A DNA stretch of 64,000 nucleotides from Mayamaea pseudoterrestris (GCA_027923505.1 BROI01000011.1:372001-436000), one strand, 5' to 3'. Shown: positions 1 through 64,000, counted from the first letter of the stretch. Notes: generated from the sequence alone by a model not told the origin. Translations and numbers: made by a program.

Positions 1-403
1 AGTCAACGACGCCAGATTGTTTCGATGAGGATGGCCATCATGGTGAAGCGCGAGGATCGCGTGATGACCTCAGCAGAGCTTGGCGCCAAAATTGAAGTTG
101 CACGGATCGCAGCAACGCGGACTTCGCTAGCTGGATGCTTGGCCATGAAACGAGAGTACCTTATTAGCGGACTTATTGATTAGAGAAATCCATTAACATT
201 GCATGGGTGAACACTTTGACGCGAAACTGGGTAAATGCGTCTCAAGAACTGCGCTCCGTCCCTTTGCTTGCGAACGGCGGCAATGCGAACCTTGCATGGC
301 TGTTCGCGTTTCGTCGCCGAGCACATCATAAACACACGACCATTAGCATCATCATCACTTGCATCCAGCCTTTTGTTCCATCAAAGCACTAAATATAAGC
401 AAA

Positions 404-952
404 ATGAACTCGTTACATCAAACACTCAAGTGCAGCTGCGGCAAGGTGCAATTTGCAGTCGACTCTCCGTCGGTGCTTCGTCTCGTTTGCTACTGCAAGG
501 ATTGTCGCGGATACGTCAAGACGCTCAACGACAAGGCTGCCAACGTCACAACTCCGCTCGATGATTGGGGCGGCGCTGACTGGAGTAGCATATACCCAAG
601 CGAAATTACAGTCACTCAGGGCAAGGAGTACCTTGCCGTATGCAAAATTCGAGAGAAGAGTGGCATCCGTCGCGTATATGCAAGTTGCTGCCACACGCCC
701 CTCTTTAGCATTGGAGAGATTAGTTGCCTTCTCAACACGCATCTCATAGAAAACGACAAGAAGGCTGACGTTCGCTTTCGTATCATGGGACGACAGGCTC
801 TCACAGGCCAGGGTAAACGACCACCCATTAGCTGGTCGGTCCCACTCAGCTGGTTTTGGACAATGCCGGGGCGCGTTAATAAGGACAAGATGAAGCCGAC
901 ACCGATTGACATCAACGAGCCAAAGATTCTGGAAGGCTTTACGCAGGGATAA
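404..952 (+). CDS. DUF6151 / GFA (Mss4-like, CENP-V-like) zinc-binding protein
   Basis: Intronless ORF from ATG 404. Motifs LKCSCGKVQF, VCYCKDCRGY, GGADW and RRVYASCCHTPLF fit the GFA/DUF6151 Cys pattern. Confidence 0.8.
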   Translation: MNSLHQTLKCSCGKVQFAVDSPSVLRLVCYCKDCRGYVKTLNDKAANVTTPLDDWGGADWSSIYPSEITVTQGKEYLAVCKIREKSGIRRVYASCCHTPLFSIGEISCLLNTHLIENDKKADVRFRIMGRQALTGQGKRPPISWSVPLSWFWTMPGRVNKDKMKPTPIDINEPKILEGFTQG

Positions 953-1787
953 GTTGGAGACAAGTCACGCAGCAGCTCATTTTATTTTCCCTTATGCACA
1001 TTTGCATAGTTTTTGTCCATTTGGCTATGATGGAACAAAAGCAGCCACTGTTATTATTGCACGCGTGGCCTTTTTAGTCCTGCCGCCATACCATGCATAG
1101 CGCTTTAGTTTTACTGGAACCTTGTCAGTTCGCATAAATAAATGGCCGTTGCCATTGCACAATTACTCGATTGACTTCGGAAAGGCATCGACGAAGCCAA
1201 TTGAGAGTTAGTTTGATGAGTGGAGAATAGTTGTCTCATTTACAGTTAGCTGATAGCATCTACGTAGACCTACTGATGGCTAGCTCCGCTGCGATTGTGA
1301 TAGCGCAAAGAAACTGATGCTAATGAACCGCTTTAATTGCATTGCCAAAGTCGGCAGTTTCTAGCCCAGTTTAGTCCGAGGGTTTATGATTGACAGCAAT
1401 TCAGTCAATACAAAGCATACGTTGGAGTAGCTTGCAACCTTCAATGCACATTATTGGATTCTGCATACCGGAATGCATCCTGTAGTCGTGGTAGGAGAAG
1501 GCAGCAACTGTGACTGAAAAACAAACCAGTAGCTAATCCAGGACTACGTACTATTCCCTACGTGCGGTGAGTACGCTCACCGATTGGTGATCGTCAACGT
1601 GACTTGACTGTGAATCTCACGTTTCCATTGACGAATACAACTATTGCCCTTTAGTTACACGACTCACGTTTCTGGCGCCACGCATTGACATTTTGAAATT
1701 TCGGTTTCTACGGTGTCCTTGCGATTTGTCGAGACAGGCCACAAGTTACTCCACTTGCAAAACCACTTCGAAGCATTTGTCATAGCT

Positions 1788-2672
1788 ATGAACAGCACGA
1801 CAGAAATGGAAAGGTTTGTTACAACCATTTTGGCTCCTAGTAGGCGATGGCTGAGTGAGCGATTAAGCGATGAAAGCTCTCGTCCGACGGACAATGGCAC
1901 TTTCAGTATCCAAGATCAAAATTCATCGCCATCCATGCTTCGCATTTCCGTCGGCGAGAACGAGCGGCACTACCAGTGCGCAAAGGCAGAGGATGGCACA
2001 TTGCGGAATGTGATCCAGTCTCGAACCGAGTCATTAGATTGGACTCATCACTCGTTCGCCAATTTGCGATGGAATCAGAGTATGCATGGTGGATCCTTTG
2101 CATCGCCAGTGTCGATACTGAGTCCTACAGTGACGATGTCCCCTTTCAAAAGCAAAGCCACACTCAAAAGCAAAATGGCTCCTCCTTTTTACCCTCCGCT
2201 CGATGAAATTCTGCTTGATAGCCCCGGATCCTATGGGACAACAAAGGGACAATTTTCGACAAATATTTTTGACTCCTCTGAGCACCACTGTAGTTTTCAG
2301 CGGATTAGCAGCATACCTGTCCCAGTGTCGCTCATTGACGATGAGTCGGAGCATGCTCGATCGCACTCAATAAATATCAAGACACCATACCACGATATGC
2401 TTGTCGGCAAGCTGCAAAACTTTTACAGATCCAACATCGAGGTCAGTCCGGGTATCGAAGCCGATTTGATTGGTGCGCAGGAGACATTGGAGGCATTGGC
2501 GTCCGGCAGAATGGTTAGCTGCGCCTGCATGATTTGCGACGTTTGGCTCTCGTGCATGGATGGGGCTACCATGGTTCTCTGTCCTAGCTGCTATACGATT
2601 TCGCCAATCCATGACTCCAATTCTGACGATCTATTCCTGACTGTCGGGTTGGGGCTGCTTGCTGATAAATGA
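1788..2672 (+). CDS. Hypothetical protein with C-terminal Cys4 zinc-ribbon-like motif
   Basis: Open ORF with a Ser/Pro-rich body. C-terminus CACMICDVWLSC...VLCPSCYTISP...VGLG, a pattern I recall from diatom hypothetical proteins. Confidence 0.65.
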   Translation: MNSTTEMERFVTTILAPSRRWLSERLSDESSRPTDNGTFSIQDQNSSPSMLRISVGENERHYQCAKAEDGTLRNVIQSRTESLDWTHHSFANLRWNQSMHGGSFASPVSILSPTVTMSPFKSKATLKSKMAPPFYPPLDEILLDSPGSYGTTKGQFSTNIFDSSEHHCSFQRISSIPVPVSLIDDESEHARSHSINIKTPYHDMLVGKLQNFYRSNIEVSPGIEADLIGAQETLEALASGRMVSCACMICDVWLSCMDGATMVLCPSCYTISPIHDSNSDDLFLTVGLGLLADK

Positions 2673-3102
2673 ACCAGTGTACTCGGGCATTTAAGCTTCT
2701 TGCCAAACCATTGCTGCCTTCCTGTTTGGCTGCATGTTAAGACAAATTAAAGTCAAACTAAAGCAGAGATTTTATCACAGCAGTAATTCATGTCACGTAG
2801 CAAATGTTTCACCGTGTGTTCCGGTCCCATCGGTGAAAGCTGCCGGTGAATGTTGTAGAGTAGGCGTGGAGGTGTAGCTCAGCGAATGACCGTGCGGGAA
2901 ACACTCCAAACGAATTTGAACCGCGGCGCTCCTCAGTCGTCAGCAAGAAACGAGGCTTGACAAAATTGGTACATGGATACTTTAAAGACATTGTCGTCAT
3001 GGCGTCCAAGTCGTTCATTGCGTTTGCGTAAAAGGAAAACCAGGGACTCCGACGACCGAGGCGTTGAAGAAATGGCAATCGATGATCGATCAACCGTAAA
3101 CA

Positions 3103-4338
3103 TCATAGCAACACTTCCTCCCGAGACTCGCTGGCATGTTTAAGCAACTCCAGGATGCCAGAGTTTGGCGAGTAGTATTCGGACGGATATTTCGGCACTG
3201 AATCGTCCCACACTGCCTTGGTCGTATCATCGTCGGTCGCGCGCCAGTCTTCGTTCTCTCGTTGCAACGCTCGCACAGCTTTTGACGAAGGAACCAGCAT
3301 GCACAAACGCTCCACGCCGCTGTCGTACACGGGCGAAAACCCATGCGCGCGCAGCAACTCCACAGCCGCCTTAGCATTTTCAAGCTGCGACAGTTGGTGC
3401 AACGTTTCCGTCGGTAGTCCGACGCGATGCGCCGACTCGCTGTTGGCCGCTCGAATGCCGGCTCCCACTAAATGCCGCCGCGTGCCGTCGTTGCTCATGG
3501 CCATGACTAATGGTGGCATGACGCTGACACTCGCAAAACCAAGTTTGCACCAACCAACGCCACCTCCCCAGTCGCGATCAATCTGCGTGACCATGTCGTC
3601 CGGCTCCTGCTCGCGCACAAACGCTGTAATGAGCTTGGTCAAACCTCCCACGACGGTTGTTTCTCGCTGGGTGCAGAACCGGAGCAGCTCGTGCGACTGG
3701 AAAAGCACGTGTTGGCGTAAGATGGTGCGACTGGATGAAAAGGAAGCGGCAGCCACGAGCTCTTCCTCCGTCTTGTCACTTTCCGTAGATACAACAAAGA
3801 GTCCGTAAATATACTTGGCCTTTGTTGCGCCCCAAAGGTGATGTTTCAAAAAGAAGGCTCGAGCAACGTCGTTGGTGATGCGCTTGACAGTAGTTTTGCG
3901 CGCGTAGATGCGCCTCGTTTCCATCCCCGTCTTGACGCGCAGCCGACTCTGCACAATTTCAGTCTGCTGCTGCCAAACGTCTTGGTGCAAGTGGACAATG
4001 TCGAGTGATGATGATGATGATGATGATGTCAATGTCGCAGCATCCGTCATGTGTTTGCAAAGTGACGGCGACATTGGCTTGTAATCATTGTCGTCGCTGC
4101 AAGGCATTGGCGATGGAATGACATGGAGTAGAAACTGACGAGAGTTTCCAACCTCTAGCACATTATACCGGCCAAGAGGAAACTCGTTGGAAAGTTTCCA
4201 TGTAATTGACTGCTGATCCAACCAGCTTGTCACCGTTGTCCCAAACGGAAGTGCAGTGGCCGACTGGTAGACGGAACGAACCGATAGTGCGAAACTTGTC
4301 GAGACGAGACGAAACAACAAGACTCGTTTGAACAGCAT
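3103..4338 (-). CDS. Bacterial/phage-type protein: degenerate Vsr/DUF559-like segment followed by GNAT-like domain; possible signal/plastid-targeting N-terminus
   Basis: 411-aa intronless ORF. Motifs IVHLHQDVW..IVQSRL, RIYARKT, FFLKHHLWG, YIYGLF, ELVAAASFS, HELLRFC, VVGGLTKL, PDDMVTQIDRDW and KLGF. Hydrophobic N-terminus ending TSFA-LS. Confidence 0.7.
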   Translation of the reverse strand: MLFKRVLLFRLVSTSFALSVRSVYQSATALPFGTTVTSWLDQQSITWKLSNEFPLGRYNVLEVGNSRQFLLHVIPSPMPCSDDNDYKPMSPSLCKHMTDAATLTSSSSSSSLDIVHLHQDVWQQQTEIVQSRLRVKTGMETRRIYARKTTVKRITNDVARAFFLKHHLWGATKAKYIYGLFVVSTESDKTEEELVAAASFSSSRTILRQHVLFQSHELLRFCTQRETTVVGGLTKLITAFVREQEPDDMVTQIDRDWGGGVGWCKLGFASVSVMPPLVMAMSNDGTRRHLVGAGIRAANSESAHRVGLPTETLHQLSQLENAKAAVELLRAHGFSPVYDSGVERLCMLVPSSKAVRALQRENEDWRATDDDTTKAVWDDSVPKYPSEYYSPNSGILELLKHASESREEVLL

Positions 4339-4599
4339 GTTTCAGCAATCAGCTGGTCCTGTACTCGATCTATGGAAAGTAAAGTGTTGCCATGATGGCA
4401 GCTTTCGTCAACTTTGTGACATGCCAAATCGAATGGCGAGAAGGTTAAACAAGGGGACCTTACGGTCCGTGGCACTGACCCCCCCCCTCTCCGGGGGCGG
4501 GGGCCGGGAAGTCGCGAGCGGGCAATAGAACTCGACAAAACATGGTACAATATCGTAACTTGTCTGACTTGTCTGTCTTGTCTGGTGTGGAGCATACAA

Positions 4600-6606
4600 A
4601 ACAGACTGGGCTTGGCTTGATGGCACACTTGGTGGCATGCTGCTGAAGTGAGTGCTGAAGACAGTCCCAGACTTGGAGCCACAAAGGATGGCAGGCTTGA
4701 TGCTGCACTGGGAAGGAGACTACTGTAGGTCCTATGCCAGGTGACACACTGGGCTTGGCACTTGGGTCACTAGATGGCCAACTTGGTGGCATGCTGCTGA
4801 ACTGAGTGCTGGGGACAGACTTGGAGCCACAAAGGATGGCAGCCTTGATGCTGCACTGAAGGAGACTGGGTCCTGCGCTAGGTGACGCACTGGGCTTGGC
4901 GCTTGGTTCACTTGATGGCACACTTAATGGCAAGCTGCAGGGCTGAGTGCTAACATCAAACTGGGAGCGGTAGAGGAGGACGAACTTGATGCGACACCGG
5001 GAAGGAGACTGGGTCCTGCGCTAGGTGACGCACTGGGCTTGGTGCTTGGGTCACTTGATGGCACTCTTAATGGGAAGCTGCTAGGTTGAGTACTGGGAGA
5101 CAACCACAAAGGTGTGGTGGTTTATGCTCCAGGTGTCTTTGATGACAAGTTGGCTTTCCAGGAGATTGGTTCCATCACTAGGTGACACACTGGGCTTGGC
5201 ACTTGGGTTGCTCAATGGCCCACTTGATGGCAAGCTGCTATAGTGAGAGTGCTGGAATCAAACTGGGAGCCAGAGGAGGACAAACTTGATGCGGCACTGG
5301 GAAGGAGACTGGGTCCTGCGCTAGGTGACGCACTGGGCTTGGCACTTGGGTCACTTGATGGCACACCTAATGGCACACCTGATGGCACACTTGATGGCAA
5401 GCTGCAGGGGTGAGTGCTAACTGACGCACTGGGCTTGGCGCTTGGGTCACTTAATGGCACACTTATTGGTAAGCTGCTAGGTTGAGTGATGGGAGACAAT
5501 CACAAAGGTGTGGTGGTTGATGCTCCCGCTGTCCTTGATGACAAGTTGGCTTTCCAGGAGACTGGTTCCAGCACTAGGTGACGCACTGGCTTGGCACTTG
5601 GGTTGCTCAATGGCCGCTTGATGGCAAGCTGCTATAGTGAGAGTGCTGGAATCAAACTGGGAACCACAGAGGAGGACAAACTTGATGCGGCACTGGGAAG
5701 GAGACTGGGTCCTGCACTAGGTGACACACTGGGCTTGGCGCTTGGGTCACTTAATGACACACTTATTGGCAAGCTGCTAGGTTGAGTGCTGGGAGACAAC
5801 CACAAAGGTGTGGTGTTTGATGCTCCTGCTGTCCTTGATGACAAGTTAGCTTTCCAGGAGACTGGTTCTAGCACTAGTTGACACACTGGGCTTGGCACTT
5901 GGGTTGCTCAATGGCCCACTTGATGGCAAGCTGCTATAGTGAGAGTGCTGGAATCAAACTGGGAGCCACAGAGGAAGACAAACTTGATGCGGCACTTGGA
6001 AGGAGACTGGGTCCTGCGCTAGGTGACGCACTGGGCTTGGCGCTTGGGTCACTTAATGGCACACTTATTGGCAAGCTGCTAGGTTGAGTGATGGGAGACA
6101 ATCACAAAGGTGTGGTGGTTGATGCTCCCGCTGTCCTTGATGACAAGTTGGCTTTCCATGAGACTGGTTCCAGCACTAGGTGACGCACTGGCTTGGCACT
6201 TGGGTTGCTCAATGGCCGCTTGATGGCAAGCTGCTATAGTGAGAGTGCTGGAATCAAACTGGGAACCACAGAGGAGGACAAACTTGATGCGGCACTGGGA
6301 AGGAGACTACTGTAGGTCCTATGCCAGGTGACACACTGGGCTTGGTGCTTGGGTCACTTGGTGGCACACTTAATGGCATACTTGATGGCAAGCTGCAGGG
6401 GTGAGTGCTAAGTCAAACTGGGAGCCACAAAGGAGGACAAACTTGATGCGGCACTGGGAAGGAGACTGGGTCCTGCGCTAGGTGACGCACTGGGCTTGGC
6501 GCTTGGGTCACTTGATGGCACACTTAATGGCAAGCTGCTAGGTTGAGTGCTGGGAGACAACCACAAAGGTGTGGTGGCAGACGCTCCAGCTGTCCTTGGT
6601 GACAAG
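4600..6606 (-). repeat. Degenerate ~300-bp tandem array encoding PSxxPS Ser/Pro-rich repeats (pseudogenised)
   Basis: gagagtgctggaatcaaactggga recurs at about 5244, 5641, 5941 and 6241. The minus strand reads SVPSSDPSAKPSASPSAGPSLLPSAASSLSS in many short ORFs broken by stops and frameshifts. Confidence 0.9.
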
Positions 6607-6647
6607 CTATCCAGAAGACTATTCCTATGTAATCTTATAAAAACTCC

Positions 6648-6976
6648 ATTATATACCTCAATCTGTGGACATCTGATGAAGGCAGCATGGTAAAAAATTG
6701 ATGCTGTAACTTTTACAGCATATTGTTATCTTCATCCTTATTCAAACCGCTTTCTAATTGTCTTTATGTAGTTGCCATCCGACCAATTTCAGGCTGTATT
6801 TGGCTGTCTGATTATATACCTCAATCTGTGGACATCTGATGAAGGCAGCATGGTCAAAAATTGATGCTGTAACTTTTACAGCATATTGTTATCTTCATCC
6901 TTATTCAAACCGCTTTCTAATTGTCTTTATGTAGTTGCCATCCGACCAATTTCAGGCTGTATTTGGCTGTCTGATT
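6648..6976. repeat. Near-perfect 163-bp tandem duplication
   Basis: attatatacctcaatctgtggacatctg...tttggctgtctg at 6648-6810 is repeated at 6811-6973. Confidence 0.95.
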
Positions 6977-7194
6977 GATTGTGTAAAAGTGGTTCATTGA
7001 TGATTGACTAACTTGGCGGATGCAATGACCAAAGAATTCTTATTGACATTTAGCATTCGGAGCGCTTCGTCCTGTTGAAGTTCCATTGTCGTAGTTTAGA
7101 AGCGTCATCGACGGACACACGGACACGAGAAACTTTCTATTCACTGGACCCTAGGGGTCAGTGATATCGCACTGCAATTGTGGAAGGCGCGCCG

Positions 7195-8474
7195 GCGCTT
7201 CGTGAGTACCGGTAGGTCATGGATGCCGTTCGAAACCAACTTGTCCCGCGATTGTGCTATTGCGGAGGTATGTCAAGGCCCTTTACAGCAGATCTACGGT
7301 AGTTAGTAAGTAGAAATCTTAAAACCACTTATTTCAATTATTTACATCATGTAAAGCTCACCCGTTTTAGTTCAATGCCAAGAAAGTTTTTTGTCGCTAA
7401 ATGAACAATATAGGGCTTCGAGCGTTACCAACATGTGCATATCTACCTCATCTGGTCGACCCTTCAGTCCTCCGTCAGAGTTAGGGACATTAAACTTTGA
7501 AAGTCCACTTACAATGCACGACAGCATCTTGATATACTCGTAGAATACCTGGGGAGTGATGGTTGTTTTGTTCTTAAACTTCTTCATGACCGTCACGAAA
7601 TCCTCACTTTCCAAAGATGACTCTAGTTCCGTAGAGACAAAGTTCAAAGCATCTTCAAACTTCTTTCCTTCAGACTTGACACGCTCGAAAACGTCGATTT
7701 GCTTCTGGATGTAGGCGTCTCTCTCTGCATGCTGATCCTTGCGCAGAGCTACGGAACTCTCGGAATCGGCATGAAGCGTCAGACTTTCGGTGTAAGCTGT
7801 GTAGACGACCTCCCAAAAACCATGGTGCAACTGGTCCAACTTGTCGGCAAGGGTATCAATTTCTGCCAAAAGGTCGTCCACGCTGGCCAAGTCCGCCTCC
7901 GTCCCCGATTGTGCCTGCTTTGCCACTTTTGTTGCGAAGATCCGGATTCGGACTCTTTGGATCCTCGTCGCGACCTCTGAGAATTTGTAAGGTATTTTAT
8001 ACCAATCTACCTGGCTCACCTTTTGAGAAAACGAAAAAGTCGAATCCTGGAGGGAAAGCTCCGTCTCTTGCTTGTTGTCGTCTTCCTGCTCCTTCGTACC
8101 ATCCTGTTCGTTCTTATTAGTAGCTTCAGACGAAAAAGTCGAGCCTTGGTCACTCGCGGACTCGCTGGACTTGCTGGAACCTGCAGTTGCGGCGTTCGGC
8201 AAAGTAGAGTCTTCGTCACTCGCGCCTGTGACAGTTAGACTCTTGGGGTTGTTACTCGAGGCTGCAGATGCAGCGTTGGGTGGATTCACCATGGTTCCTC
8301 AACTCAATGACCCAGATCTTCCGCAGCAAAATGAGGAGCCGAATTCTGTTTGCTCTGCCGTGACTGAAAGGTGACGCGCTTCATGAGTACCGGTACGTCG
8401 TGAATTTGCTCTGTCGTGAAAGGTGACGCGCTTCTTGAGTACCGGTAGGTCATGAATGCCGTTTAAAACCAACT
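7195..8474. repeat. 47-bp direct repeats (7195-7241, 8428-8474) flanking the 306-aa ORF, plus a tandem partial copy at 8349-8404
   Basis: gcgcttcgtgagtaccggtaggtcatggatgccgttcgaaaccaact versus gcgcttcttgagtaccggtaggtcatgaatgccgtttaaaaccaact, 43/47 identical. Confidence 0.85.
7372..8292 (-). CDS. Hypothetical protein (low-complexity N-terminus, helical/coiled-coil C-terminal part)
   Basis: 306-aa intronless ORF with ATG start and protein-like composition. No family recognised. Confidence 0.65.
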   Translation of the reverse strand: MVNPPNAASAASSNNPKSLTVTGASDEDSTLPNAATAGSSKSSESASDQGSTFSSEATNKNEQDGTKEQEDDNKQETELSLQDSTFSFSQKVSQVDWYKIPYKFSEVATRIQRVRIRIFATKVAKQAQSGTEADLASVDDLLAEIDTLADKLDQLHHGFWEVVYTAYTESLTLHADSESSVALRKDQHAERDAYIQKQIDVFERVKSEGKKFEDALNFVSTELESSLESEDFVTVMKKFKNKTTITPQVFYEYIKMLSCIVSGLSKFNVPNSDGGLKGRPDEVDMHMLVTLEALYCSFSDKKLSWH

Positions 8475-8667
8475 CCCCGCCCGTTCATTCTCCCAACGCG
8501 CATCTCCTCGGCTGTCGCTGCTTGTTCCTTCGTCGAGCAAAGTGATGCCTCCCCTTGACGACGTACATTCAATTATTCTCGCTCGCTAACTCGAACGACA
8601 AGCTCAATCTGCACTCGTAATACGAGCAATTTACTGCGCCAGTTTGATTGCAAATTATATATATATC

Positions 8668-10152
8668 ATGTCACCCGCTGTAACAGCACCACCAGCCTCC
8701 GGCAACGCGCAACAGAAATACATGCGCGGCTACGCCGCACTAGCGCAGCTCGGCCAACGAAAATATACCTTTCGAATACTGCTACCCTTTCTGCTGCTCA
8801 TTGCCTATGTATTTACGGAATCGTTGCTCCGCGTGAACATGGTCATGACGCAGCAAGACTTGGAGTCGCGGCGAACGTTTGGAGGCGAAATGCTGAGTTT
8901 GACAGAAATGATTACGCCGTACAAGGTTCCCATGCATACTTGTCGCGCCGGGGACCAAATTTTGCAAATGCCGGAAAAAGTTCCGGGCTTTTTGATTGTA
9001 AGTATATAGAAGGAGACGGCGAGACGAGTGCATTTTTCAAGCGGCAGAGTGACTTTATACTCACGTTGCGTCATGATTCTTTCAGGTCGGCGCCCAAAAA
9101 GGCGGCACGACTGCATTGTTTACATTACTTAATTCTCAAAAGGACGCCATGGGCTCGGAAGTTCCTGAAACTCATTTCTTTAATCATTACATTCATCAAA
9201 CTGTACGTCAATATTCGATTCGAGGGCGGAGCATTTTTGGACTGTCTCTGACGTGACATCCTTCTTTTATACCCAGCCTCCCGGCAAAAAGTCGCTCTCT
9301 CGAATAACAGACGACGACGTTTGCCTGCTACGAAATCATTACGTCAAAAAGTATTTTCATATTCAGCAATATCTTAATATGACTCGATCAGGCAAGCACA
9401 TTGTCGTCTTTGAAAAGACACCAGCATATCTCCGTACTCCTGGCGTTGCGGCCAAAATTCATCGCATCCTTGGTCCAGACTTGAAACTATTGGTGGTGCT
9501 GCGTGATCCCATTGATCGCGCCTTTTCCTACTACAGCATGATCCAGGAGCACGACGACCGGCAGTTTTGCTTTGGCCAAAGCAAGGCCAACTTGACGTTT
9601 GACCAGCTCGTGACGCGCGAGATTGAGCAACTGCAGCAGCTGGGCATTTCACGCGCACCGCCCATGAAAACGTACTCGGTCCGACGAAAGCTGGACCACT
9701 TGTTCGTGCCGCGCAACATGACGCAACGCTTGCAGTATCGCATGGAAAACAAGATTCGACAGAGCGCGCGCATTGGTTCCACACGACTGTGCGGCTTGTA
9801 CTGGAACTCACTATATATGGGTATGTACGCCATGCAACTAAAGGAGTGGATACAGTACTATCCGCTGGGAACGCATTTGAAGGTGATTCGAAGCGAAGCG
9901 TTGAAGGAGGATATGAAGCGAGTGTATGGAGAAGTGCTTGACTTTATCGGATTGTCCGCGGCCGAGATTGACGAGCAAGCGTTGAACCAAGACTTGAGTC
10001 CACAAAGTATGGGTTTGTTCAACTCGACCAAGCAAGAGATTAGCCCCGCCACGGAGCGTACCATCAAGTACCTTCGTAAATTTTACAAGCCGTACAACGA
10101 CGAGCTGGCTACCATGCTGGGCGAGGATTGGCGGAATGTCTGGGACAGGTAA
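8668..10152 (+). CDS. Type II membrane sulfotransferase (Sulfotransfer_1; heparan-sulfate 3-O-sulfotransferase-like fold), 3 exons
   Basis: N-terminal TM (ILLPFLLLIAYVF). Splicing introns 8998-9085 and 9203-9276 rebuilds the 5'-PSB motif FLI|VGAQKGGTTAL and PETHFF. Downstream FEKTPAY, LRDPIDRAFSYY (3'-PB) and LRKFYKPYNDEL. Confidence 0.85.
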
Positions 10153-10627
10153 CGATTGCACCATGCTGCTATAGAAACGAAACTGGCTGTTCACAGTCTA
10201 CAAGTCGAAGCAAATTTGCTAGTAGGAGTTCAGCTATCGAAACTCCCATCATCCAAGTGCTTGGTAACGCGACAGTGGGTAGCGGACACGCACGACTGAT
10301 TTGCTATTGCCCTCCATGAAAATGTCTCCTACCGCTCGGAACCCTTCGTGTCAACGGGAATGTCATAATCGAATGTTTATCGAAGTCATTGCATAAGGTC
10401 ATTTGATATTTAGGCTTATCTAGACGCTAGCTCGATGCGAAGTACGATGACTTTCCAATCATGCATGAAGCTTCACAAAGTTCATCCATTGATCCCACTT
10501 TACAATCGTCACAAGTCACAACCCAAGACATCGCCTTCGTCGAATCCATCAAACAAGCGTGAGACGAGGATCAACAACGTGAGGCAGTGACTGGATACAT
10601 CAGACGTCTGCAGCTTACTTATAAGCC

Positions 10628-13600
10628 ATGCCTTCCGCTCCTCCAGTCCCTGTGCTATTCCCTGCCACCAAGCTCAAGCGCTTCCGCACTCTCAACGACA
10701 ATGCCTACCCTCTGACAACTTACCTTGCGAATGAGGAGGCTCAAATGATTATTTCCGAAGGCTTCGAGTCGGACGAACGAGACGCTTTGGTAACATTCCA
10801 AGCTTGTCAAGATGCGCTCGCCAAGTTTCCATTCTCCGTCGATGCCTTTCTCGAAGTCGCCTACTTGTACGAAACGTACTGGAACGATTTGGACAAGGCT
10901 CGGACATCCTACGAACGAGCCATTAAATGTTGCGAATGTCTATGGCCAGAATTGGAGCAAGTGCAAATAGAGTCAAAGGTTGAGCTGCATGAAATGAGAT
11001 TGCTCCAGCAGGCTTACTTCGGACTTGCCAACTTGGAGCTTGACCATGGAAACTTTGAACAAGCTTGTAGTCATGTCGCAATGCTTGAGCGACTTGATCC
11101 AGACGATGTATCTGGCAACAGAGCCATGTTCCATGACAAGTACGAATCAATCATGAATCCGACCGTTGTAGCGGATGAAGATTACTCGGACCAAAATAGC
11201 GACGCTGGATCGGATGCCAAATCAATTGAATCAGATGCAAATAGTTTCTACGACGACTCTGGAGGAGAGGGATATTCGGATGATGAAAGTAGCACTGGGA
11301 ATGAAAATTCTGTCGGGGACGATATTGACGAAGGAAGCAGCAGCAGTAACAATTTTGACAGGCGTGGAACAGCCAGCATTCCATCAACCATTCCGCTGAT
11401 AATCCAACCTGAAATCACTTCGACGACACTGCCTTTGCCGCAGCCTGCGAGAGAATCCAGTCACTCGAGAACACGAGCGAGCGGAGAGATTTTGCCGTCA
11501 CTAGCTTCCAAACCTGGATCGCCTCTGCCTTCGGCCTCGATTAGCAAAACATCGCTACGAAGAATCAATCGCTACATTAGCAAGCCGATGGTAGGAACTG
11601 TCGACAAAACATTGGCGACATCATATTTTTTGAGTGCCAATGTAAGCCTTGAAAATGGTGATATTGATGCCGCACTGGAGCATGCGAGGTCAATTTTGAA
11701 GGTTGATCCAAAGGATGAGTGCGGCTGCTTGTGGAAGTTCTTTGAGAAGTTTGTCCGGGCTAATTTTGAAGAGGAAGATATGGAACAGATTCTATCAGGA
11801 GGGCCTTCCTCGTGCGAATGCTATTTTCGCTATTGCTTTATCATTCTCGATATAATGAAATTGGAAAGTGGTGACGCTACTGTGGAAAAAGTGAACGAAA
11901 CGATTGTACGAGCATTGCGGACGAACCCGCTCGTCCCTATTTTACTCCTCTCGAATGAGGAATTACCTGACATTACGACGCAACAAGTAGCGGGTGGGTT
12001 AAGCGAAGCCATTTGGTACGTTAAGACTGACCTCGACACCTGGAGCGGTGTTGACGAAGCTTTACAATATATGCATGACGCTCGGTTTCAAAATGGTCCA
12101 AAACCACTGGATGATGGGTCAATACTAAAACGCCTGCTTGCTAAAGGCAGAGTCCTTGTCGATGTTGCATTTCCAGACACTGGCTTTGTCGAGACCTGGG
12201 AATGTACATCGCAAGGGACTCAGGAAAAGCTGCCGATGTCGGTTGATGTCGATCCGTCGAATATATCATGTTACGCCGTACCCGTTGAGCTCGATCGTGA
12301 AGGACGACGTTTAGAAGGCAAATGCATCATTTTCCCTTGGAGCAGTGTGAATAAAGTCCACTTCTGGCATTTGCTCTTTGCAGCACTTGATCAAGAAAGA
12401 GAAATAACTGCCGGAGGATGCGACAGCCCAGTAAATGACTCGGTCGACATGCAAAATACTACAACGAATGGCGTACTGTCGCCCAAAGCGACTGGCGAGA
12501 ATTCTCTGCCTATTCTTGAGGACAAGGCACGCACAATGTCTCGACCGGAAGACTTTTATACCTTTGCAATCAAGGCTCTCGATGAAAACGATACAGCTTT
12601 AGCCACTGAGCATGTCCGCAGCCTACTAGAGGTAGATCTTGAAGATGAGCTGGAGTACCTTTCGAAGATTTTTGAGGCGTTCATCCGACAAAAATGTTCC
12701 GACGATGATGTGCACAACACATCGCTTGTATGCCGTGAAAACGCCGAGTTGTTCTTTCGTTGGCGCTTCGTACTGCTCGATCAAGAGAAGGTTAACAGAA
12801 GGGATATCTCAGTCAAGGAGTTTAATGAGACAATTGTTCGGGCACTGGAGTTAAACTCATTCGTACCTACGTTTCTCCTCCAAGGAGCAACGAACAATAT
12901 ACTCCGCGGCCCTTTTCCTCCTGGATCAACTCGAGAAGCACAATGGTACGTGAACACTGAGATCGAGATATGGGATCGTAAACCAGAGGCTCTGGAGGCA
13001 ATATTGTTCGCTAGGTTTCGAAGTGGGTTGAAGCCCGACGACGACGGAGCACTGCTCATGAGTCTCTTTGAAAGATGCAAAGTGGTAATCAATGTCTTGA
13101 TTGATGGCAAGCTTGCCGATTACGAGTGCTGCATCGCAGCGCCCGATGGACATCAGATCCCGAAGGACCTATTCGTTAAAGAAAAATCCGCGGAATTCAT
13201 CTGCTATGCTATACCTGCTCATCATAGTGACGAGCAAGCATCCGCAGGACGCTGGCTGTCATTCAAATATGATTCCGTTGAGAAGGTACCGTTTTGGAAG
13301 ATCTTGATCGATTCAAAGTTCCTACTGGAGCGGAACAAAACCTTTACGAAGCCAACAATTGTTCGTGAAACCTCCGTGAGCGATTTGTCTGCAGGATCTC
13401 TCACGCCGAAGGAGTCGCTGTTGCGTCGAACCTTAATGCGAAGTTCCTTGTCAAATAAAACTCTTTTGGCTGCGAAGCCAGCTGTAATTTCTGAGAATGA
13501 GTCTAGTGCCTTGAAATTAAATATTAATCCGGCTCCCAGTCCTGGACGAGCTCATCAACAAGCACAACACCCGAGCAAGGGAAGTCGAGTTGCTTTGCTT

Positions 13601-13648
13601 CGAGATAAGCTCTTCGCTGCTGGAGGAAAGAAACCTTGTTTGAATTGA
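10628..13648 (+). CDS. Large TPR-like helical-repeat protein with a duplicated ~270-aa module
   Basis: 1006-aa intronless ORF. N-terminal TPR-like helices, an acidic linker, then two copies of ETIVRAL..N..VP..LL...EA.WYV....W...EAL...ARF..G.KP.DDG. Confidence 0.8.
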   Translation: MPSAPPVPVLFPATKLKRFRTLNDNAYPLTTYLANEEAQMIISEGFESDERDALVTFQACQDALAKFPFSVDAFLEVAYLYETYWNDLDKARTSYERAIKCCECLWPELEQVQIESKVELHEMRLLQQAYFGLANLELDHGNFEQACSHVAMLERLDPDDVSGNRAMFHDKYESIMNPTVVADEDYSDQNSDAGSDAKSIESDANSFYDDSGGEGYSDDESSTGNENSVGDDIDEGSSSSNNFDRRGTASIPSTIPLIIQPEITSTTLPLPQPARESSHSRTRASGEILPSLASKPGSPLPSASISKTSLRRINRYISKPMVGTVDKTLATSYFLSANVSLENGDIDAALEHARSILKVDPKDECGCLWKFFEKFVRANFEEEDMEQILSGGPSSCECYFRYCFIILDIMKLESGDATVEKVNETIVRALRTNPLVPILLLSNEELPDITTQQVAGGLSEAIWYVKTDLDTWSGVDEALQYMHDARFQNGPKPLDDGSILKRLLAKGRVLVDVAFPDTGFVETWECTSQGTQEKLPMSVDVDPSNISCYAVPVELDREGRRLEGKCIIFPWSSVNKVHFWHLLFAALDQEREITAGGCDSPVNDSVDMQNTTTNGVLSPKATGENSLPILEDKARTMSRPEDFYTFAIKALDENDTALATEHVRSLLEVDLEDELEYLSKIFEAFIRQKCSDDDVHNTSLVCRENAELFFRWRFVLLDQEKVNRRDISVKEFNETIVRALELNSFVPTFLLQGATNNILRGPFPPGSTREAQWYVNTEIEIWDRKPEALEAILFARFRSGLKPDDDGALLMSLFERCKVVINVLIDGKLADYECCIAAPDGHQIPKDLFVKEKSAEFICYAIPAHHSDEQASAGRWLSFKYDSVEKVPFWKILIDSKFLLERNKTFTKPTIVRETSVSDLSAGSLTPKESLLRRTLMRSSLSNKTLLAAKPAVISENESSALKLNINPAPSPGRAHQQAQHPSKGSRVALLRDKLFAAGGKKPCLN

Positions 13649-13991
13649 GTTGATGCCCGAAGGCATTAAACCATGGCAACAATGCGCGATGTTAATATTT
13701 ACCCTAGAATAAGCTACATACGTTTCTCCATCATCTATAGACTCTAATACCTACCAACAGGTCTAGCATGTTTCTCGTGGAGGCTATCAGCCTGTTATCC
13801 TTATGTAGCTTTACTGTCAATCCGGATATCAGGAGCACGGTCGACACCTTATTAAACGCGTATATTACAATGGAATTGCTTCCAAGCCCGAAGATAATTC
13901 AACTTGTTGTATCATGTTACGATGAGAAGAGCATGTTACGATAAAAAGAGCTCACGGTATATTATAGGCAAAGGGAGTACGGATTACGTAG

Positions 13992-16883
13992 CTAGTTTGT
14001 ACGTGCGCGTTGACGCTGATCTACCCAACTCTCGTCGGTAGTATCGCGACACTTCTCAATTTCATGCCAGATGTGCCGCGTGGTGGGAATTCCGAGCTTC
14101 TTCATCTGCGCCAGTACTTTGTGTGCCTTTTTCGCCTTGTTAGGCGTGTTGCTGCGACTGAGAACACGAAGATACGCAAGGAAAGTGGCAACGGTGGGTC
14201 CTGCTTGAGATAAGCAGTCGGCTAATAATGATTGCGCACGATCCCATGTCTCGTCATTAGGATTTAGCTCGAGCGCAGAGAAACAGATAGTGTACGTGGC
14301 AACATCTGGTTTCGATTCACGGGAACCAAGTGCTTGCATCTTGCGGAGAATTTCTTCCGATCGAGTATTGGCATTGACCGCCTTCGACTGAACGAGCGCT
14401 TTTAATAGTGCATTGTAACAATAAGTGGTAGGGCCCATTCCTGTGTCCTCCATTTGATTCATCAGCTTTTCGATTCCGTCCGGGTCACCATGAGCAGCAA
14501 AGACGTTCATTACAGTCGCGAAATGAAACGGTGTAAGCCGACACATTTTCTCTCCTCCGCGGTGCCGCTCATCGAGTTTGTTTAAATACTCGAGCGCTCT
14601 TTGGGGTGCATCTTTGCGTCGGGAGCGCGACCAAGCATCAAGCACTGTACTGTAAGTCGTAGCATCAGGACAAATGGACGCTGAGTCGCCTAGGCCAAAT
14701 ATGCACTTCTCTTCCATAAGTTTGACAATTTCTTGAGCGCGAATAGGAGCTTCTTTGCGCTTCGACTTGGCCCAGCAGTTGAGCACCACATTGTATGTCG
14801 TCACATCCGGTTTAAGCGTCAAGTTTTGATCTTCGTAAAGCTGCGTCATTAGTTCGAGCATTGCTTCCGCTTTCAACGGTGCATCCCTAGATTGAGATCG
14901 TGCCCATGTTGTCATGAGAGTGTGTAATGTTTCTATCGTCGGCATGGCTTTGGAGTTTCCTCCTTTGACATCGTCGATCATTTGCTGGAAAAGCTTATCG
15001 GCTTGTTTGGCGTCTCCCAATTCTTTCAGGGAATCCAGCATCGCCGTATACAGTCTCACTGTCAAAACACACTGCTGTGCTTGAGCCTGATTGAAGTAAA
15101 ACTTGCAACGCTCTGCGGCCTTTTGGTTGTCGCCCGATGACATTCGCGCCATATTGTTCCATGCCGTCATGAGAGCAACGTAGGTTGCTTCCGTTGGCTC
15201 GAGCAACTCATCGCCATTGTCAAACCGCGTTTTCAAATCTTGGTAGAGTGCTTCCGCCTGTAGCGCCGCCTTGGCGTCTCGTTTGGCCGCCTGGGACCAT
15301 GCCAAGATAGCAATGTTGTACACGTAAACATCGGGTCGAGCGTTGGAGTTTAAACTTTGGTCAGTTGACTCCCACATTTCCTGCAAAATGCCCAGACACC
15401 GATCGGCAGCTCTAACATTCTTGCAACGGGTCAGTGCTTTCATAAGAGTGGTGTACGATAACTTGTTGGGCTGGCTCGTCGCATGAAAATTGTCCTTCAT
15501 TTGCTGCAGCAACTCTTCAACGTAGTCGACAGCTTGTGCATCATTTTGAGCAAGATTTGCCCACGCTTCCATCACCCTATTGTAGTGGTTTGTCCGTGGG
15601 TGAAAAGAAGCAAAGTGTTGGCTTGAACTTTCATCAACGTCTGCGTCGAATGCAAGCTCGCGGCAAACTTTGACAATGTGTATCATGGTTTGCGCCACGT
15701 CTTGCTTGTTTCCGTTGCTGGCATAGAGTGCATTGAGTATGTTGGTCAATGAGGTAGGCTGGAGACAAAACTCTGGCGAAAACGAGCTTGTTCGATAGAG
15801 CGCACAAAGTAGCTCGAGTAGCTGCTTGGTGCGATCGCAGTCACCACTTTTGGCACACGCCGTCATGACGGCGGCAAACATTTGCTGGTCTGGAAGAGCC
15901 TTGGTCGACGGATCATCCAAGTAATTGCGCGATAGTTCCTGCAGCGTATCAAGCGCAACGTCAAGTTGATTGTCAGCAATGAGTATACGAAGATAGTGGA
16001 AGTAAATGATGGAATTTGGTGAGGCGGTCGTTTCTTGAAGTGACTGCAGCAAGCCTTGCGCCTTGATGACGGCAAATCCGTAGGCTTGTTCGTGAATGAG
16101 AGACTCCAACACGCAAGAATATGAGACAATGTCTGGGACAATACTTGTTTCTTGTTTCATTGACTGAAACAGCTCCCAAGCTTCGCCCGGAGCCTTCCAT
16201 TTTGCAAGAACGGTCAAGGCCGCGTTCCAAACGACAAGGTTTGGCGAAATTGGCATCTTGTTGAGAATAACACGCACGTTGCTAGCTGCAAGGCTACGAT
16301 TCGGTGTAACTTTGGACATGAGACTCAGCAATATAGCAAAAGTTGCTTGTATATCTTCGTCATGGTTGTTTAGTTGACCTTGAATCCATTGATTTTTGAT
16401 CCAGTCGCAGACTTGATGAGAAAGATTGCTGACATTCAATAAAGCTTGCGTGCTGTCCTTTTCTTCCCTCCTTTGACGCTCCATCGAAATCTTCCACGCA
16501 TCGAGAGTGTGGTTGAGCAGTTGGAGTCTTTCAGTGACGGGAACCGAGTCGCTTTCTAAAATAGTTTCAAGTAGCTGTTTTGATTGACGCACGGCTGCTT
16601 CGTTCATTGGACGCTGCCGCGTCAACTGCAAGAGCTGCTCGACTGGAGTATACTCTGCCCCATTTTCCAAAGAATCTTCAAGTGGATTGCTAATTGTTGC
16701 ATTCTGGTCCATTAGAGCTGTTGCAAAACATCGCGCATCAGTCGTCCTTGTGACGGTGTATCGATCGTTCCGTCGTCGCGTACGTTTCGTACAAATGCCT
16801 CTTAGCTGACAGCTGCTCGTGGCGTTTAGTCTTTGAGTTACTGTTGAGATTATTCTTCCGGGTATTCGACTACGGGTCGGCAT
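13992..16883 (-). CDS. Pentatricopeptide-repeat (PPR) protein, probably mitochondrial
   Basis: Repeated P(D/N)..(S/T)Y...(L/M).AW motifs (PDIVSYSCVL, PDVYVYNIAILAW, PDVTTYNVVLNCW, PDATTYSTVLDAW). Arg-rich N-terminus with an RCF-A-like cleavage site. Confidence 0.9.
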   Translation of the reverse strand: MPTRSRIPGRIISTVTQRLNATSSCQLRGICTKRTRRRNDRYTVTRTTDARCFATALMDQNATISNPLEDSLENGAEYTPVEQLLQLTRQRPMNEAAVRQSKQLLETILESDSVPVTERLQLLNHTLDAWKISMERQRREEKDSTQALLNVSNLSHQVCDWIKNQWIQGQLNNHDEDIQATFAILLSLMSKVTPNRSLAASNVRVILNKMPISPNLVVWNAALTVLAKWKAPGEAWELFQSMKQETSIVPDIVSYSCVLESLIHEQAYGFAVIKAQGLLQSLQETTASPNSIIYFHYLRILIADNQLDVALDTLQELSRNYLDDPSTKALPDQQMFAAVMTACAKSGDCDRTKQLLELLCALYRTSSFSPEFCLQPTSLTNILNALYASNGNKQDVAQTMIHIVKVCRELAFDADVDESSSQHFASFHPRTNHYNRVMEAWANLAQNDAQAVDYVEELLQQMKDNFHATSQPNKLSYTTLMKALTRCKNVRAADRCLGILQEMWESTDQSLNSNARPDVYVYNIAILAWSQAAKRDAKAALQAEALYQDLKTRFDNGDELLEPTEATYVALMTAWNNMARMSSGDNQKAAERCKFYFNQAQAQQCVLTVRLYTAMLDSLKELGDAKQADKLFQQMIDDVKGGNSKAMPTIETLHTLMTTWARSQSRDAPLKAEAMLELMTQLYEDQNLTLKPDVTTYNVVLNCWAKSKRKEAPIRAQEIVKLMEEKCIFGLGDSASICPDATTYSTVLDAWSRSRRKDAPQRALEYLNKLDERHRGGEKMCRLTPFHFATVMNVFAAHGDPDGIEKLMNQMEDTGMGPTTYCYNALLKALVQSKAVNANTRSEEILRKMQALGSRESKPDVATYTICFSALELNPNDETWDRAQSLLADCLSQAGPTVATFLAYLRVLSRSNTPNKAKKAHKVLAQMKKLGIPTTRHIWHEIEKCRDTTDESWVDQRQRARTN

Positions 16884-17149
16884 GGTGAATTGAAAAGGAG
16901 GCAATTTATTGGATGAATCAATGCGTTGTTATCGTTGTCATGGTGAAGAAATTCTGCGGCAGCGAATGCGTGAGTGCAAAGCAAAACGTCATGATGTCAC
17001 ATCACTTCCCATTAACTGCATTTTAGCTAACAGTAAATGCGTTAAGTACTTTACTCGTACCGGACGACGTACTGTATTGCCAATTTTGGAGCGCTTGTAG
17101 CAAAAAGATGCACAAAATTGTCTGACTCATACTTGCAGTTAGTAAGCTG

Positions 17150-18700
17150 TACTCATTCTGATGCTCTATCACTATTATGTTTCTCTTCAAGCCAGCCTCT
17201 GCGTAGCACTCATCGCCATTGAACATATCCTCGTCGGCAATAAAGCACTGAAGTATTGTCGCAATGGCCATATCGTACTCCATGAAAAAGTTAGAGATCC
17301 AGAATGAAATCAGAAAGATGACGGCAAGAGGACCGCCAATCGAGTAAAGTTGGTTGTAAATTTCGTTCTGCGTCAGGAGCAAGTTCGCCCCAATGGTTGT
17401 CATGGAGCTGATGAAGAGCTTGCCAACAATCATCACTGCGGCCGAAACGTAGCTCACCGCAGTGATGCGCCGGGCGTTGCGAAACATGAGCCAAAACGAC
17501 TGCTGGCATGACTCGCAAAAAGACGTGTTGAAAATAGCCGTTTGAATGTACGCATTCTTGGAGATAAACTTGAGAAACTTTTCCAGACATCAAAAGCGGC
17601 ATTGGCAGCAGCAGAGCAAAAGACCGCTGACTTTTGTCTTTTCAGCCTTTGCGGCCGTTTGCATCTTGCAATAATCGCGCGCACCACTTGAACAATCGCA
17701 ATGAGAAAGGACCCAAACGCGCAAGTACCAGCGTTATAAAACAGGACTTGCCATATAGTCATCAAGACAGTCCAAACACAATGCTCATTCCCAGCGATCC
17801 ACCCAAACCAAAACCAAAGAAGTATTTGCGTGCCATGTGCACAAGTCCGTGAAGAGTCGCGTCCAACATTCCGCCAACGATGAATCGTCTTAAAAAGCTA
17901 GACTCAGTGACGCATTCGTTTGGTGCCGCATCGCTGCCAGTGCCTCCGCCGTTGACAAGCAACGCTGCAGCACCGAACGAGTGTCTCCAGCGTAGTAGGC
18001 GTAGCCAAGCCTCTGCGCACGAGGATTGGAAGCGTTGGGAAAGCATGACGCGTCGGTGCATTTAAATGTAGTTGACATATTGTTTTCTGGCGAGTAGTGC
18101 GGCGCCGTTGCTGCAAAGTCCAAGCCAATCAAGCTGCCAATGCCATGATTGGCTTGATAGTTTCCAGAGTATGTAATCAACGTATGAACACTGGCCGTGA
18201 CATTGTACTTGGTTTGATTCTGATTGGTAGTGCCGCGTGAATGTGGAAAAATTCAAGACATGACGAAGACGCCTCCCGAGAGTGAGTTCACGTAATATAG
18301 CAACGAATAATTGGCCATGTCGTTGAAACCAACGTTTGTGCCACAAACGTTGCCGCGATAGTCCATTGTACGTAGCGAACGTCTCCATGGTGAATGCTGT
18401 ATGCGCCAATGGCTGTGAGATCAATCCAAAAGGCGCATAGTAGTGTAAGGCAAAGTACGTCGGTGCAGTGACGATTATTCGGTTGGTCCGTGAAAGTCAG
18501 CGGGTGCAATGAGCTTTTCTAAGTCGTATGAAACGTCCTTTTCTTGTGAAGGTAATTCTGATAAAGAGGACGGCATGAGTAGCGTAGTGGATTATAGGTT
18601 GCAGCTGTTTCATCAGCAGGTCAATTTGGCGGCTGCAATCCTGCATGTTGCATCGGCAGGTGATGTCATGGTCAAACATGACACGAAACGGCGCGTCGGA
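17150..18700 (-). pseudogene. Choline transporter-like (CTL/SLC44) pseudogene
   Basis: Motifs RHCTDVLCL, GTCAFGSFLIAIVQ, CCCQCRF*CLEKFLKFISKNAYIQTAIF and TILQCFIADE. In-frame TGA at 17590-17592 at the normally Trp position, a frameshift near 17667 and an apparent loss of the central TM block near 17760. Confidence 0.8.
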
Positions 18701-19238
18701 CGAATGAGCGAGCCTTGCGAGTACCGCACAGACGTTCTTATTGCGACAAAATTAGCCATTCTCAATACAAAGAACTCGAGTACCGGACAGACATTCGTGC
18801 ATGGAAACGTCGTCTTCGCTTCGACGAGGGCGTTTCGCGACAAAACACGAGACGAAGGAACCTTCGATTCCATCGCAGCAACGACTCGGGCACAAACTTG
18901 AGACGCATATACTCCCGCACACTTGTTCGGTTGTGCAGGAAAAGCCTGTGCATCAAGTAGACTCGATCTCTATACATTTGTATATCTTTCACTCTTTCAT
19001 TCATCAAGCATGCAGTCGATTGAAGGCGTTCGGTACGTGGCATTTTTGCATGTGCGACGTAGCGATTCCGACTCGAGAAGTTTGCAACGCACGAAGACAT
19101 GCTAGAGACGATTGTACATGAAGCAAGAGCAGTTTGGAGGCGGTTAGTGACTACAAGGTTTCATTTCGCCGCTGCTACATGCTTTTTGCATTTGATTCTC
19201 GTGTCACGACTCTCTCTCTCGCAATATTCTCATCCAAC

Positions 19239-20225
19239 ATGTCCTTGTTTCGCAGCGCAAGTTACTCGTGGAGGCAGCGAAGCTCCTCCATGATTGACCT
19301 TCCGGATGATCATGGCAAGTTTGTCGGCGGCAGCGACAAGTTGCATCTCGCCAGAAGCCTTGGTGGAGACACCAATAACGCTAAGGATCAAGAGAGAACG
19401 AGGAGTCATAGTGACGCGGTAGTAGCAGCAACGGAAGACACGATTGCGACGGACAAGATTGTCTCCAAGGATGCTCCTACCTTGCTGGAGATGCTCAAGA
19501 CGGTCAAGGGCAATGACGAGCCGCTTGACGACGACAAGGACGACGATAAGAACGTTCGCAGCTCGCCGACGTCAGTCGCGGTTGAAATGCCCACGCCGCC
19601 CGAAGCAAGTACGCTTGTCAATAATGCTGTGGAGACGGTAAAAGGAAGCAGCAATGTCGAGACACCAGCTTTGGAAATGGAAAAGAGTGACGACGACGAG
19701 AGTACGGATGACGATGACGACGACGATGGCAACGCGGAGATTCACCTTGACACGAGCAGCAAGCGCAAGTCCATGCAGATTGCCGCCCTGGAACTTGCCT
19801 TGGAGCAGGCGCAGGCGCAGCGCACCAAGATGATTTCCAACATTCAAAAGAAGAAGCAGGCGCTCGCTGTTTCTGACTTGAAAATGAAGGCGCTCGCAAA
19901 GGAGAATGCGGAACTAAAGGCAAACTTGTTGAAACTGAATTTGGAGAATTCGTCGCTGCACAGCGGCATGGCCAAGATTACGTCAACGCGCGACGAGCTG
20001 CGCAACAAGCTGCGCATCAAGCAGGATGTGTTGAGAGAAACGCGCGCGGAAAAGGATGAGACGGAAAAGAAGCTCAAGCGGTCGGAGCAGTGCCGCGTGC
20101 TGGAGCAGGAGTTGCTTCAAAACTATCGTAGACTTGCCATTCACACGGGTTACTTCAAGTGGGGCAAGGAGATTCGCATGTTGGAAGCTGCCTTGGAAAA
20201 GGCGAATGCGGAGCAGCAGGAATAA
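19239..20225 (+). CDS. Hypothetical acidic / coiled-coil protein
   Basis: Long ORF with Asp-rich middle and heptad-rich C-terminal half (ALELALEQAQAQR...LKANLLKLNLENSSL). Confidence 0.75.
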   Translation: MSLFRSASYSWRQRSSSMIDLPDDHGKFVGGSDKLHLARSLGGDTNNAKDQERTRSHSDAVVAATEDTIATDKIVSKDAPTLLEMLKTVKGNDEPLDDDKDDDKNVRSSPTSVAVEMPTPPEASTLVNNAVETVKGSSNVETPALEMEKSDDDESTDDDDDDDGNAEIHLDTSSKRKSMQIAALELALEQAQAQRTKMISNIQKKKQALAVSDLKMKALAKENAELKANLLKLNLENSSLHSGMAKITSTRDELRNKLRIKQDVLRETRAEKDETEKKLKRSEQCRVLEQELLQNYRRLAIHTGYFKWGKEIRMLEAALEKANAEQQE

Positions 20226-20448
20226 GACGGCGTTGACTTGCGGCCAATCAACTATTCTTGTTTACATGTCGGAACGAGCGTGAAAACGCGTTCCCAACAC
20301 TACCAAACTGATTGCCACGAGGCATCTATATATTGTATGCATTAATAAAACTAATTAAATTTAATGTTTTCAACAGATTGTAGACGGATGTAGGTGTATT
20401 CGCCGTTAATGCAACTGTAGTCTCATGCACTCACTGTCAATTTCCACC

Positions 20449-21780
20449 TCAATATTTTGGAAGGTTGGATCGCTGCGGCTGCAAGCGCACCGGCCGCGGC
20501 CTTGCTTCTAGTGGACTAGCAGTAGATGACTTCAAAAGCGACGGTCTCCTTGGAATAATCTCACTTCCTCGGTTCACCGTGCATGCAATAATGCCATTGT
20601 TGGCTTGCGGCTCCAAGCCAGGCCTGCCGTTCGACGACAAGTGCAGTTCCGACGCATACAGACTCAACGCTTGCAAATGTGGCTCCTCGGAGAGTACTAA
20701 ACATGCGGCATCATACAATGTCGCTTGGAGCGACGGACTGTAAATGCCATTGGTGGATGGAGGGCCGAAGAAACCCTTGTGCAGGAGCTTTTGAATGTTT
20801 TTCCTTAGCGCGCAGTAGTCAACCTGGTGGAACGACATTGGAGCATCTGCAGCAACATTAGAGTGAATAGCAAGGTGATGAGAATGTGGAATTATCGTCT
20901 TTTGCTGCAGTCAATGAAGAAACTTACACGTCCAAATGGCTTCCAGTTGCGTCGACATGCACCGATCGCTCGTCTCGGGCAGTAAGGTATACTCGTCCCG
21001 ATGAAAACCTTCGAATCCACTCTGCGCCGACTTTAATAACACCATGTGACTCATGGAGCTCGATACCATTGGCCCTTGTCCTCGCTCCAAATGCACCGTG
21101 GCATGATGTTTGACTGGTGACTTGGTGAAACCATGTGGATGAATCTGTCCATCCACCCAAACGCGATCCCACACAGTTTCAGTCACTTGCAAATCAATGG
21201 CGTCAAGCCACGCGTACTGCATCAATACTCGTTGCGCCAAAATCATGCCAAACTCCTCGGGTGAGTCAAACGAATATCTTTGTGCCACCATTTGGGCCAA
21301 ATTTTGCTGCGCATCCGACGTGACAATCTTTGCATTGTCGCCCGTCAGAAATGAATCCTTGGTGTCACTCGAAACGAGAGTCATGTGTATTGTGTAGTCT
21401 TGTATTGACTGCATTGGCTCCTCCTTTCGAACCACTTTGAAGACATGTGCCGTCGACTTGTGCGAGTGTGCCATCAAGTGGAACGATTCGGATCGGAGTG
21501 GCTCCAGCAGTATCTGGTCGTCATTTTTGTTTTCATCATGAGCAGCCTCCATTTGCGCCATGACAACGGCACTAATCCCTCCCGACAAAATGGCAATGGT
21601 AGCAACAAGCGACTTGGCAAAGGCGAGAGATGCGTCGTTTTGCAATCGCTGCGCTCGCGTTCTGTGGCGAGGAGATGAAGCGAAGCATCGACGCCAACTA
21701 GTGCAAGTATAGTTATTTGTCTGACTGCATCTTTGACGGATTAATCGAAATGCAGCTCGTTGTCCCATTTGGAGAGCCAT
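20449..21780 (-). CDS. Uricase (urate oxidase) homologue with N-terminal presequence; 2 exons (intron 20847-20927)
   Basis: TGDNAKIVTSDAQQN, HPHGF, VLLKSAQSGFEGFHRDEYTLLPETSDRCMST and YSPSLQATLY are uricase-family motifs. A GT-AG intron joins the two ORFs in frame. Confidence 0.85.
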
Positions 21781-21992
21781 GGTGAACGAGGCCGTCTGTG
21801 ATCTTCGCACGAGGCAACTTGAGCAAATCCTTTGTGGGCACAGTTAAGGATGGCTTTAATGACGTCATGCGTGACATTTTGGATCCTTCGATTGCGTTCG
21901 TTGCGCGGCTGCCACTACCATGCGTGACGCTCGCCTCATTCCATCTACTAGCACAGAACCAACCCACCCACCAGTCAGTACTATACAATAAC

Positions 21993-22331
21993 ATGAGTGA
22001 ATCCACCAGTAGTCCAACGACAATCTATCGTCACATTGTCGGTTTCCAGTTCAAAGCCAACGCCACTGAAACCGAGGTCCAGTCCATTGTGGACGACTTT
22101 GACAAACTCGCCAAGGAGTTTGACTGCATACTAAAGTTCGAGCACGGCCTCAACGTGAGCACGGAAGGCTTCGACCGTGGCTTGACCCACGTGTTCTTGT
22201 TGAGCTTTCGAAGCAAGCCAGAGTTTGAAGACTACTTGGTGCATCCGAGTCATGTGGCCTTTGTGGAGAAGCTACTGCCGACGCTTGAAACGCCGCCTCT
22301 TGTCGTTGACTTTGTGTCAAAGAGTGAATAG
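21993..22331 (+). CDS. Dabb / stress-responsive A/B barrel domain protein
   Basis: YRHIVGFQFK, GLNVSTEGFDRGLTHVFLLSF, YLVHPSHVAFV and VVDF. Confidence 0.9.
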   Translation: MSESTSSPTTIYRHIVGFQFKANATETEVQSIVDDFDKLAKEFDCILKFEHGLNVSTEGFDRGLTHVFLLSFRSKPEFEDYLVHPSHVAFVEKLLPTLETPPLVVDFVSKSE

Positions 22332-22968
22332 GAGTAATGCAGCAGCTGATTGACTCATGCTATAACATACTTGTATAGCATTTCATAGTTGAAACGATTA
22401 TTATTGCTGTATATTCTGATGGCTGGTGGAGGTGCCTATAGCGAGTGTCGAACTGGAACGCACGCGCTCCAGCGTGACGGCCGGCCTTCTTCGCTCGAAT
22501 GGACGACGCAGTCGACTCGTTCCTCGTTATTCTGGATACAGCGGGAGTCATTCTACAAGAGCGCAATGCTGTGACTGTGATAAGGCTGGCATTGCTACAA
22601 GGCGCCTTCCGTCGTCATCCGTCTCTAGTCTCTATCCTCAGTCCGTTCACTCGCGTTGGGATTGTCCCGAGATGCAGCAATACGCAAACGATCGACAATG
22701 CTCCATTTTATCGAAACATTGGTTCTTCCTGTCTTCCTCTCCAGAGTCATTCACTGCGTAACGATACGAGCCGGAACCGCAACGTAGAGGGTCTACGGTC
22801 TACGATAAATGCAATGAATCAACGAAACTAAAGTTCATTAACTGGAAATGTAAAATTTTATCGCAATCCATGCGATCTTGATACGAGCAACCCCATTGCC
22901 CAGCACCTGAAAATGTTGAATGCATTATTCAAGCCTAATGTTCGGAGCGAAAGCAATTTGTACAATTT

Positions 22969-25900
22969 TTAAAGAAACAATTGGCTCTCATTCGACGGAA
23001 CTTGAAGATCCGCAAACTCCCTCACCATTTCGGCAACGGCCTCCTCCCCGCGGACCTCCCATTCGGCACGGTTGCGCATGGCGTAGTTCAAACACTCGTC
23101 GCTGCTGACACCAAACACCTTGCAATCCTTTAGCTTTTTTGCCAAGGGAATGATGTAGCCATCAAAGAAGCCCAATTCGCCCTTGTACCAAAATGAAGCT
23201 GGATCGGCTGCCATTTTGCCCGAGCGATGGGCGAGCGTCAGTTCATGAAACAACAAACGGTTCCATTTGCGGTAAATATGCCAATGCTGCATGGTATGGG
23301 AGACGTCGCTTGCCTGGATGATGTGCTCCAGAACAATGGTGGCTCTCAAGGCGTTCCTGTCAACGCCAACAATAATGCTAGAATCTTCTGGAGCGAAAGC
23401 CTTTTCCCAACGGTTTTTGCGCAGCTGGTTGAGCTCCTTGTCAAAAATGTCCGTCGCCATGACGGCGTTTACAATTACTTGACGGAAACGAAGGAACTCT
23501 TCCTTGTCGGCAAACAGAGTCTGCCGGAGAGCATCAAACTGGTCCGACATGAGCAGGGTCCAGGCAATCTCCAAGGAGTTTTGCTCGGCAAGGCTCTGGT
23601 GTTTAAAGTGCTCGGCAAGAGCTGGTTCCTCCTTTTCAAGCTGCATGTTGGAGATGCCGCGATGATCAACGTCATGTATGAGGCCGCTAAATACAATGGC
23701 AAAATGCGTGATCGGGTCCGAGTTGATTCCATGCGTGTAATCGTGCAGGATTTCGAGCGCGGCGTCCTTGTTTTTGCTGCACGCTTCCTTTTCTTGCTCG
23801 TCAATCTCAATGTCGGGCGTTGCTACCCGCTTCAAGTGCTTGGCGACGCTCATTGTCACGTGGCATGCATGCTCAAAGTTATGAAATGGATTGTCCCTGT
23901 ACATGCTGCTAATAATGGAGACGTATTCGCGAAGTTGGCCCAGTACGACGGGGTCAATCTCAATGTCATGCCAGTCAACTTCGTTTGTTTCCTTGTTGGC
24001 GTGGAAACGAGGAAGCAAAATGGCTTCGGCCACTTCGTCAATGCCAATGAGGTCATCGGAAATGTCAAAGGAAGTCTTGGCTGACGACGGCTTGACGACT
24101 CTCTTGCCCAGAATTTGCTTTAGATACTCGCTGAGTAGCTCCGTCATCCAGTCCACCTTCCGGTCGCGCTTGAGGATGGAGTCGGAGTCGGCGTTTGCAG
24201 GTACATCTGTATCCAGCATCATGTCATTGTCGCTGCTATGGGTTCCGCCACTGGACGCAACGCTTCCAGCCTTTTGCTTCGACTGGGTGCGGAGCCAGTA
24301 TGTTTGCAGAATTCCCTTGCCCTTGGCTTCGACTACATCCTCGCGTGCTGTTAGCCAGTGCCCCTTGCCGGCCAATGTCAAAGTATTGGCAGTGTCTTGA
24401 GAGACTTGAATCTTTTCTCGCATGCCGGTTCTGCGGAAATATATGAGGCGAGGCGGCATGAGAAGTTGTTTCGTTACAGACGGCAAGCAGACGCAGGCAG
24501 ATGCAATCGAGCCGAACATGTACTTACGATTCCATGCGCGAAGCTGTATTCACGGTGTCGCCAAAGAGCTGTCGAAAAAAGCGAGTGATGTGAGTTTGTT
24601 CAATATAGTGTCCGTTTTCAAGCCGAAACAAGCAGACGCTTACCTGGAAGCGACTCTTATCGCCTCGTAGAACGCCTGCAGTGACAGGTCCAGAGTGCAG
24701 ACCACATCGCATGCAAAGCTCGGCGGTATCAGGTCCGAGGGTTGTCTCAAGCTTTTGCGTCACTTCCCTCATCTTGATCATGCATTCACTAGCAAAACGC
24801 GCCATGATGACGGCGTGATTGGCTTGTGGGTCGGGCAAGCCAGTAACAGCGACTGGAAAAAGCGGAAGGAGAGTGAGTTTTCAGTTCGTCGACAGCAATG
24901 GAGTACTGACGAATCACAAGCGACGTACCATAGCAGTCACCAATGGTTTCAACTTTGAAAACTTTGCGGCTTTTCGCAATGTCGTCAAAAGCGTTGTAAA
25001 TGGATTCGAGTAACTGAAAGACCTGCGAAGGGTCACGAGTGGATGACCAGGCCGTGAAACCTGAGGATGAAGAGGAGGCAAAACAATGAGCTACACAGCT
25101 CAGCGTCAAGGAAAGCAAGAGCAAGACTCGTAAAGCTTACCGGAAATATCGGCAAACATGACTGTGCATTCCGGAAATAAATCGGCAATGGTCTTCATGC
25201 CTTGATCGTCACCACTCAAGAACTTGTTTAAACGCTGGTTCTTTGACGCCAATGGATCGTGATCCCGACTCTCTTGAATGAGCTTGTCGGCAACGCCTTT
25301 TGGAAACAGCGATTGAACAATGGCCGTTGTTTGCTCTGCCCGCTGAAGGACGAGGGTTTGACGCCGATCCACTAGCTTGTCATACAGCAAAAACATTCCA
25401 AATGTAAAGGCAAACACCATGGCAACGGCAAACGTAATGAGTGCAGGCAAGCTTGTATGATAGTCATTGAGCATGACGGACGTGGGATACGCTGACATTT
25501 GATACGTGCATTCGCCTTGATTCAAGGGGATGCCATGTGGGCTGCCGTCGTCCACGGAGGCAACATCTGCAAAGCTGGCTGTGCGTCGAAGGTGTCGAAA
25601 GGCGTCCTCGTTTTGATCACCGAGTCCAACTGGATCAGGTTCGTGTCCGTTGATCTTGAAGGTATATACATCACCACATTGATTGTCAATGACCAAGTGA
25701 ATGCCTCGAATAGAGTCGGGCAGAATACCAACAAAGTAGCTTTCCCAGCGAATCAATGCCGTCATCAACGCAACGGGCTTTTTGGTGGCTTCCTCAAACG
25801 TGTCAAATATAGGCAGATACACACTGTGTACAAAAGACGAGTGGTGTAAGCAAGAATCTTCTTGTGCTAATATGCATGCAGACAGCATGTCGTCAAGTCC

Positions 25901-26992
25901 GAAGTCGCACTTACCGAGTCAAGGGGCTTGTAACGTATGGAAAGTGACGCTTTTTCGAAATACTCAACAGAGTAGTATAAAGCTTGGTTTCTGGAGGCTC
26001 GGTTCCTTTGCCAAGATCATCCGGCGCAAACTCAAAGCTTCCAAACACTACACTGGCTGTGGAGATGCTTTCGTTTGCTGGGACTGCCGCCGCAGGGTCG
26101 GTGAGTAGATTGCGGTTGACGAGTGTGCGGATAAAGACTGGTGATGTTTGCCAAGTGGGCAAGTATGGGCCTTTGGAAGTATCAATAATGGCATCGCCAA
26201 GCTTGTCTAGGGTAAAGATGTAATTGGCCATTCCGTTCAATATAAGGTCTGGGTCGGTAGTAACGCGTTGAATAACGTCCTTAGGGTCCAGCTTTAGGTC
26301 GTACTTGTCATAGTTGAGCTCCGCTTCGTAGTTCAAAGCTTCTTGGTGCCACTCAGCATCAGTGCTGTTAAAGGAGTATGCCTCCCAATCACTCCGCATC
26401 TCTTGGGTTACCAAGGGGTTCATAGTAACTAGCAAGGCGCCCGAGAGTGTGCGAGTAGTCAAGGCTCTATGCTGGAAGTAGGATTGTGATACAAGAGGCC
26501 AATGGCTATCACCGCCAATCCCATGAGCTGTAGCTGCAACAGTCAAGGAACTAATTGCACCAAGCCTCTCCTGTGCAATTTTGTGGAAAGTTTCTGCACG
26601 AAGCAAGCGACGTGTCGGTGAGCAGGAGTGCAGCACGGCAGTACGTCGTAGGAACGAAGGACGAGCAAGAATCACTTACCAAGCAGCTTCGAAGAGCTAC
26701 CCTCATAATTTGCAAGGAAAGCTTCCTGATTTGCTCGACTTGATACCGTATAGACTGTCGCACTGATTGCTATACCAGCAGCAACCATAATCAGCAAGAC
26801 GATGCGCTTGAGTCGGCGGACTTGATTCGACTCGGTTTTAAACATGAGCTCCTTCTCCTCGAGCAGTTCTTGTTCAGTGCTCGTCGCATTGGACGTGCTG
26901 TATCCTCCAGGAGTGTTTCCACTGTTGCCACTGCTTTCACTGCGCTCGTCGCTCTCGCTCATCTTGGAGCTGAAATCTTGCATCATGCTCAT
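22969..26992 (-). CDS. Membrane class III nucleotide cyclase - class I phosphodiesterase fusion, copy 1 (multi-exon)
   Basis: Two TM helices around an extracellular region. Cyclase motifs TVMFADI|SGFTAW, FKVETIGDCY and GLHSGPVTAGVLRGDKSRFQ|LFGDTVNTASRMES. PDE motifs PFHNFEHACHV, IHDVDHRG, AVMATDI and QASDVSH. Confidence 0.9.
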
Positions 26993-28256
26993 CGCCGACG
27001 CGATATTGTGATTGTGATCGTGTCGGTGTCAAACGACGCTCACTTTTGGCAAGTGACTGCTTTACCACGGGGCAAGTATAAATCTAGTTCTTTCCGCCAT
27101 CAGGAATTTCTTTGACCCTTCCAACAACTCCTCAGCGTTTGACGAATTATGCCGATTAATAAGAATCAGGTCACACATCAGTTGGCCCTACGAGTTTCGA
27201 ACGCCAAGAGTGCATGCGCACGTCGATGTTACCTTGAACTGCCACTTTCCGTTGATATAACCGGTCATTAAATGAACCTGCTCTTCGCCACGTCCGCCGC
27301 GACGAATGCGAACCCGAGGGGCAATGCAAACAAACATAGGACCCAAGCTCTTGTTCAAAGAAGCCATGATGACTTGATGTCTCATAAGCCTGATAAAAGA
27401 ATACTGGTGAAGTCTAATCGAAGAGCAACCTCATGCTTGGAAGGCTTACATAAATTTCTATTAAATATTCTAGATTGATAGTTCGGAACTGTTCGTCGAA
27501 TTGAAGTTTCAGTCTTACTCCAGAAATGTCGCGAGGAAACGGCAGAATGACGATCACTTGCCACGATTCGAAAAGCAATCTGCCTTTTTGCGTTTCGGAT
27601 GCCAAGTTGTTCAAATGGCAGCTGCCCTTTCGTCTACTATTGTATTAGTACCGTACATACTACTAAAACTGCGGTAGCACAATGTTCGCCATTCGCAGCG
27701 GCGGTCAGTCTACTCTCTGCATAGAGTAGGAACGAAAATTGGCGATCACAAATCTCAGATCTTGAGCGACTTCACCTTTAGTTAGTTTGCCATCTTGCGA
27801 CAAATAAAATACGCCTTTCTCTGACAATTGCATACTGGTATTACGTGAGCTGGGATGCGTTTCCAAGAATACAACGCATCGCGCGTTAGACTGAACGGAC
27901 AAATGTCGCATTTTCAAGGCGACTGCTTTCCTTACGGCTACGGCGTGCCTCAAGAGTCGGAGATGACATCTCATTTCACTACACTCGTCGATGTCGAGCC
28001 TCTAGTCTTGTTTTGCGACATTGGTGCACTTCCACGCCGACGCATCCTTCGCGTGGCGGCTCCGATGCGGAACAGTCGGAGCAACGGCTTTTGGACGAAG
28101 AGTGAGGAAACACATGACTTGGCGGTTTGAACGGTCCAAACAAATGTGTGCCCACTCCAAACGCGCGCGTTATCGATCCGGCCTGCTGTCCGCGCACAAA
28201 CAGCGCGCAAGTTGCTGAACCAATCGACGCCACTAGTAGAACGCCGAGCCATCACG

Positions 28257-29613
28257 ATGATCATAAAGATGATTCGATTGGGTGCCCTCGCTGTGTTGCT
28301 CTTGACAATCCTGCCTCTAGCTCGTGCGCGCCCCTTGATTCAAGTGGAAGACTTTTTCACGCCCAAGGATTTAGTGCATAAGAAGAAAGACAAGAAGGCT
28401 GACAAAAAAGTAGCGTCGGAGTTGCAATTCTTCGTAACCAAGGGCATGCCAAAGATGGTTGGTATGGCGGAGGCAAAGTAAGTACAACCATAGTGCGATT
28501 GCATTAGGTCTCGTCCAGCGACTCACATTGTACTGGACGTTGTTATATGCAGTAGCGTATTGGACGAGTGGCGAAATTCCTGGACAGACTTGTCATTATC
28601 GCTGTCCATGTCAATGAAGGTTCCATCGATTAGCCCACGATATCCAACAATTCAAGTTCCGACGCATTATCCTGGCTATCCCACTGTACCGCAGCCGACC
28701 TACACGTCACCTACTGCACCAGCGCCGACGCAGACTCCGAAATACCCAACTGCTTTGCCGCCCGTCGTTTCACCTGCCTATCCCCCCTTTACGGCGCCGA
28801 CCTATACACCTGAATATCCCTCAACCCGGGCATATACAACAGCATTCACGTGCACTGATGATGGAGTCGGTATAACTGAGACAGCCAACGCCACGACGAT
28901 CGTTGATTTTCGTGTCGGCTATCTCATTGAGTCCAAAAATCAACCGACGGATTATCTCGCGAGCGTGGAGAATTTGATCGTTGAATCAGCAATCATCGGA
29001 GCCTTACAGTGTGCAAGTGGTGGGCTAATCTTTGCTCCGGGCGTTGATGCAAGCTCTGTCGACGTTGCTACGATACAAACTGACCAATGCACTCCGACAC
29101 AGTCCGGAGCTGCTTGTACTGTGTGGCAGACTGAATTCACTATTACCATTGCACAAGAAGTAGATCCCTCGGTCGCATCGTACTTGGGCTACATGTTTGT
29201 CCAGACCGAAATGGAAAAAGATGCATTTGTTAATCAAGTTCCGAGCCTAGATGAAATTGAATACCTGAGCCCGTCGCCATTATTGCCACCCATCACAGGT
29301 CTCGATGGGAGCCCGTCATCAACAACAGACGAGAACCCTGCATCTTCCAAGGGAGACTTGTCGGTCAATCAATGGACGCTGGGAGCCGTTTTGACAATGT
29401 GTAAGTATTCATTGCGATCCGTCGGTCAACCACACATTTTCCAAACTTACGCAATTACTATTTGTATCAGGCATCGGAGGTGCTATTGCTCTGGCCGTTT
29501 GGGTACGCAATCGCCGCACCCGCAACGAACGACACTTGCAGCTGATGGAGGATATTTCAATTGCGTCGCCAGCTGACCACCTTGTCGGGCATGAACGTAG
29601 CGATGAAGTCTAG
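28257..29613 (+). CDS. Type I membrane / cell-surface protein (signal peptide, Pro/Thr/Tyr-rich stalk, Cys-containing domain, TM), 3 exons
   Basis: Signal peptide MIRLGALAVLLLTILPLARA, SLSLSMSM then PT/PxY repeats. After the intron at 29401-29470 the TM continues GIGGAIALAVWV followed by RNRR; stop at 29611-29613. Confidence 0.75.
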
Positions 29614-29685
29614 CAACAGTGTAATAATATTTATGCAAGGACGTACATTGGACTTGGCGTAACGTATTGTAGAGTACGGCTTACC

Positions 29686-32600
29686 TTATTCTATACCAGC
29701 CAGGATTTTCCGACAGTAATCATTCTCGGCTGCTTCGTTGCTTTCAAGTTGATACCACTCCCAGAAAGGAATGTGGATGACTTTCCAGCCCAAGAGCTCA
29801 AGCAAATGTTCCTTGAGTACGGACGAACCATTCATTTTTTGTCGGTCGCCCCTCCAACGAAATTGGTACTCGAATTTCCCGTTAATCGGCTTAGAAAAAC
29901 CAGCTTCAACATCACTGTCAAACTCAATCTCATTTATGTAGTGAGCTGGACCGTCCACTTCAATTGCAATCTTCTTTTCAACATTGGCCATGTCAATTGA
30001 TAATACCTCATATGGTGAGTCAGGGACGTTGACTCTATACTCTTCGCGCAACGTGTGCATGGTAATTATAAATTCGTCTACATGCTGAAACCCGACCCTG
30101 TGCAGGCCCTCAGAGACGTCGCGCTGGATTTTGCTCGTACTCAGCTTGAGTTCCAAAATTGTATCAGTAGTGTGATCAAATGACTTTGACAGAGACGGTT
30201 CCTGCCAGCCGTTAGGGAAATTTAATGGAAGTGAAAGCCCACCATTACCACCCACGAGGCACATGGCCGTTTGTACGTAAACAAGTGTCATAATTGCCTG
30301 AGGCTGCAGACCGCTGTCGCCGTGTGCTTTGGTAAGCATGGCCGGATCTTGGCTGTCATCGAGCCCAACAAGTCCAGCGTACAGTCTCCGCATCAGAGGT
30401 TCAGGAAAGGCCCAGAAGACTGCACAGCTCCAAGCTATATTCGCGAGCTCTTGCCGAAGAAAGATACGAGCAATTCCTTGCGATAATTGTTTATGGCCCG
30501 TGTCGCCCAGAGCGACTGACAAATATTCAGTTAAAGTTTCCAGTAGCGCTCCAGGTTCGGCGTCGACACTTCCCATGGACCAGAAAAAGTTGGCCAATTC
30601 TTGCCCTTTAAAAGTATTCATCACGTTTGCACGTCCATTTACATTTTCTTGAAGGCGCCGTTGCACCTCATCTCTTGCAGACTCGATGAACCGAGTGTGT
30701 TTTAACCCAAGTACCGCAAATGCCCAAGCTATCAGACAAAGATCTTGCGGTTTAAGTTTCCGAAGATCATCAAAATTAGTCAAAGTGGCATCAGCCACTG
30801 TTTTGAAAAGTTTCTGCATCAGCTTCTCCCCGATATCAAGATACGATGTCGTATACACGACGAGACGACCGTTGCCAGAAGCGAGTCGTGAAGCAGGTTG
30901 GCGCGTCGAAACGTCCTCCGCTAGTTGTGCCTGCCGGGCAAATGCCCATACCAAGTTCGCAAGGCCTTGCGTTGAAAAGTCGTTGATGCCACGTCCTTTA
31001 GGATATTTCGAGCTCGCTTCGACGCCACCCACAAGATATTCGGTAGTAGCCTTGAAAAGGGCAGGAAAACGTATGCCTACCCTTGAAAAGCTCCATAGCA
31101 CATCCTTAATCTCCTGCGGCTTGAACTGGTCTGGTCGACGCATGAGCTCCTTTCCTGCCAAGCCGAATACATACGTGACTTGATCGGTTATTTTGGGTCG
31201 CTTGACGACGAGCGACGTATCAAAGGCATCAATGTCTTCCACCGGCATTTCTGCCGTCGCCACAGCCCACAAAATATTTGACAACTCCTGTGGCTTTGCG
31301 TCTGATATCATTTGCGGTGTAAGTCGAGCCAGGATTCCTCTGTATAGTTTCGGGTCAAAGTATTTCATCGTCGCCAAGCTCCAGAGAGTAGTTCCAATAT
31401 CCTGCGTTGCCACAGTCCGTCGTGGATTGTTAAATTCCCGACAAATTCTCTCCAGCAACTCCGGAATAGATCTCGCACTAGTGTCCTCGACTAGCCTCGC
31501 CAAAGACCATGCCATATTGTTGAGCTCCTGTGAACGAAACTTGTGCAGGATTGGCAGGGCGGATGAGGCAATTAAGTCTACGAACTCGGAGGTCAATTTG
31601 GCATCATCATTGGGAGACTGGCTCGAAATAACCAGGTAATTGTTGACATTATTTTGCACTGACGAGGTAGGCAGCCCAAAGCCCAGGGTTGAAAATCCCC
31701 ATATTGTATTCGCCAGCTCCTGCGATTTCATGGATGCAACGATACGACCGTCCTCGAGTAGCGTTTGCGCCGTCACTCGCAATATGTCCGAAGCCGCCGT
31801 CTCCTCCTGGCTCGTGAGTCCAGTGTCTCGCAGCTTGTGCTGACCACTGAGCAGGGCTGCAACGCCCCATACCGTGTTACTCCACTCCTGCGGCTTGAAG
31901 CGACGTTTAAAGTCTGGATACTCGACTAAAAGGACTGACACAAACTCCAAAACGTCGCCCACAGTTTCCGACGCTTCCTCTAATTGCGCCGTTGCCATGC
32001 TCCAAATCGAGTTGCTCCATTCCTGAGGTTTGAGCAAGTCTACAGTTGCATTATTGTCTTCATTCAATTGCAGTAGTTCATTTCGTTGTCTTTGCATCAT
32101 GGCTTGCAAAACGACGCAACAAACTTGGGAGGACGCTCGACCGGCCGTGGCAAAGCTCCATAGCAAATTGGCATATTCCTGCATTTGAAAGGGTCGTCGA
32201 TTGCGATTACTATCCGTGCTTGCCATTTCCAATAGAAAAATGCCTATATAGTCAAGTAACAGTCCAGCCACGCGCGACAGCGCTGGAATCCATGCGCCAT
32301 GACTGCTCACCGATCCCGTCGCTTGCCTTTGCTTGGCGGCGTCTAAGACATGCTTCCGCACCTCTTTGGCACTCGCGACCAGTGCATCTTGGTTGGACGT
32401 GGCCTCCAAATCGACCGCCAGTACACTCTGCGGCGGCGCAATCTTGAGCTTGGCCAGTGCCCAGCCAATGTTGGCAAGCTCGCGCGAGTCAAACTGAAAG
32501 TTTGGTTTGATACTTTGACTGTCATTATTAATGTTTAACGTGTCACTGCCTGCTTCTGATGCAAGCGCCTCGGCAATGCTCGCCAAAAAGAGGGCAAACC

Positions 32601-33087
32601 GCGGATCCGTCAAAATGTTGGCGCGCGCATTGACTCGCTCCATCGGCGCATTGTAATGCTGCGGCGGCGTCACGGAATGCTTGGCCAGTCGGTGAATGGC
32701 CGTGCTAAAGTTGACCGAGCTCAAGGCGCCGCCGCAAGCGACGTTTCCCAGTGGTTTGGTCTGCAAGAGTTGCAAGACTTGGGAGGCTTCGGTGCACGAG
32801 ACAATCTCCTTGTTGAAGCGGATTTGGTCTACATTTCCTGACCAAGTAGAAGCTGATTTGTTAGGTATTCGAGGTCTTCTTTGGTTTGGCTGGTTTCTTC
32901 TGTCATTGAAGCTTGATTGTGATGGAGGACGACGATAGCTTGGTTGACTGTAGAGGCGAAAGGTTGATTGATGCCTTAAAGTCGGCAGGGTCTCGACACG
33001 GAATGAGTGAGCCTCATGCAGTAAGGCTAACAGTAGGCAAAGTGATAAGCTTCTCGCACATCGTCTTATCCTTGATCTTGAATTCAT
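29686..33087 (-). CDS. RAP-domain helical-repeat protein (OPR/HPR/FASTK-like), plastid-targeted
   Basis: Signal peptide ending AHS-F. Many (F/L)KPQE(L/W)SN..W..A repeats. C-terminal RAP motif SIDMA..EKKIAIEVDGPAHY...LGWKVIHIPFWEW. Confidence 0.9.
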   Translation of the reverse strand: MNSRSRIRRCARSLSLCLLLALLHEAHSFRVETLPTLRHQSTFRLYSQPSYRRPPSQSSFNDRRNQPNQRRPRIPNKSASTWSGNVDQIRFNKEIVSCTEASQVLQLLQTKPLGNVACGGALSSVNFSTAIHRLAKHSVTPPQHYNAPMERVNARANILTDPRFALFLASIAEALASEAGSDTLNINNDSQSIKPNFQFDSRELANIGWALAKLKIAPPQSVLAVDLEATSNQDALVASAKEVRKHVLDAAKQRQATGSVSSHGAWIPALSRVAGLLLDYIGIFLLEMASTDSNRNRRPFQMQEYANLLWSFATAGRASSQVCCVVLQAMMQRQRNELLQLNEDNNATVDLLKPQEWSNSIWSMATAQLEEASETVGDVLEFVSVLLVEYPDFKRRFKPQEWSNTVWGVAALLSGQHKLRDTGLTSQEETAASDILRVTAQTLLEDGRIVASMKSQELANTIWGFSTLGFGLPTSSVQNNVNNYLVISSQSPNDDAKLTSEFVDLIASSALPILHKFRSQELNNMAWSLARLVEDTSARSIPELLERICREFNNPRRTVATQDIGTTLWSLATMKYFDPKLYRGILARLTPQMISDAKPQELSNILWAVATAEMPVEDIDAFDTSLVVKRPKITDQVTYVFGLAGKELMRRPDQFKPQEIKDVLWSFSRVGIRFPALFKATTEYLVGGVEASSKYPKGRGINDFSTQGLANLVWAFARQAQLAEDVSTRQPASRLASGNGRLVVYTTSYLDIGEKLMQKLFKTVADATLTNFDDLRKLKPQDLCLIAWAFAVLGLKHTRFIESARDEVQRRLQENVNGRANVMNTFKGQELANFFWSMGSVDAEPGALLETLTEYLSVALGDTGHKQLSQGIARIFLRQELANIAWSCAVFWAFPEPLMRRLYAGLVGLDDSQDPAMLTKAHGDSGLQPQAIMTLVYVQTAMCLVGGNGGLSLPLNFPNGWQEPSLSKSFDHTTDTILELKLSTSKIQRDVSEGLHRVGFQHVDEFIITMHTLREEYRVNVPDSPYEVLSIDMANVEKKIAIEVDGPAHYINEIEFDSDVEAGFSKPINGKFEYQFRWRGDRQKMNGSSVLKEHLLELLGWKVIHIPFWEWYQLESNEAAENDYCRKILAGIE

Positions 33088-34017
33088 GATGCAGCTACTT
33101 GCATCGGTAGAGCCATTCCATGCAAACTTCCATCATGATGGTCGCGATGAAGATTTGAGTTGATGGTTCCGCATCCAATCAGTACCGTTGCGAGTGGAAT
33201 GTGGAACGCCGCCTTTCAAACTCAGATGGCGCATCACTTGGAGTCGACGTGGGCTACTTTTTAAAAGGAGAAGGAGGACTTCCGCACCGGTTAGTGAGCA
33301 ATGTTGGCTGCAGTGTATAAGCATGCATTTCTGCCATGAAAGTAAGTGGGACAGTTTTCCCAACCGCAAGCTATGAGTATGGCTTTATAGACTTGCTTGT
33401 GAAGAGTCGCTAAATGGCATCCGGGAGAAATCAAGCTATAAAGTTAGCGACGACAATGCGTCTGGTCCAACACATCAGCTGAAAGGCTTTACTACTATGC
33501 TATCTGGCTAGCTGGACGAGATACCATTGATGCCGCAATTTCAAAGCCTGAAGAAGGGAGCTCACTTCCATTATTGACGAATGCTCATCCTCAACAACAG
33601 AACAACTTGCAGCCACGTGACGCCAGCATGACCCAAGGAACGACCATTTAGCTTCCCTTTTATTTAACGTCGGTCCTGATTGACAGCAATGTGACTTCCA
33701 TGCGCATTCATAATACAGGATTGACTTGCCCAGCCCCTCCAAGCTCGGCATAAATGAATAGCTCAATAATTCAATATCCGTGAACAAGAAGCTTGAACCT
33801 TCGCGTTACGTTATAGCTCGCGTTCCTTGGCATGTTCCCTGGGCCTACTTGAAATTTATTGGCTCCTCGAACAGCCGACGACCAAAGCAATCGAGCCTCA
33901 CAATATCGGAGCATCCTTAGTTACCGCAAGGAAGCACCAAATCAGAGACTCACCACTGCTTGACTTATCATCACCAGTTCGAGCCAGGCGCTTACAAGTC
34001 AAACCTACAATCCAGCC

Positions 34018-37000
34018 ATGCCGTTTCAGTCAAGCACGTCAATGCAAGGATCAATTGCCAGCTGCCATAGCAGCCAGCAGAGCGAAAGTCACATAGACGA
34101 TAGCACTACCTCAACCGGCAATGGTACCTCCAATGCAAGCACTACCAACTACCACGAGATTGCTGAAGCAAGACACAAGCTCTTCATTGACGAAAGCAAG
34201 CAAGTCGCCAAGCTCAAGATAGTGATGATTTGCATTATGGTTCTCGCTGCCATTGCTGTCGTTTCGACAGTGTATTATGAATCACACCAAAGTCAATCTG
34301 AGGCCCTCGAGTCGGCGTTCTATTCGAGTGCTGAGAAACTCTTAGGTAAGATGACAGGAAATGCACCATTCGTTTTGGCTCGCTCGGCGTTCTGTGCACC
34401 TCACACGCATCCTTTTTAAAATAGACACCTTTCATAACATTGCGCAGGAAAAGCTTGGTGCATTAAGCTCATTGACTGTCGCGGCTACAGCTCACGGAGT
34501 CGATACAGGTAGCCACTGGCCATTCCTTTCGCTGTCCTACTTCCAGCACAGAGCGATAACCACCCGCACATTGTCTGGTGCTTTGCTCATTACCATGAAC
34601 CCGTTGGTTACCCAAAAGATGCGGAGCGAGTGGGAGTCTTATTCCTTCAACAGCACCGACGCGGCTTGGCACAGTGAAGGATTGGAGTACGAGAGTCAAT
34701 TAGGATATAAAGATTTTGGCGTGTCTTTCGATGCGTCGCATGTCGCGCAGCGTCTCACACTCGATCCTGACTTGAAACTTACTGGATTGGCCAATCGAAT
34801 CTTTACACTTGACGACAAAGGTGATGCCATCATTGATACCTCTCAGGGGCCCTACCTTCCAACTTGGCAAACGTCACCAGTATTCATCAGGACCCTTGTC
34901 AATAGAAATCTATTGACTGACCCTGCGGCAACAGCACCAGCAAATGAAAGCATTTCAACAGGCAGCGTAGTCTTTGGCGGTTTCGAACTGAGTGACGATG
35001 ACCTCGGCAGAGAAACGGAGACTCCGGAGACCAAGCTTTACACCGCACTCTTGAGCATTGCCAAAAAACGGCCGTCCCCATACGTTACAAGTCCTTTGAC
35101 TCGGTAAGTAGCGAAATCAAAAGTGTAGCCTTCTGATCATCTAGTTCATGCCGAACACGTACTTACGCCACCGTCTTTCCTGCATTGTGACAGTGCGTAT
35201 TTGCCAATATTCGATAGCTTTGACGAGGCAACCAAGAAGCCAGTTGCCTTAATGACGGCTTTGATCCGGTGGGAAAGCTATTTTGTCGGCATCCTGCCCA
35301 CCTCTATCCGGGGCATCAACATGGTACTTGACAACAACTGCGGCAACGTTTACACTTTCAAAATCAACGGGCATGAGCCCGATCCAGTTGGTTTAGGTGA
35401 CGAGCATGATGACCGATTCCACAAGTTTGGTCGCATGGCTACCTTTGCAGATGTGCATACAGTTGACGATGGCAGTCCAGATGGAATTCCGCTAAACGAA
35501 GGCCAGTGTCCCTTCCAAATCACTGCATATCCAAATGACATTATGCACGAGGACTATCATACAAACATGCCAGCATTCATCGCGTTCGCCGTCGCCATGG
35601 TCTTCCTCTTCACCTTCATTATGTTTCTGCTTTATGACCGACTCGTTGATCGCCGGCAGAACCTTGTACTTCGTCGAGCGGAACAAACAACAGCCATAGT
35701 CACTTCTCTTTTTCCAAAATCGGTAGCTGATAAGATCATTATGCAGCAAATGAGCATGGATTCCCTTGTTTCAAAAAATCAGAAGTTGAAAACATTCCTC
35801 GACGGAGCCGATGAGGGTAACACATGCATAGCTGACCTCTTTCCAGCTTGCACCGTTTTATATGCAGACATTGCTGGTAAAGATGCTAGGGTACTGCGTC
35901 CAGGAATCTGTACGACGAAATAGCCTCACACTGTCTTTGTACTCTACCCAGGATTCACTGCTTGGTCGTCAACCCGAGATCCATCGCAAGTATTCCAATT
36001 GCTTGAATCCATCTACAACTCATTCGATGAGATTGCAAAGAATCGAAAGGTGTTCAAGGTCGAAACAATTGGAGATTGCTATGGTAGGTGCTCAATCCGC
36101 TCGTCTGCAATTACCTGACATAATTTTTGCACTCAATGTTCTTTCTCCAATTAAAGTTGCCGTCACTGGACTTCCAGATCCACAGGCGAATCATGCGGTT
36201 ATCATGGCTCGGTTTGCCAGTGAATGTTTAGCTAAAATGAACGATGTTACTCGCAAACTTGAAACAATACTTGGACCAGACACGAGAGAGCTCGCTCTCA
36301 GAATCGGGCTGCATTCTGGTCCGGTAACTGCTGGTGTTCTTCGCGGCGATAAGAGTCGTTTTCAACTGTTCGGCGCGACTGTAAATGATGCAGCGCGGAT
36401 GGAGTCGTAAGTAGTGATGCTGCAGCATTCGAGACCGTCTTCCATTGTCCAAACACATTCCTCTTATAGCATAATGCTTCCTCTCGCTCAGATCTGGTGT
36501 GAAGGGACGTATACAAGTTTCCCAGGACACAGCAAACATTCTTGTACTCGCCGGTAAAGGTAGGTCGAAATCGGCTTGCAATATTTAAATGAATTCGAAG
36601 AACCTGGACGCAGCTCACGCACTTTTAAATCATTGCAGAACATTGGCTGACGCCTCGGGACGACTCCGTCGATGCCGTAGGAAAAGGCGTGCTTAAAACA
36701 TTCTGGCTCAATGTGCGCACTAGCAAGGGCACCAGTGGCGTCTCTAGTGGCAACAGCACAGCTCACGAGGAATCCGTCGTTGATGCCGAGATACCAGCCA
36801 GCCAAGGATCTGAGATGCAGAGCAGAACTGGGCGCATGGTGGATTGGATGACTGAGCTTTTGGGCGATTATCTCAAACAAACCATTGCCAAGCGTATACA
36901 TGATCCACCTCTTGACGGAGTTGCTTATTCTGACGTTAAGGTTGATAAGGATCTGGTCGCCATCGATGAGGTCGTTGAGGCAATCGTGTTGCCAATGTTG

Positions 37001-38032
37001 GCTGGAAAGGACGCTCGGGCGCAAAACGACTGGCGAAGTATCGAAATTGATGAGGTTGTTGCCGAACAACTTCGCAAATATGTGTCGGCCATTGCGTCCA
37101 TGTACAGAGACAACCCATTCCACAACTTTGCCCACGCTTGTCATGTCACAATGAGTGTCGCCAAGCATCTCAAACGGATTGTTGCACCAGATATTGAATT
37201 TAGCGCGGAGGAACGCAAGGCCGCCATCAAAAGTAAGGGTGACGCCATGGCAATTCTGCATGACTACACCCACGGCATTAACTCCGATCCCTTGACACAT
37301 TTTGCAATTCTGTTCAGCGGTCTCGTGCATGATGTAGACCACCGAGGAATCTCTAACGCACAGCTTGAAAAGGAGGAACCAGCTATTGCTGCGCATTTCA
37401 AGCACCAAAGTTTGGCCGAGCAAAACTCGCTTGAAATTGCTTGGACGCTCCTCCAGTCGCCCGACTTTTCAGACTTGCGACGCTGCCTCTTCCGTACCAT
37501 GGAGGAAACGTCACGCTTTCGCCAAGTGATTGTTAATGCCGTCATGGCAACGGACATTTTTGACAAGAAGCTTAATCAGTTGCGCAAAAACCGCTGGGAA
37601 AAAGCTTTCGCTCCTGAAGATGGAAGCACTATCGGTGTTGATAGAAACGCTTTGAGAGCCACCATTGTCTTGGAGCATATCATTCAAGCAAGTGACGTCT
37701 CCCATACCATGCAGCATTGGCACGTTTACCGCAAGTGGAACCGTTTATTGTTTCATGAACTGACGCTTGCTTACCGTTCGGGCAAAATGGCAGCTGATCC
37801 AGCGTCATTTTGGTACAAGGGCGAATTAGGCTTCTTTGATGGCTACATCATACCCTTGGCAAAAAAGTTAAAGGATTGCAAGGTATTTGGTGTCAGCAGT
37901 GATGAATGTTTGAATTATGCCATGCGTAATAGAGCAGAGTGGGAAGTGCGAGGCGAGGAAGCCGTTGCCGAAATGGTGAGGGAGTTTGACGACCTTGCTG
38001 ACGCATGCGCCGAAGAGAGGCTGTTCATTTGA
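34018..38032 (+). CDS. Membrane class III nucleotide cyclase - class I phosphodiesterase fusion, copy 2 (multi-exon)
   Basis: Colinear paralogue of 22969-26992: TVLYADIAGFTAW, FKVETIGDCY, GLHSGPVTAGVLRGDKSRFQLFGATVNDAARMES, PFHNFAHACHV, VHDVDHRG and QASDVSH. Confidence 0.9.
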
Positions 38033-38398
38033 GTCGCCTGAGTAAATCTGTAGCGATCTTTGTTACAACATGTTATTACACCGAAAGCAGTAGTGCTGCA
38101 GTATGCGTTGTTCCAAGCGGCATTATAGCAAAGCGTGCCTCTGCTGTCGTTCATCGTCTCTTGAGGACGAGGTGCCCTTTCACACACAATTCCCGTCGCC
38201 GCCCGAGCCGTTTCACTCCACTACTTGCCGGACGGAAGTATAGTCTTTCTGACCTTCGCGTTAATTGTTGTCTTATCTCGTTCACTAATGTTCAAATATG
38301 AGTCTCCGCTTGCGTCCTGACGCTAGCGTTGATGCATTCGCTCACACAGCGTCCCTTGCCTTCGAGTTCCGCGAGACACATTGCTGCGACCATCAATC

Positions 38399-39178
38399 TT
38401 ATCCAGTAAACCACGGTTCACTTTCATCTGGTCCTGGCTTGAGATTGGGCCAGACGTTTTGGTCAGGCGTTCCGCCGCGAAACAGTTCATCGCGGTCCCT
38501 CTCCGCTTGCAGGCGAAAGCGTTCCTCCTTTCGCTCCTGGAACTCCTCCTCCCTTTCGAGTTCATACAAGTCCTTGTCGACTGAGCTTGCAGTAGTCGAT
38601 GAATCTTGATTGTTATCACTGCTAGCAATGTTACTTGAATAATTCTTGCGCCGCGCCATGGAGATGAGCGTCCACGCCTCCAAAATGTCACCCTTGCAGG
38701 CTTCCAGCGCCCAGCAAGCGTCGTCCGCGCCGCAAAAAGCCTTGTTCATTAGATTGACAACCTTGCGATCCGATGGCTCAAAGTAGCAGGGAATGTTGGA
38801 TGCGAGTGAGCGACCGAGGCTTGGTAGTAGATTGTTCACTTCGGTGCCAGTCGAGTCGAACTGAAAGAGTCGTTCCTCGTTGATTTTGGCTTTCTCACTG
38901 TTATCAGCCGGTAACTCAACATAATCGTCGTCGTCTTCATCATCGTCATCATCTGTACTCTTCGGACTAGTAGGTGATGGAGCTCGTCGAGGCGGCAAGG
39001 GATCTTCATAGAGGCGAGCGAGGAAGCGTTTCGATTGACAATGGTCGATGTTGCACACAGTTGCCGAACTTGCTACCGGTAGCTTCATTGGAGGTGAAAC
39101 AAATGCATGAATTTGCGAAAGCAAAAGCGTTCCAAGAAGCGACGTGAGACGTGTATAGCAGCGAGTAGTAGAGGGCAT
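38399..39178 (-). CDS. Plastid-targeted hypothetical protein with UBA/EF-Ts-N-like helical motif
   Basis: Signal peptide ending IHA-FVSP (ASAFAP-type). Motif DDACWALEACKGDILEAW. Confidence 0.7.
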   Translation of the reverse strand: MPSTTRCYTRLTSLLGTLLLSQIHAFVSPPMKLPVASSATVCNIDHCQSKRFLARLYEDPLPPRRAPSPTSPKSTDDDDDEDDDDYVELPADNSEKAKINEERLFQFDSTGTEVNNLLPSLGRSLASNIPCYFEPSDRKVVNLMNKAFCGADDACWALEACKGDILEAWTLISMARRKNYSSNIASSDNNQDSSTTASSVDKDLYELEREEEFQERKEERFRLQAERDRDELFRGGTPDQNVWPNLKPGPDESEPWFTG

Positions 39179-39353
39179 GATGGATGGAAAATGGAAAGTA
39201 GGAGCTGCAAGTAAAAAATGGAAGGCAACAGATGCAAAACGTGAGCATCGGGCGATGTTTGCAGCAGTCGTGGTGCGACACGACGATTCGTCGTCAGCCG
39301 CGACAAATTTTGATTGCAAAGTTGCTCCATCAACTCATTCTACATGTCAAAGC

Positions 39354-39897
39354 ATGGACTCTTCTAGCAATCAAGACATTACATTTGACGACCTGTCCAA
39401 GCAGATTGACGCTTCAGGTCGTGAACTATCGGAATGGTAAGTTTGTCGGTGTCGCTGGAGGCGTCACGAGAGAAAAATCGAATGGAGCGTGACATGACAT
39501 GATTGCATATAAAATGAAACAAAACGGCCTTTATACATTGCGAGTAGATGCATGGAGCGGGAATATAGAAGCTTCGGGCTGCCATGATATTGATGGCTAC
39601 ATGCATGATGTGGCTCATGGCGCCCGCATATTCTCGTCTCACAAGTTACACTTTTCCTGCAGTCTGTTTTCACAGTACGGCATGACCTTTGCCGGAGTTT
39701 CCACTGCTACAGCTTACGCTGTTTATAGAAAGCCTCCCAATGGACTCGCCATTATGATTGGAGCAGGTGTTGCTGGAACAGTTGCCGACTTGGGCTACGC
39801 CTGGACGTCGGCCTGTCAAGTACAAGTCAAGCAGTGGAGTGACTTGCGCAAACTACAGGAGCAGCAGATTCAGGAGCATACGAGGCGGTCTAAATAA
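39354..39897 (+). CDS. Small two-TM protein (~105 aa), loosely Mic10-like; intron 39437-39662
   Basis: Spliced product ...ELSECLFSQYGMTFAGVSTATAYAVYRKPPNGLAIMIGAGVAGTVADLGYAWTSACQ...: two Gly/Ala-rich helices bracketed by Cys, with a basic loop. Confidence 0.6.
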
Positions 39898-40684
39898 TTG
39901 AAGACGGAGTCAGCGATAGGGGTTCTTGTTTATCGGGTGCAAAATGAAACTCAGCTCGTTGACAAGTGCGCAAATGCTTGAGATGCTTTTTCGACAGCAT
40001 CCTTCAATTGTTACCCAGAGAATCCACGATGTCTGAGTGGTCGTACATTATTTGCTGCTCATGTTTAAAGTCTTGACATGGGCTTGTCTGCCTTTCGCTC
40101 TCGGAGTCAATCTGCAGTCGACAATCTCGGTCGCTCGGCGAATTAAGGTTCTCGGCGGAAATTATTGAAGGAAAGGAGCGGGCCGTCAGTATATTACGAC
40201 CCAATTACCATTTATAAAATGACGCTGCATTGCAGAGTCGTCGCTCGTCGCCTTGCTCGCTTCAACTATACTTTCAAATCCAAAGCTCCGCTAGCGAAGC
40301 AATTGGCGTTTCCAGCCCTTTAGCTTGCTTCACCGAGGAACATAGGCGACGAATACACTGTTTCTATTCATGCGGTTTTGGTTCTAAGTTCCTGGTGCTC
40401 TCACGTTCGAGGTTTACATCAGCGTTTCGCCATGGTTTTACTTCAGTAGCAGTAAGTACACTCTACATCACAGTACGTCAGCGACCTAAGTACGAAACGT
40501 GTTATAGTGAAAACTGTGTCACATGGTCGAACGAGCGCTGGCGAGTGGACGGCGAGGCGAAGCCCTTCGAGAAACCGCCACTATACAACGAGCAAAAGCA
40601 TCACCATACTTGCTCAAACTCTCTCCTTGCTTCCATTTGCGACAGCAAAACTATCTAGCACAATATATAAACTACCAGTGCATT

Positions 40685-42533
40685 ATGGCAGCGGCCAAAA
40701 AGATGGACGAGCTGCTCGTGTCATGGCTGTCGAACGATGCCACGTACGAAAGCATCATGGACATGATCAACACGTTTCAAGCCACGGTTTCCGATCATTG
40801 CGCCACGGAACAACTCGACAGTTGTAGCGACATTGACGACGGTTCATCGCATGCTAGTCCCCGTGGCATTATTCCTCCCTTTTATCCAGCGACTACCACC
40901 AACGGGTCATTGGCAGTGAGCGACCGGCGGTTTCGACGCAAGACGGACTCGCTCGGACAGTTGCAGCAGGCGTCGTGGGACGGGTCAGTCGCTGCCATGA
41001 TTCCTGCACCAGTCGCCATGGATGCCGCGTCATCGCAGCGAACATTGTCGGAGGAAGCGGCTGCGGCGAGTGCTGCTGCAGAAACCATTAGCGTGCGCGA
41101 TTTGGTGCAAAGCATTTTTCAAGAGGTTGGAGTGGATGCGACGGCAGCAGCCGAGGAACAAGGAATGAGCAATAGCATGGAAGACAGCATGTCCATCAGT
41201 CGCAAGTATTTGCTGCCGGAGCAGTTTGTTCGGATTACCAAGGATGTTTGTCGGTTTCCTTCCTTTTTCAATGGCCCACTCTATCAACGCATACTCGACC
41301 TTTGGAACGCCATGTCATGCACTCCCAATGAACCTGCTCCGATGAAGTACATTACCTTTGAAATGCTTGAATGGTTCTACAAGTCGGAAATGGAACCCTT
41401 CGACATGGTCGACCGCTTCTTTCGTCTCGTCAAGCAACCGCAACACAATTTCATTGAGCGCAACGACTTTTTGCCATTCATCAAGGCATTGCTGAGCGAC
41501 CACCCAGGTCTGGAGTTTTTATCGAACCATGCCGAGTTTCAGGAAAAGTATGCCGTGACAGTCATTACTCGCATCTTTTACAGTGTCAATACGTGTCACT
41601 CTGGTCGCATGACGTGCCGACAGGTGCGGCGGTCCGACTTGTTGCAAGCCTTTTACCAAGTGGACGAGGAGGAAGACATTAACAAGGTGACTCGCTATTT
41701 GAGTTACGAGCACTTTTATGTATTATACTGTCGATTCTGGGAGCTTGATCATGACCGTGACTATCGCATTACCAAGGATGACTTGCTCAAGTACGGAGAC
41801 CATTCGCTGTCGCACATGGTGGTGGATCGCATATTCGACGCGGCGCCGCGACCATTTGAAGCAGATTCGGCTAGCCGCGAGTTTTTGACGTATGAATCAT
41901 TCATTTACTTCATGTGAGTATTGGTAACGCTGTAGTCAACTGCATGGGTTTGCTTGTTCGTTCGTTGCTCATTCCATGCGCCATCCCTCAATCTTGCTTG
42001 CATCTGACAGGCTCTCGGAGGAGGACAAGAGCAACGAAGTTTCGGTTCGCTACTGGTTCCACTGCGTTGACGTTGATGGCGACGGCAAGCTCAACAATAT
42101 GGAAATGCGATCCTTTTACGCCGTTCAGCTGCATCGCATGCAGTGCATGGGCCACGAGATTGTGCCGTTTGAAGACATGCTTTGCCAAATGATGGACATG
42201 ATCAAGCCAGCGAATCCAGACTATTTTATTGTGGAAGATTTTTTGCAGCCCGAGTGTTGCCAAGTGTCAGGTGCCTTGTTTGACGCACTTTTCAACTTGA
42301 ACAAGTACTTGCTATTCGAGCAGCGCGACCCGTTTGTCGAGCGCCAGAAGCGCGAAGATGAGTTTGACTGCGACTGGGACCGATTTGCCTGCATTGACTA
42401 CAATCGATTGGCCATGGAGGAAGAAGCGCGCGAGGAGGAGGCCATGGAGATTGATTGGGTCACGGTTGACGAGGATGGTGATGCGGCTGCAGCAGCCGCT
42501 GGTGGGCAAATTGCAGGCGTTGCGACGCCTTGA
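40685..42533 (+). CDS. Protein phosphatase 2A regulatory subunit B'' (EF-hand); intron 41914-42010
   Basis: HPGLEFL, FQEKYAVTVITRIFY, SYEHFYVLYCRFWELDHDRD, M|LSEEDK, YWFHCVDVDGDG and FEDMLCQMMDM. Confidence 0.95.
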
Positions 42534-42892
42534 GGAAATGCAGGGTAACGGATGATACATGTATGTCAATGTTGTGCATGGGACAGTATGCTGATTTTAT
42601 ATGTAGTAAAACCATGTGTTAATGTGGCACGATGCTTCATTACGTAAGCACTGCGAAAGCATATATGACTTGTACATTGTCGACCAGCTTTTGCTTAGAT
42701 TCTACACTACAAGGTTTGAATAATGAATTCGTTATCAGTCCTCTCAAGCGATGACCTTGTTTGAAGTTATGCGATGCCAAAGCGTCTTACTTTAACATAA
42801 AGGCAAGGTGCATGTAGCCAAAAAAGCAATTTCCAATCCCTACCGGTGTGCACTTAAATATGATATCGTTTTCTGAGCACTCTACTCCGCAT

Positions 42893-43777
42893 TTATACGA
42901 GGACGGCGTGTTCCATCTGCTTGTAGTCTGTCTCAATCGTCGACGCGCGGCCTTGGTCCACAAGTAAATGCCGACGCAGTCCATCCGCACCTGAACGACT
43001 GAGCAAACTGAGGAGCCAAACAAACCAAAATACTCCAGGCGTCAATACGATAAGGCAAAACGACGAGACAATGGATGCGAGTCGACTTTGCTGCTTCCAG
43101 TTCAGCACTGGATATAGCGCATCGTCAGAATAAGCCGGCCCCCATTCTCCATTTTCGACATAAAATGCATCGACAAGCGTCCACACCAAATAACAAAAGC
43201 AAACCGTCCACAATAGAACAACTTGCGGAAATCGAACTGGTATTCGACCAACCACCAGCCCATCCAGCAAGACGACAATGGCAAACACGCCATGCTCCAT
43301 GAGCGAAACGTACGTCACGGGTCCACCCGTGGTCACGGCCGACCAAAACAAGAAGCAAATACAAATCTCTAATGGCGCCACCAGCGAAAATAAGGCCCAG
43401 GTATTCTTGACAAGTCGACCATGCTTGAAATCATTCAGCGCTTCCGGAGCATACTCACTTCCACCCGAATCGCTTGGTCTGAGCAGCAGCGAGCACAACA
43501 AGGAGCAAAAAAGGTAGCATATAGTCAACAGAAATCCCCAGTGCGTCAAGTATCCCATGTAAATGTACAAGTTGTGCGGCGGATAGGTTGCCAGGTCCTC
43601 GTGAAAGACTTGGAGCGACCAAACGAATAGCGCCAGTCGCAGCAAGCAAACTCCAGGACGCCACCATGTACTCGCAAAGGAACCAACGACATCAATCTTG
43701 TATAATGGTGGTTCGTCGAGTGAATAGAAGGAATGGGATAGTTCGTAGCATAGGCGCTCGTGGAGTCGCATGGCCAT
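42893..43777 (-). CDS. Multi-pass membrane protein, FAR-17a/AIG1 / rolling-stone-like
   Basis: About 6 TM helices with YLTHWG, FW, EHG and LYPVLNW motifs. Confidence 0.7.
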   Translation of the reverse strand: MAMRLHERLCYELSHSFYSLDEPPLYKIDVVGSFASTWWRPGVCLLRLALFVWSLQVFHEDLATYPPHNLYIYMGYLTHWGFLLTICYLFCSLLCSLLLRPSDSGGSEYAPEALNDFKHGRLVKNTWALFSLVAPLEICICFLFWSAVTTGGPVTYVSLMEHGVFAIVVLLDGLVVGRIPVRFPQVVLLWTVCFCYLVWTLVDAFYVENGEWGPAYSDDALYPVLNWKQQSRLASIVSSFCLIVLTPGVFWFVWLLSLLSRSGADGLRRHLLVDQGRASTIETDYKQMEHAVLV

Positions 43778-44321
43778 CAGTCTATGATATAGAAAAAACC
43801 TCGATAATTCGTTGGTAATTGGTACCTCGACTGTTTCGCAAAACGATGGAAATGGGTTTCCTTGTAAACAAAATTTAAATAGCTTTGGTAGATTAGCTTC
43901 AATGCAATTTCGTAGTACAATGTTTAGTTAGATGCAGTACTGGTGGGTGATCAGAAGTGCTCATGGACATGGACAAGCGTCGAATCCCTCCAACCAAAAT
44001 CGGCGATGAGCAACTTTGCAGAACCGCTATGATAGTATGACGTTTTAGAGCGCTAAAACATTCGTTGGCGCGGCGGAAGCAAGAATGATGTTGCATCACT
44101 CGTCGTCGTCGATCGGCCACACAAAACTTCTTCCAACCAATTTGCCTTGCAAAACAAACCCCCACAAATGATATACTAAAGCAATTAATTAGCCAGTGTG
44201 CCTAATTTACAAACAGCTCGACAGTGGCTTCTCTCATCACTCGTCAACGTTCGTCAGCGACATCAATCCGATTTTCCGACCCTCTCCCTCTCCATCAATT
44301 CTGCAAGCATCATCTACGACC

Positions 44322-46160
44322 ATGTCGAATCATCATAGTTTCTACAAGCCCAATGATGAGCTTCCATCAAACGTCAGTACACTTGATCAATTAGCAAGTC
44401 TTCCCGATGACTGCAAGAACGACAGCGACACAATCCGTCCACTAAGGCACGTCAACGAACATGGCCTTGTCGTTCACTACAGCTTGTCGCCCATGAAGTA
44501 CTCCGTGTCCATTATACTATTGGTGGAACTCATGGAGCGTTTGACTTTCTACTCCGTCTTTTACACATTGACCATGTACTTGACGGGTGTCTACAATTCG
44601 AGTTGGAACGCTGGATTCAACTCGATACAGGCGGCCACGTACGTTTCCGTTTCCACCGCCGTGGCCTACACGGCGCCCTTTTGTGGTGCAATCGTTGCCG
44701 ATGCTTGGTTGGGAGACTACAAGACGATACTGTTTGGTGTATTGTGTCTGTACTTGCCGGGGCTGGTGCTAATCATATTGACGACGATACCTCATCTTTT
44801 GGGAGAAGCGTTCAACACGCAAATGCTGTCACTCGCCGTCTTGTGTCTTTGGCCGCTTGGCACTGGCATTGTCAAGTCCGTGGTCAATGTGTTTGGAGCG
44901 AGGCAGTTTCATCCATTTTTGCAGTCATCATTGATTGAGTCATACTATGTCAAGTTTTACTGCTCCATCAACATTGGCGCGTTGGCTGGAATATGCATTG
45001 TGCCAGTCGTGGCTCGAACCTTTGGCTTGACAGTGGCATACTCCATACCAGTAGTCATGCTCATCTTGGCCATGCTCATGTTTGTCGTGGGAACGCCTCG
45101 CTTCATCTCTTCAGAGCCGGCGCATAACTTGTTTCAAATAAAGTCGGCGGCAGGGAGCGATTCTGCGAGTCATAAGCAAATTTCCTTGTCCACCATGTTT
45201 CGCATTTCACTGTTGATTGTTCCATTCTGCATGGCCTACTCGCAAATGCCTACTGTATACGTCTTGCAAGGAATGGTCATGGAAAGAGCCTTTACCTTTG
45301 TGGATGCCGCAACAATCAACTCGATCGATACGATTAGCGTCCTCGTTTTCGGCTACGTTGCAAGTCACTATTTTTATCCAGAGCTGCAACGACGCAACGT
45401 CAAGATACCGACTACATACAAGTTTGCCATTGGATCTTGCTTTGGAGCCCTGTCCATAGGCTGGGCCATGGTAGTCGAAGCTCTTATTCACTCCGCGTAT
45501 AATCGTGATGGGAGTCGAGTGTCCATTCTCTGGCAGACCCCATCCTATATACTAATCGGCATTGGAGAGATATTTGCCGTATCAGCGGCTTATGAAGTGG
45601 CCTTTACAACGTCAACGCCACAAACAAAGGTTTTAGCAAGCGCCATTAACATTTTTTGCGTCGGAGGCATACCAAACATTCTCTGCATCGCTCTCGTGCA
45701 TGCCTGCAAACGATGGTTTCGTAGCAGTCGAGGTAACACCGACCTTCACCTCATACAAGATTATGCCACGGCGCACGTTGGCAACTACTTTCTTGTGTTG
45801 ATTGGAATACTGTTGTTTGGAGTATTCATAAACACGCTTCCACGCGTCCGCGACTTTGTCGACAAGGTGGAACAAACCGTCACCGAGCTAGTACGAACGC
45901 CAATGACGCCACGACACCCACCGACGACGAGATCAGACGAGGAAACGCCACTGCTGCGCCGCACGTTTGGTGATGCGCCGGCGCTATATAAGATGGGGTC
46001 GATGCGGGCTGGCACTGTATCGCAGCTGCCACCTGCTGCTGTCAAGCAAATCAAGGCAAAGTACCTACATCGGCTCTATCAGAAGAAGGCTAGTGCTGGT
46101 GAGGCAAAGCCGTCGCATTCGTCTGAAGCAAGGCCACTAAAGCATAGTGACACACAATAA
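44322..46160 (+). CDS. POT/PTR (NPF) family proton-coupled peptide/nitrate transporter
   Basis: ELMERLTFY (ExxER), GAIVADAWLGDYKTI, GTGIVKSVVNVFGARQF, FYCSINIGAL and WQTPSYILIGIGEIF. Confidence 0.92.
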   Translation: MSNHHSFYKPNDELPSNVSTLDQLASLPDDCKNDSDTIRPLRHVNEHGLVVHYSLSPMKYSVSIILLVELMERLTFYSVFYTLTMYLTGVYNSSWNAGFNSIQAATYVSVSTAVAYTAPFCGAIVADAWLGDYKTILFGVLCLYLPGLVLIILTTIPHLLGEAFNTQMLSLAVLCLWPLGTGIVKSVVNVFGARQFHPFLQSSLIESYYVKFYCSINIGALAGICIVPVVARTFGLTVAYSIPVVMLILAMLMFVVGTPRFISSEPAHNLFQIKSAAGSDSASHKQISLSTMFRISLLIVPFCMAYSQMPTVYVLQGMVMERAFTFVDAATINSIDTISVLVFGYVASHYFYPELQRRNVKIPTTYKFAIGSCFGALSIGWAMVVEALIHSAYNRDGSRVSILWQTPSYILIGIGEIFAVSAAYEVAFTTSTPQTKVLASAINIFCVGGIPNILCIALVHACKRWFRSSRGNTDLHLIQDYATAHVGNYFLVLIGILLFGVFINTLPRVRDFVDKVEQTVTELVRTPMTPRHPPTTRSDEETPLLRRTFGDAPALYKMGSMRAGTVSQLPPAAVKQIKAKYLHRLYQKKASAGEAKPSHSSEARPLKHSDTQ

Positions 46161-46381
46161 GAACTTATTCCACAGATTGTATATAGAAAACAACCTTACG
46201 TCGGAATTTCTACGTTCCATCATATCGTACCAGCGTCAGTCGGCAATGCTGAAACTGTTTCGCCAGCGACATTCAACGTAAGATTAGTCCGAATATTGGT
46301 AGTCTCGATGCCGCTGGTACCGCGAATCAGGCTATCACCCCGAGAGGCTATTTCTACGATTAACACACTTTTATCGCAAAA

Positions 46382-48484
46382 TCAACGGCCCGATGAGACC
46401 GTTTGGAACGAGGCAAGAGCCTCATATTTCAATCGATCCATCTCATCATCATTTAGAGTCGTGCAGATGGCGCATATATGTGAGTCAGGACGAATCAAAA
46501 TAACGCAAGGAACTTGTGTCCGAAACGAAAACGCCGCGTTGCTTAAATCAGCCTCCATCATTTGTAGATCTCCTGCACTCTTCATGCCATCGCAGTTTAA
46601 CCAAGCAACTTCAACGGCGAGACCGCTATCGACAAGTAGCTGTTGTAATCTTTCAACTGCCGAATCTCCATAATATATCCCAACAACAAGCAGTACAAAG
46701 CACGGATGACTGGTGCGCGACATTTGGGCAGAATGGTTGGTGGTGCTAATGATACCCGGTCGAAGATATCGCAAATTGGAATATCTCGACGCCTCTGACA
46801 TTACTTTTGCTTCAGCATGCGGTACTAGCTTACCAACACCAAGCGCTGGTGTCATGGCTGCAGTGTCATGCTTCCAGTGCAGCGCGGTCTCGTTCTCAGC
46901 AGTTGCGCCATAGTCAAAGCCAATCTCGTGCTTTGGAAACAGCAAAGGCAAGCCAGTTCCTTGTTGGAGTGCTTTTCGTAAATTGTTGCGAATATGCGTC
47001 GAAAACAATGAATCTTTGGCCGACCCAAGCCACGCCAGCGGCAGCAAGGCCGTCTTGAACAAGGAGCGAAAGATACTTTGTTTGGCAATAAGTGGTAGTG
47101 GCGACTTTTCGAGAACTTTGACGAGCAAGCTGGGATGTTTCTCATGCAAGTAGCACGACTCGGTGACTTTCAGTAGTCGCTGGTAGTTACGCACCGATAG
47201 TGCCGCATTCTGCTGCGCCACTGGTTGCCGCTCCCTTTGGTACGACTGCAAAACACCTTTCAAAACATTCGCACAACCATCACTACCATGGTACCACATT
47301 GCCACCTTCCAAGCCAAGTTATGCGCATCCTGCAAACCAGTGTTCATTCCAAAGCCACCTGCCGGAGGAAAGACATGGGCGGCATCCCCAATCAAAACCA
47401 TGTTGTCATTGAAGTATCGCTCGGCAATCATGCTGCCCATGACCCATGGCTTTGCCGATTGCACCGTCCAGCTTTGAACGAATGGTCCAAAAATGGATTT
47501 GAGCAAAATGTGAATCTTGTTTGGTGCAAAGTCATGTTCCATGGTTTGGTACGGAGGAAAGTATGGAATTTGCACAATGTAATCGCCGATCGAATGACAA
47601 ACCACCATGGCTACTACGTGTTCATTGAATATAGAGTATAGCATGGCGTGATTGTCATGTTGATGCAGCTGTTTGGCTTGATGAGGATCCAGCGTGACGT
47701 GAATGTTCACAAGGTGCTGCATGTTGCGTTGTCCTCTCCACGGAATTTGTTGCGCCGTTCTTATGGACGACTGCGCACCGTCTGCGGCGATGACCAAAGG
47801 AGTCGTGTAGATTGTTCCGTCATGACAGTTGACTGTACACTGGTGCGAAGCAGGGTCCTTTGCTGTTGCGATGACAGTGGAGCCATAGCAAACGGTGGAC
47901 TGCGGCTGCGTAACGGCCAAGTCGTAAAGGATTTTGCAAAAGGTATGCTGCGCAAGGTGACCGACCGAGCACGGAGAAAGGAACTTTGGCTTCTTTCCTT
48001 CTTCAATTGATTCACTGCTTCTATTTTCGTCTATAAGTAGTCCGTTGGAATCAATGCCTGCCTGTAAAGGTTGATGGACTGGATGTAGTACCGTCGCGAG
48101 AGGCGTTTTGCTCATGCTGTAAGCAAACCGAAAGTGCGTCCAGTCATCAACGGGAGGCATGGTATGCAGAACCTTCTTATAAGTTTCATCTGGTAAGTGG
48201 TATTTGAGTAGTTCCATTGTTCGCGTATTCAAAAAGTGAGCCTGGGGATGACGGAACCTTGAATCGCAAGAATGTTGCTCCAACAAGACATTGGGAACGT
48301 CATATTGCGACAGCAAAATTGACATGAAGAGTCCCGAAGGACCACCACCGACAATAAAAATGGGATTTTTGCTTGACGATGCGATAGATGAAACATTGCG
48401 ATGCAGTTGACTCGATAAGTAGCGAGTGCGTGGCCGACGGCCCATGAAGAATGTGACCTGGCTAGGCAAGATTCTTGGCCTCAT
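46382..48484 (-). CDS. FAD-dependent aromatic monooxygenase (PheA/TfdB, FAD_binding_3 family)
   Basis: IVGGGPSGL, VIAADGAQSSIR, LIGDAAHVFPPAGGFGMNTGLQDAHNLAWK and C-terminal ILIRPDSHI. Arg-rich N-terminus suggests mitochondrial import. Confidence 0.92.
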   Translation of the reverse strand: MRPRILPSQVTFFMGRRPRTRYLSSQLHRNVSSIASSSKNPIFIVGGGPSGLFMSILLSQYDVPNVLLEQHSCDSRFRHPQAHFLNTRTMELLKYHLPDETYKKVLHTMPPVDDWTHFRFAYSMSKTPLATVLHPVHQPLQAGIDSNGLLIDENRSSESIEEGKKPKFLSPCSVGHLAQHTFCKILYDLAVTQPQSTVCYGSTVIATAKDPASHQCTVNCHDGTIYTTPLVIAADGAQSSIRTAQQIPWRGQRNMQHLVNIHVTLDPHQAKQLHQHDNHAMLYSIFNEHVVAMVVCHSIGDYIVQIPYFPPYQTMEHDFAPNKIHILLKSIFGPFVQSWTVQSAKPWVMGSMIAERYFNDNMVLIGDAAHVFPPAGGFGMNTGLQDAHNLAWKVAMWYHGSDGCANVLKGVLQSYQRERQPVAQQNAALSVRNYQRLLKVTESCYLHEKHPSLLVKVLEKSPLPLIAKQSIFRSLFKTALLPLAWLGSAKDSLFSTHIRNNLRKALQQGTGLPLLFPKHEIGFDYGATAENETALHWKHDTAAMTPALGVGKLVPHAEAKVMSEASRYSNLRYLRPGIISTTNHSAQMSRTSHPCFVLLVVGIYYGDSAVERLQQLLVDSGLAVEVAWLNCDGMKSAGDLQMMEADLSNAAFSFRTQVPCVILIRPDSHICAICTTLNDDEMDRLKYEALASFQTVSSGR

Positions 48485-48971
48485 TCCTCTTGCTTGTATG
48501 AATCGCTTAAACAAAAAGACATGTAACTTTCATGTCGAGCTTCTGCTGCTCTCCAGTGTATTAAAGTTGCTCCTAGTGCATCGACCGGAGCTTGGAAGAG
48601 ATGCCATGGTCGACAGGATGTGAGCCAAAAAATAATGATGGAGTCAGCATGTGAAAAGTCGTAGCGGTTCTCAAGTCACCTTTTGGCGATCCATCCCCTC
48701 TCCTGCGCGTCCTCTTCGAGCATATGGAAAGTCTCTGTTAAAACTCTGTCAGTATGAGTATCATAAGAGTTTCAAGTTGGTAGTAATGTTATTAATACTC
48801 ACATCGTCTAAGCGAGGTTACAGCAAGCATTGCCAACCAACCATGACAGGTATGCCCAACCCAACCATTCACTGCGCACAACATCAGACTTCTATAACAA
48901 ACAAACATTTCGTGTTACAGCCATTTTCAATTGTGACTATGCCGAAGGAGAAGCAATGACATTTTTACAGT

Positions 48972-50352
48972 CTACACGGGCATTCCATAGCTGTCTGCAA
49001 CCGAGCTCCCATCCATGCCACCTCCAATTCTCATTTGCTCTCGAAGCAACCGCTGCGGGGTGCTGTAGCCCATGACGAGATCGTAGTCGGGAAAGACTGG
49101 ATCCACGGGCAATGGCCAAGTCCAGTAAGCGCCAATGCCAAAAATGTGCTCCAGCGGAATTGCCTCTTCCTCCGAGTCGCCCAAGGTATTGTTGGCCTTT
49201 TTTTTCAGTCGATCAATGGTTCCAATACCAGTCATAATGCCGTATACAACATTCATCAGCATCGAACTTGTCTGCGATCGGCAAGCAGGGTATAAAGTGT
49301 TGCGTAGAGTGTTAGGATTACTCACGGCGCACAAGACGGCCCACACAAGCAACTACTCACGAATAAAAAGGCTCCAATGCAAAGCACGGTCATTATCCGC
49401 ACCATTTGCGTCAATACAATGGAGAAGACGCATTGCTCATCAGCGCAGAAAAAGTAGTTCCATCCAAAGAGCAGCAAGCACAAGACACTTGACGACCACG
49501 TGTATATCAAAAATAGCAAAAAGTGCTTCATATTGGCTGCTCCAACGCAATTGTTCATCCACGGACAATGGTGGTCCATGCGGCTGATGCATCGATTGCA
49601 AATCCTGCAGTGATGGGAGTGCGGTGGCTTGAATGACTGACACTGCGAGCACATGCTTAGTTTCGAGTGAAGCATTCGCTGAGCTTCCGTTGGAATGGCC
49701 GATTGAGGAACGGAACCTGGATCCGTCAAGGATGTTTTGAGATGACAAGCGAGCGCCAGGGAGGCAAGGATGCAGTATGTCAAGGATAATATCGAGGAAA
49801 TACCATGCGATTGTGCCAAAAAAGTCATGGTAATCTGACTGTACAAAATGAGTAGCCACACAATGAACGACATGATTGAACCTGCAGGATCGTTCTGATT
49901 GAGCCATATTCCTGCATCATCGGCTGTTCCCGTATTGCAAGACCAGCTCATGTCATTGAAATGATCTTCGTAATAGAGCGTTTCGTCGTGCGGATTGTGA
50001 TGAGCGGAGCAGATGCATCGGCACACATCAGACGCCGTATTCCAGCAACGACGAGTCACCGACAGCTTCTTCGACTTTTCTGATGGCATTGCTGGTCCGA
50101 GGCCTCCATAAGTGAACGATTCATATCTAGACGATATAGGAGCGTTCTGTATAGGAAGCAATGATGCGTGATTAGTTACGACAGAGTTAAAACAGTGAAT
50201 GCAACCAAGCAGTAACAATCACTGTTGCAGTGAGACGTCATTGTACTCACCGGATCATCCCTATACGGAACGTCTCCTCCAACGCGTTGCCGTTGTCGAG
50301 TATTGAATCCATTGCTTGCTCCGGGTGGAGTTGAAGGCGATGCTTGCATCAT
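48972..50352 (-). CDS. DHHC palmitoyl S-acyltransferase, 3 exons (introns 50147-50250, 49272-49360)
   Basis: TDPGSVP and CSQCQSFKPPHSHHCRICNRCISRMDHHCPWMNNCVG, with four TM segments. Confidence 0.95.
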
Positions 50353-50527
50353 GGTCGAGTGAAAATAAAATGCGTTGCGAGATGGCGACCGTTCGTGAGT
50401 ACACAAACCCCAATAGTTTTGTTAAAAACCGATGCGACTAACGTTTCTCCATCGCGCCCGCGACCAACGAGGCCATCATCCACTCGTCACAAATTCTTCA
50501 CAAGCGCCATGGCCTTGCAAACTTGAT

Positions 50528-53485
50528 ATGCAAGCCGGTAGCTACCACAACATGAACTCGATTTTTCAGCAGAGCGTCTCTGTACAACAACTTGAACATT
50601 TGATCCTTTTGTCAGCCGATCCTCGGCAGCCGACCGTCCAACACGACGCGACTGTTTCCCTGCAAGACTGGTTCGCTCACCGCGCGTCACCAACACTGCT
50701 AATTCAGCTACTGCAACAATCACAGCACGAGCAAGCACAGTTTTATGCATTGACATGTCTAGAGCGAATCCAGTTGTCATTGCAGGAGCGGTTCCAATTA
50801 CGCTCGCTGCTCCTGTCACCTCATTTTGCAACTCGCGCGCCAACCTACCTGAGAAACAAGGCGGCAGTCCTCATTGTTCATTTGTTCGTTTCAAACCCAA
50901 TGGAATGGACAAGTCTCGAGTCTGACTTGATTGGATTGGCCCAATGCAACCCTGACGTCTTTTTACGATCGATGAACATACTTGTGCAGGAACTGTTAGA
51001 GTCCGACGCAAAGGATTTGACACGACAAGTCAAGGATTTACTGAATGGTAACCTTTCGACAAGTCAAGCTGATACTACTTTAACTCACGAGATGACGCTG
51101 CTGGAGAAGCTCTTTGGTTGCGTCGCGCAGATACTGCATGCAGTGTTGCATCAGCCACCAAATGGCTCGACCATGGACTTTGCGAATCTTGCCTTGCAAA
51201 GCATGTACACCTTTTTGCTATGGAAACCATTGGACTGCTTGACAAAGAACCAGCAGGCGTTTTATGATTTGCTACTGCTGGCGCTCGAGAAACAAGAGAC
51301 GCAACTGAACTGCCTTAAAGTATGGCACGAGTGGGTCAATAGCACGGCATGCGAAATAGAAGCTGGTGGCTTGGAGTTGCACCATGACATGACCCGAGTC
51401 AAAATGGCTGTTCTTGAACGTATACACAAGGCGGATATTATTCCATATCAAGGCGAGTCGACCTACGATATTGATGTCATTATCCAGGCAGCAACACTGA
51501 TAGATGCCATTGGTATTGACGTTTTGGAGAAGCAACAATCATCAACTGTTGTCGGAAATGGCAACGGCACAAGCTCAACAGGGCAGTTGAACACCGCATT
51601 ATTCCAGCAAGTGTATGATCTCTTTTTGCGAGCATTTAGCTACGATGATATTGACGTTTCGGTGGCTGTCATGCCCTTTTGTAATGCAATTGTCGCTTCC
51701 ATGGAAAAGGACACTTCCATTGCATCAAGGCTGCCCCAAATACTTGGCATACTTTATCAGCAGCTGAGATACGACGACGATTTTTGCCACGACCATGAAG
51801 ACGACGATGATGCTGAGCATATTATCTATCATACACAGCTGTGCAAGCTGTATGCAACGATTGTACGATCGGCGCCGGACATGACTCTGCAGTTTGTCTG
51901 CGACAAGTTGACCCAAGTAATTGCCCCAGAGGCATGTTCGTCTGACGCGGAAGCAACTCTGCAACTTGTCTTTCACTACTGTGAAGGCATTCGACCTGCA
52001 CCTGGATTGAAAGTCGTAATGCGCAATGAATCGTTTTGTCACATGCTAAAGGCGCTGCTGTCAAGTAATTTATGCAACCATGCACAGCCTGAAGTTCTGC
52101 TCGTGTATTACGAGATTGCCGTTCGCTACTATCAATTGTTTGAGCGAGCGGAAAATTTGCCATTGTTGGCGAATGTCCTGCAATATATAAGCGGACCTCG
52201 CGGACTGCAGCATGCACATGCCAAGGTGCGATCACGATCGTGCTATTTGTTGCTGCGCTTGACCAAATCATTGACGCATCTTCTCCGACCGTACGTTGAA
52301 ACTGCAGTGGTCGGGATTCAGGCTTTAATCACAAACAGTGCGATGAAGCTGCGACCTGATGACCAGTTATATCTTTTCGAAACAATGGGACTCTTGCTGG
52401 GAATGACTGGTTTAGAGGCGTCTTTACAACAGCAGTATCTTGGTGAGCTACTGACACCACATTTGCGTTCCATTGAGAGCGTCGTGCAAGCATCAACTTT
52501 GTCGGAAAATGTTGAGTTCAACAGCGAAAGTGTCTCAAACTCGATTGCGGCGGTGGCTCACTTATCGAAAGGCTTTGCAAAGCCATCCCATGAAGTGCGA
52601 AATGTCTTTGTTGCCACCCTTCCAGTCATTTTGCGAGTTCTCGAAACCTTTTCGAGCGATGAGCATATCCGCAACAAGGCTATGATTTTTCTTCAACGCA
52701 TGATCATATGTGTTGAGACGCTTGTTTTGCCATTTCTTCCACAATTTCTCAAAGTACTGACAGCAAGCTGCAACACTGAGGATGTCTCATTTGTGTCGCA
52801 AATTTTTAATCAGCTTTGCATTCGGTTTCAGCAGGATGCAGCACTTCCTATTGACGAAGCCCTTATACCGTTCCTTGAAAAGTGTCACAGACTCGTCACG
52901 TCAATCGATGACGGAAACTCGGATAATTCTACCCATCTACAAGTTGAAAAGCTGTCGATCAAGAAACTTCCATACGCTATTCTTCAAAATATTGTCCAGC
53001 ACGACCTTGTAACTGTCTTGGTTTCGCCGAGGAATATCGATAATCTCGAATTGATTTTAAGGGTAGTCGCGGAAGGAGCGTGCTCTACTGATGATTCAGC
53101 TGTTCAGAAAACTTGTTTGCGCTTTTTTCGCAATCTAGTCGAGCGGTGGGCAGATAATGAAACGGAATATCTAGCTGGCCTTGTCACATTTATGCGCGAC
53201 GTCCTTCTCCGCAACGTTGTTCTCTCTATGATGGACCCAGCATTTGATGAACGCAATGCAAGTCAGGCCAGAAATGTGACCGAGTTTACAAAAATTCTTG
53301 TTGCAGTCAAAATGAAGACGGAGGCTCTGTATTTTCAAGAGTATATTATGTCTGGTCTTGAAGCGTCTGGAGTCATTCCCGCTAATATTCTTGATTCTCT
53401 GAAGATTGCCCAAAACTCCCATGATATTGATGATTGTTTTGCTGAACTATTCATTCGAAGCAAAGCTCACATCCATAGAAAGTAA
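50528..53485 (+). CDS. Exportin-T (tRNA export karyopherin, Los1/Xpo-t-like)
   Basis: About 985-aa HEAT-repeat ORF. YLRNK, YYEIAVRY, GLQHAHAKVRSRSCYL, DDQLYLFETMGLL and LSKGF match exportin-T as I recall it. Confidence 0.8.
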   Translation: MQAGSYHNMNSIFQQSVSVQQLEHLILLSADPRQPTVQHDATVSLQDWFAHRASPTLLIQLLQQSQHEQAQFYALTCLERIQLSLQERFQLRSLLLSPHFATRAPTYLRNKAAVLIVHLFVSNPMEWTSLESDLIGLAQCNPDVFLRSMNILVQELLESDAKDLTRQVKDLLNGNLSTSQADTTLTHEMTLLEKLFGCVAQILHAVLHQPPNGSTMDFANLALQSMYTFLLWKPLDCLTKNQQAFYDLLLLALEKQETQLNCLKVWHEWVNSTACEIEAGGLELHHDMTRVKMAVLERIHKADIIPYQGESTYDIDVIIQAATLIDAIGIDVLEKQQSSTVVGNGNGTSSTGQLNTALFQQVYDLFLRAFSYDDIDVSVAVMPFCNAIVASMEKDTSIASRLPQILGILYQQLRYDDDFCHDHEDDDDAEHIIYHTQLCKLYATIVRSAPDMTLQFVCDKLTQVIAPEACSSDAEATLQLVFHYCEGIRPAPGLKVVMRNESFCHMLKALLSSNLCNHAQPEVLLVYYEIAVRYYQLFERAENLPLLANVLQYISGPRGLQHAHAKVRSRSCYLLLRLTKSLTHLLRPYVETAVVGIQALITNSAMKLRPDDQLYLFETMGLLLGMTGLEASLQQQYLGELLTPHLRSIESVVQASTLSENVEFNSESVSNSIAAVAHLSKGFAKPSHEVRNVFVATLPVILRVLETFSSDEHIRNKAMIFLQRMIICVETLVLPFLPQFLKVLTASCNTEDVSFVSQIFNQLCIRFQQDAALPIDEALIPFLEKCHRLVTSIDDGNSDNSTHLQVEKLSIKKLPYAILQNIVQHDLVTVLVSPRNIDNLELILRVVAEGACSTDDSAVQKTCLRFFRNLVERWADNETEYLAGLVTFMRDVLLRNVVLSMMDPAFDERNASQARNVTEFTKILVAVKMKTEALYFQEYIMSGLEASGVIPANILDSLKIAQNSHDIDDCFAELFIRSKAHIHRK

Positions 53486-53779
53486 CATAGAGAAGTAAAC
53501 TACTACTTTTAAAACAAACTGGGCGTGCTCGTCATTCGCGCATATAAGCCATGCACTGTAAGAGATGCATCCAAGCTATGAAAGCAGCTCAATGCTTTGG
53601 AGCAGCTACTGCGCCAGGAAACGGCACTTCTTTACTGTAGCGATGGCGGTGCCAAAATGGTTTTGGTCTCTAGTGCCATCTTCATCAGTATCTTCAAATC
53701 TCATACCTCCGCAAACTTCATGAAGATCTTGAATCACAAAGGATTAGCCCCTCAATCCAGGTCCCGATTACAAACGAAG

Positions 53780-54730
53780 TTTTTCGAAATCCAGTTGCTT
53801 CCGTTCGTTCGAAAGCGGCCTCCAGAGGGTTGGGGTTGTCGCTGGGATAGCAATCCCCACAGTGGTTTCTCCCCTCCTTGGCTCTGACACTAGTAATATA
53901 AAGTATCAGTTAATACCCCGCCCAGCTGCTTCCACCACCGCTGGGTGCGGAGCCAGACATCTGCCCAGCGGTTGTGCAAACTTCAAGATCGGCAGCGTAG
54001 CGATGCCAATGCATTGCAACGTTTTTGAAAAGCTCCTCAATTGGCAGCAAGCCGGCAATCTCTCCAGTGCCACTGAATTTGGTTGGTACTCCCATCAATC
54101 CTTTCCTCAGAGGAAGCGGGGCATGCAGCTCGAGAGCCGACGTGCAATTCACTGCCCTGGTAACACTCGGGGGTTGGCTCCATCGCATGTCAGCACGCGG
54201 TAGACCATTGCCCAGCGCTGTCGCACCTTCTGCGCCTTCTGTACATTTTTGTAAATAGCCAGCCAATCATTGTTGTGGATGACAATGGGCAACCTCACAA
54301 TAGACAATTTTGGAACCGAGGCAAGGGGGATACCATTGGCTGTGAAGAATACTTTACGAGCGAAACGCGCATCCTCCCAAGCATGCCACTGCTGTTGCGG
54401 ACAGCCCCTTTGCGGCAACGAGTAATTTGTTTGTGACCACATAGCGCTTCAAGCGTCACAAACATATCACACAACTCGCACGCGAAAGCAGTGTTGTCCC
54501 TCCAGGATCTAGAAATGGTCTCTGACTTGTCGGTGAATGAAAAATGGTTCCAAACTGGCCTCCAGAAGGTTGGGATTGTCGCTGGAATACCAATCCCCGA
54601 CATGGTGTTCCTCCCCTCCTAGGTTCTGACACTAGTACTATAAAGTATGTATACGACACGTTGGATCGCAACAGAACGCTGGAGATACTGAAAGGCTATG
54701 GAGTAGGACCGCAGGTGTGTGCCGGTTGCT
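53780..54730 (-). mobile_element. Degenerate non-LTR retrotransposon (LINE) fragments
   Basis: CELCDMFV...H...RCRKG and NDWLAIYKNVQKA..RWAMVYRVLTCDGANPRV on the minus strand. An RT piece YDTLDRNRTLEILKGYGVGP on the plus strand (about 54650-54720). Confidence 0.75.
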
Positions 54731-54789
54731 TCGTAACTTTTGGGACTGCAGCAGGTGGTGGCGAGGCTAGGTGGATTCCAAATAGAGCC

Positions 54790-54900
54790 GCCGCACATGT
54801 AGCGCCGTTTGGTGGGAATCTCTCTGAGTTGGGCAATGAGGCCCGGCGTGTGGGACACGAGTTGATCAACTGAGACGCATTCGCCAGGTTTGGTGCCCAC
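54790..54900 (-). mobile_element. Ty1/copia (CoDi-like) integrase fragment
   Basis: KPGECVSVDQLVSHTPGLIAQLREIPTKRRY resembles the start of the diatom copia integrase core. Confidence 0.75.
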
Positions 54901-54989
54901 CAGCTTGGGTTCTCCCTTGGTGGACTGAGGTTGCGCAGTTCGAATACCTGGCGGAGTCCATGGAGCAGGAACTGAAGCACCTACAAGGT

Positions 54990-55405
54990 AGCTACGTCGC
55001 CTACGAGGCCCTCGCCTTGCCCCAAGAGTTCACAGCCCCCGCTCCATTCGCCGCTGGATCCTCGGAGGACACCATGTACTGGCACCAGGCGCGAGGAGTT
55101 TTTAAAGGCAGCTCAAAAGGAAATTGATGACCAGGCCAACAACGGCATATGGGAGGTCGTGCCCAGGCCCCAAGTGTCCAAGGGAGTCAAGCCACTCCCC
55201 GCAGTCTGGGCAATGAAGCGCAAGCGCAGGATCACCACAGGAGAGATCTACAAGTGGAAGGCTCGACTCAACCTGGATGGATCCAAGCAGGTAAAAGGCG
55301 TGCACTACGATCAGACCTATGCTCCAGTAGCCTCCTGGGCCACCATACGCCTGGTAATAGCCAAGGCCCTACAATTTCAGTGGCACAGTCGCCAAATAAT
55401 ATACT
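54990..55405 (+). mobile_element. Ty1/copia (CoDi-like) reverse transcriptase fragment
   Basis: DTMYWHQA, then WEVVPR..PLPAVWAMKRKRRITTGEIYKWKARLNLDGSKQVKGVHYDQTYAPVASWATIRL. Confidence 0.9.
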
Positions 55406-55409
55406 TTGT

Positions 55410-56150
55410 GCAAGCAGGGAAGGGAGATTCTTTTCGCAATCGGCTACGCCGACGCGTGAGCTGCCCGGAGAGCAGCAAGGATCTCTCTGCAGGTTCACTC
55501 CAACAGCATATGGAGGGTGCCCCCCCCCCCCTGGCCCGCGTACGTTGTACGAAAAATTCACGGACGACAGCAACGCGCGAACGCAGCCATCCCTGACATC
55601 CTCCGCGCTATCGGGAAGTTGCTGTCCACAGCACCGAGGTGCCCCACGTGTTCGTTACACTTATGGTGTACTTGTTGGTTCCAACACACTTAACTGTTTC
55701 GACAGTGACTGGCCAGCAGTGCACAGGAATGTCATGAAGGCGCGCATGCGCTGGGCCATGATCTCCAACCTTCTCACACGAAAATGAGCCAGCCCCCTTA
55801 TTTTGGGAATGTTCCACAAGGCCGTGGTCCGATTGGTCCTATTATACGGTAGTGAATCTTGGAACCACAGATCCGCAATGCTCAGGACATTAGAAGGCTT
55901 CCATCATCGGATCGCTCGACGACTTTCAGGTCTCTTGCCCCGATGCCGCACACTCCCCCAGGGGGAGAAGTAATGGTAATATCCTAACATTGACTGTGCA
56001 ACGGAATTCGCTGGCGTGTTGCTGATGGAGGAGTTAATCCACTGTCGCAACACAACTAAGCCGTTGATAACATCGCTACCAGGCCTATATTTAATCTCTG
56101 CACCAACAACAGACGAGCCAGATGGTGGGACCAGTTAGTTTAGGATAGAC
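55410..56150 (+). mobile_element. Degenerate LINE C-terminal fragment
   Basis: DSDWPAVHRNVMKARMRWAMIS, then FHKAVVRLVLLYGSESW...LEGFHHRIARRLSG, with stops and frameshifts. Confidence 0.8.
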
Positions 56151-56564
56151 ATTAAAAAAGTACCAATAGCGTCAAAGCCTATGAAGGGGAAGACTGCTGA
56201 AGCGAGGTCGATACTTCACAATCTTCAAGCCTCACCCTCCCGGAGGCCAGTTAAACATTAACAAGTATGCATTAAATACTCCCCTACACCTTCCGTTAGA
56301 GGCTCCCACCGCCGCTGTGCGCGAGATGAGTCAGATATATGCCATGCGCTTAAGCTAAAATAAAATATTGGCCGCTCAACAAAAAAGGCGACGTCTGCAT
56401 TGCGACGTTTATGGAGAATTTTTAATTGTCAGCAAGAAGGAATCTCCAGTGCCTCTGCACTTGTTTCCTAAGAGAAAGCGGGGCATGCGGCACGAAAACT
56501 GACTAAAAATTAAAATATGAAAACCGGTAACCCATGTTTCACGATTCACTGCCCGCTTGTGTGA

Positions 56565-56879
56565 CCATTGTCCCAGGTCATAAACAAATTGTCCTGGCCT
56601 TTAAGAAAGAGCTTCGAAGAAGTCTCCTGTTGGATCCTATCTCATAATGTGGCACTTGCTCGATCAGATAAAAAAATGGCAGAAGGACTACAACGCGGGT
56701 ACCCAGGTTAGCCCAAACGAACCATTGTCCCAGGCCAGACACAAATTGTCCTGGCCTTTAAGAAAATGCTTCGAAGAAGTCTCCTGTTGGATCCTATCTC
56801 ATTGTGTGGCACTTGCTCGATCAGAAAAAAATATTGAAAAAGAAGGACTACGATGCGGTAACCCAGGTTAGCTCAAACG
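56565..56879. repeat. ~156-bp imperfect tandem duplication
   Basis: accattgtcccagg...cttcgaagaagtctcctgttggatcctatctca...acccaggttag at 56565 and again at 56721. Confidence 0.9.
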
Positions 56880-57277
56880 CCATGGAACTAAAGATTAACT
56901 CGTATCAATGATGCTTGGGAAAAATCACCTGAGAGATTCTAACAACCTTTTCCACTAATCAAACGGATGAGAACCAGAGGTGAGGTTTGGCAATTTTGTC
57001 TGTTGAGCCGTTGCCAAGCACTTTTGGGTTCATTATATTGTCTAAATGTTTTTTCAACATAACCAAATTTTGTAGCAGTATTGGCATTAGAGCACAAGCA
57101 GTTGCAGCTCATTCTGGAGAACGTCACTACAGCGCCACTGGTGTACTCTCAATCGGCAGTTACGTCAAAGTCAAGGTGTGTTGGATAATGCGGAGCACTC
57201 ATGGAGATTCCTTCAAACAAAGGTTCTTATAGAGTTAGGGTTTTTGATGCTGCTCTGGGTAGTGCAATGGCCATCGG

Positions 57278-57680
57278 ATTTGGCTTGGGCATCCTTAGTT
57301 TCAGCTCAACGGTGGTGCGGTTCAATAGTTGGGGCGTCTCCTTGGCTGCAGCTCCCACTTCATCACTGTCCATCTTCCAGATCCATCTGGCTGGAATCTA
57401 GATCATGTCTGCTGCCATCAGTTGAAGGGACTTCAATTGTCACCACATATCAATATGGATCAGCTGTTGCAGTAAGTGATTTGGCTTGGGCATCCCAACA
57501 AACTTTCATCTCCACGGTGTTGCGGTTCAATAGTTGGGGCGTCTCCATGGCTGCAGCTCCCACTCCATCACTGTCCAACTTCCAGATCCATTTCGTTGGA
57601 TTCTAGATCATGTCTCTCTGCCACCAGGTGAAGGGGCTTCAATTGTCACCACACATCAATTTGGATCTGCTGTTGCAGTT
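57278..57680. repeat. ~200-bp imperfect tandem duplication
   Basis: gatttggcttgggcatcc...gcggttcaatagttggggcgtctcc...ctgttgcagt at about 57278 and about 57478. Confidence 0.9.
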
Positions 57681-57850
57681 AGTAATGGGTCCTATGAGCC
57701 AACATTGCTGCTTTGCTCAAGGCCAAAAGAGGACCAAATCGCTTATCGGAGTGAAGTGATTGGCTGTGGCTTGTACCAAACCATTGTCATTGTGCACCTG
57801 CATTGCTGATATTACAATTTGACTGAGGACTCCCCTTGAGCTTGCATGCG

Positions 57851-57923
57851 ATGGTCTCTCAGCCCTCAAACAAGCTAGCAAAGTTTATGGTCTCTCAGCC
57901 CTCAAACAAGCTAGCAAAGTTTA
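57851..57923. repeat. 36-bp perfect tandem duplication
   Basis: atggtctctcagccctcaaacaagctagcaaagttt occurs twice. Confidence 0.9.
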
Positions 57924-58049
57924 ATCATTGGCACCATACAGCCAGTTCCATTTTGATATCATTTCTGCCTGCTAGTCCTGATCCTCAAAACTCCCATTGA
58001 ATGGAAAACGCGGCATGTCCTGGGTCGCCAGTGTTAACAAGGTGGTTGG

Positions 58050-58304
58050 GTAGGTACTCATCTGGGCTACTCTGAATGACCCCATATGAGGCCGCCAAGC
58101 TTTATCGCGTTCGGTTTGCGGGAAGGTACTCAACTTGTTGGTCCTCTGGATCACTGGGCTACTCTGGATGACTCCATATGAGACTGCCAAGCTTCACCGC
58201 GTTCAGTTTGCGGGAAGGTACTCAACTTATGGGTCCTCTGGATCACTGGGCTACTCTGAATGACTCCATATGAGGCCGCCAGGCTTCATCGCGTTCGGTT
58301 TGCG
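58050..58304. repeat. ~92-bp tandem repeat, about 2.7 copies
   Basis: ctgggctactctg(a/g)atgac(c/t)ccatatgag...cgcgttc(g/a)gtttgcg at about 58063, 58155 and 58246. Confidence 0.9.
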
Positions 58305-58499
58305 AATAATTTCATGGACCCAATGGCTCAGTTCCTCTAAAAGGAAATAACTCCCATTTGCATCAATGGCATCAAACTGTACAAGGAGTTGCCATTATGC
58401 TATACGTTAGCAAGTGAATGGCCCATCACTTCTAGATTATTGGTGCAGTAAGGGCAAATTTGGTGACTCCATGGATGTTGCTGTGGATTGCTGCCTTTG

Positions 58500-59250
58500 G
58501 GACATTTACAGCACCAGACAAAAATGATTTCCAACTTTGTGGCTGTCCGGCACCACACTAAATCACGGAATCTTTATCAGGACTTGCCCCTCTTGCCTGC
58601 AACTCCCTACAACAATCCTAGTCACAGAAACGGTGGACCATTTGTATACCTATCCAGGAGCTGATATACTTTGGACTGAGCACATGGAGGAACTGGACAG
58701 CAAGCTTGTTCACCTTGGTAACCTTGGCCCTTTTTGCATTGCAATTGTGGAGGCCTCAAAGTATGGCATTCACACTCTGCTCTGCCAGTATATGCCACGG
58801 CATCAATCCAGGCTGTGCTCACTGCCCAGAACCACCTTAAGTGGCACGCAGCCTTTGAGGGGTGATTCACCTGGATGGCAGCAGCGCAGGAACATTACTA
58901 CCACCGTTCCAATGCTAAACCATATCATAATGGGAGATGCTAGTTGTCTCAATTTATTCTCATACTATTTGAAATATCTTGTATGTGGTTGCAGCGCAAC
59001 GATGCACTCCACCAACGGGAATCTCTGGTATTAAAATACTGTATCTCTGCCGGAAAATTGACACTGAACTCACCTTGGCCACTCCAAAATTACCTGATTG
59101 CGGCTACTCATGCAACCTGGGAAATCACATTTTCAACTACACCTACCTACACAAATTAAAGCCTGGCTCTATCAGATCCGCACAGAGCGTTAGCTTTGAT
59201 CACAACAAACAACAACTGAGAGGGTCGTCCAGCAGCAGCAATCACTAATG
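58500..59250 (+). mobile_element. Highly decayed LINE-like C-terminal remnant (zf-RVT-like and W..RN..LH motifs)
   Basis: CPSC....ETVDHLY...LW and MWLQRNDALH in a CpG-poor, stop-ridden stretch. Confidence 0.5.
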
Positions 59251-60400
59251 CAATGCCTGTTTTGCCCTTCTTTACAAACAATACCCAAACATGGCTAGGA
59301 GCACTCCACCAGCATGTCCAAAACCAAAAACCACTATATGTTATCTGTTCCATTGTTCTTTCATGTCCAGCCATGAAATGATGATGTGTGACAGTTGTCG
59401 GAACGAGTATGGCATTGGATTTCGCTCCGGCGTCTTCCAACTCAACCAGTAGTGCTCCGCCCTCATCTGGAATCCTACGTCTGTTGTCCCATATGAATGT
59501 ACTGCTTGTGTCGTCTCTCAATTTGGGGTACAACCCATTCACCGGGTAGTTTCGGCTGCACTGATGGCGGGAGCAACATTAAAGCAGCGTAGGCTGCTTT
59601 GCAGATAGCTAAGTACTACAAAGTAAAGTCTATTAGCAAGCTGATTGATGTGAAATCTGCTCATACGCTATTTACATTGACTTGCAAAAGCCGGAAAAAG
59701 GATTCGCATACTCGGTATAAGTTGTCGAGGGTGGTTTGTATTGCACCCTGCACCTTGCCGAAATGGATCAATTCGTCTGACTAGAACGACAGCAGTGTTA
59801 AAGATAACCATTAGCTGATGGCTGCTACTAATATCATCATTGTTTCCATTGCAAAGTATGTCGCAACAAACCAACAATCGCGCTCTTTCCGCACGCACGC
59901 ATGTGCATCAGCTTTGGCTTGTAAAAGCAAAATGAAAAGAAGTGTCTCGTCCAGCAGCGCGAATAGCATCGAATGCAGGTTTTGACGACATCATATCGGT
60001 AGATAAGATTTGTCAAGAGGAACGGATGCCAGCAGATTATTTGCGTCGCGCAGTCTGGCACCGAGGCGCCGAATGGACAAGGTAGATACAATGAAAGGCG
60101 CCCCTTCGTTGAAGGTGGAATGCAGAGGCGCAGCAGACAGTATCCGCAATCAGCAGCAGCATGCTGCTGAATCTCGTGTCGGTGTGTTGATTAATGTTTG
60201 CTGCCGAGAATCTTGTGGATGCTTTGGTCATAATATCGCAAGCATCCTTCGGAGCGTTCGTCAGCGATGCAATGCCAGAGCCGATGCGACACATTGTTGT
60301 CCGCAGCGAGCGATCGTAGTGCAAACACCATCACACTCGTCGAAGGCAGTCATCATCATCAAGCCGCAGAAGAGTTGTTTATCCATTTGTAGTTGTTATT

Positions 60401-61070
60401 ATGGTACGGTTGCGACTCAAAAAGCAAAGTATAATGCATGCTAATTGATGGCCTCATTCATTAAAATGCGTGACTCGTGACGCTTCCTCGCTGACCACTC
60501 GCCACTCGCTCTATCCTCGCTTGCCTGTTTGCTTATCGTGACCATTTGCAATTCCTATAATATCTTCTTCTCACTCCTATTCTATATCTATGTATTTGCG
60601 ATACATAGATTCGCTTCTTTTTGCTACAAAATCGCCAAGGCAAGACGCGGCTCTCCAAGTGGTACGTTGAGCCAAACAGCAACTCTGCCTCTGGCAGCGC
60701 CAGCAATAGTCCAGAGCTTGAAAAGGTTCGAATCGAAGCGGAAGTTCATCGCCTTGTGACAGCTCGGGACAAGAAGTATACCAATTTCATTGAATACAAT
60801 AACTACAAGCTCATTTATCGAAGATATGCTGGATTGTTTTTCACCATTGCCGTCGATGTGGCGGACAATGAGCTTTGCTACTTGGAAACGATTCATTTGT
60901 TTGTGGAACTCTTGGATAGCTACTTTTCGAATGTTTGTGAACTCGACATTGTCTTTCATTTCAATAAGGTCTACAGCATTCTTGATGAATTCATGCTGGC
61001 TGGAGAAATTGAAGAAACAAGCAAGCGTGAGATTTTGGATCGCGTCAAGCTCATGGAAAAGATTGAGTAG
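60401..61070 (+). CDS. AP2S1: AP-2 adaptor complex sigma subunit; first coding exon is only the ATG (intron 60404-60608)
   Basis: ATG|gtacgg...catag|ATTCGCTTC gives [20 protein letters not shown]. Also [23 protein letters not shown] and [10 protein letters not shown]. Confidence 0.92.
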
Positions 61071-61273
61071 AATGAAGAGAGTGCAACGAAGAAGGCCAAG
61101 AAGTATTGAATCTTTCAAAATGCCTAATATCGCGTTGCTGGCTTGTATTGGCGGCCTTGTATGGAAGGCTTGACTAGGTTGATAGAGGTTTTGCAAAGAG
61201 TAATTCGTTGCAAGCGCTACATAATACAGATAATCTTGCTGTTTAATATGTACTCCTCGCCACGTCTATAATT

Positions 61274-62755
61274 CTATCTATTGCTCGTCAGCAACCTCTT
61301 TCGCTCAGTCGCAGACTTGACCAACGCCTCGTAACTAGTCGTCAAAAACGTTTCGGCTGCTTCTCGAATGGCATCCGTTGCCTTGCGCTCCTTCTTTTCC
61401 GAATCGCCCTTGAATTCACCCGCCTTGTTGCCGCGGCCTTTGCTATACTGTCCACCCGTCTCTTGCATACGACGAATCATTGCTTCGCTCAATTCATACC
61501 CTAACAAACTTGGCAAAATTTCGTGAACAAAGGCATCCGGCAAGTCCTTGTAGTCAACAGCCATGCCCTTACTACCGGCTTCATTTAACGCTTCCGAGGC
61601 AGCTTCCGTCAAACTCGCCAAATGCGCGGCGCAGTAGGCTTCCGGTGCCATGCTACCTGCTGACGCTACATGGTGCTTTCGAATGACTTCCTGAATAGCC
61701 AAGGGAGGAAATCGTTGCGTGCGCACGCAGTTTGCATACTTGACGCCGTTTTCCAGGTGACTCATCATGACTTGAACAGGTTCGCGAAAGACAAAGAGCC
61801 ATGGCGTTTCTGGAAACGCATACTGAAAGAGTCTTAGTTGCAGAGTTCCAATGGATTGAATTTTGAAAAAGACTCGCGATTCATGGACATCATCCGATCG
61901 TGACATTAAGTAAATAACATCTTGCAATATTTTGGCGGCTGTTTCTTGCGAGCAGTGTTGATAGCTGTCGCCGCAAGTGTTGCGTAGAGCGTTAATGGGT
62001 GGAGCCGACTCGCTGTAGACTCGATGTTTCGCCGGATCGGCACTGACGCAAAGGTTTGCCACCAATGTACTTCCGCATCGCGATTCGTGAAAGGCGACGG
62101 CCGTCAAATTTAAGACTTTGGGGACTTGAGTACTCATATCTGATACAGAATCTCCATGGTCTTGGTGCTTGGAATCATATTCTCGGACAGCTTCCGCGGC
62201 AACTTTGAGAGGCACCGTTCGTGGATGCGCACAATCAGGCGACTTGCTGACGAGGTCACGGAACATTGGAGTTGCACTCGGATCTTGCTTGTGTATTGAC
62301 CAGTCTAGTCGACAAAAAGAGCCATAGACGCCACTGTAATCGCCCTTGGCTGCCGTTGACAAGGACGAAGTGTCGCTGCGAATGTCGACGAGATGCAATC
62401 TGGCTTGCACAATTTGCTCCAAGACTTCTTCCGTATCTGACTTCCACGCATTCGTACCTGAAGAGTCATGACTACCTAATTTTTGTTGCATAGCGTGTAT
62501 TGGATTCGCATTGACAGCTTCACTTGCAAATTTTCGAAGACGCTGAGCAAGTTCCTGCCGACGTTGCCGATGCTCCTCAGCCTTGCTGCCTCCGCCAAAT
62601 GGTTTGAACAAAATTATAAGAACGACTAGAAAAGCCACAGCGATCCATCCTATTCGATGCATCGTCTTGCGGCGAGCAGCCCGGCCATTATTTTCCTTCA
62701 AGCCCATGCTATCTTGAGTGTCGATCGAGAAATGATCGGTTCGTGCTGCCGCCAT
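61274..62755 (-). CDS. Type II membrane protein with P-loop sulfotransferase-like domain
   Basis: N-terminal TM (IGWIAVAFLVVLIILF). FHESRCGSTL (PSB-like loop) and WLFVFREPVQVMMS (3'-PB-like). Confidence 0.75.
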   Translation of the reverse strand: MAAARTDHFSIDTQDSMGLKENNGRAARRKTMHRIGWIAVAFLVVLIILFKPFGGGSKAEEHRQRRQELAQRLRKFASEAVNANPIHAMQQKLGSHDSSGTNAWKSDTEEVLEQIVQARLHLVDIRSDTSSLSTAAKGDYSGVYGSFCRLDWSIHKQDPSATPMFRDLVSKSPDCAHPRTVPLKVAAEAVREYDSKHQDHGDSVSDMSTQVPKVLNLTAVAFHESRCGSTLVANLCVSADPAKHRVYSESAPPINALRNTCGDSYQHCSQETAAKILQDVIYLMSRSDDVHESRVFFKIQSIGTLQLRLFQYAFPETPWLFVFREPVQVMMSHLENGVKYANCVRTQRFPPLAIQEVIRKHHVASAGSMAPEAYCAAHLASLTEAASEALNEAGSKGMAVDYKDLPDAFVHEILPSLLGYELSEAMIRRMQETGGQYSKGRGNKAGEFKGDSEKKERKATDAIREAAETFLTTSYEALVKSATERKRLLTSNR

Positions 62756-62944
62756 GAATCTCGCTCGCAAGTCGACGGTTGGCGACGACGACCGAATGCG
62801 CTTGAAATGACCGATGGAACTCGAATGAACCACGATTAACAGAATGACCTTTTTACTTAACAAAATTGAATGAGGAAGGCGCTTTTCAAGAAATACGAGT
62901 TCTGGATCTTCTCAAAAAGACATTCTGACAAAATAGACTGAGAC

Positions 62945-64000
62945 ATGAAGTGTACGCGGTCAAATCGCTTCTGCGCCAAGCTCGACGGAAACATCACAAC
63001 TCCCGTGCACCAAGAAGGAGGAGACAGCATTATGAACTACCCTGCCACCGGCAAGTTCCAAGCCATGCTGTTTCTAAAGGATGCAGCTCGAGAGGCTGCG
63101 TTAGTGACTCCACCAGCGGCAAAGTCGGTTGCTGACAAAGCACGAATGCCTCGACCACGTTGCCGCACGCCCGTGGTTCGTTTCTCGCCCGACACCAAAC
63201 CAGAAGGACAAATTCGAACAGCACAGAAACGAAAATCCAATGCGTTGCTACAATCTGATCAGAAAAGCCAAAGTCCAGTCAAACAAAAAACGGTGCCAAA
63301 GGCTCGATCACCCAAGCAGCCCGTGGTTCTTTCCAAGCCAGCGCTCCAAGACACCGCCAGTCTGGACGTACTAACAAAGCTCGTTTTACAAAATGTCCGT
63401 ATTCTAAAGGAAATGGAAGCGTCTATTGATAGTAATTCTAAGCGGCGGGATAACATTGAAGCCGCCAATCCGTTTCGCCGACTAGCATTTCTTGCTCGCC
63501 ATGGCCGTCAGCCCAAGTTTTCCGATTACTTGCACGCCATGTCGGAATACAAATCAATGCACGGTCATTTGCGCGTCAAGCGCCACGAAGACTCTCGTCT
63601 CTATGAATATATCTTGGAGCTCCGGAGCGACCTCATGCAGCGCGCTAGCTTGCCACTGAGTGTAAATCGAATCCAACGCATTCAAATTCTGAAACAGCTT
63701 GGTTTGGCAGCCGAAATCGTCAGTTTTCACGGCAAACGCAAGCAACCTATGCGGCAACGAAGTAATCTAGAGTCGCTGCCGGAACAGCGCTGGTCAGACG
63801 AGTTCATGCACTTTGTTGTGGAGCCGACACTTGAAGATTATGTTCCCACGTTCGAAAGTCAGGCCAGTCGTTTGCAATGGTTACATCAACAGCAAGTCGA
63901 GTACTTTGCTGTCAAAGCAAAGTCCGACGACCCTTATACAAATATTCTGGCAAACTTTCGATATATTCTACTGAATAGTGCGGAAGAGGAAGCGAAGGCC
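62945..64000 (+). CDS. Partial gene with helicase-associated (HA)-like domain; runs off the window end
   Basis: My translation from ATG 62945 (absent from the ORF track, presumably because it has no stop in the window) contains YLHAMSEYKSMHGHLRV...LYEYILELR...RIQILKQLGL. The exact start codon is uncertain. Confidence 0.65.
   Translation, partial: MKCTRSNRFCAKLDGNITTPVHQEGGDSIMNYPATGKFQAMLFLKDAAREAALVTPPAAKSVADKARMPRPRCRTPVVRFSPDTKPEGQIRTAQKRKSNALLQSDQKSQSPVKQKTVPKARSPKQPVVLSKPALQDTASLDVLTKLVLQNVRILKEMEASIDSNSKRRDNIEAANPFRRLAFLARHGRQPKFSDYLHAMSEYKSMHGHLRVKRHEDSRLYEYILELRSDLMQRASLPLSVNRIQRIQILKQLGLAAEIVSFHGKRKQPMRQRSNLESLPEQRWSDEFMHFVVEPTLEDYVPTFESQASRLQWLHQQQVEYFAVKAKSDDPYTNILANFRYILLNSAEEEAKA

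Follow-up and report, generated by a model that had tools for sequence, protein, structure and literature searches.

Mom of phage Mu is a GNAT-fold enzyme that transfers a glycyl group from Gly-tRNA to dA in dsDNA, and excerpts of PMC13219725 give H58, Y59, R111, S124, D149, R151 and Y159 as important for it. The same excerpts present TmcA and NAT10 as GNATs that acetylate a base amine of tRNA or rRNA, and these provide a precedent for the reaction we propose below, although both act on cytidine N4, belong to a different lineage and carry a helicase/ATPase module that the diatom protein described here lacks. REase-Mom fusions have been published for jumbo phages, according to a portion of PMC7824862, and the EDxHD nucleases I-Bth0305I and Vsr, with catalytic residues of the D196/H213/D222 type (PMC3239194, in excerpt), have the fold common to the first domain of our protein.

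Hef-like homing endonucleases of T4-like, Campylobacter and jumbo phages (PHROG 3339 and 559) have two domains in the same order as the diatom protein. Hef-like copies occur in 298 phage records, with up to 11 per Campylobacter phage genome, and are annotated as homing endonucleases only, although the Mom-like domain is present in them; the diatom protein, in contrast, has one copy in its window. Bacteroidota proteins of ~270-300 residues, encoded beside or fused with a second miaA, have the same apparently dead nuclease domain followed by a GNAT and the same DRDW motif, but lack the leader and the C-terminal extension of the algal proteins.

Mom-like families were reportedly defined by Iyer et al. 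in 2009 and 2013, who are also said to discuss Mom families fused to REases. In the parts of the texts covered, PMC4738411 and PMC7261163 among them, our literature search returned no paper connecting Mom with algae and none connecting Mom with MiaA; Iyer et al. may list algal members. A review of chloroplast tRNA modifications makes no mention of diatoms in its available sections (PMC8877259), and the Phaeodactylum gene was named in no main text returned by the search; the supplements of PMC5462543 may list the family among plastid proteins common to ochrophytes and haptophytes.

A single two-domain gene in a diatom-like window

The window analysed here is a 64-kb (64,000-nucleotide) stretch of DNA from Mayamaea pseudoterrestris, which contains one copy of a gene of the Hef/Mom type. 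Its ORF encodes 411 amino acids plus a stop on the minus strand (3103..4338), in a region where the plus strand is crowded with stops, and because an in-frame stop lies two codons ahead of the ATG, M1 is the first start in the exon. A preliminary description of the locus had reported a 411-residue ORF with a distinctive series of motifs, all of which we recover, in order: HLHQDVW (116-122), RIYARK (143-148), HHLWG (166-170), YGLF (178-181), ELVAAASFS (193-201), ELLRFC (217-222), VVGGLTKL (229-236), DRDW (254-257) and W-x-KLGF (263-268). It had also called the gene intronless, and contigs of four runs from one study (library type unrecorded) span the ORF without a joint, consistent with the absence of an intron; for three runs covering the ORF, the contig ends at 4402-4417. 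All four runs have T instead of G at position 3714, a strain difference that gives Q209K on the minus strand. The AlphaFold2 model of the protein (P0001) has a mean pLDDT of 90.6 and a pTM of 0.88 (122 sequences).

The flanking genes are eukaryotic (GFA/DUF6151, sulfotransferase, TPR and PPR), the window is diatom-like, and the GC3 of the ORF (0.61) falls inside the range of six neighbours (0.47-0.67). Contamination was rejected on the grounds of the eukaryotic neighbours, this GC3 and the presence of orthologues in named algal genomes. The GFA/DUF6151 protein (404-952, plus strand; Pfam E 3e-11) belongs to a family that is common in bacteria, and the PPR protein (13992-16883, minus strand; 963 residues) has an Arg/Thr-rich leader and is probably organellar. 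Just upstream of the gene, at 4600-6600, lies a degenerate head-to-tail repeat array whose minus-strand frames read as Ser/Pro/Ala-rich repeats and at which the G skew is strong (0.185 over 4001-6000); a near-exact direct duplication of ~165 bases was spotted by eye at about 6650-6975.

An algal family with bacterial and phage relatives

Searches at E<=0.001 found 164 relatives with a word index and 8,507 in an exhaustive comparison with a 50%-representative library; the relatives described here are the best 120 of the former and the best 150 of the latter. Given these numbers and a match of the protein to PHROG 3339 ('homing endonuclease', E 5e-28), the ORF is not a chance reading frame. Pfam, NCBIfam and PDB sequence searches with the protein gave no match. 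The top tier of relatives is algal, with the Phaeodactylum tricornutum orthologue at 45% identity and further named diatom members from Cylindrotheca, Fragilariopsis, Psemu1, Fistulifera, Thalassiosira profunda, Attheya and Extubocellulus, while Prymnesium parvum and Tisochrysis lutea are the named haptophyte members. Thus, the ORF is not a one-off gene of the Mayamaea genome, since its family spans diatoms and haptophytes. The second tier consists of proteins of 230-300 residues that group with named Bacteroidota, and among the matches listed Bacteroidota proteins are the closest prokaryotic relatives (E to 1e-33).

The algal members form one clade in a FastTree tree of 257 rows (SH-like 99), as do 39 rows in a quick IQ-TREE tree of 117 rows (SH-aLRT 100); both trees are unrooted, and 18 of 275 candidate rows were left out for short core coverage. 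The 184 rows that we call algal are so called by membership in this clade, which contains the named algal members. Phage Hef-like proteins form a third clade with support of 99. The kinship with Bacteroidota and phage Hef-like proteins that had been suggested in the preliminary description is borne out by the PHROG 3339 match, the phage Hef copies and the Bacteroidota loci; the best matches are no characterised pan-eukaryotic family, and orthologues are transcribed, with MMETSP entries and with expression values in Phaeodactylum. Single algal members are joined to mTERF (P0175), arylamine N-acetyltransferase (P0135) and PDZ (P0423), and these may be gene-model fusions.

A nuclease fold without its catalytic motif

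Residues 29-140 (3919..4254, minus strand) have a Vsr/EDxHD (PD-(D/E)xK-type) nuclease fold. The modelled region aligns with the catalytic domain of I-Bth0305I (3r3p) at VIA Z 9.9 and an rmsd of 2.5 over 95 of 98 residues, and with a phage Hef nuclease profile at hhalign prob 98 and E 3.5e-13. The earlier term 'nuclease remnant' is apt as far as catalysis is concerned, but the accompanying statement that the nuclease core is not recognisable was wrong, as the whole fold is present. Among rows with enough upstream sequence to be counted, 8 of the 9 from phages keep the Hef motif IExNGxxWH, whereas none of the 54 bacterial and none of the 161 algal rows does, and the D196/H213/D222-type residues of I-Bth0305I have no motif equivalent in the ORF protein. 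From this loss we infer that the algal and bacterial domain is a complete fold that is catalytically dead; an active homing endonuclease was rejected for the same reason. The Hef-like phage proteins, which are 22-29% identical to the ORF protein over residues 112-341, keep D..IExNGxxWH together with long N-terminal DNA-binding regions, whereas the ORF protein has neither, and only a 28-residue leader precedes its nuclease fold.

In place of the motif, H72, H116, H118, D120, W122 and R132 are conserved. H72, which occupies the position of the strand-2 Glu in Hef proteins, is kept in 144 of the 184 algal rows, H116 in 178, H118 in 168 and D120 in 177. These four residues make up a new conserved His/Asp set in the dead nuclease fold, and possibly a metal or RNA site.

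A Mom-related GNAT domain

The second domain (residues ~145-350, with an insertion at about 276-335; 3289..3906, minus strand) was compared with Mom by structure and by profile. Foldseek ranked Mom (8bv8) second at E 6.7e-5, behind Eis at E 3.2e-5, and included NAT10 among its rows. VIA aligned Mom over 162 residues (Z 10.9, rmsd 3.7), the longest alignment of 50 rows, although generic GNATs tie with or exceed Mom in fold score, the best reaching Z 11.9 over 140 residues. The first 20 matches in BFVD were two-domain phage endonuclease-like proteins (E 8e-23 to 1.5e-16), about half of them without a name, and one Mom followed at E 7.6e-9. A trimmed profile of the family's GNAT region matched a Mom profile, built from 13 annotated phage records, at prob 92.9 and score 53, against at most prob 0.8 and score 19 in 20 column shuffles of this comparison; a viral scan with Mu Mom had given only 44 near-identical copies, and the whole untrimmed alignment did not match a single Mom sequence (prob 0.8). 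The Pfam Mom model (PF25680) did not match P0001, which falls below its cut-off, but it matched 4 of 122 aligned family members at E<=0.05 (best 1.5e-4). Taken together, models and profiles support the assignment of residues ~145-350 as a GNAT domain that is kin to Mom of phage Mu and homologous to it at the profile level, in line with the relationship first proposed.

The likeness to Mom extends to the place of the insertion and to much of the active site. Invariant Mom positions are matched by H167, E217, R220, T251 and D254, and perhaps by T234. H167, R220 and D254 correspond to H58, R111 and D149 (13 of 13 Mom proteins each), E217 to E108 and T251 to S146; T234 was equated with S124 by eye from the motif-A spacing, where hhalign places S124 elsewhere. 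Among the 184 algal rows H167, R220 and T251 are present in all, D254 in 183, E217 in 181, and S or T at position 234 in 178. Other positions differ from Mom. Y59 and Y159, each found in 13 of 13 Mom proteins, are replaced by L168 (L in 177 of 184 algal rows) and W263 (W in 181), R151 by D256 (D in 179, with an adjacent R255 in 181), and N121 and N163 by G; Tyr stands at the Y159 position in 56 of 64 bacterial rows (4 duplicates among the 64) and in 9 of 9 phage rows. On these alignments, the Mom-type site is under strong selection, yet differs from Mom's own. Compared with Mom, the algal protein also adds the dead nuclease domain, a leader and a C-terminal extension, and its family is cellular and single copy.

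The C-terminal extension (residues 351-405; 3124..3288, minus strand) has the pattern W..S.P.Y...YYS.N.GI..LL in algal members and is absent from the bacterial consensus. Beyond it, 43 of 184 algal members carry a SAM-binding domain, which is missing in the Mayamaea window and in 141 of the 184, a count that includes partial sequences. The nearest structure to this domain is 3gjy, a probable spermidine synthase (Z 24.6), followed by the METTL13 C-domain (Z 20.5) and true spermidine synthases (Z 17-19), and the domain stays below every NCBIfam cut-off for spermidine synthase.

Predicted plastid targeting

The leader (residues 1-28; 4255..4338, minus strand) has low pLDDT and resembles a signal peptide followed by a short Ser/Thr-rich transit stretch. 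It had been described as hydrophobic and ending in SFA-LS; SFA-LSV is indeed a candidate cleavage site, but STS-FAL is a second one, and the hydrophobicity of the leader is weak (best mean Kyte-Doolittle value over 9 residues 1.84, with 4 K/R in the first 30 residues). Across the family, a hydrophobic N-terminal stretch was found in 90 of 140 Met-initiated algal rows versus 3 of 36 bacterial ones. Applying a crude rule of our own, rather than SignalP, to the 104 algal rows with a hydrophobic stretch at a lower cut-off, we found a (-3,-1) site with F at +1 in 40, versus 19.7 +/- 3.6 in shuffles (0/1000), and with F, W, Y or L at +1 in 72, versus 51.5 +/- 4.5 (0/1000). Many of the algal leaders have very short transit stretches.

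In an excerpt of the PMC4329603 supplement, the Phaeodactylum orthologue Phatr2a_48772 is SignalP-positive and is called 'Plastid, high confidence' by ASAFind. The corresponding Phatr3 model of 945 nt is scored 'Other' and is expressed (PMC5859163, portions of the supplements); this model is shorter and without the leader, and by our reading starts inside the conserved first domain. The gene falls in the PhaeoNet 'green' module, which is rich in repressive histone marks, and not in the plastid module (PMC7596299, in part). A plastid location is nevertheless probable as a prediction for the family and for the Phaeodactylum orthologue, and to this extent the organelle targeting originally suggested is borne out by the N-terminal hydrophobicity, the +1 Phe enrichment and the ASAFind call.

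Bacterial relatives and a second miaA

MiaA is the tRNA A37 N6-dimethylallyltransferase, which prenylates adenosine A37 at N6. Genomes were scanned with a profile built from 39 bacterial-type members, a query biased to Bacteroidota, and of the 439 confirmed loci the best 80 were used for neighbourhoods; all 80 are Bacteroidota by title, and many are from Larkinella or Runella. The commonest neighbour of the bacterial GNAT gene was miaA (TIGR00174 above cut-off), found as the next gene downstream in 38 of these best 80 loci, one gene further in 5 and absent in 37. An adjacent miaA lies on the same strand as the GNAT gene, and often overlaps or abuts it. Two miaA genes were present in 5 of 5 genomes searched, and the neighbour was the lower-scoring, more divergent copy in 3 of 3 where it was adjacent.

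The two genes also tend to be present or absent together, although genomes within an order are related and the counts therefore do not represent independent events. In an even sample of 101 Sphingobacteriales genomes (the order of Pedobacter) 60 had both genes, 41 neither and none was discordant, the pairs being nearly all linked. Among 121 evenly sampled Cytophagales (the order of Runella) 23 had both, 93 neither, 4 the GNAT gene only and 1 the second miaA only, an agreement in 116 of 121. The 23 Cytophagales pairs comprised 8 that were adjacent and 15 that were unlinked (10 on different contigs, 4 more than 400 kb apart and 1 at 6 kb), and it is these unlinked pairs that weigh most, because linked genes are lost together. 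In an even sample of 251 Bacteroidota the GNAT gene occurred in 3 genomes, with both non-centre positives adjoining miaA2, and a strong miaA2-type match in 30; 27 of these 30 were without the GNAT gene, which counts against strict dependence.

At least six one-chain GNAT-MiaA fusions (P0276, P0329, P0344, P0348, P0409 and P0410) were found in the 120 long MiaA relatives listed of 373. They fall at three places in the tree, and one sits in a three-member cluster that is fused throughout; for each single case, read-through of overlapping genes is possible. In four of the six, about 58 residues are missing from the central insertion of MiaA, which we take to be the tRNA-binding part, whereas all 32 aligned free-standing partner MiaAs have the full insertion (131-148 residues) and the R..RA.E stretch. 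MiaA of the GTGKD type is also fused to MiaB in many long relatives (e.g. P0275), and can thus be a tRNA A37 enzyme. The range P0275-P0382 contains many MiaB-MiaA fusions, 600-790 residues long, the named ones from Patescibacteria. At least five proteins among the matches listed (P0268, P0269, P0270, P0272 and P0273, one of them named Bacteroidales) join GTGKD-type MiaA to a RimK-family ATP-grasp amino-acid ligase, which is unrelated to the GNAT and amide-forming. In the same pathway, this RimK-type ligase may take the place of the Mom-like GNAT without being homologous to it.

The bacterial GNAT gene is single copy, with one match per positive genome. The annotated gene clusters around it showed no mobile context, and tRNA genes lay near 2 of 60 loci, which is no enrichment. 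The gene after miaA encodes a polyprenyl synthase in 10 Larkinella loci, and the gene after the GNAT gene encodes a UbiA prenyltransferase in 4 loci. In the Bacteroidales loci L050, L053, L058, L067, L072 and L089, which have no nearby miaA, the GNAT gene precedes a cytidine deaminase gene, and in five of them it follows a deoxyhypusine-synthase-like gene. On the algal side, there is no second miaA within the window, and none of the GTGKD type was seen in the proteome portions of Phaeodactylum and Thalassiosira, where control motifs likewise found no match; the plastid-predicted MiaA of Phaeodactylum is of another type (IGANKP). The bacterial MiaA partner may therefore not have come along to the algae.

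Discussion

What is new here is that the algal proteins have their closest prokaryotic relatives in Bacteroidota, encoded by genes that occur in one copy and are tied to a second miaA. Because these relatives are linked to, fused with and co-retained with a miaA paralogue, we favour tRNA over DNA as the substrate. The organellar DNA or RNA target of the preliminary description is thereby narrowed on its RNA side to tRNA, and its DNA side is now the less favoured. Our preferred reading, held tentatively and at a little short of an even chance, is that the protein is a GNAT transferase of Mom descent which is targeted to the plastid, carries a dead nuclease domain and has tRNA as its most likely substrate.

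Under this tRNA reading, a phage Hef-type ancestor would have combined a Mom-like GNAT with a Vsr-like nuclease that was still active. In one lineage of Bacteroidota both folds would have been retained while the nuclease motif was lost, and the gene would have become tied to a second miaA; one copy would then have been transferred to the ancestor of the algal clade and gained its signal and transit leader, with many algal lineages later gaining the SAM-binding domain. The direction from phage to bacteria to alga is inferred from the loss of the nuclease motif and from similarity on an unrooted tree. In the protein itself, the dead nuclease fold and a basic GNAT cleft might hold the RNA, while H167, R220, T234 and D254 would form a Mom-type site. 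There, an acyl or aminoacyl group in activated form would pass from an aminoacyl-tRNA, as in Mom, or from an acyl-CoA to a base amine, the likeliest position being A37 or its immediate neighbour. Against this reading stand the changes at Mom-required Y59 and Y159 and of R151 to D, the differing hhalign placement of S124, the generic GNATs that tie with or exceed Mom in fold score, the truncated MiaA insertion in four of the six fusions, the 27 miaA2 genomes without the GNAT gene, a GTGKD-type miaA not seen in the diatom proteome portions, and the 'Other' score and PhaeoNet module of the Phatr3 model.

Another way to view the protein is as a DNA modifier of the momylation type, performing charged-tRNA-dependent aminoacylation of plastid DNA at adenine N6 and binding DNA through its dead nuclease fold. 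Its closest characterised relative, Mom, is after all a dsDNA enzyme using Gly-tRNA (PMC13219725, excerpts), the jumbo-phage REase-Mom fusions are described as modification-restriction pairs in the accessible part of PMC7824862, the mean core net charge of algal members (+9.8) is similar to that of phage members, and one member, P0175, is fused to mTERF. However, it is miaA to which the bacterial kin are tied, rather than defence or mobile genes; self-marking would have its purpose from a nuclease that appears dead in every bacterial and algal row counted; and three residues important to Mom are changed, so we consider this quite unlikely. Those same three changes would suit a pseudo-enzyme, in which both folds are dead and an RNA binder steers MiaA in bacteria, or the SAM domain in algae, to its substrate, perhaps replacing the lost MiaA insertion in the fusions. 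Yet the Mom-site residues hardly vary across 184 algal and 64 bacterial rows, a degree of conservation beyond the usual need of binding alone, and most algal members have no SAM domain to steer (partial sequences included in that count), which makes an adaptor role quite improbable as well.

Adenylate isopentenyltransferases lack the central insertion of MiaA, and the fusions with a shortened MiaA thus recall a small-molecule pathway, in which the second MiaA would deliver a free adenine nucleotide or cytokinin-like product for the GNAT to acylate, or the substrate would be an algal amine such as a polyamine. The spermidine-synthase-like fusion partner in algae and the neighbouring polyprenyl synthase and UbiA genes also point this way. 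The neighbours in Larkinella and Fibrella are, however, single-genus synteny, the free-standing partner MiaAs all keep the insertion, and a whole nucleic-acid-binding fold is retained, and we judge a small-molecule substrate unlikely. Very improbable, finally, is a protein or peptide N-acyltransferase, or a secreted or periplastid enzyme unrelated to nucleic acids: the top VIA rows are N-terminal acetyltransferases (Z 11-12), but these tie with Mom over fewer aligned residues and both sequence profiles and BFVD indicate Hef/Mom, and the very short transit stretches of many leaders, which might suit secretion, are set against the +1 Phe enrichment.

How Mom passes an aminoacyl group from a charged tRNA to adenine N6 has been worked out only recently, and this chemistry is described for phage DNA. 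A Mom-like second domain is present in many phage proteins that have been annotated simply as 'homing endonuclease'. The miaA link offers a reason for the two miaA genes of many Bacteroidota. To return to the tRNA reading, its fullest form is that Bacteroidota domesticated a selfish phage element into a two-gene tRNA pathway making an undescribed prenyl-plus-aminoacyl adenosine, and that the Mom half passed to diatoms and haptophytes to make a new hypermodified plastid tRNA base, sometimes finished by a fused SAM enzyme. We regard this extended account as doubtful, though if true it would provide a eukaryotic Mom-type enzyme and a switch of substrate from DNA to tRNA. The question is directly testable, as the genes are single copy in culturable Pedobacter and Runella and in Phaeodactylum (Phatr3_J48772). 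The occurrence across diatoms and haptophytes of a Mom-derived enzyme that seems to be directed to the plastid implies that these algae make a nucleic-acid modification undescribed in the literature searched.
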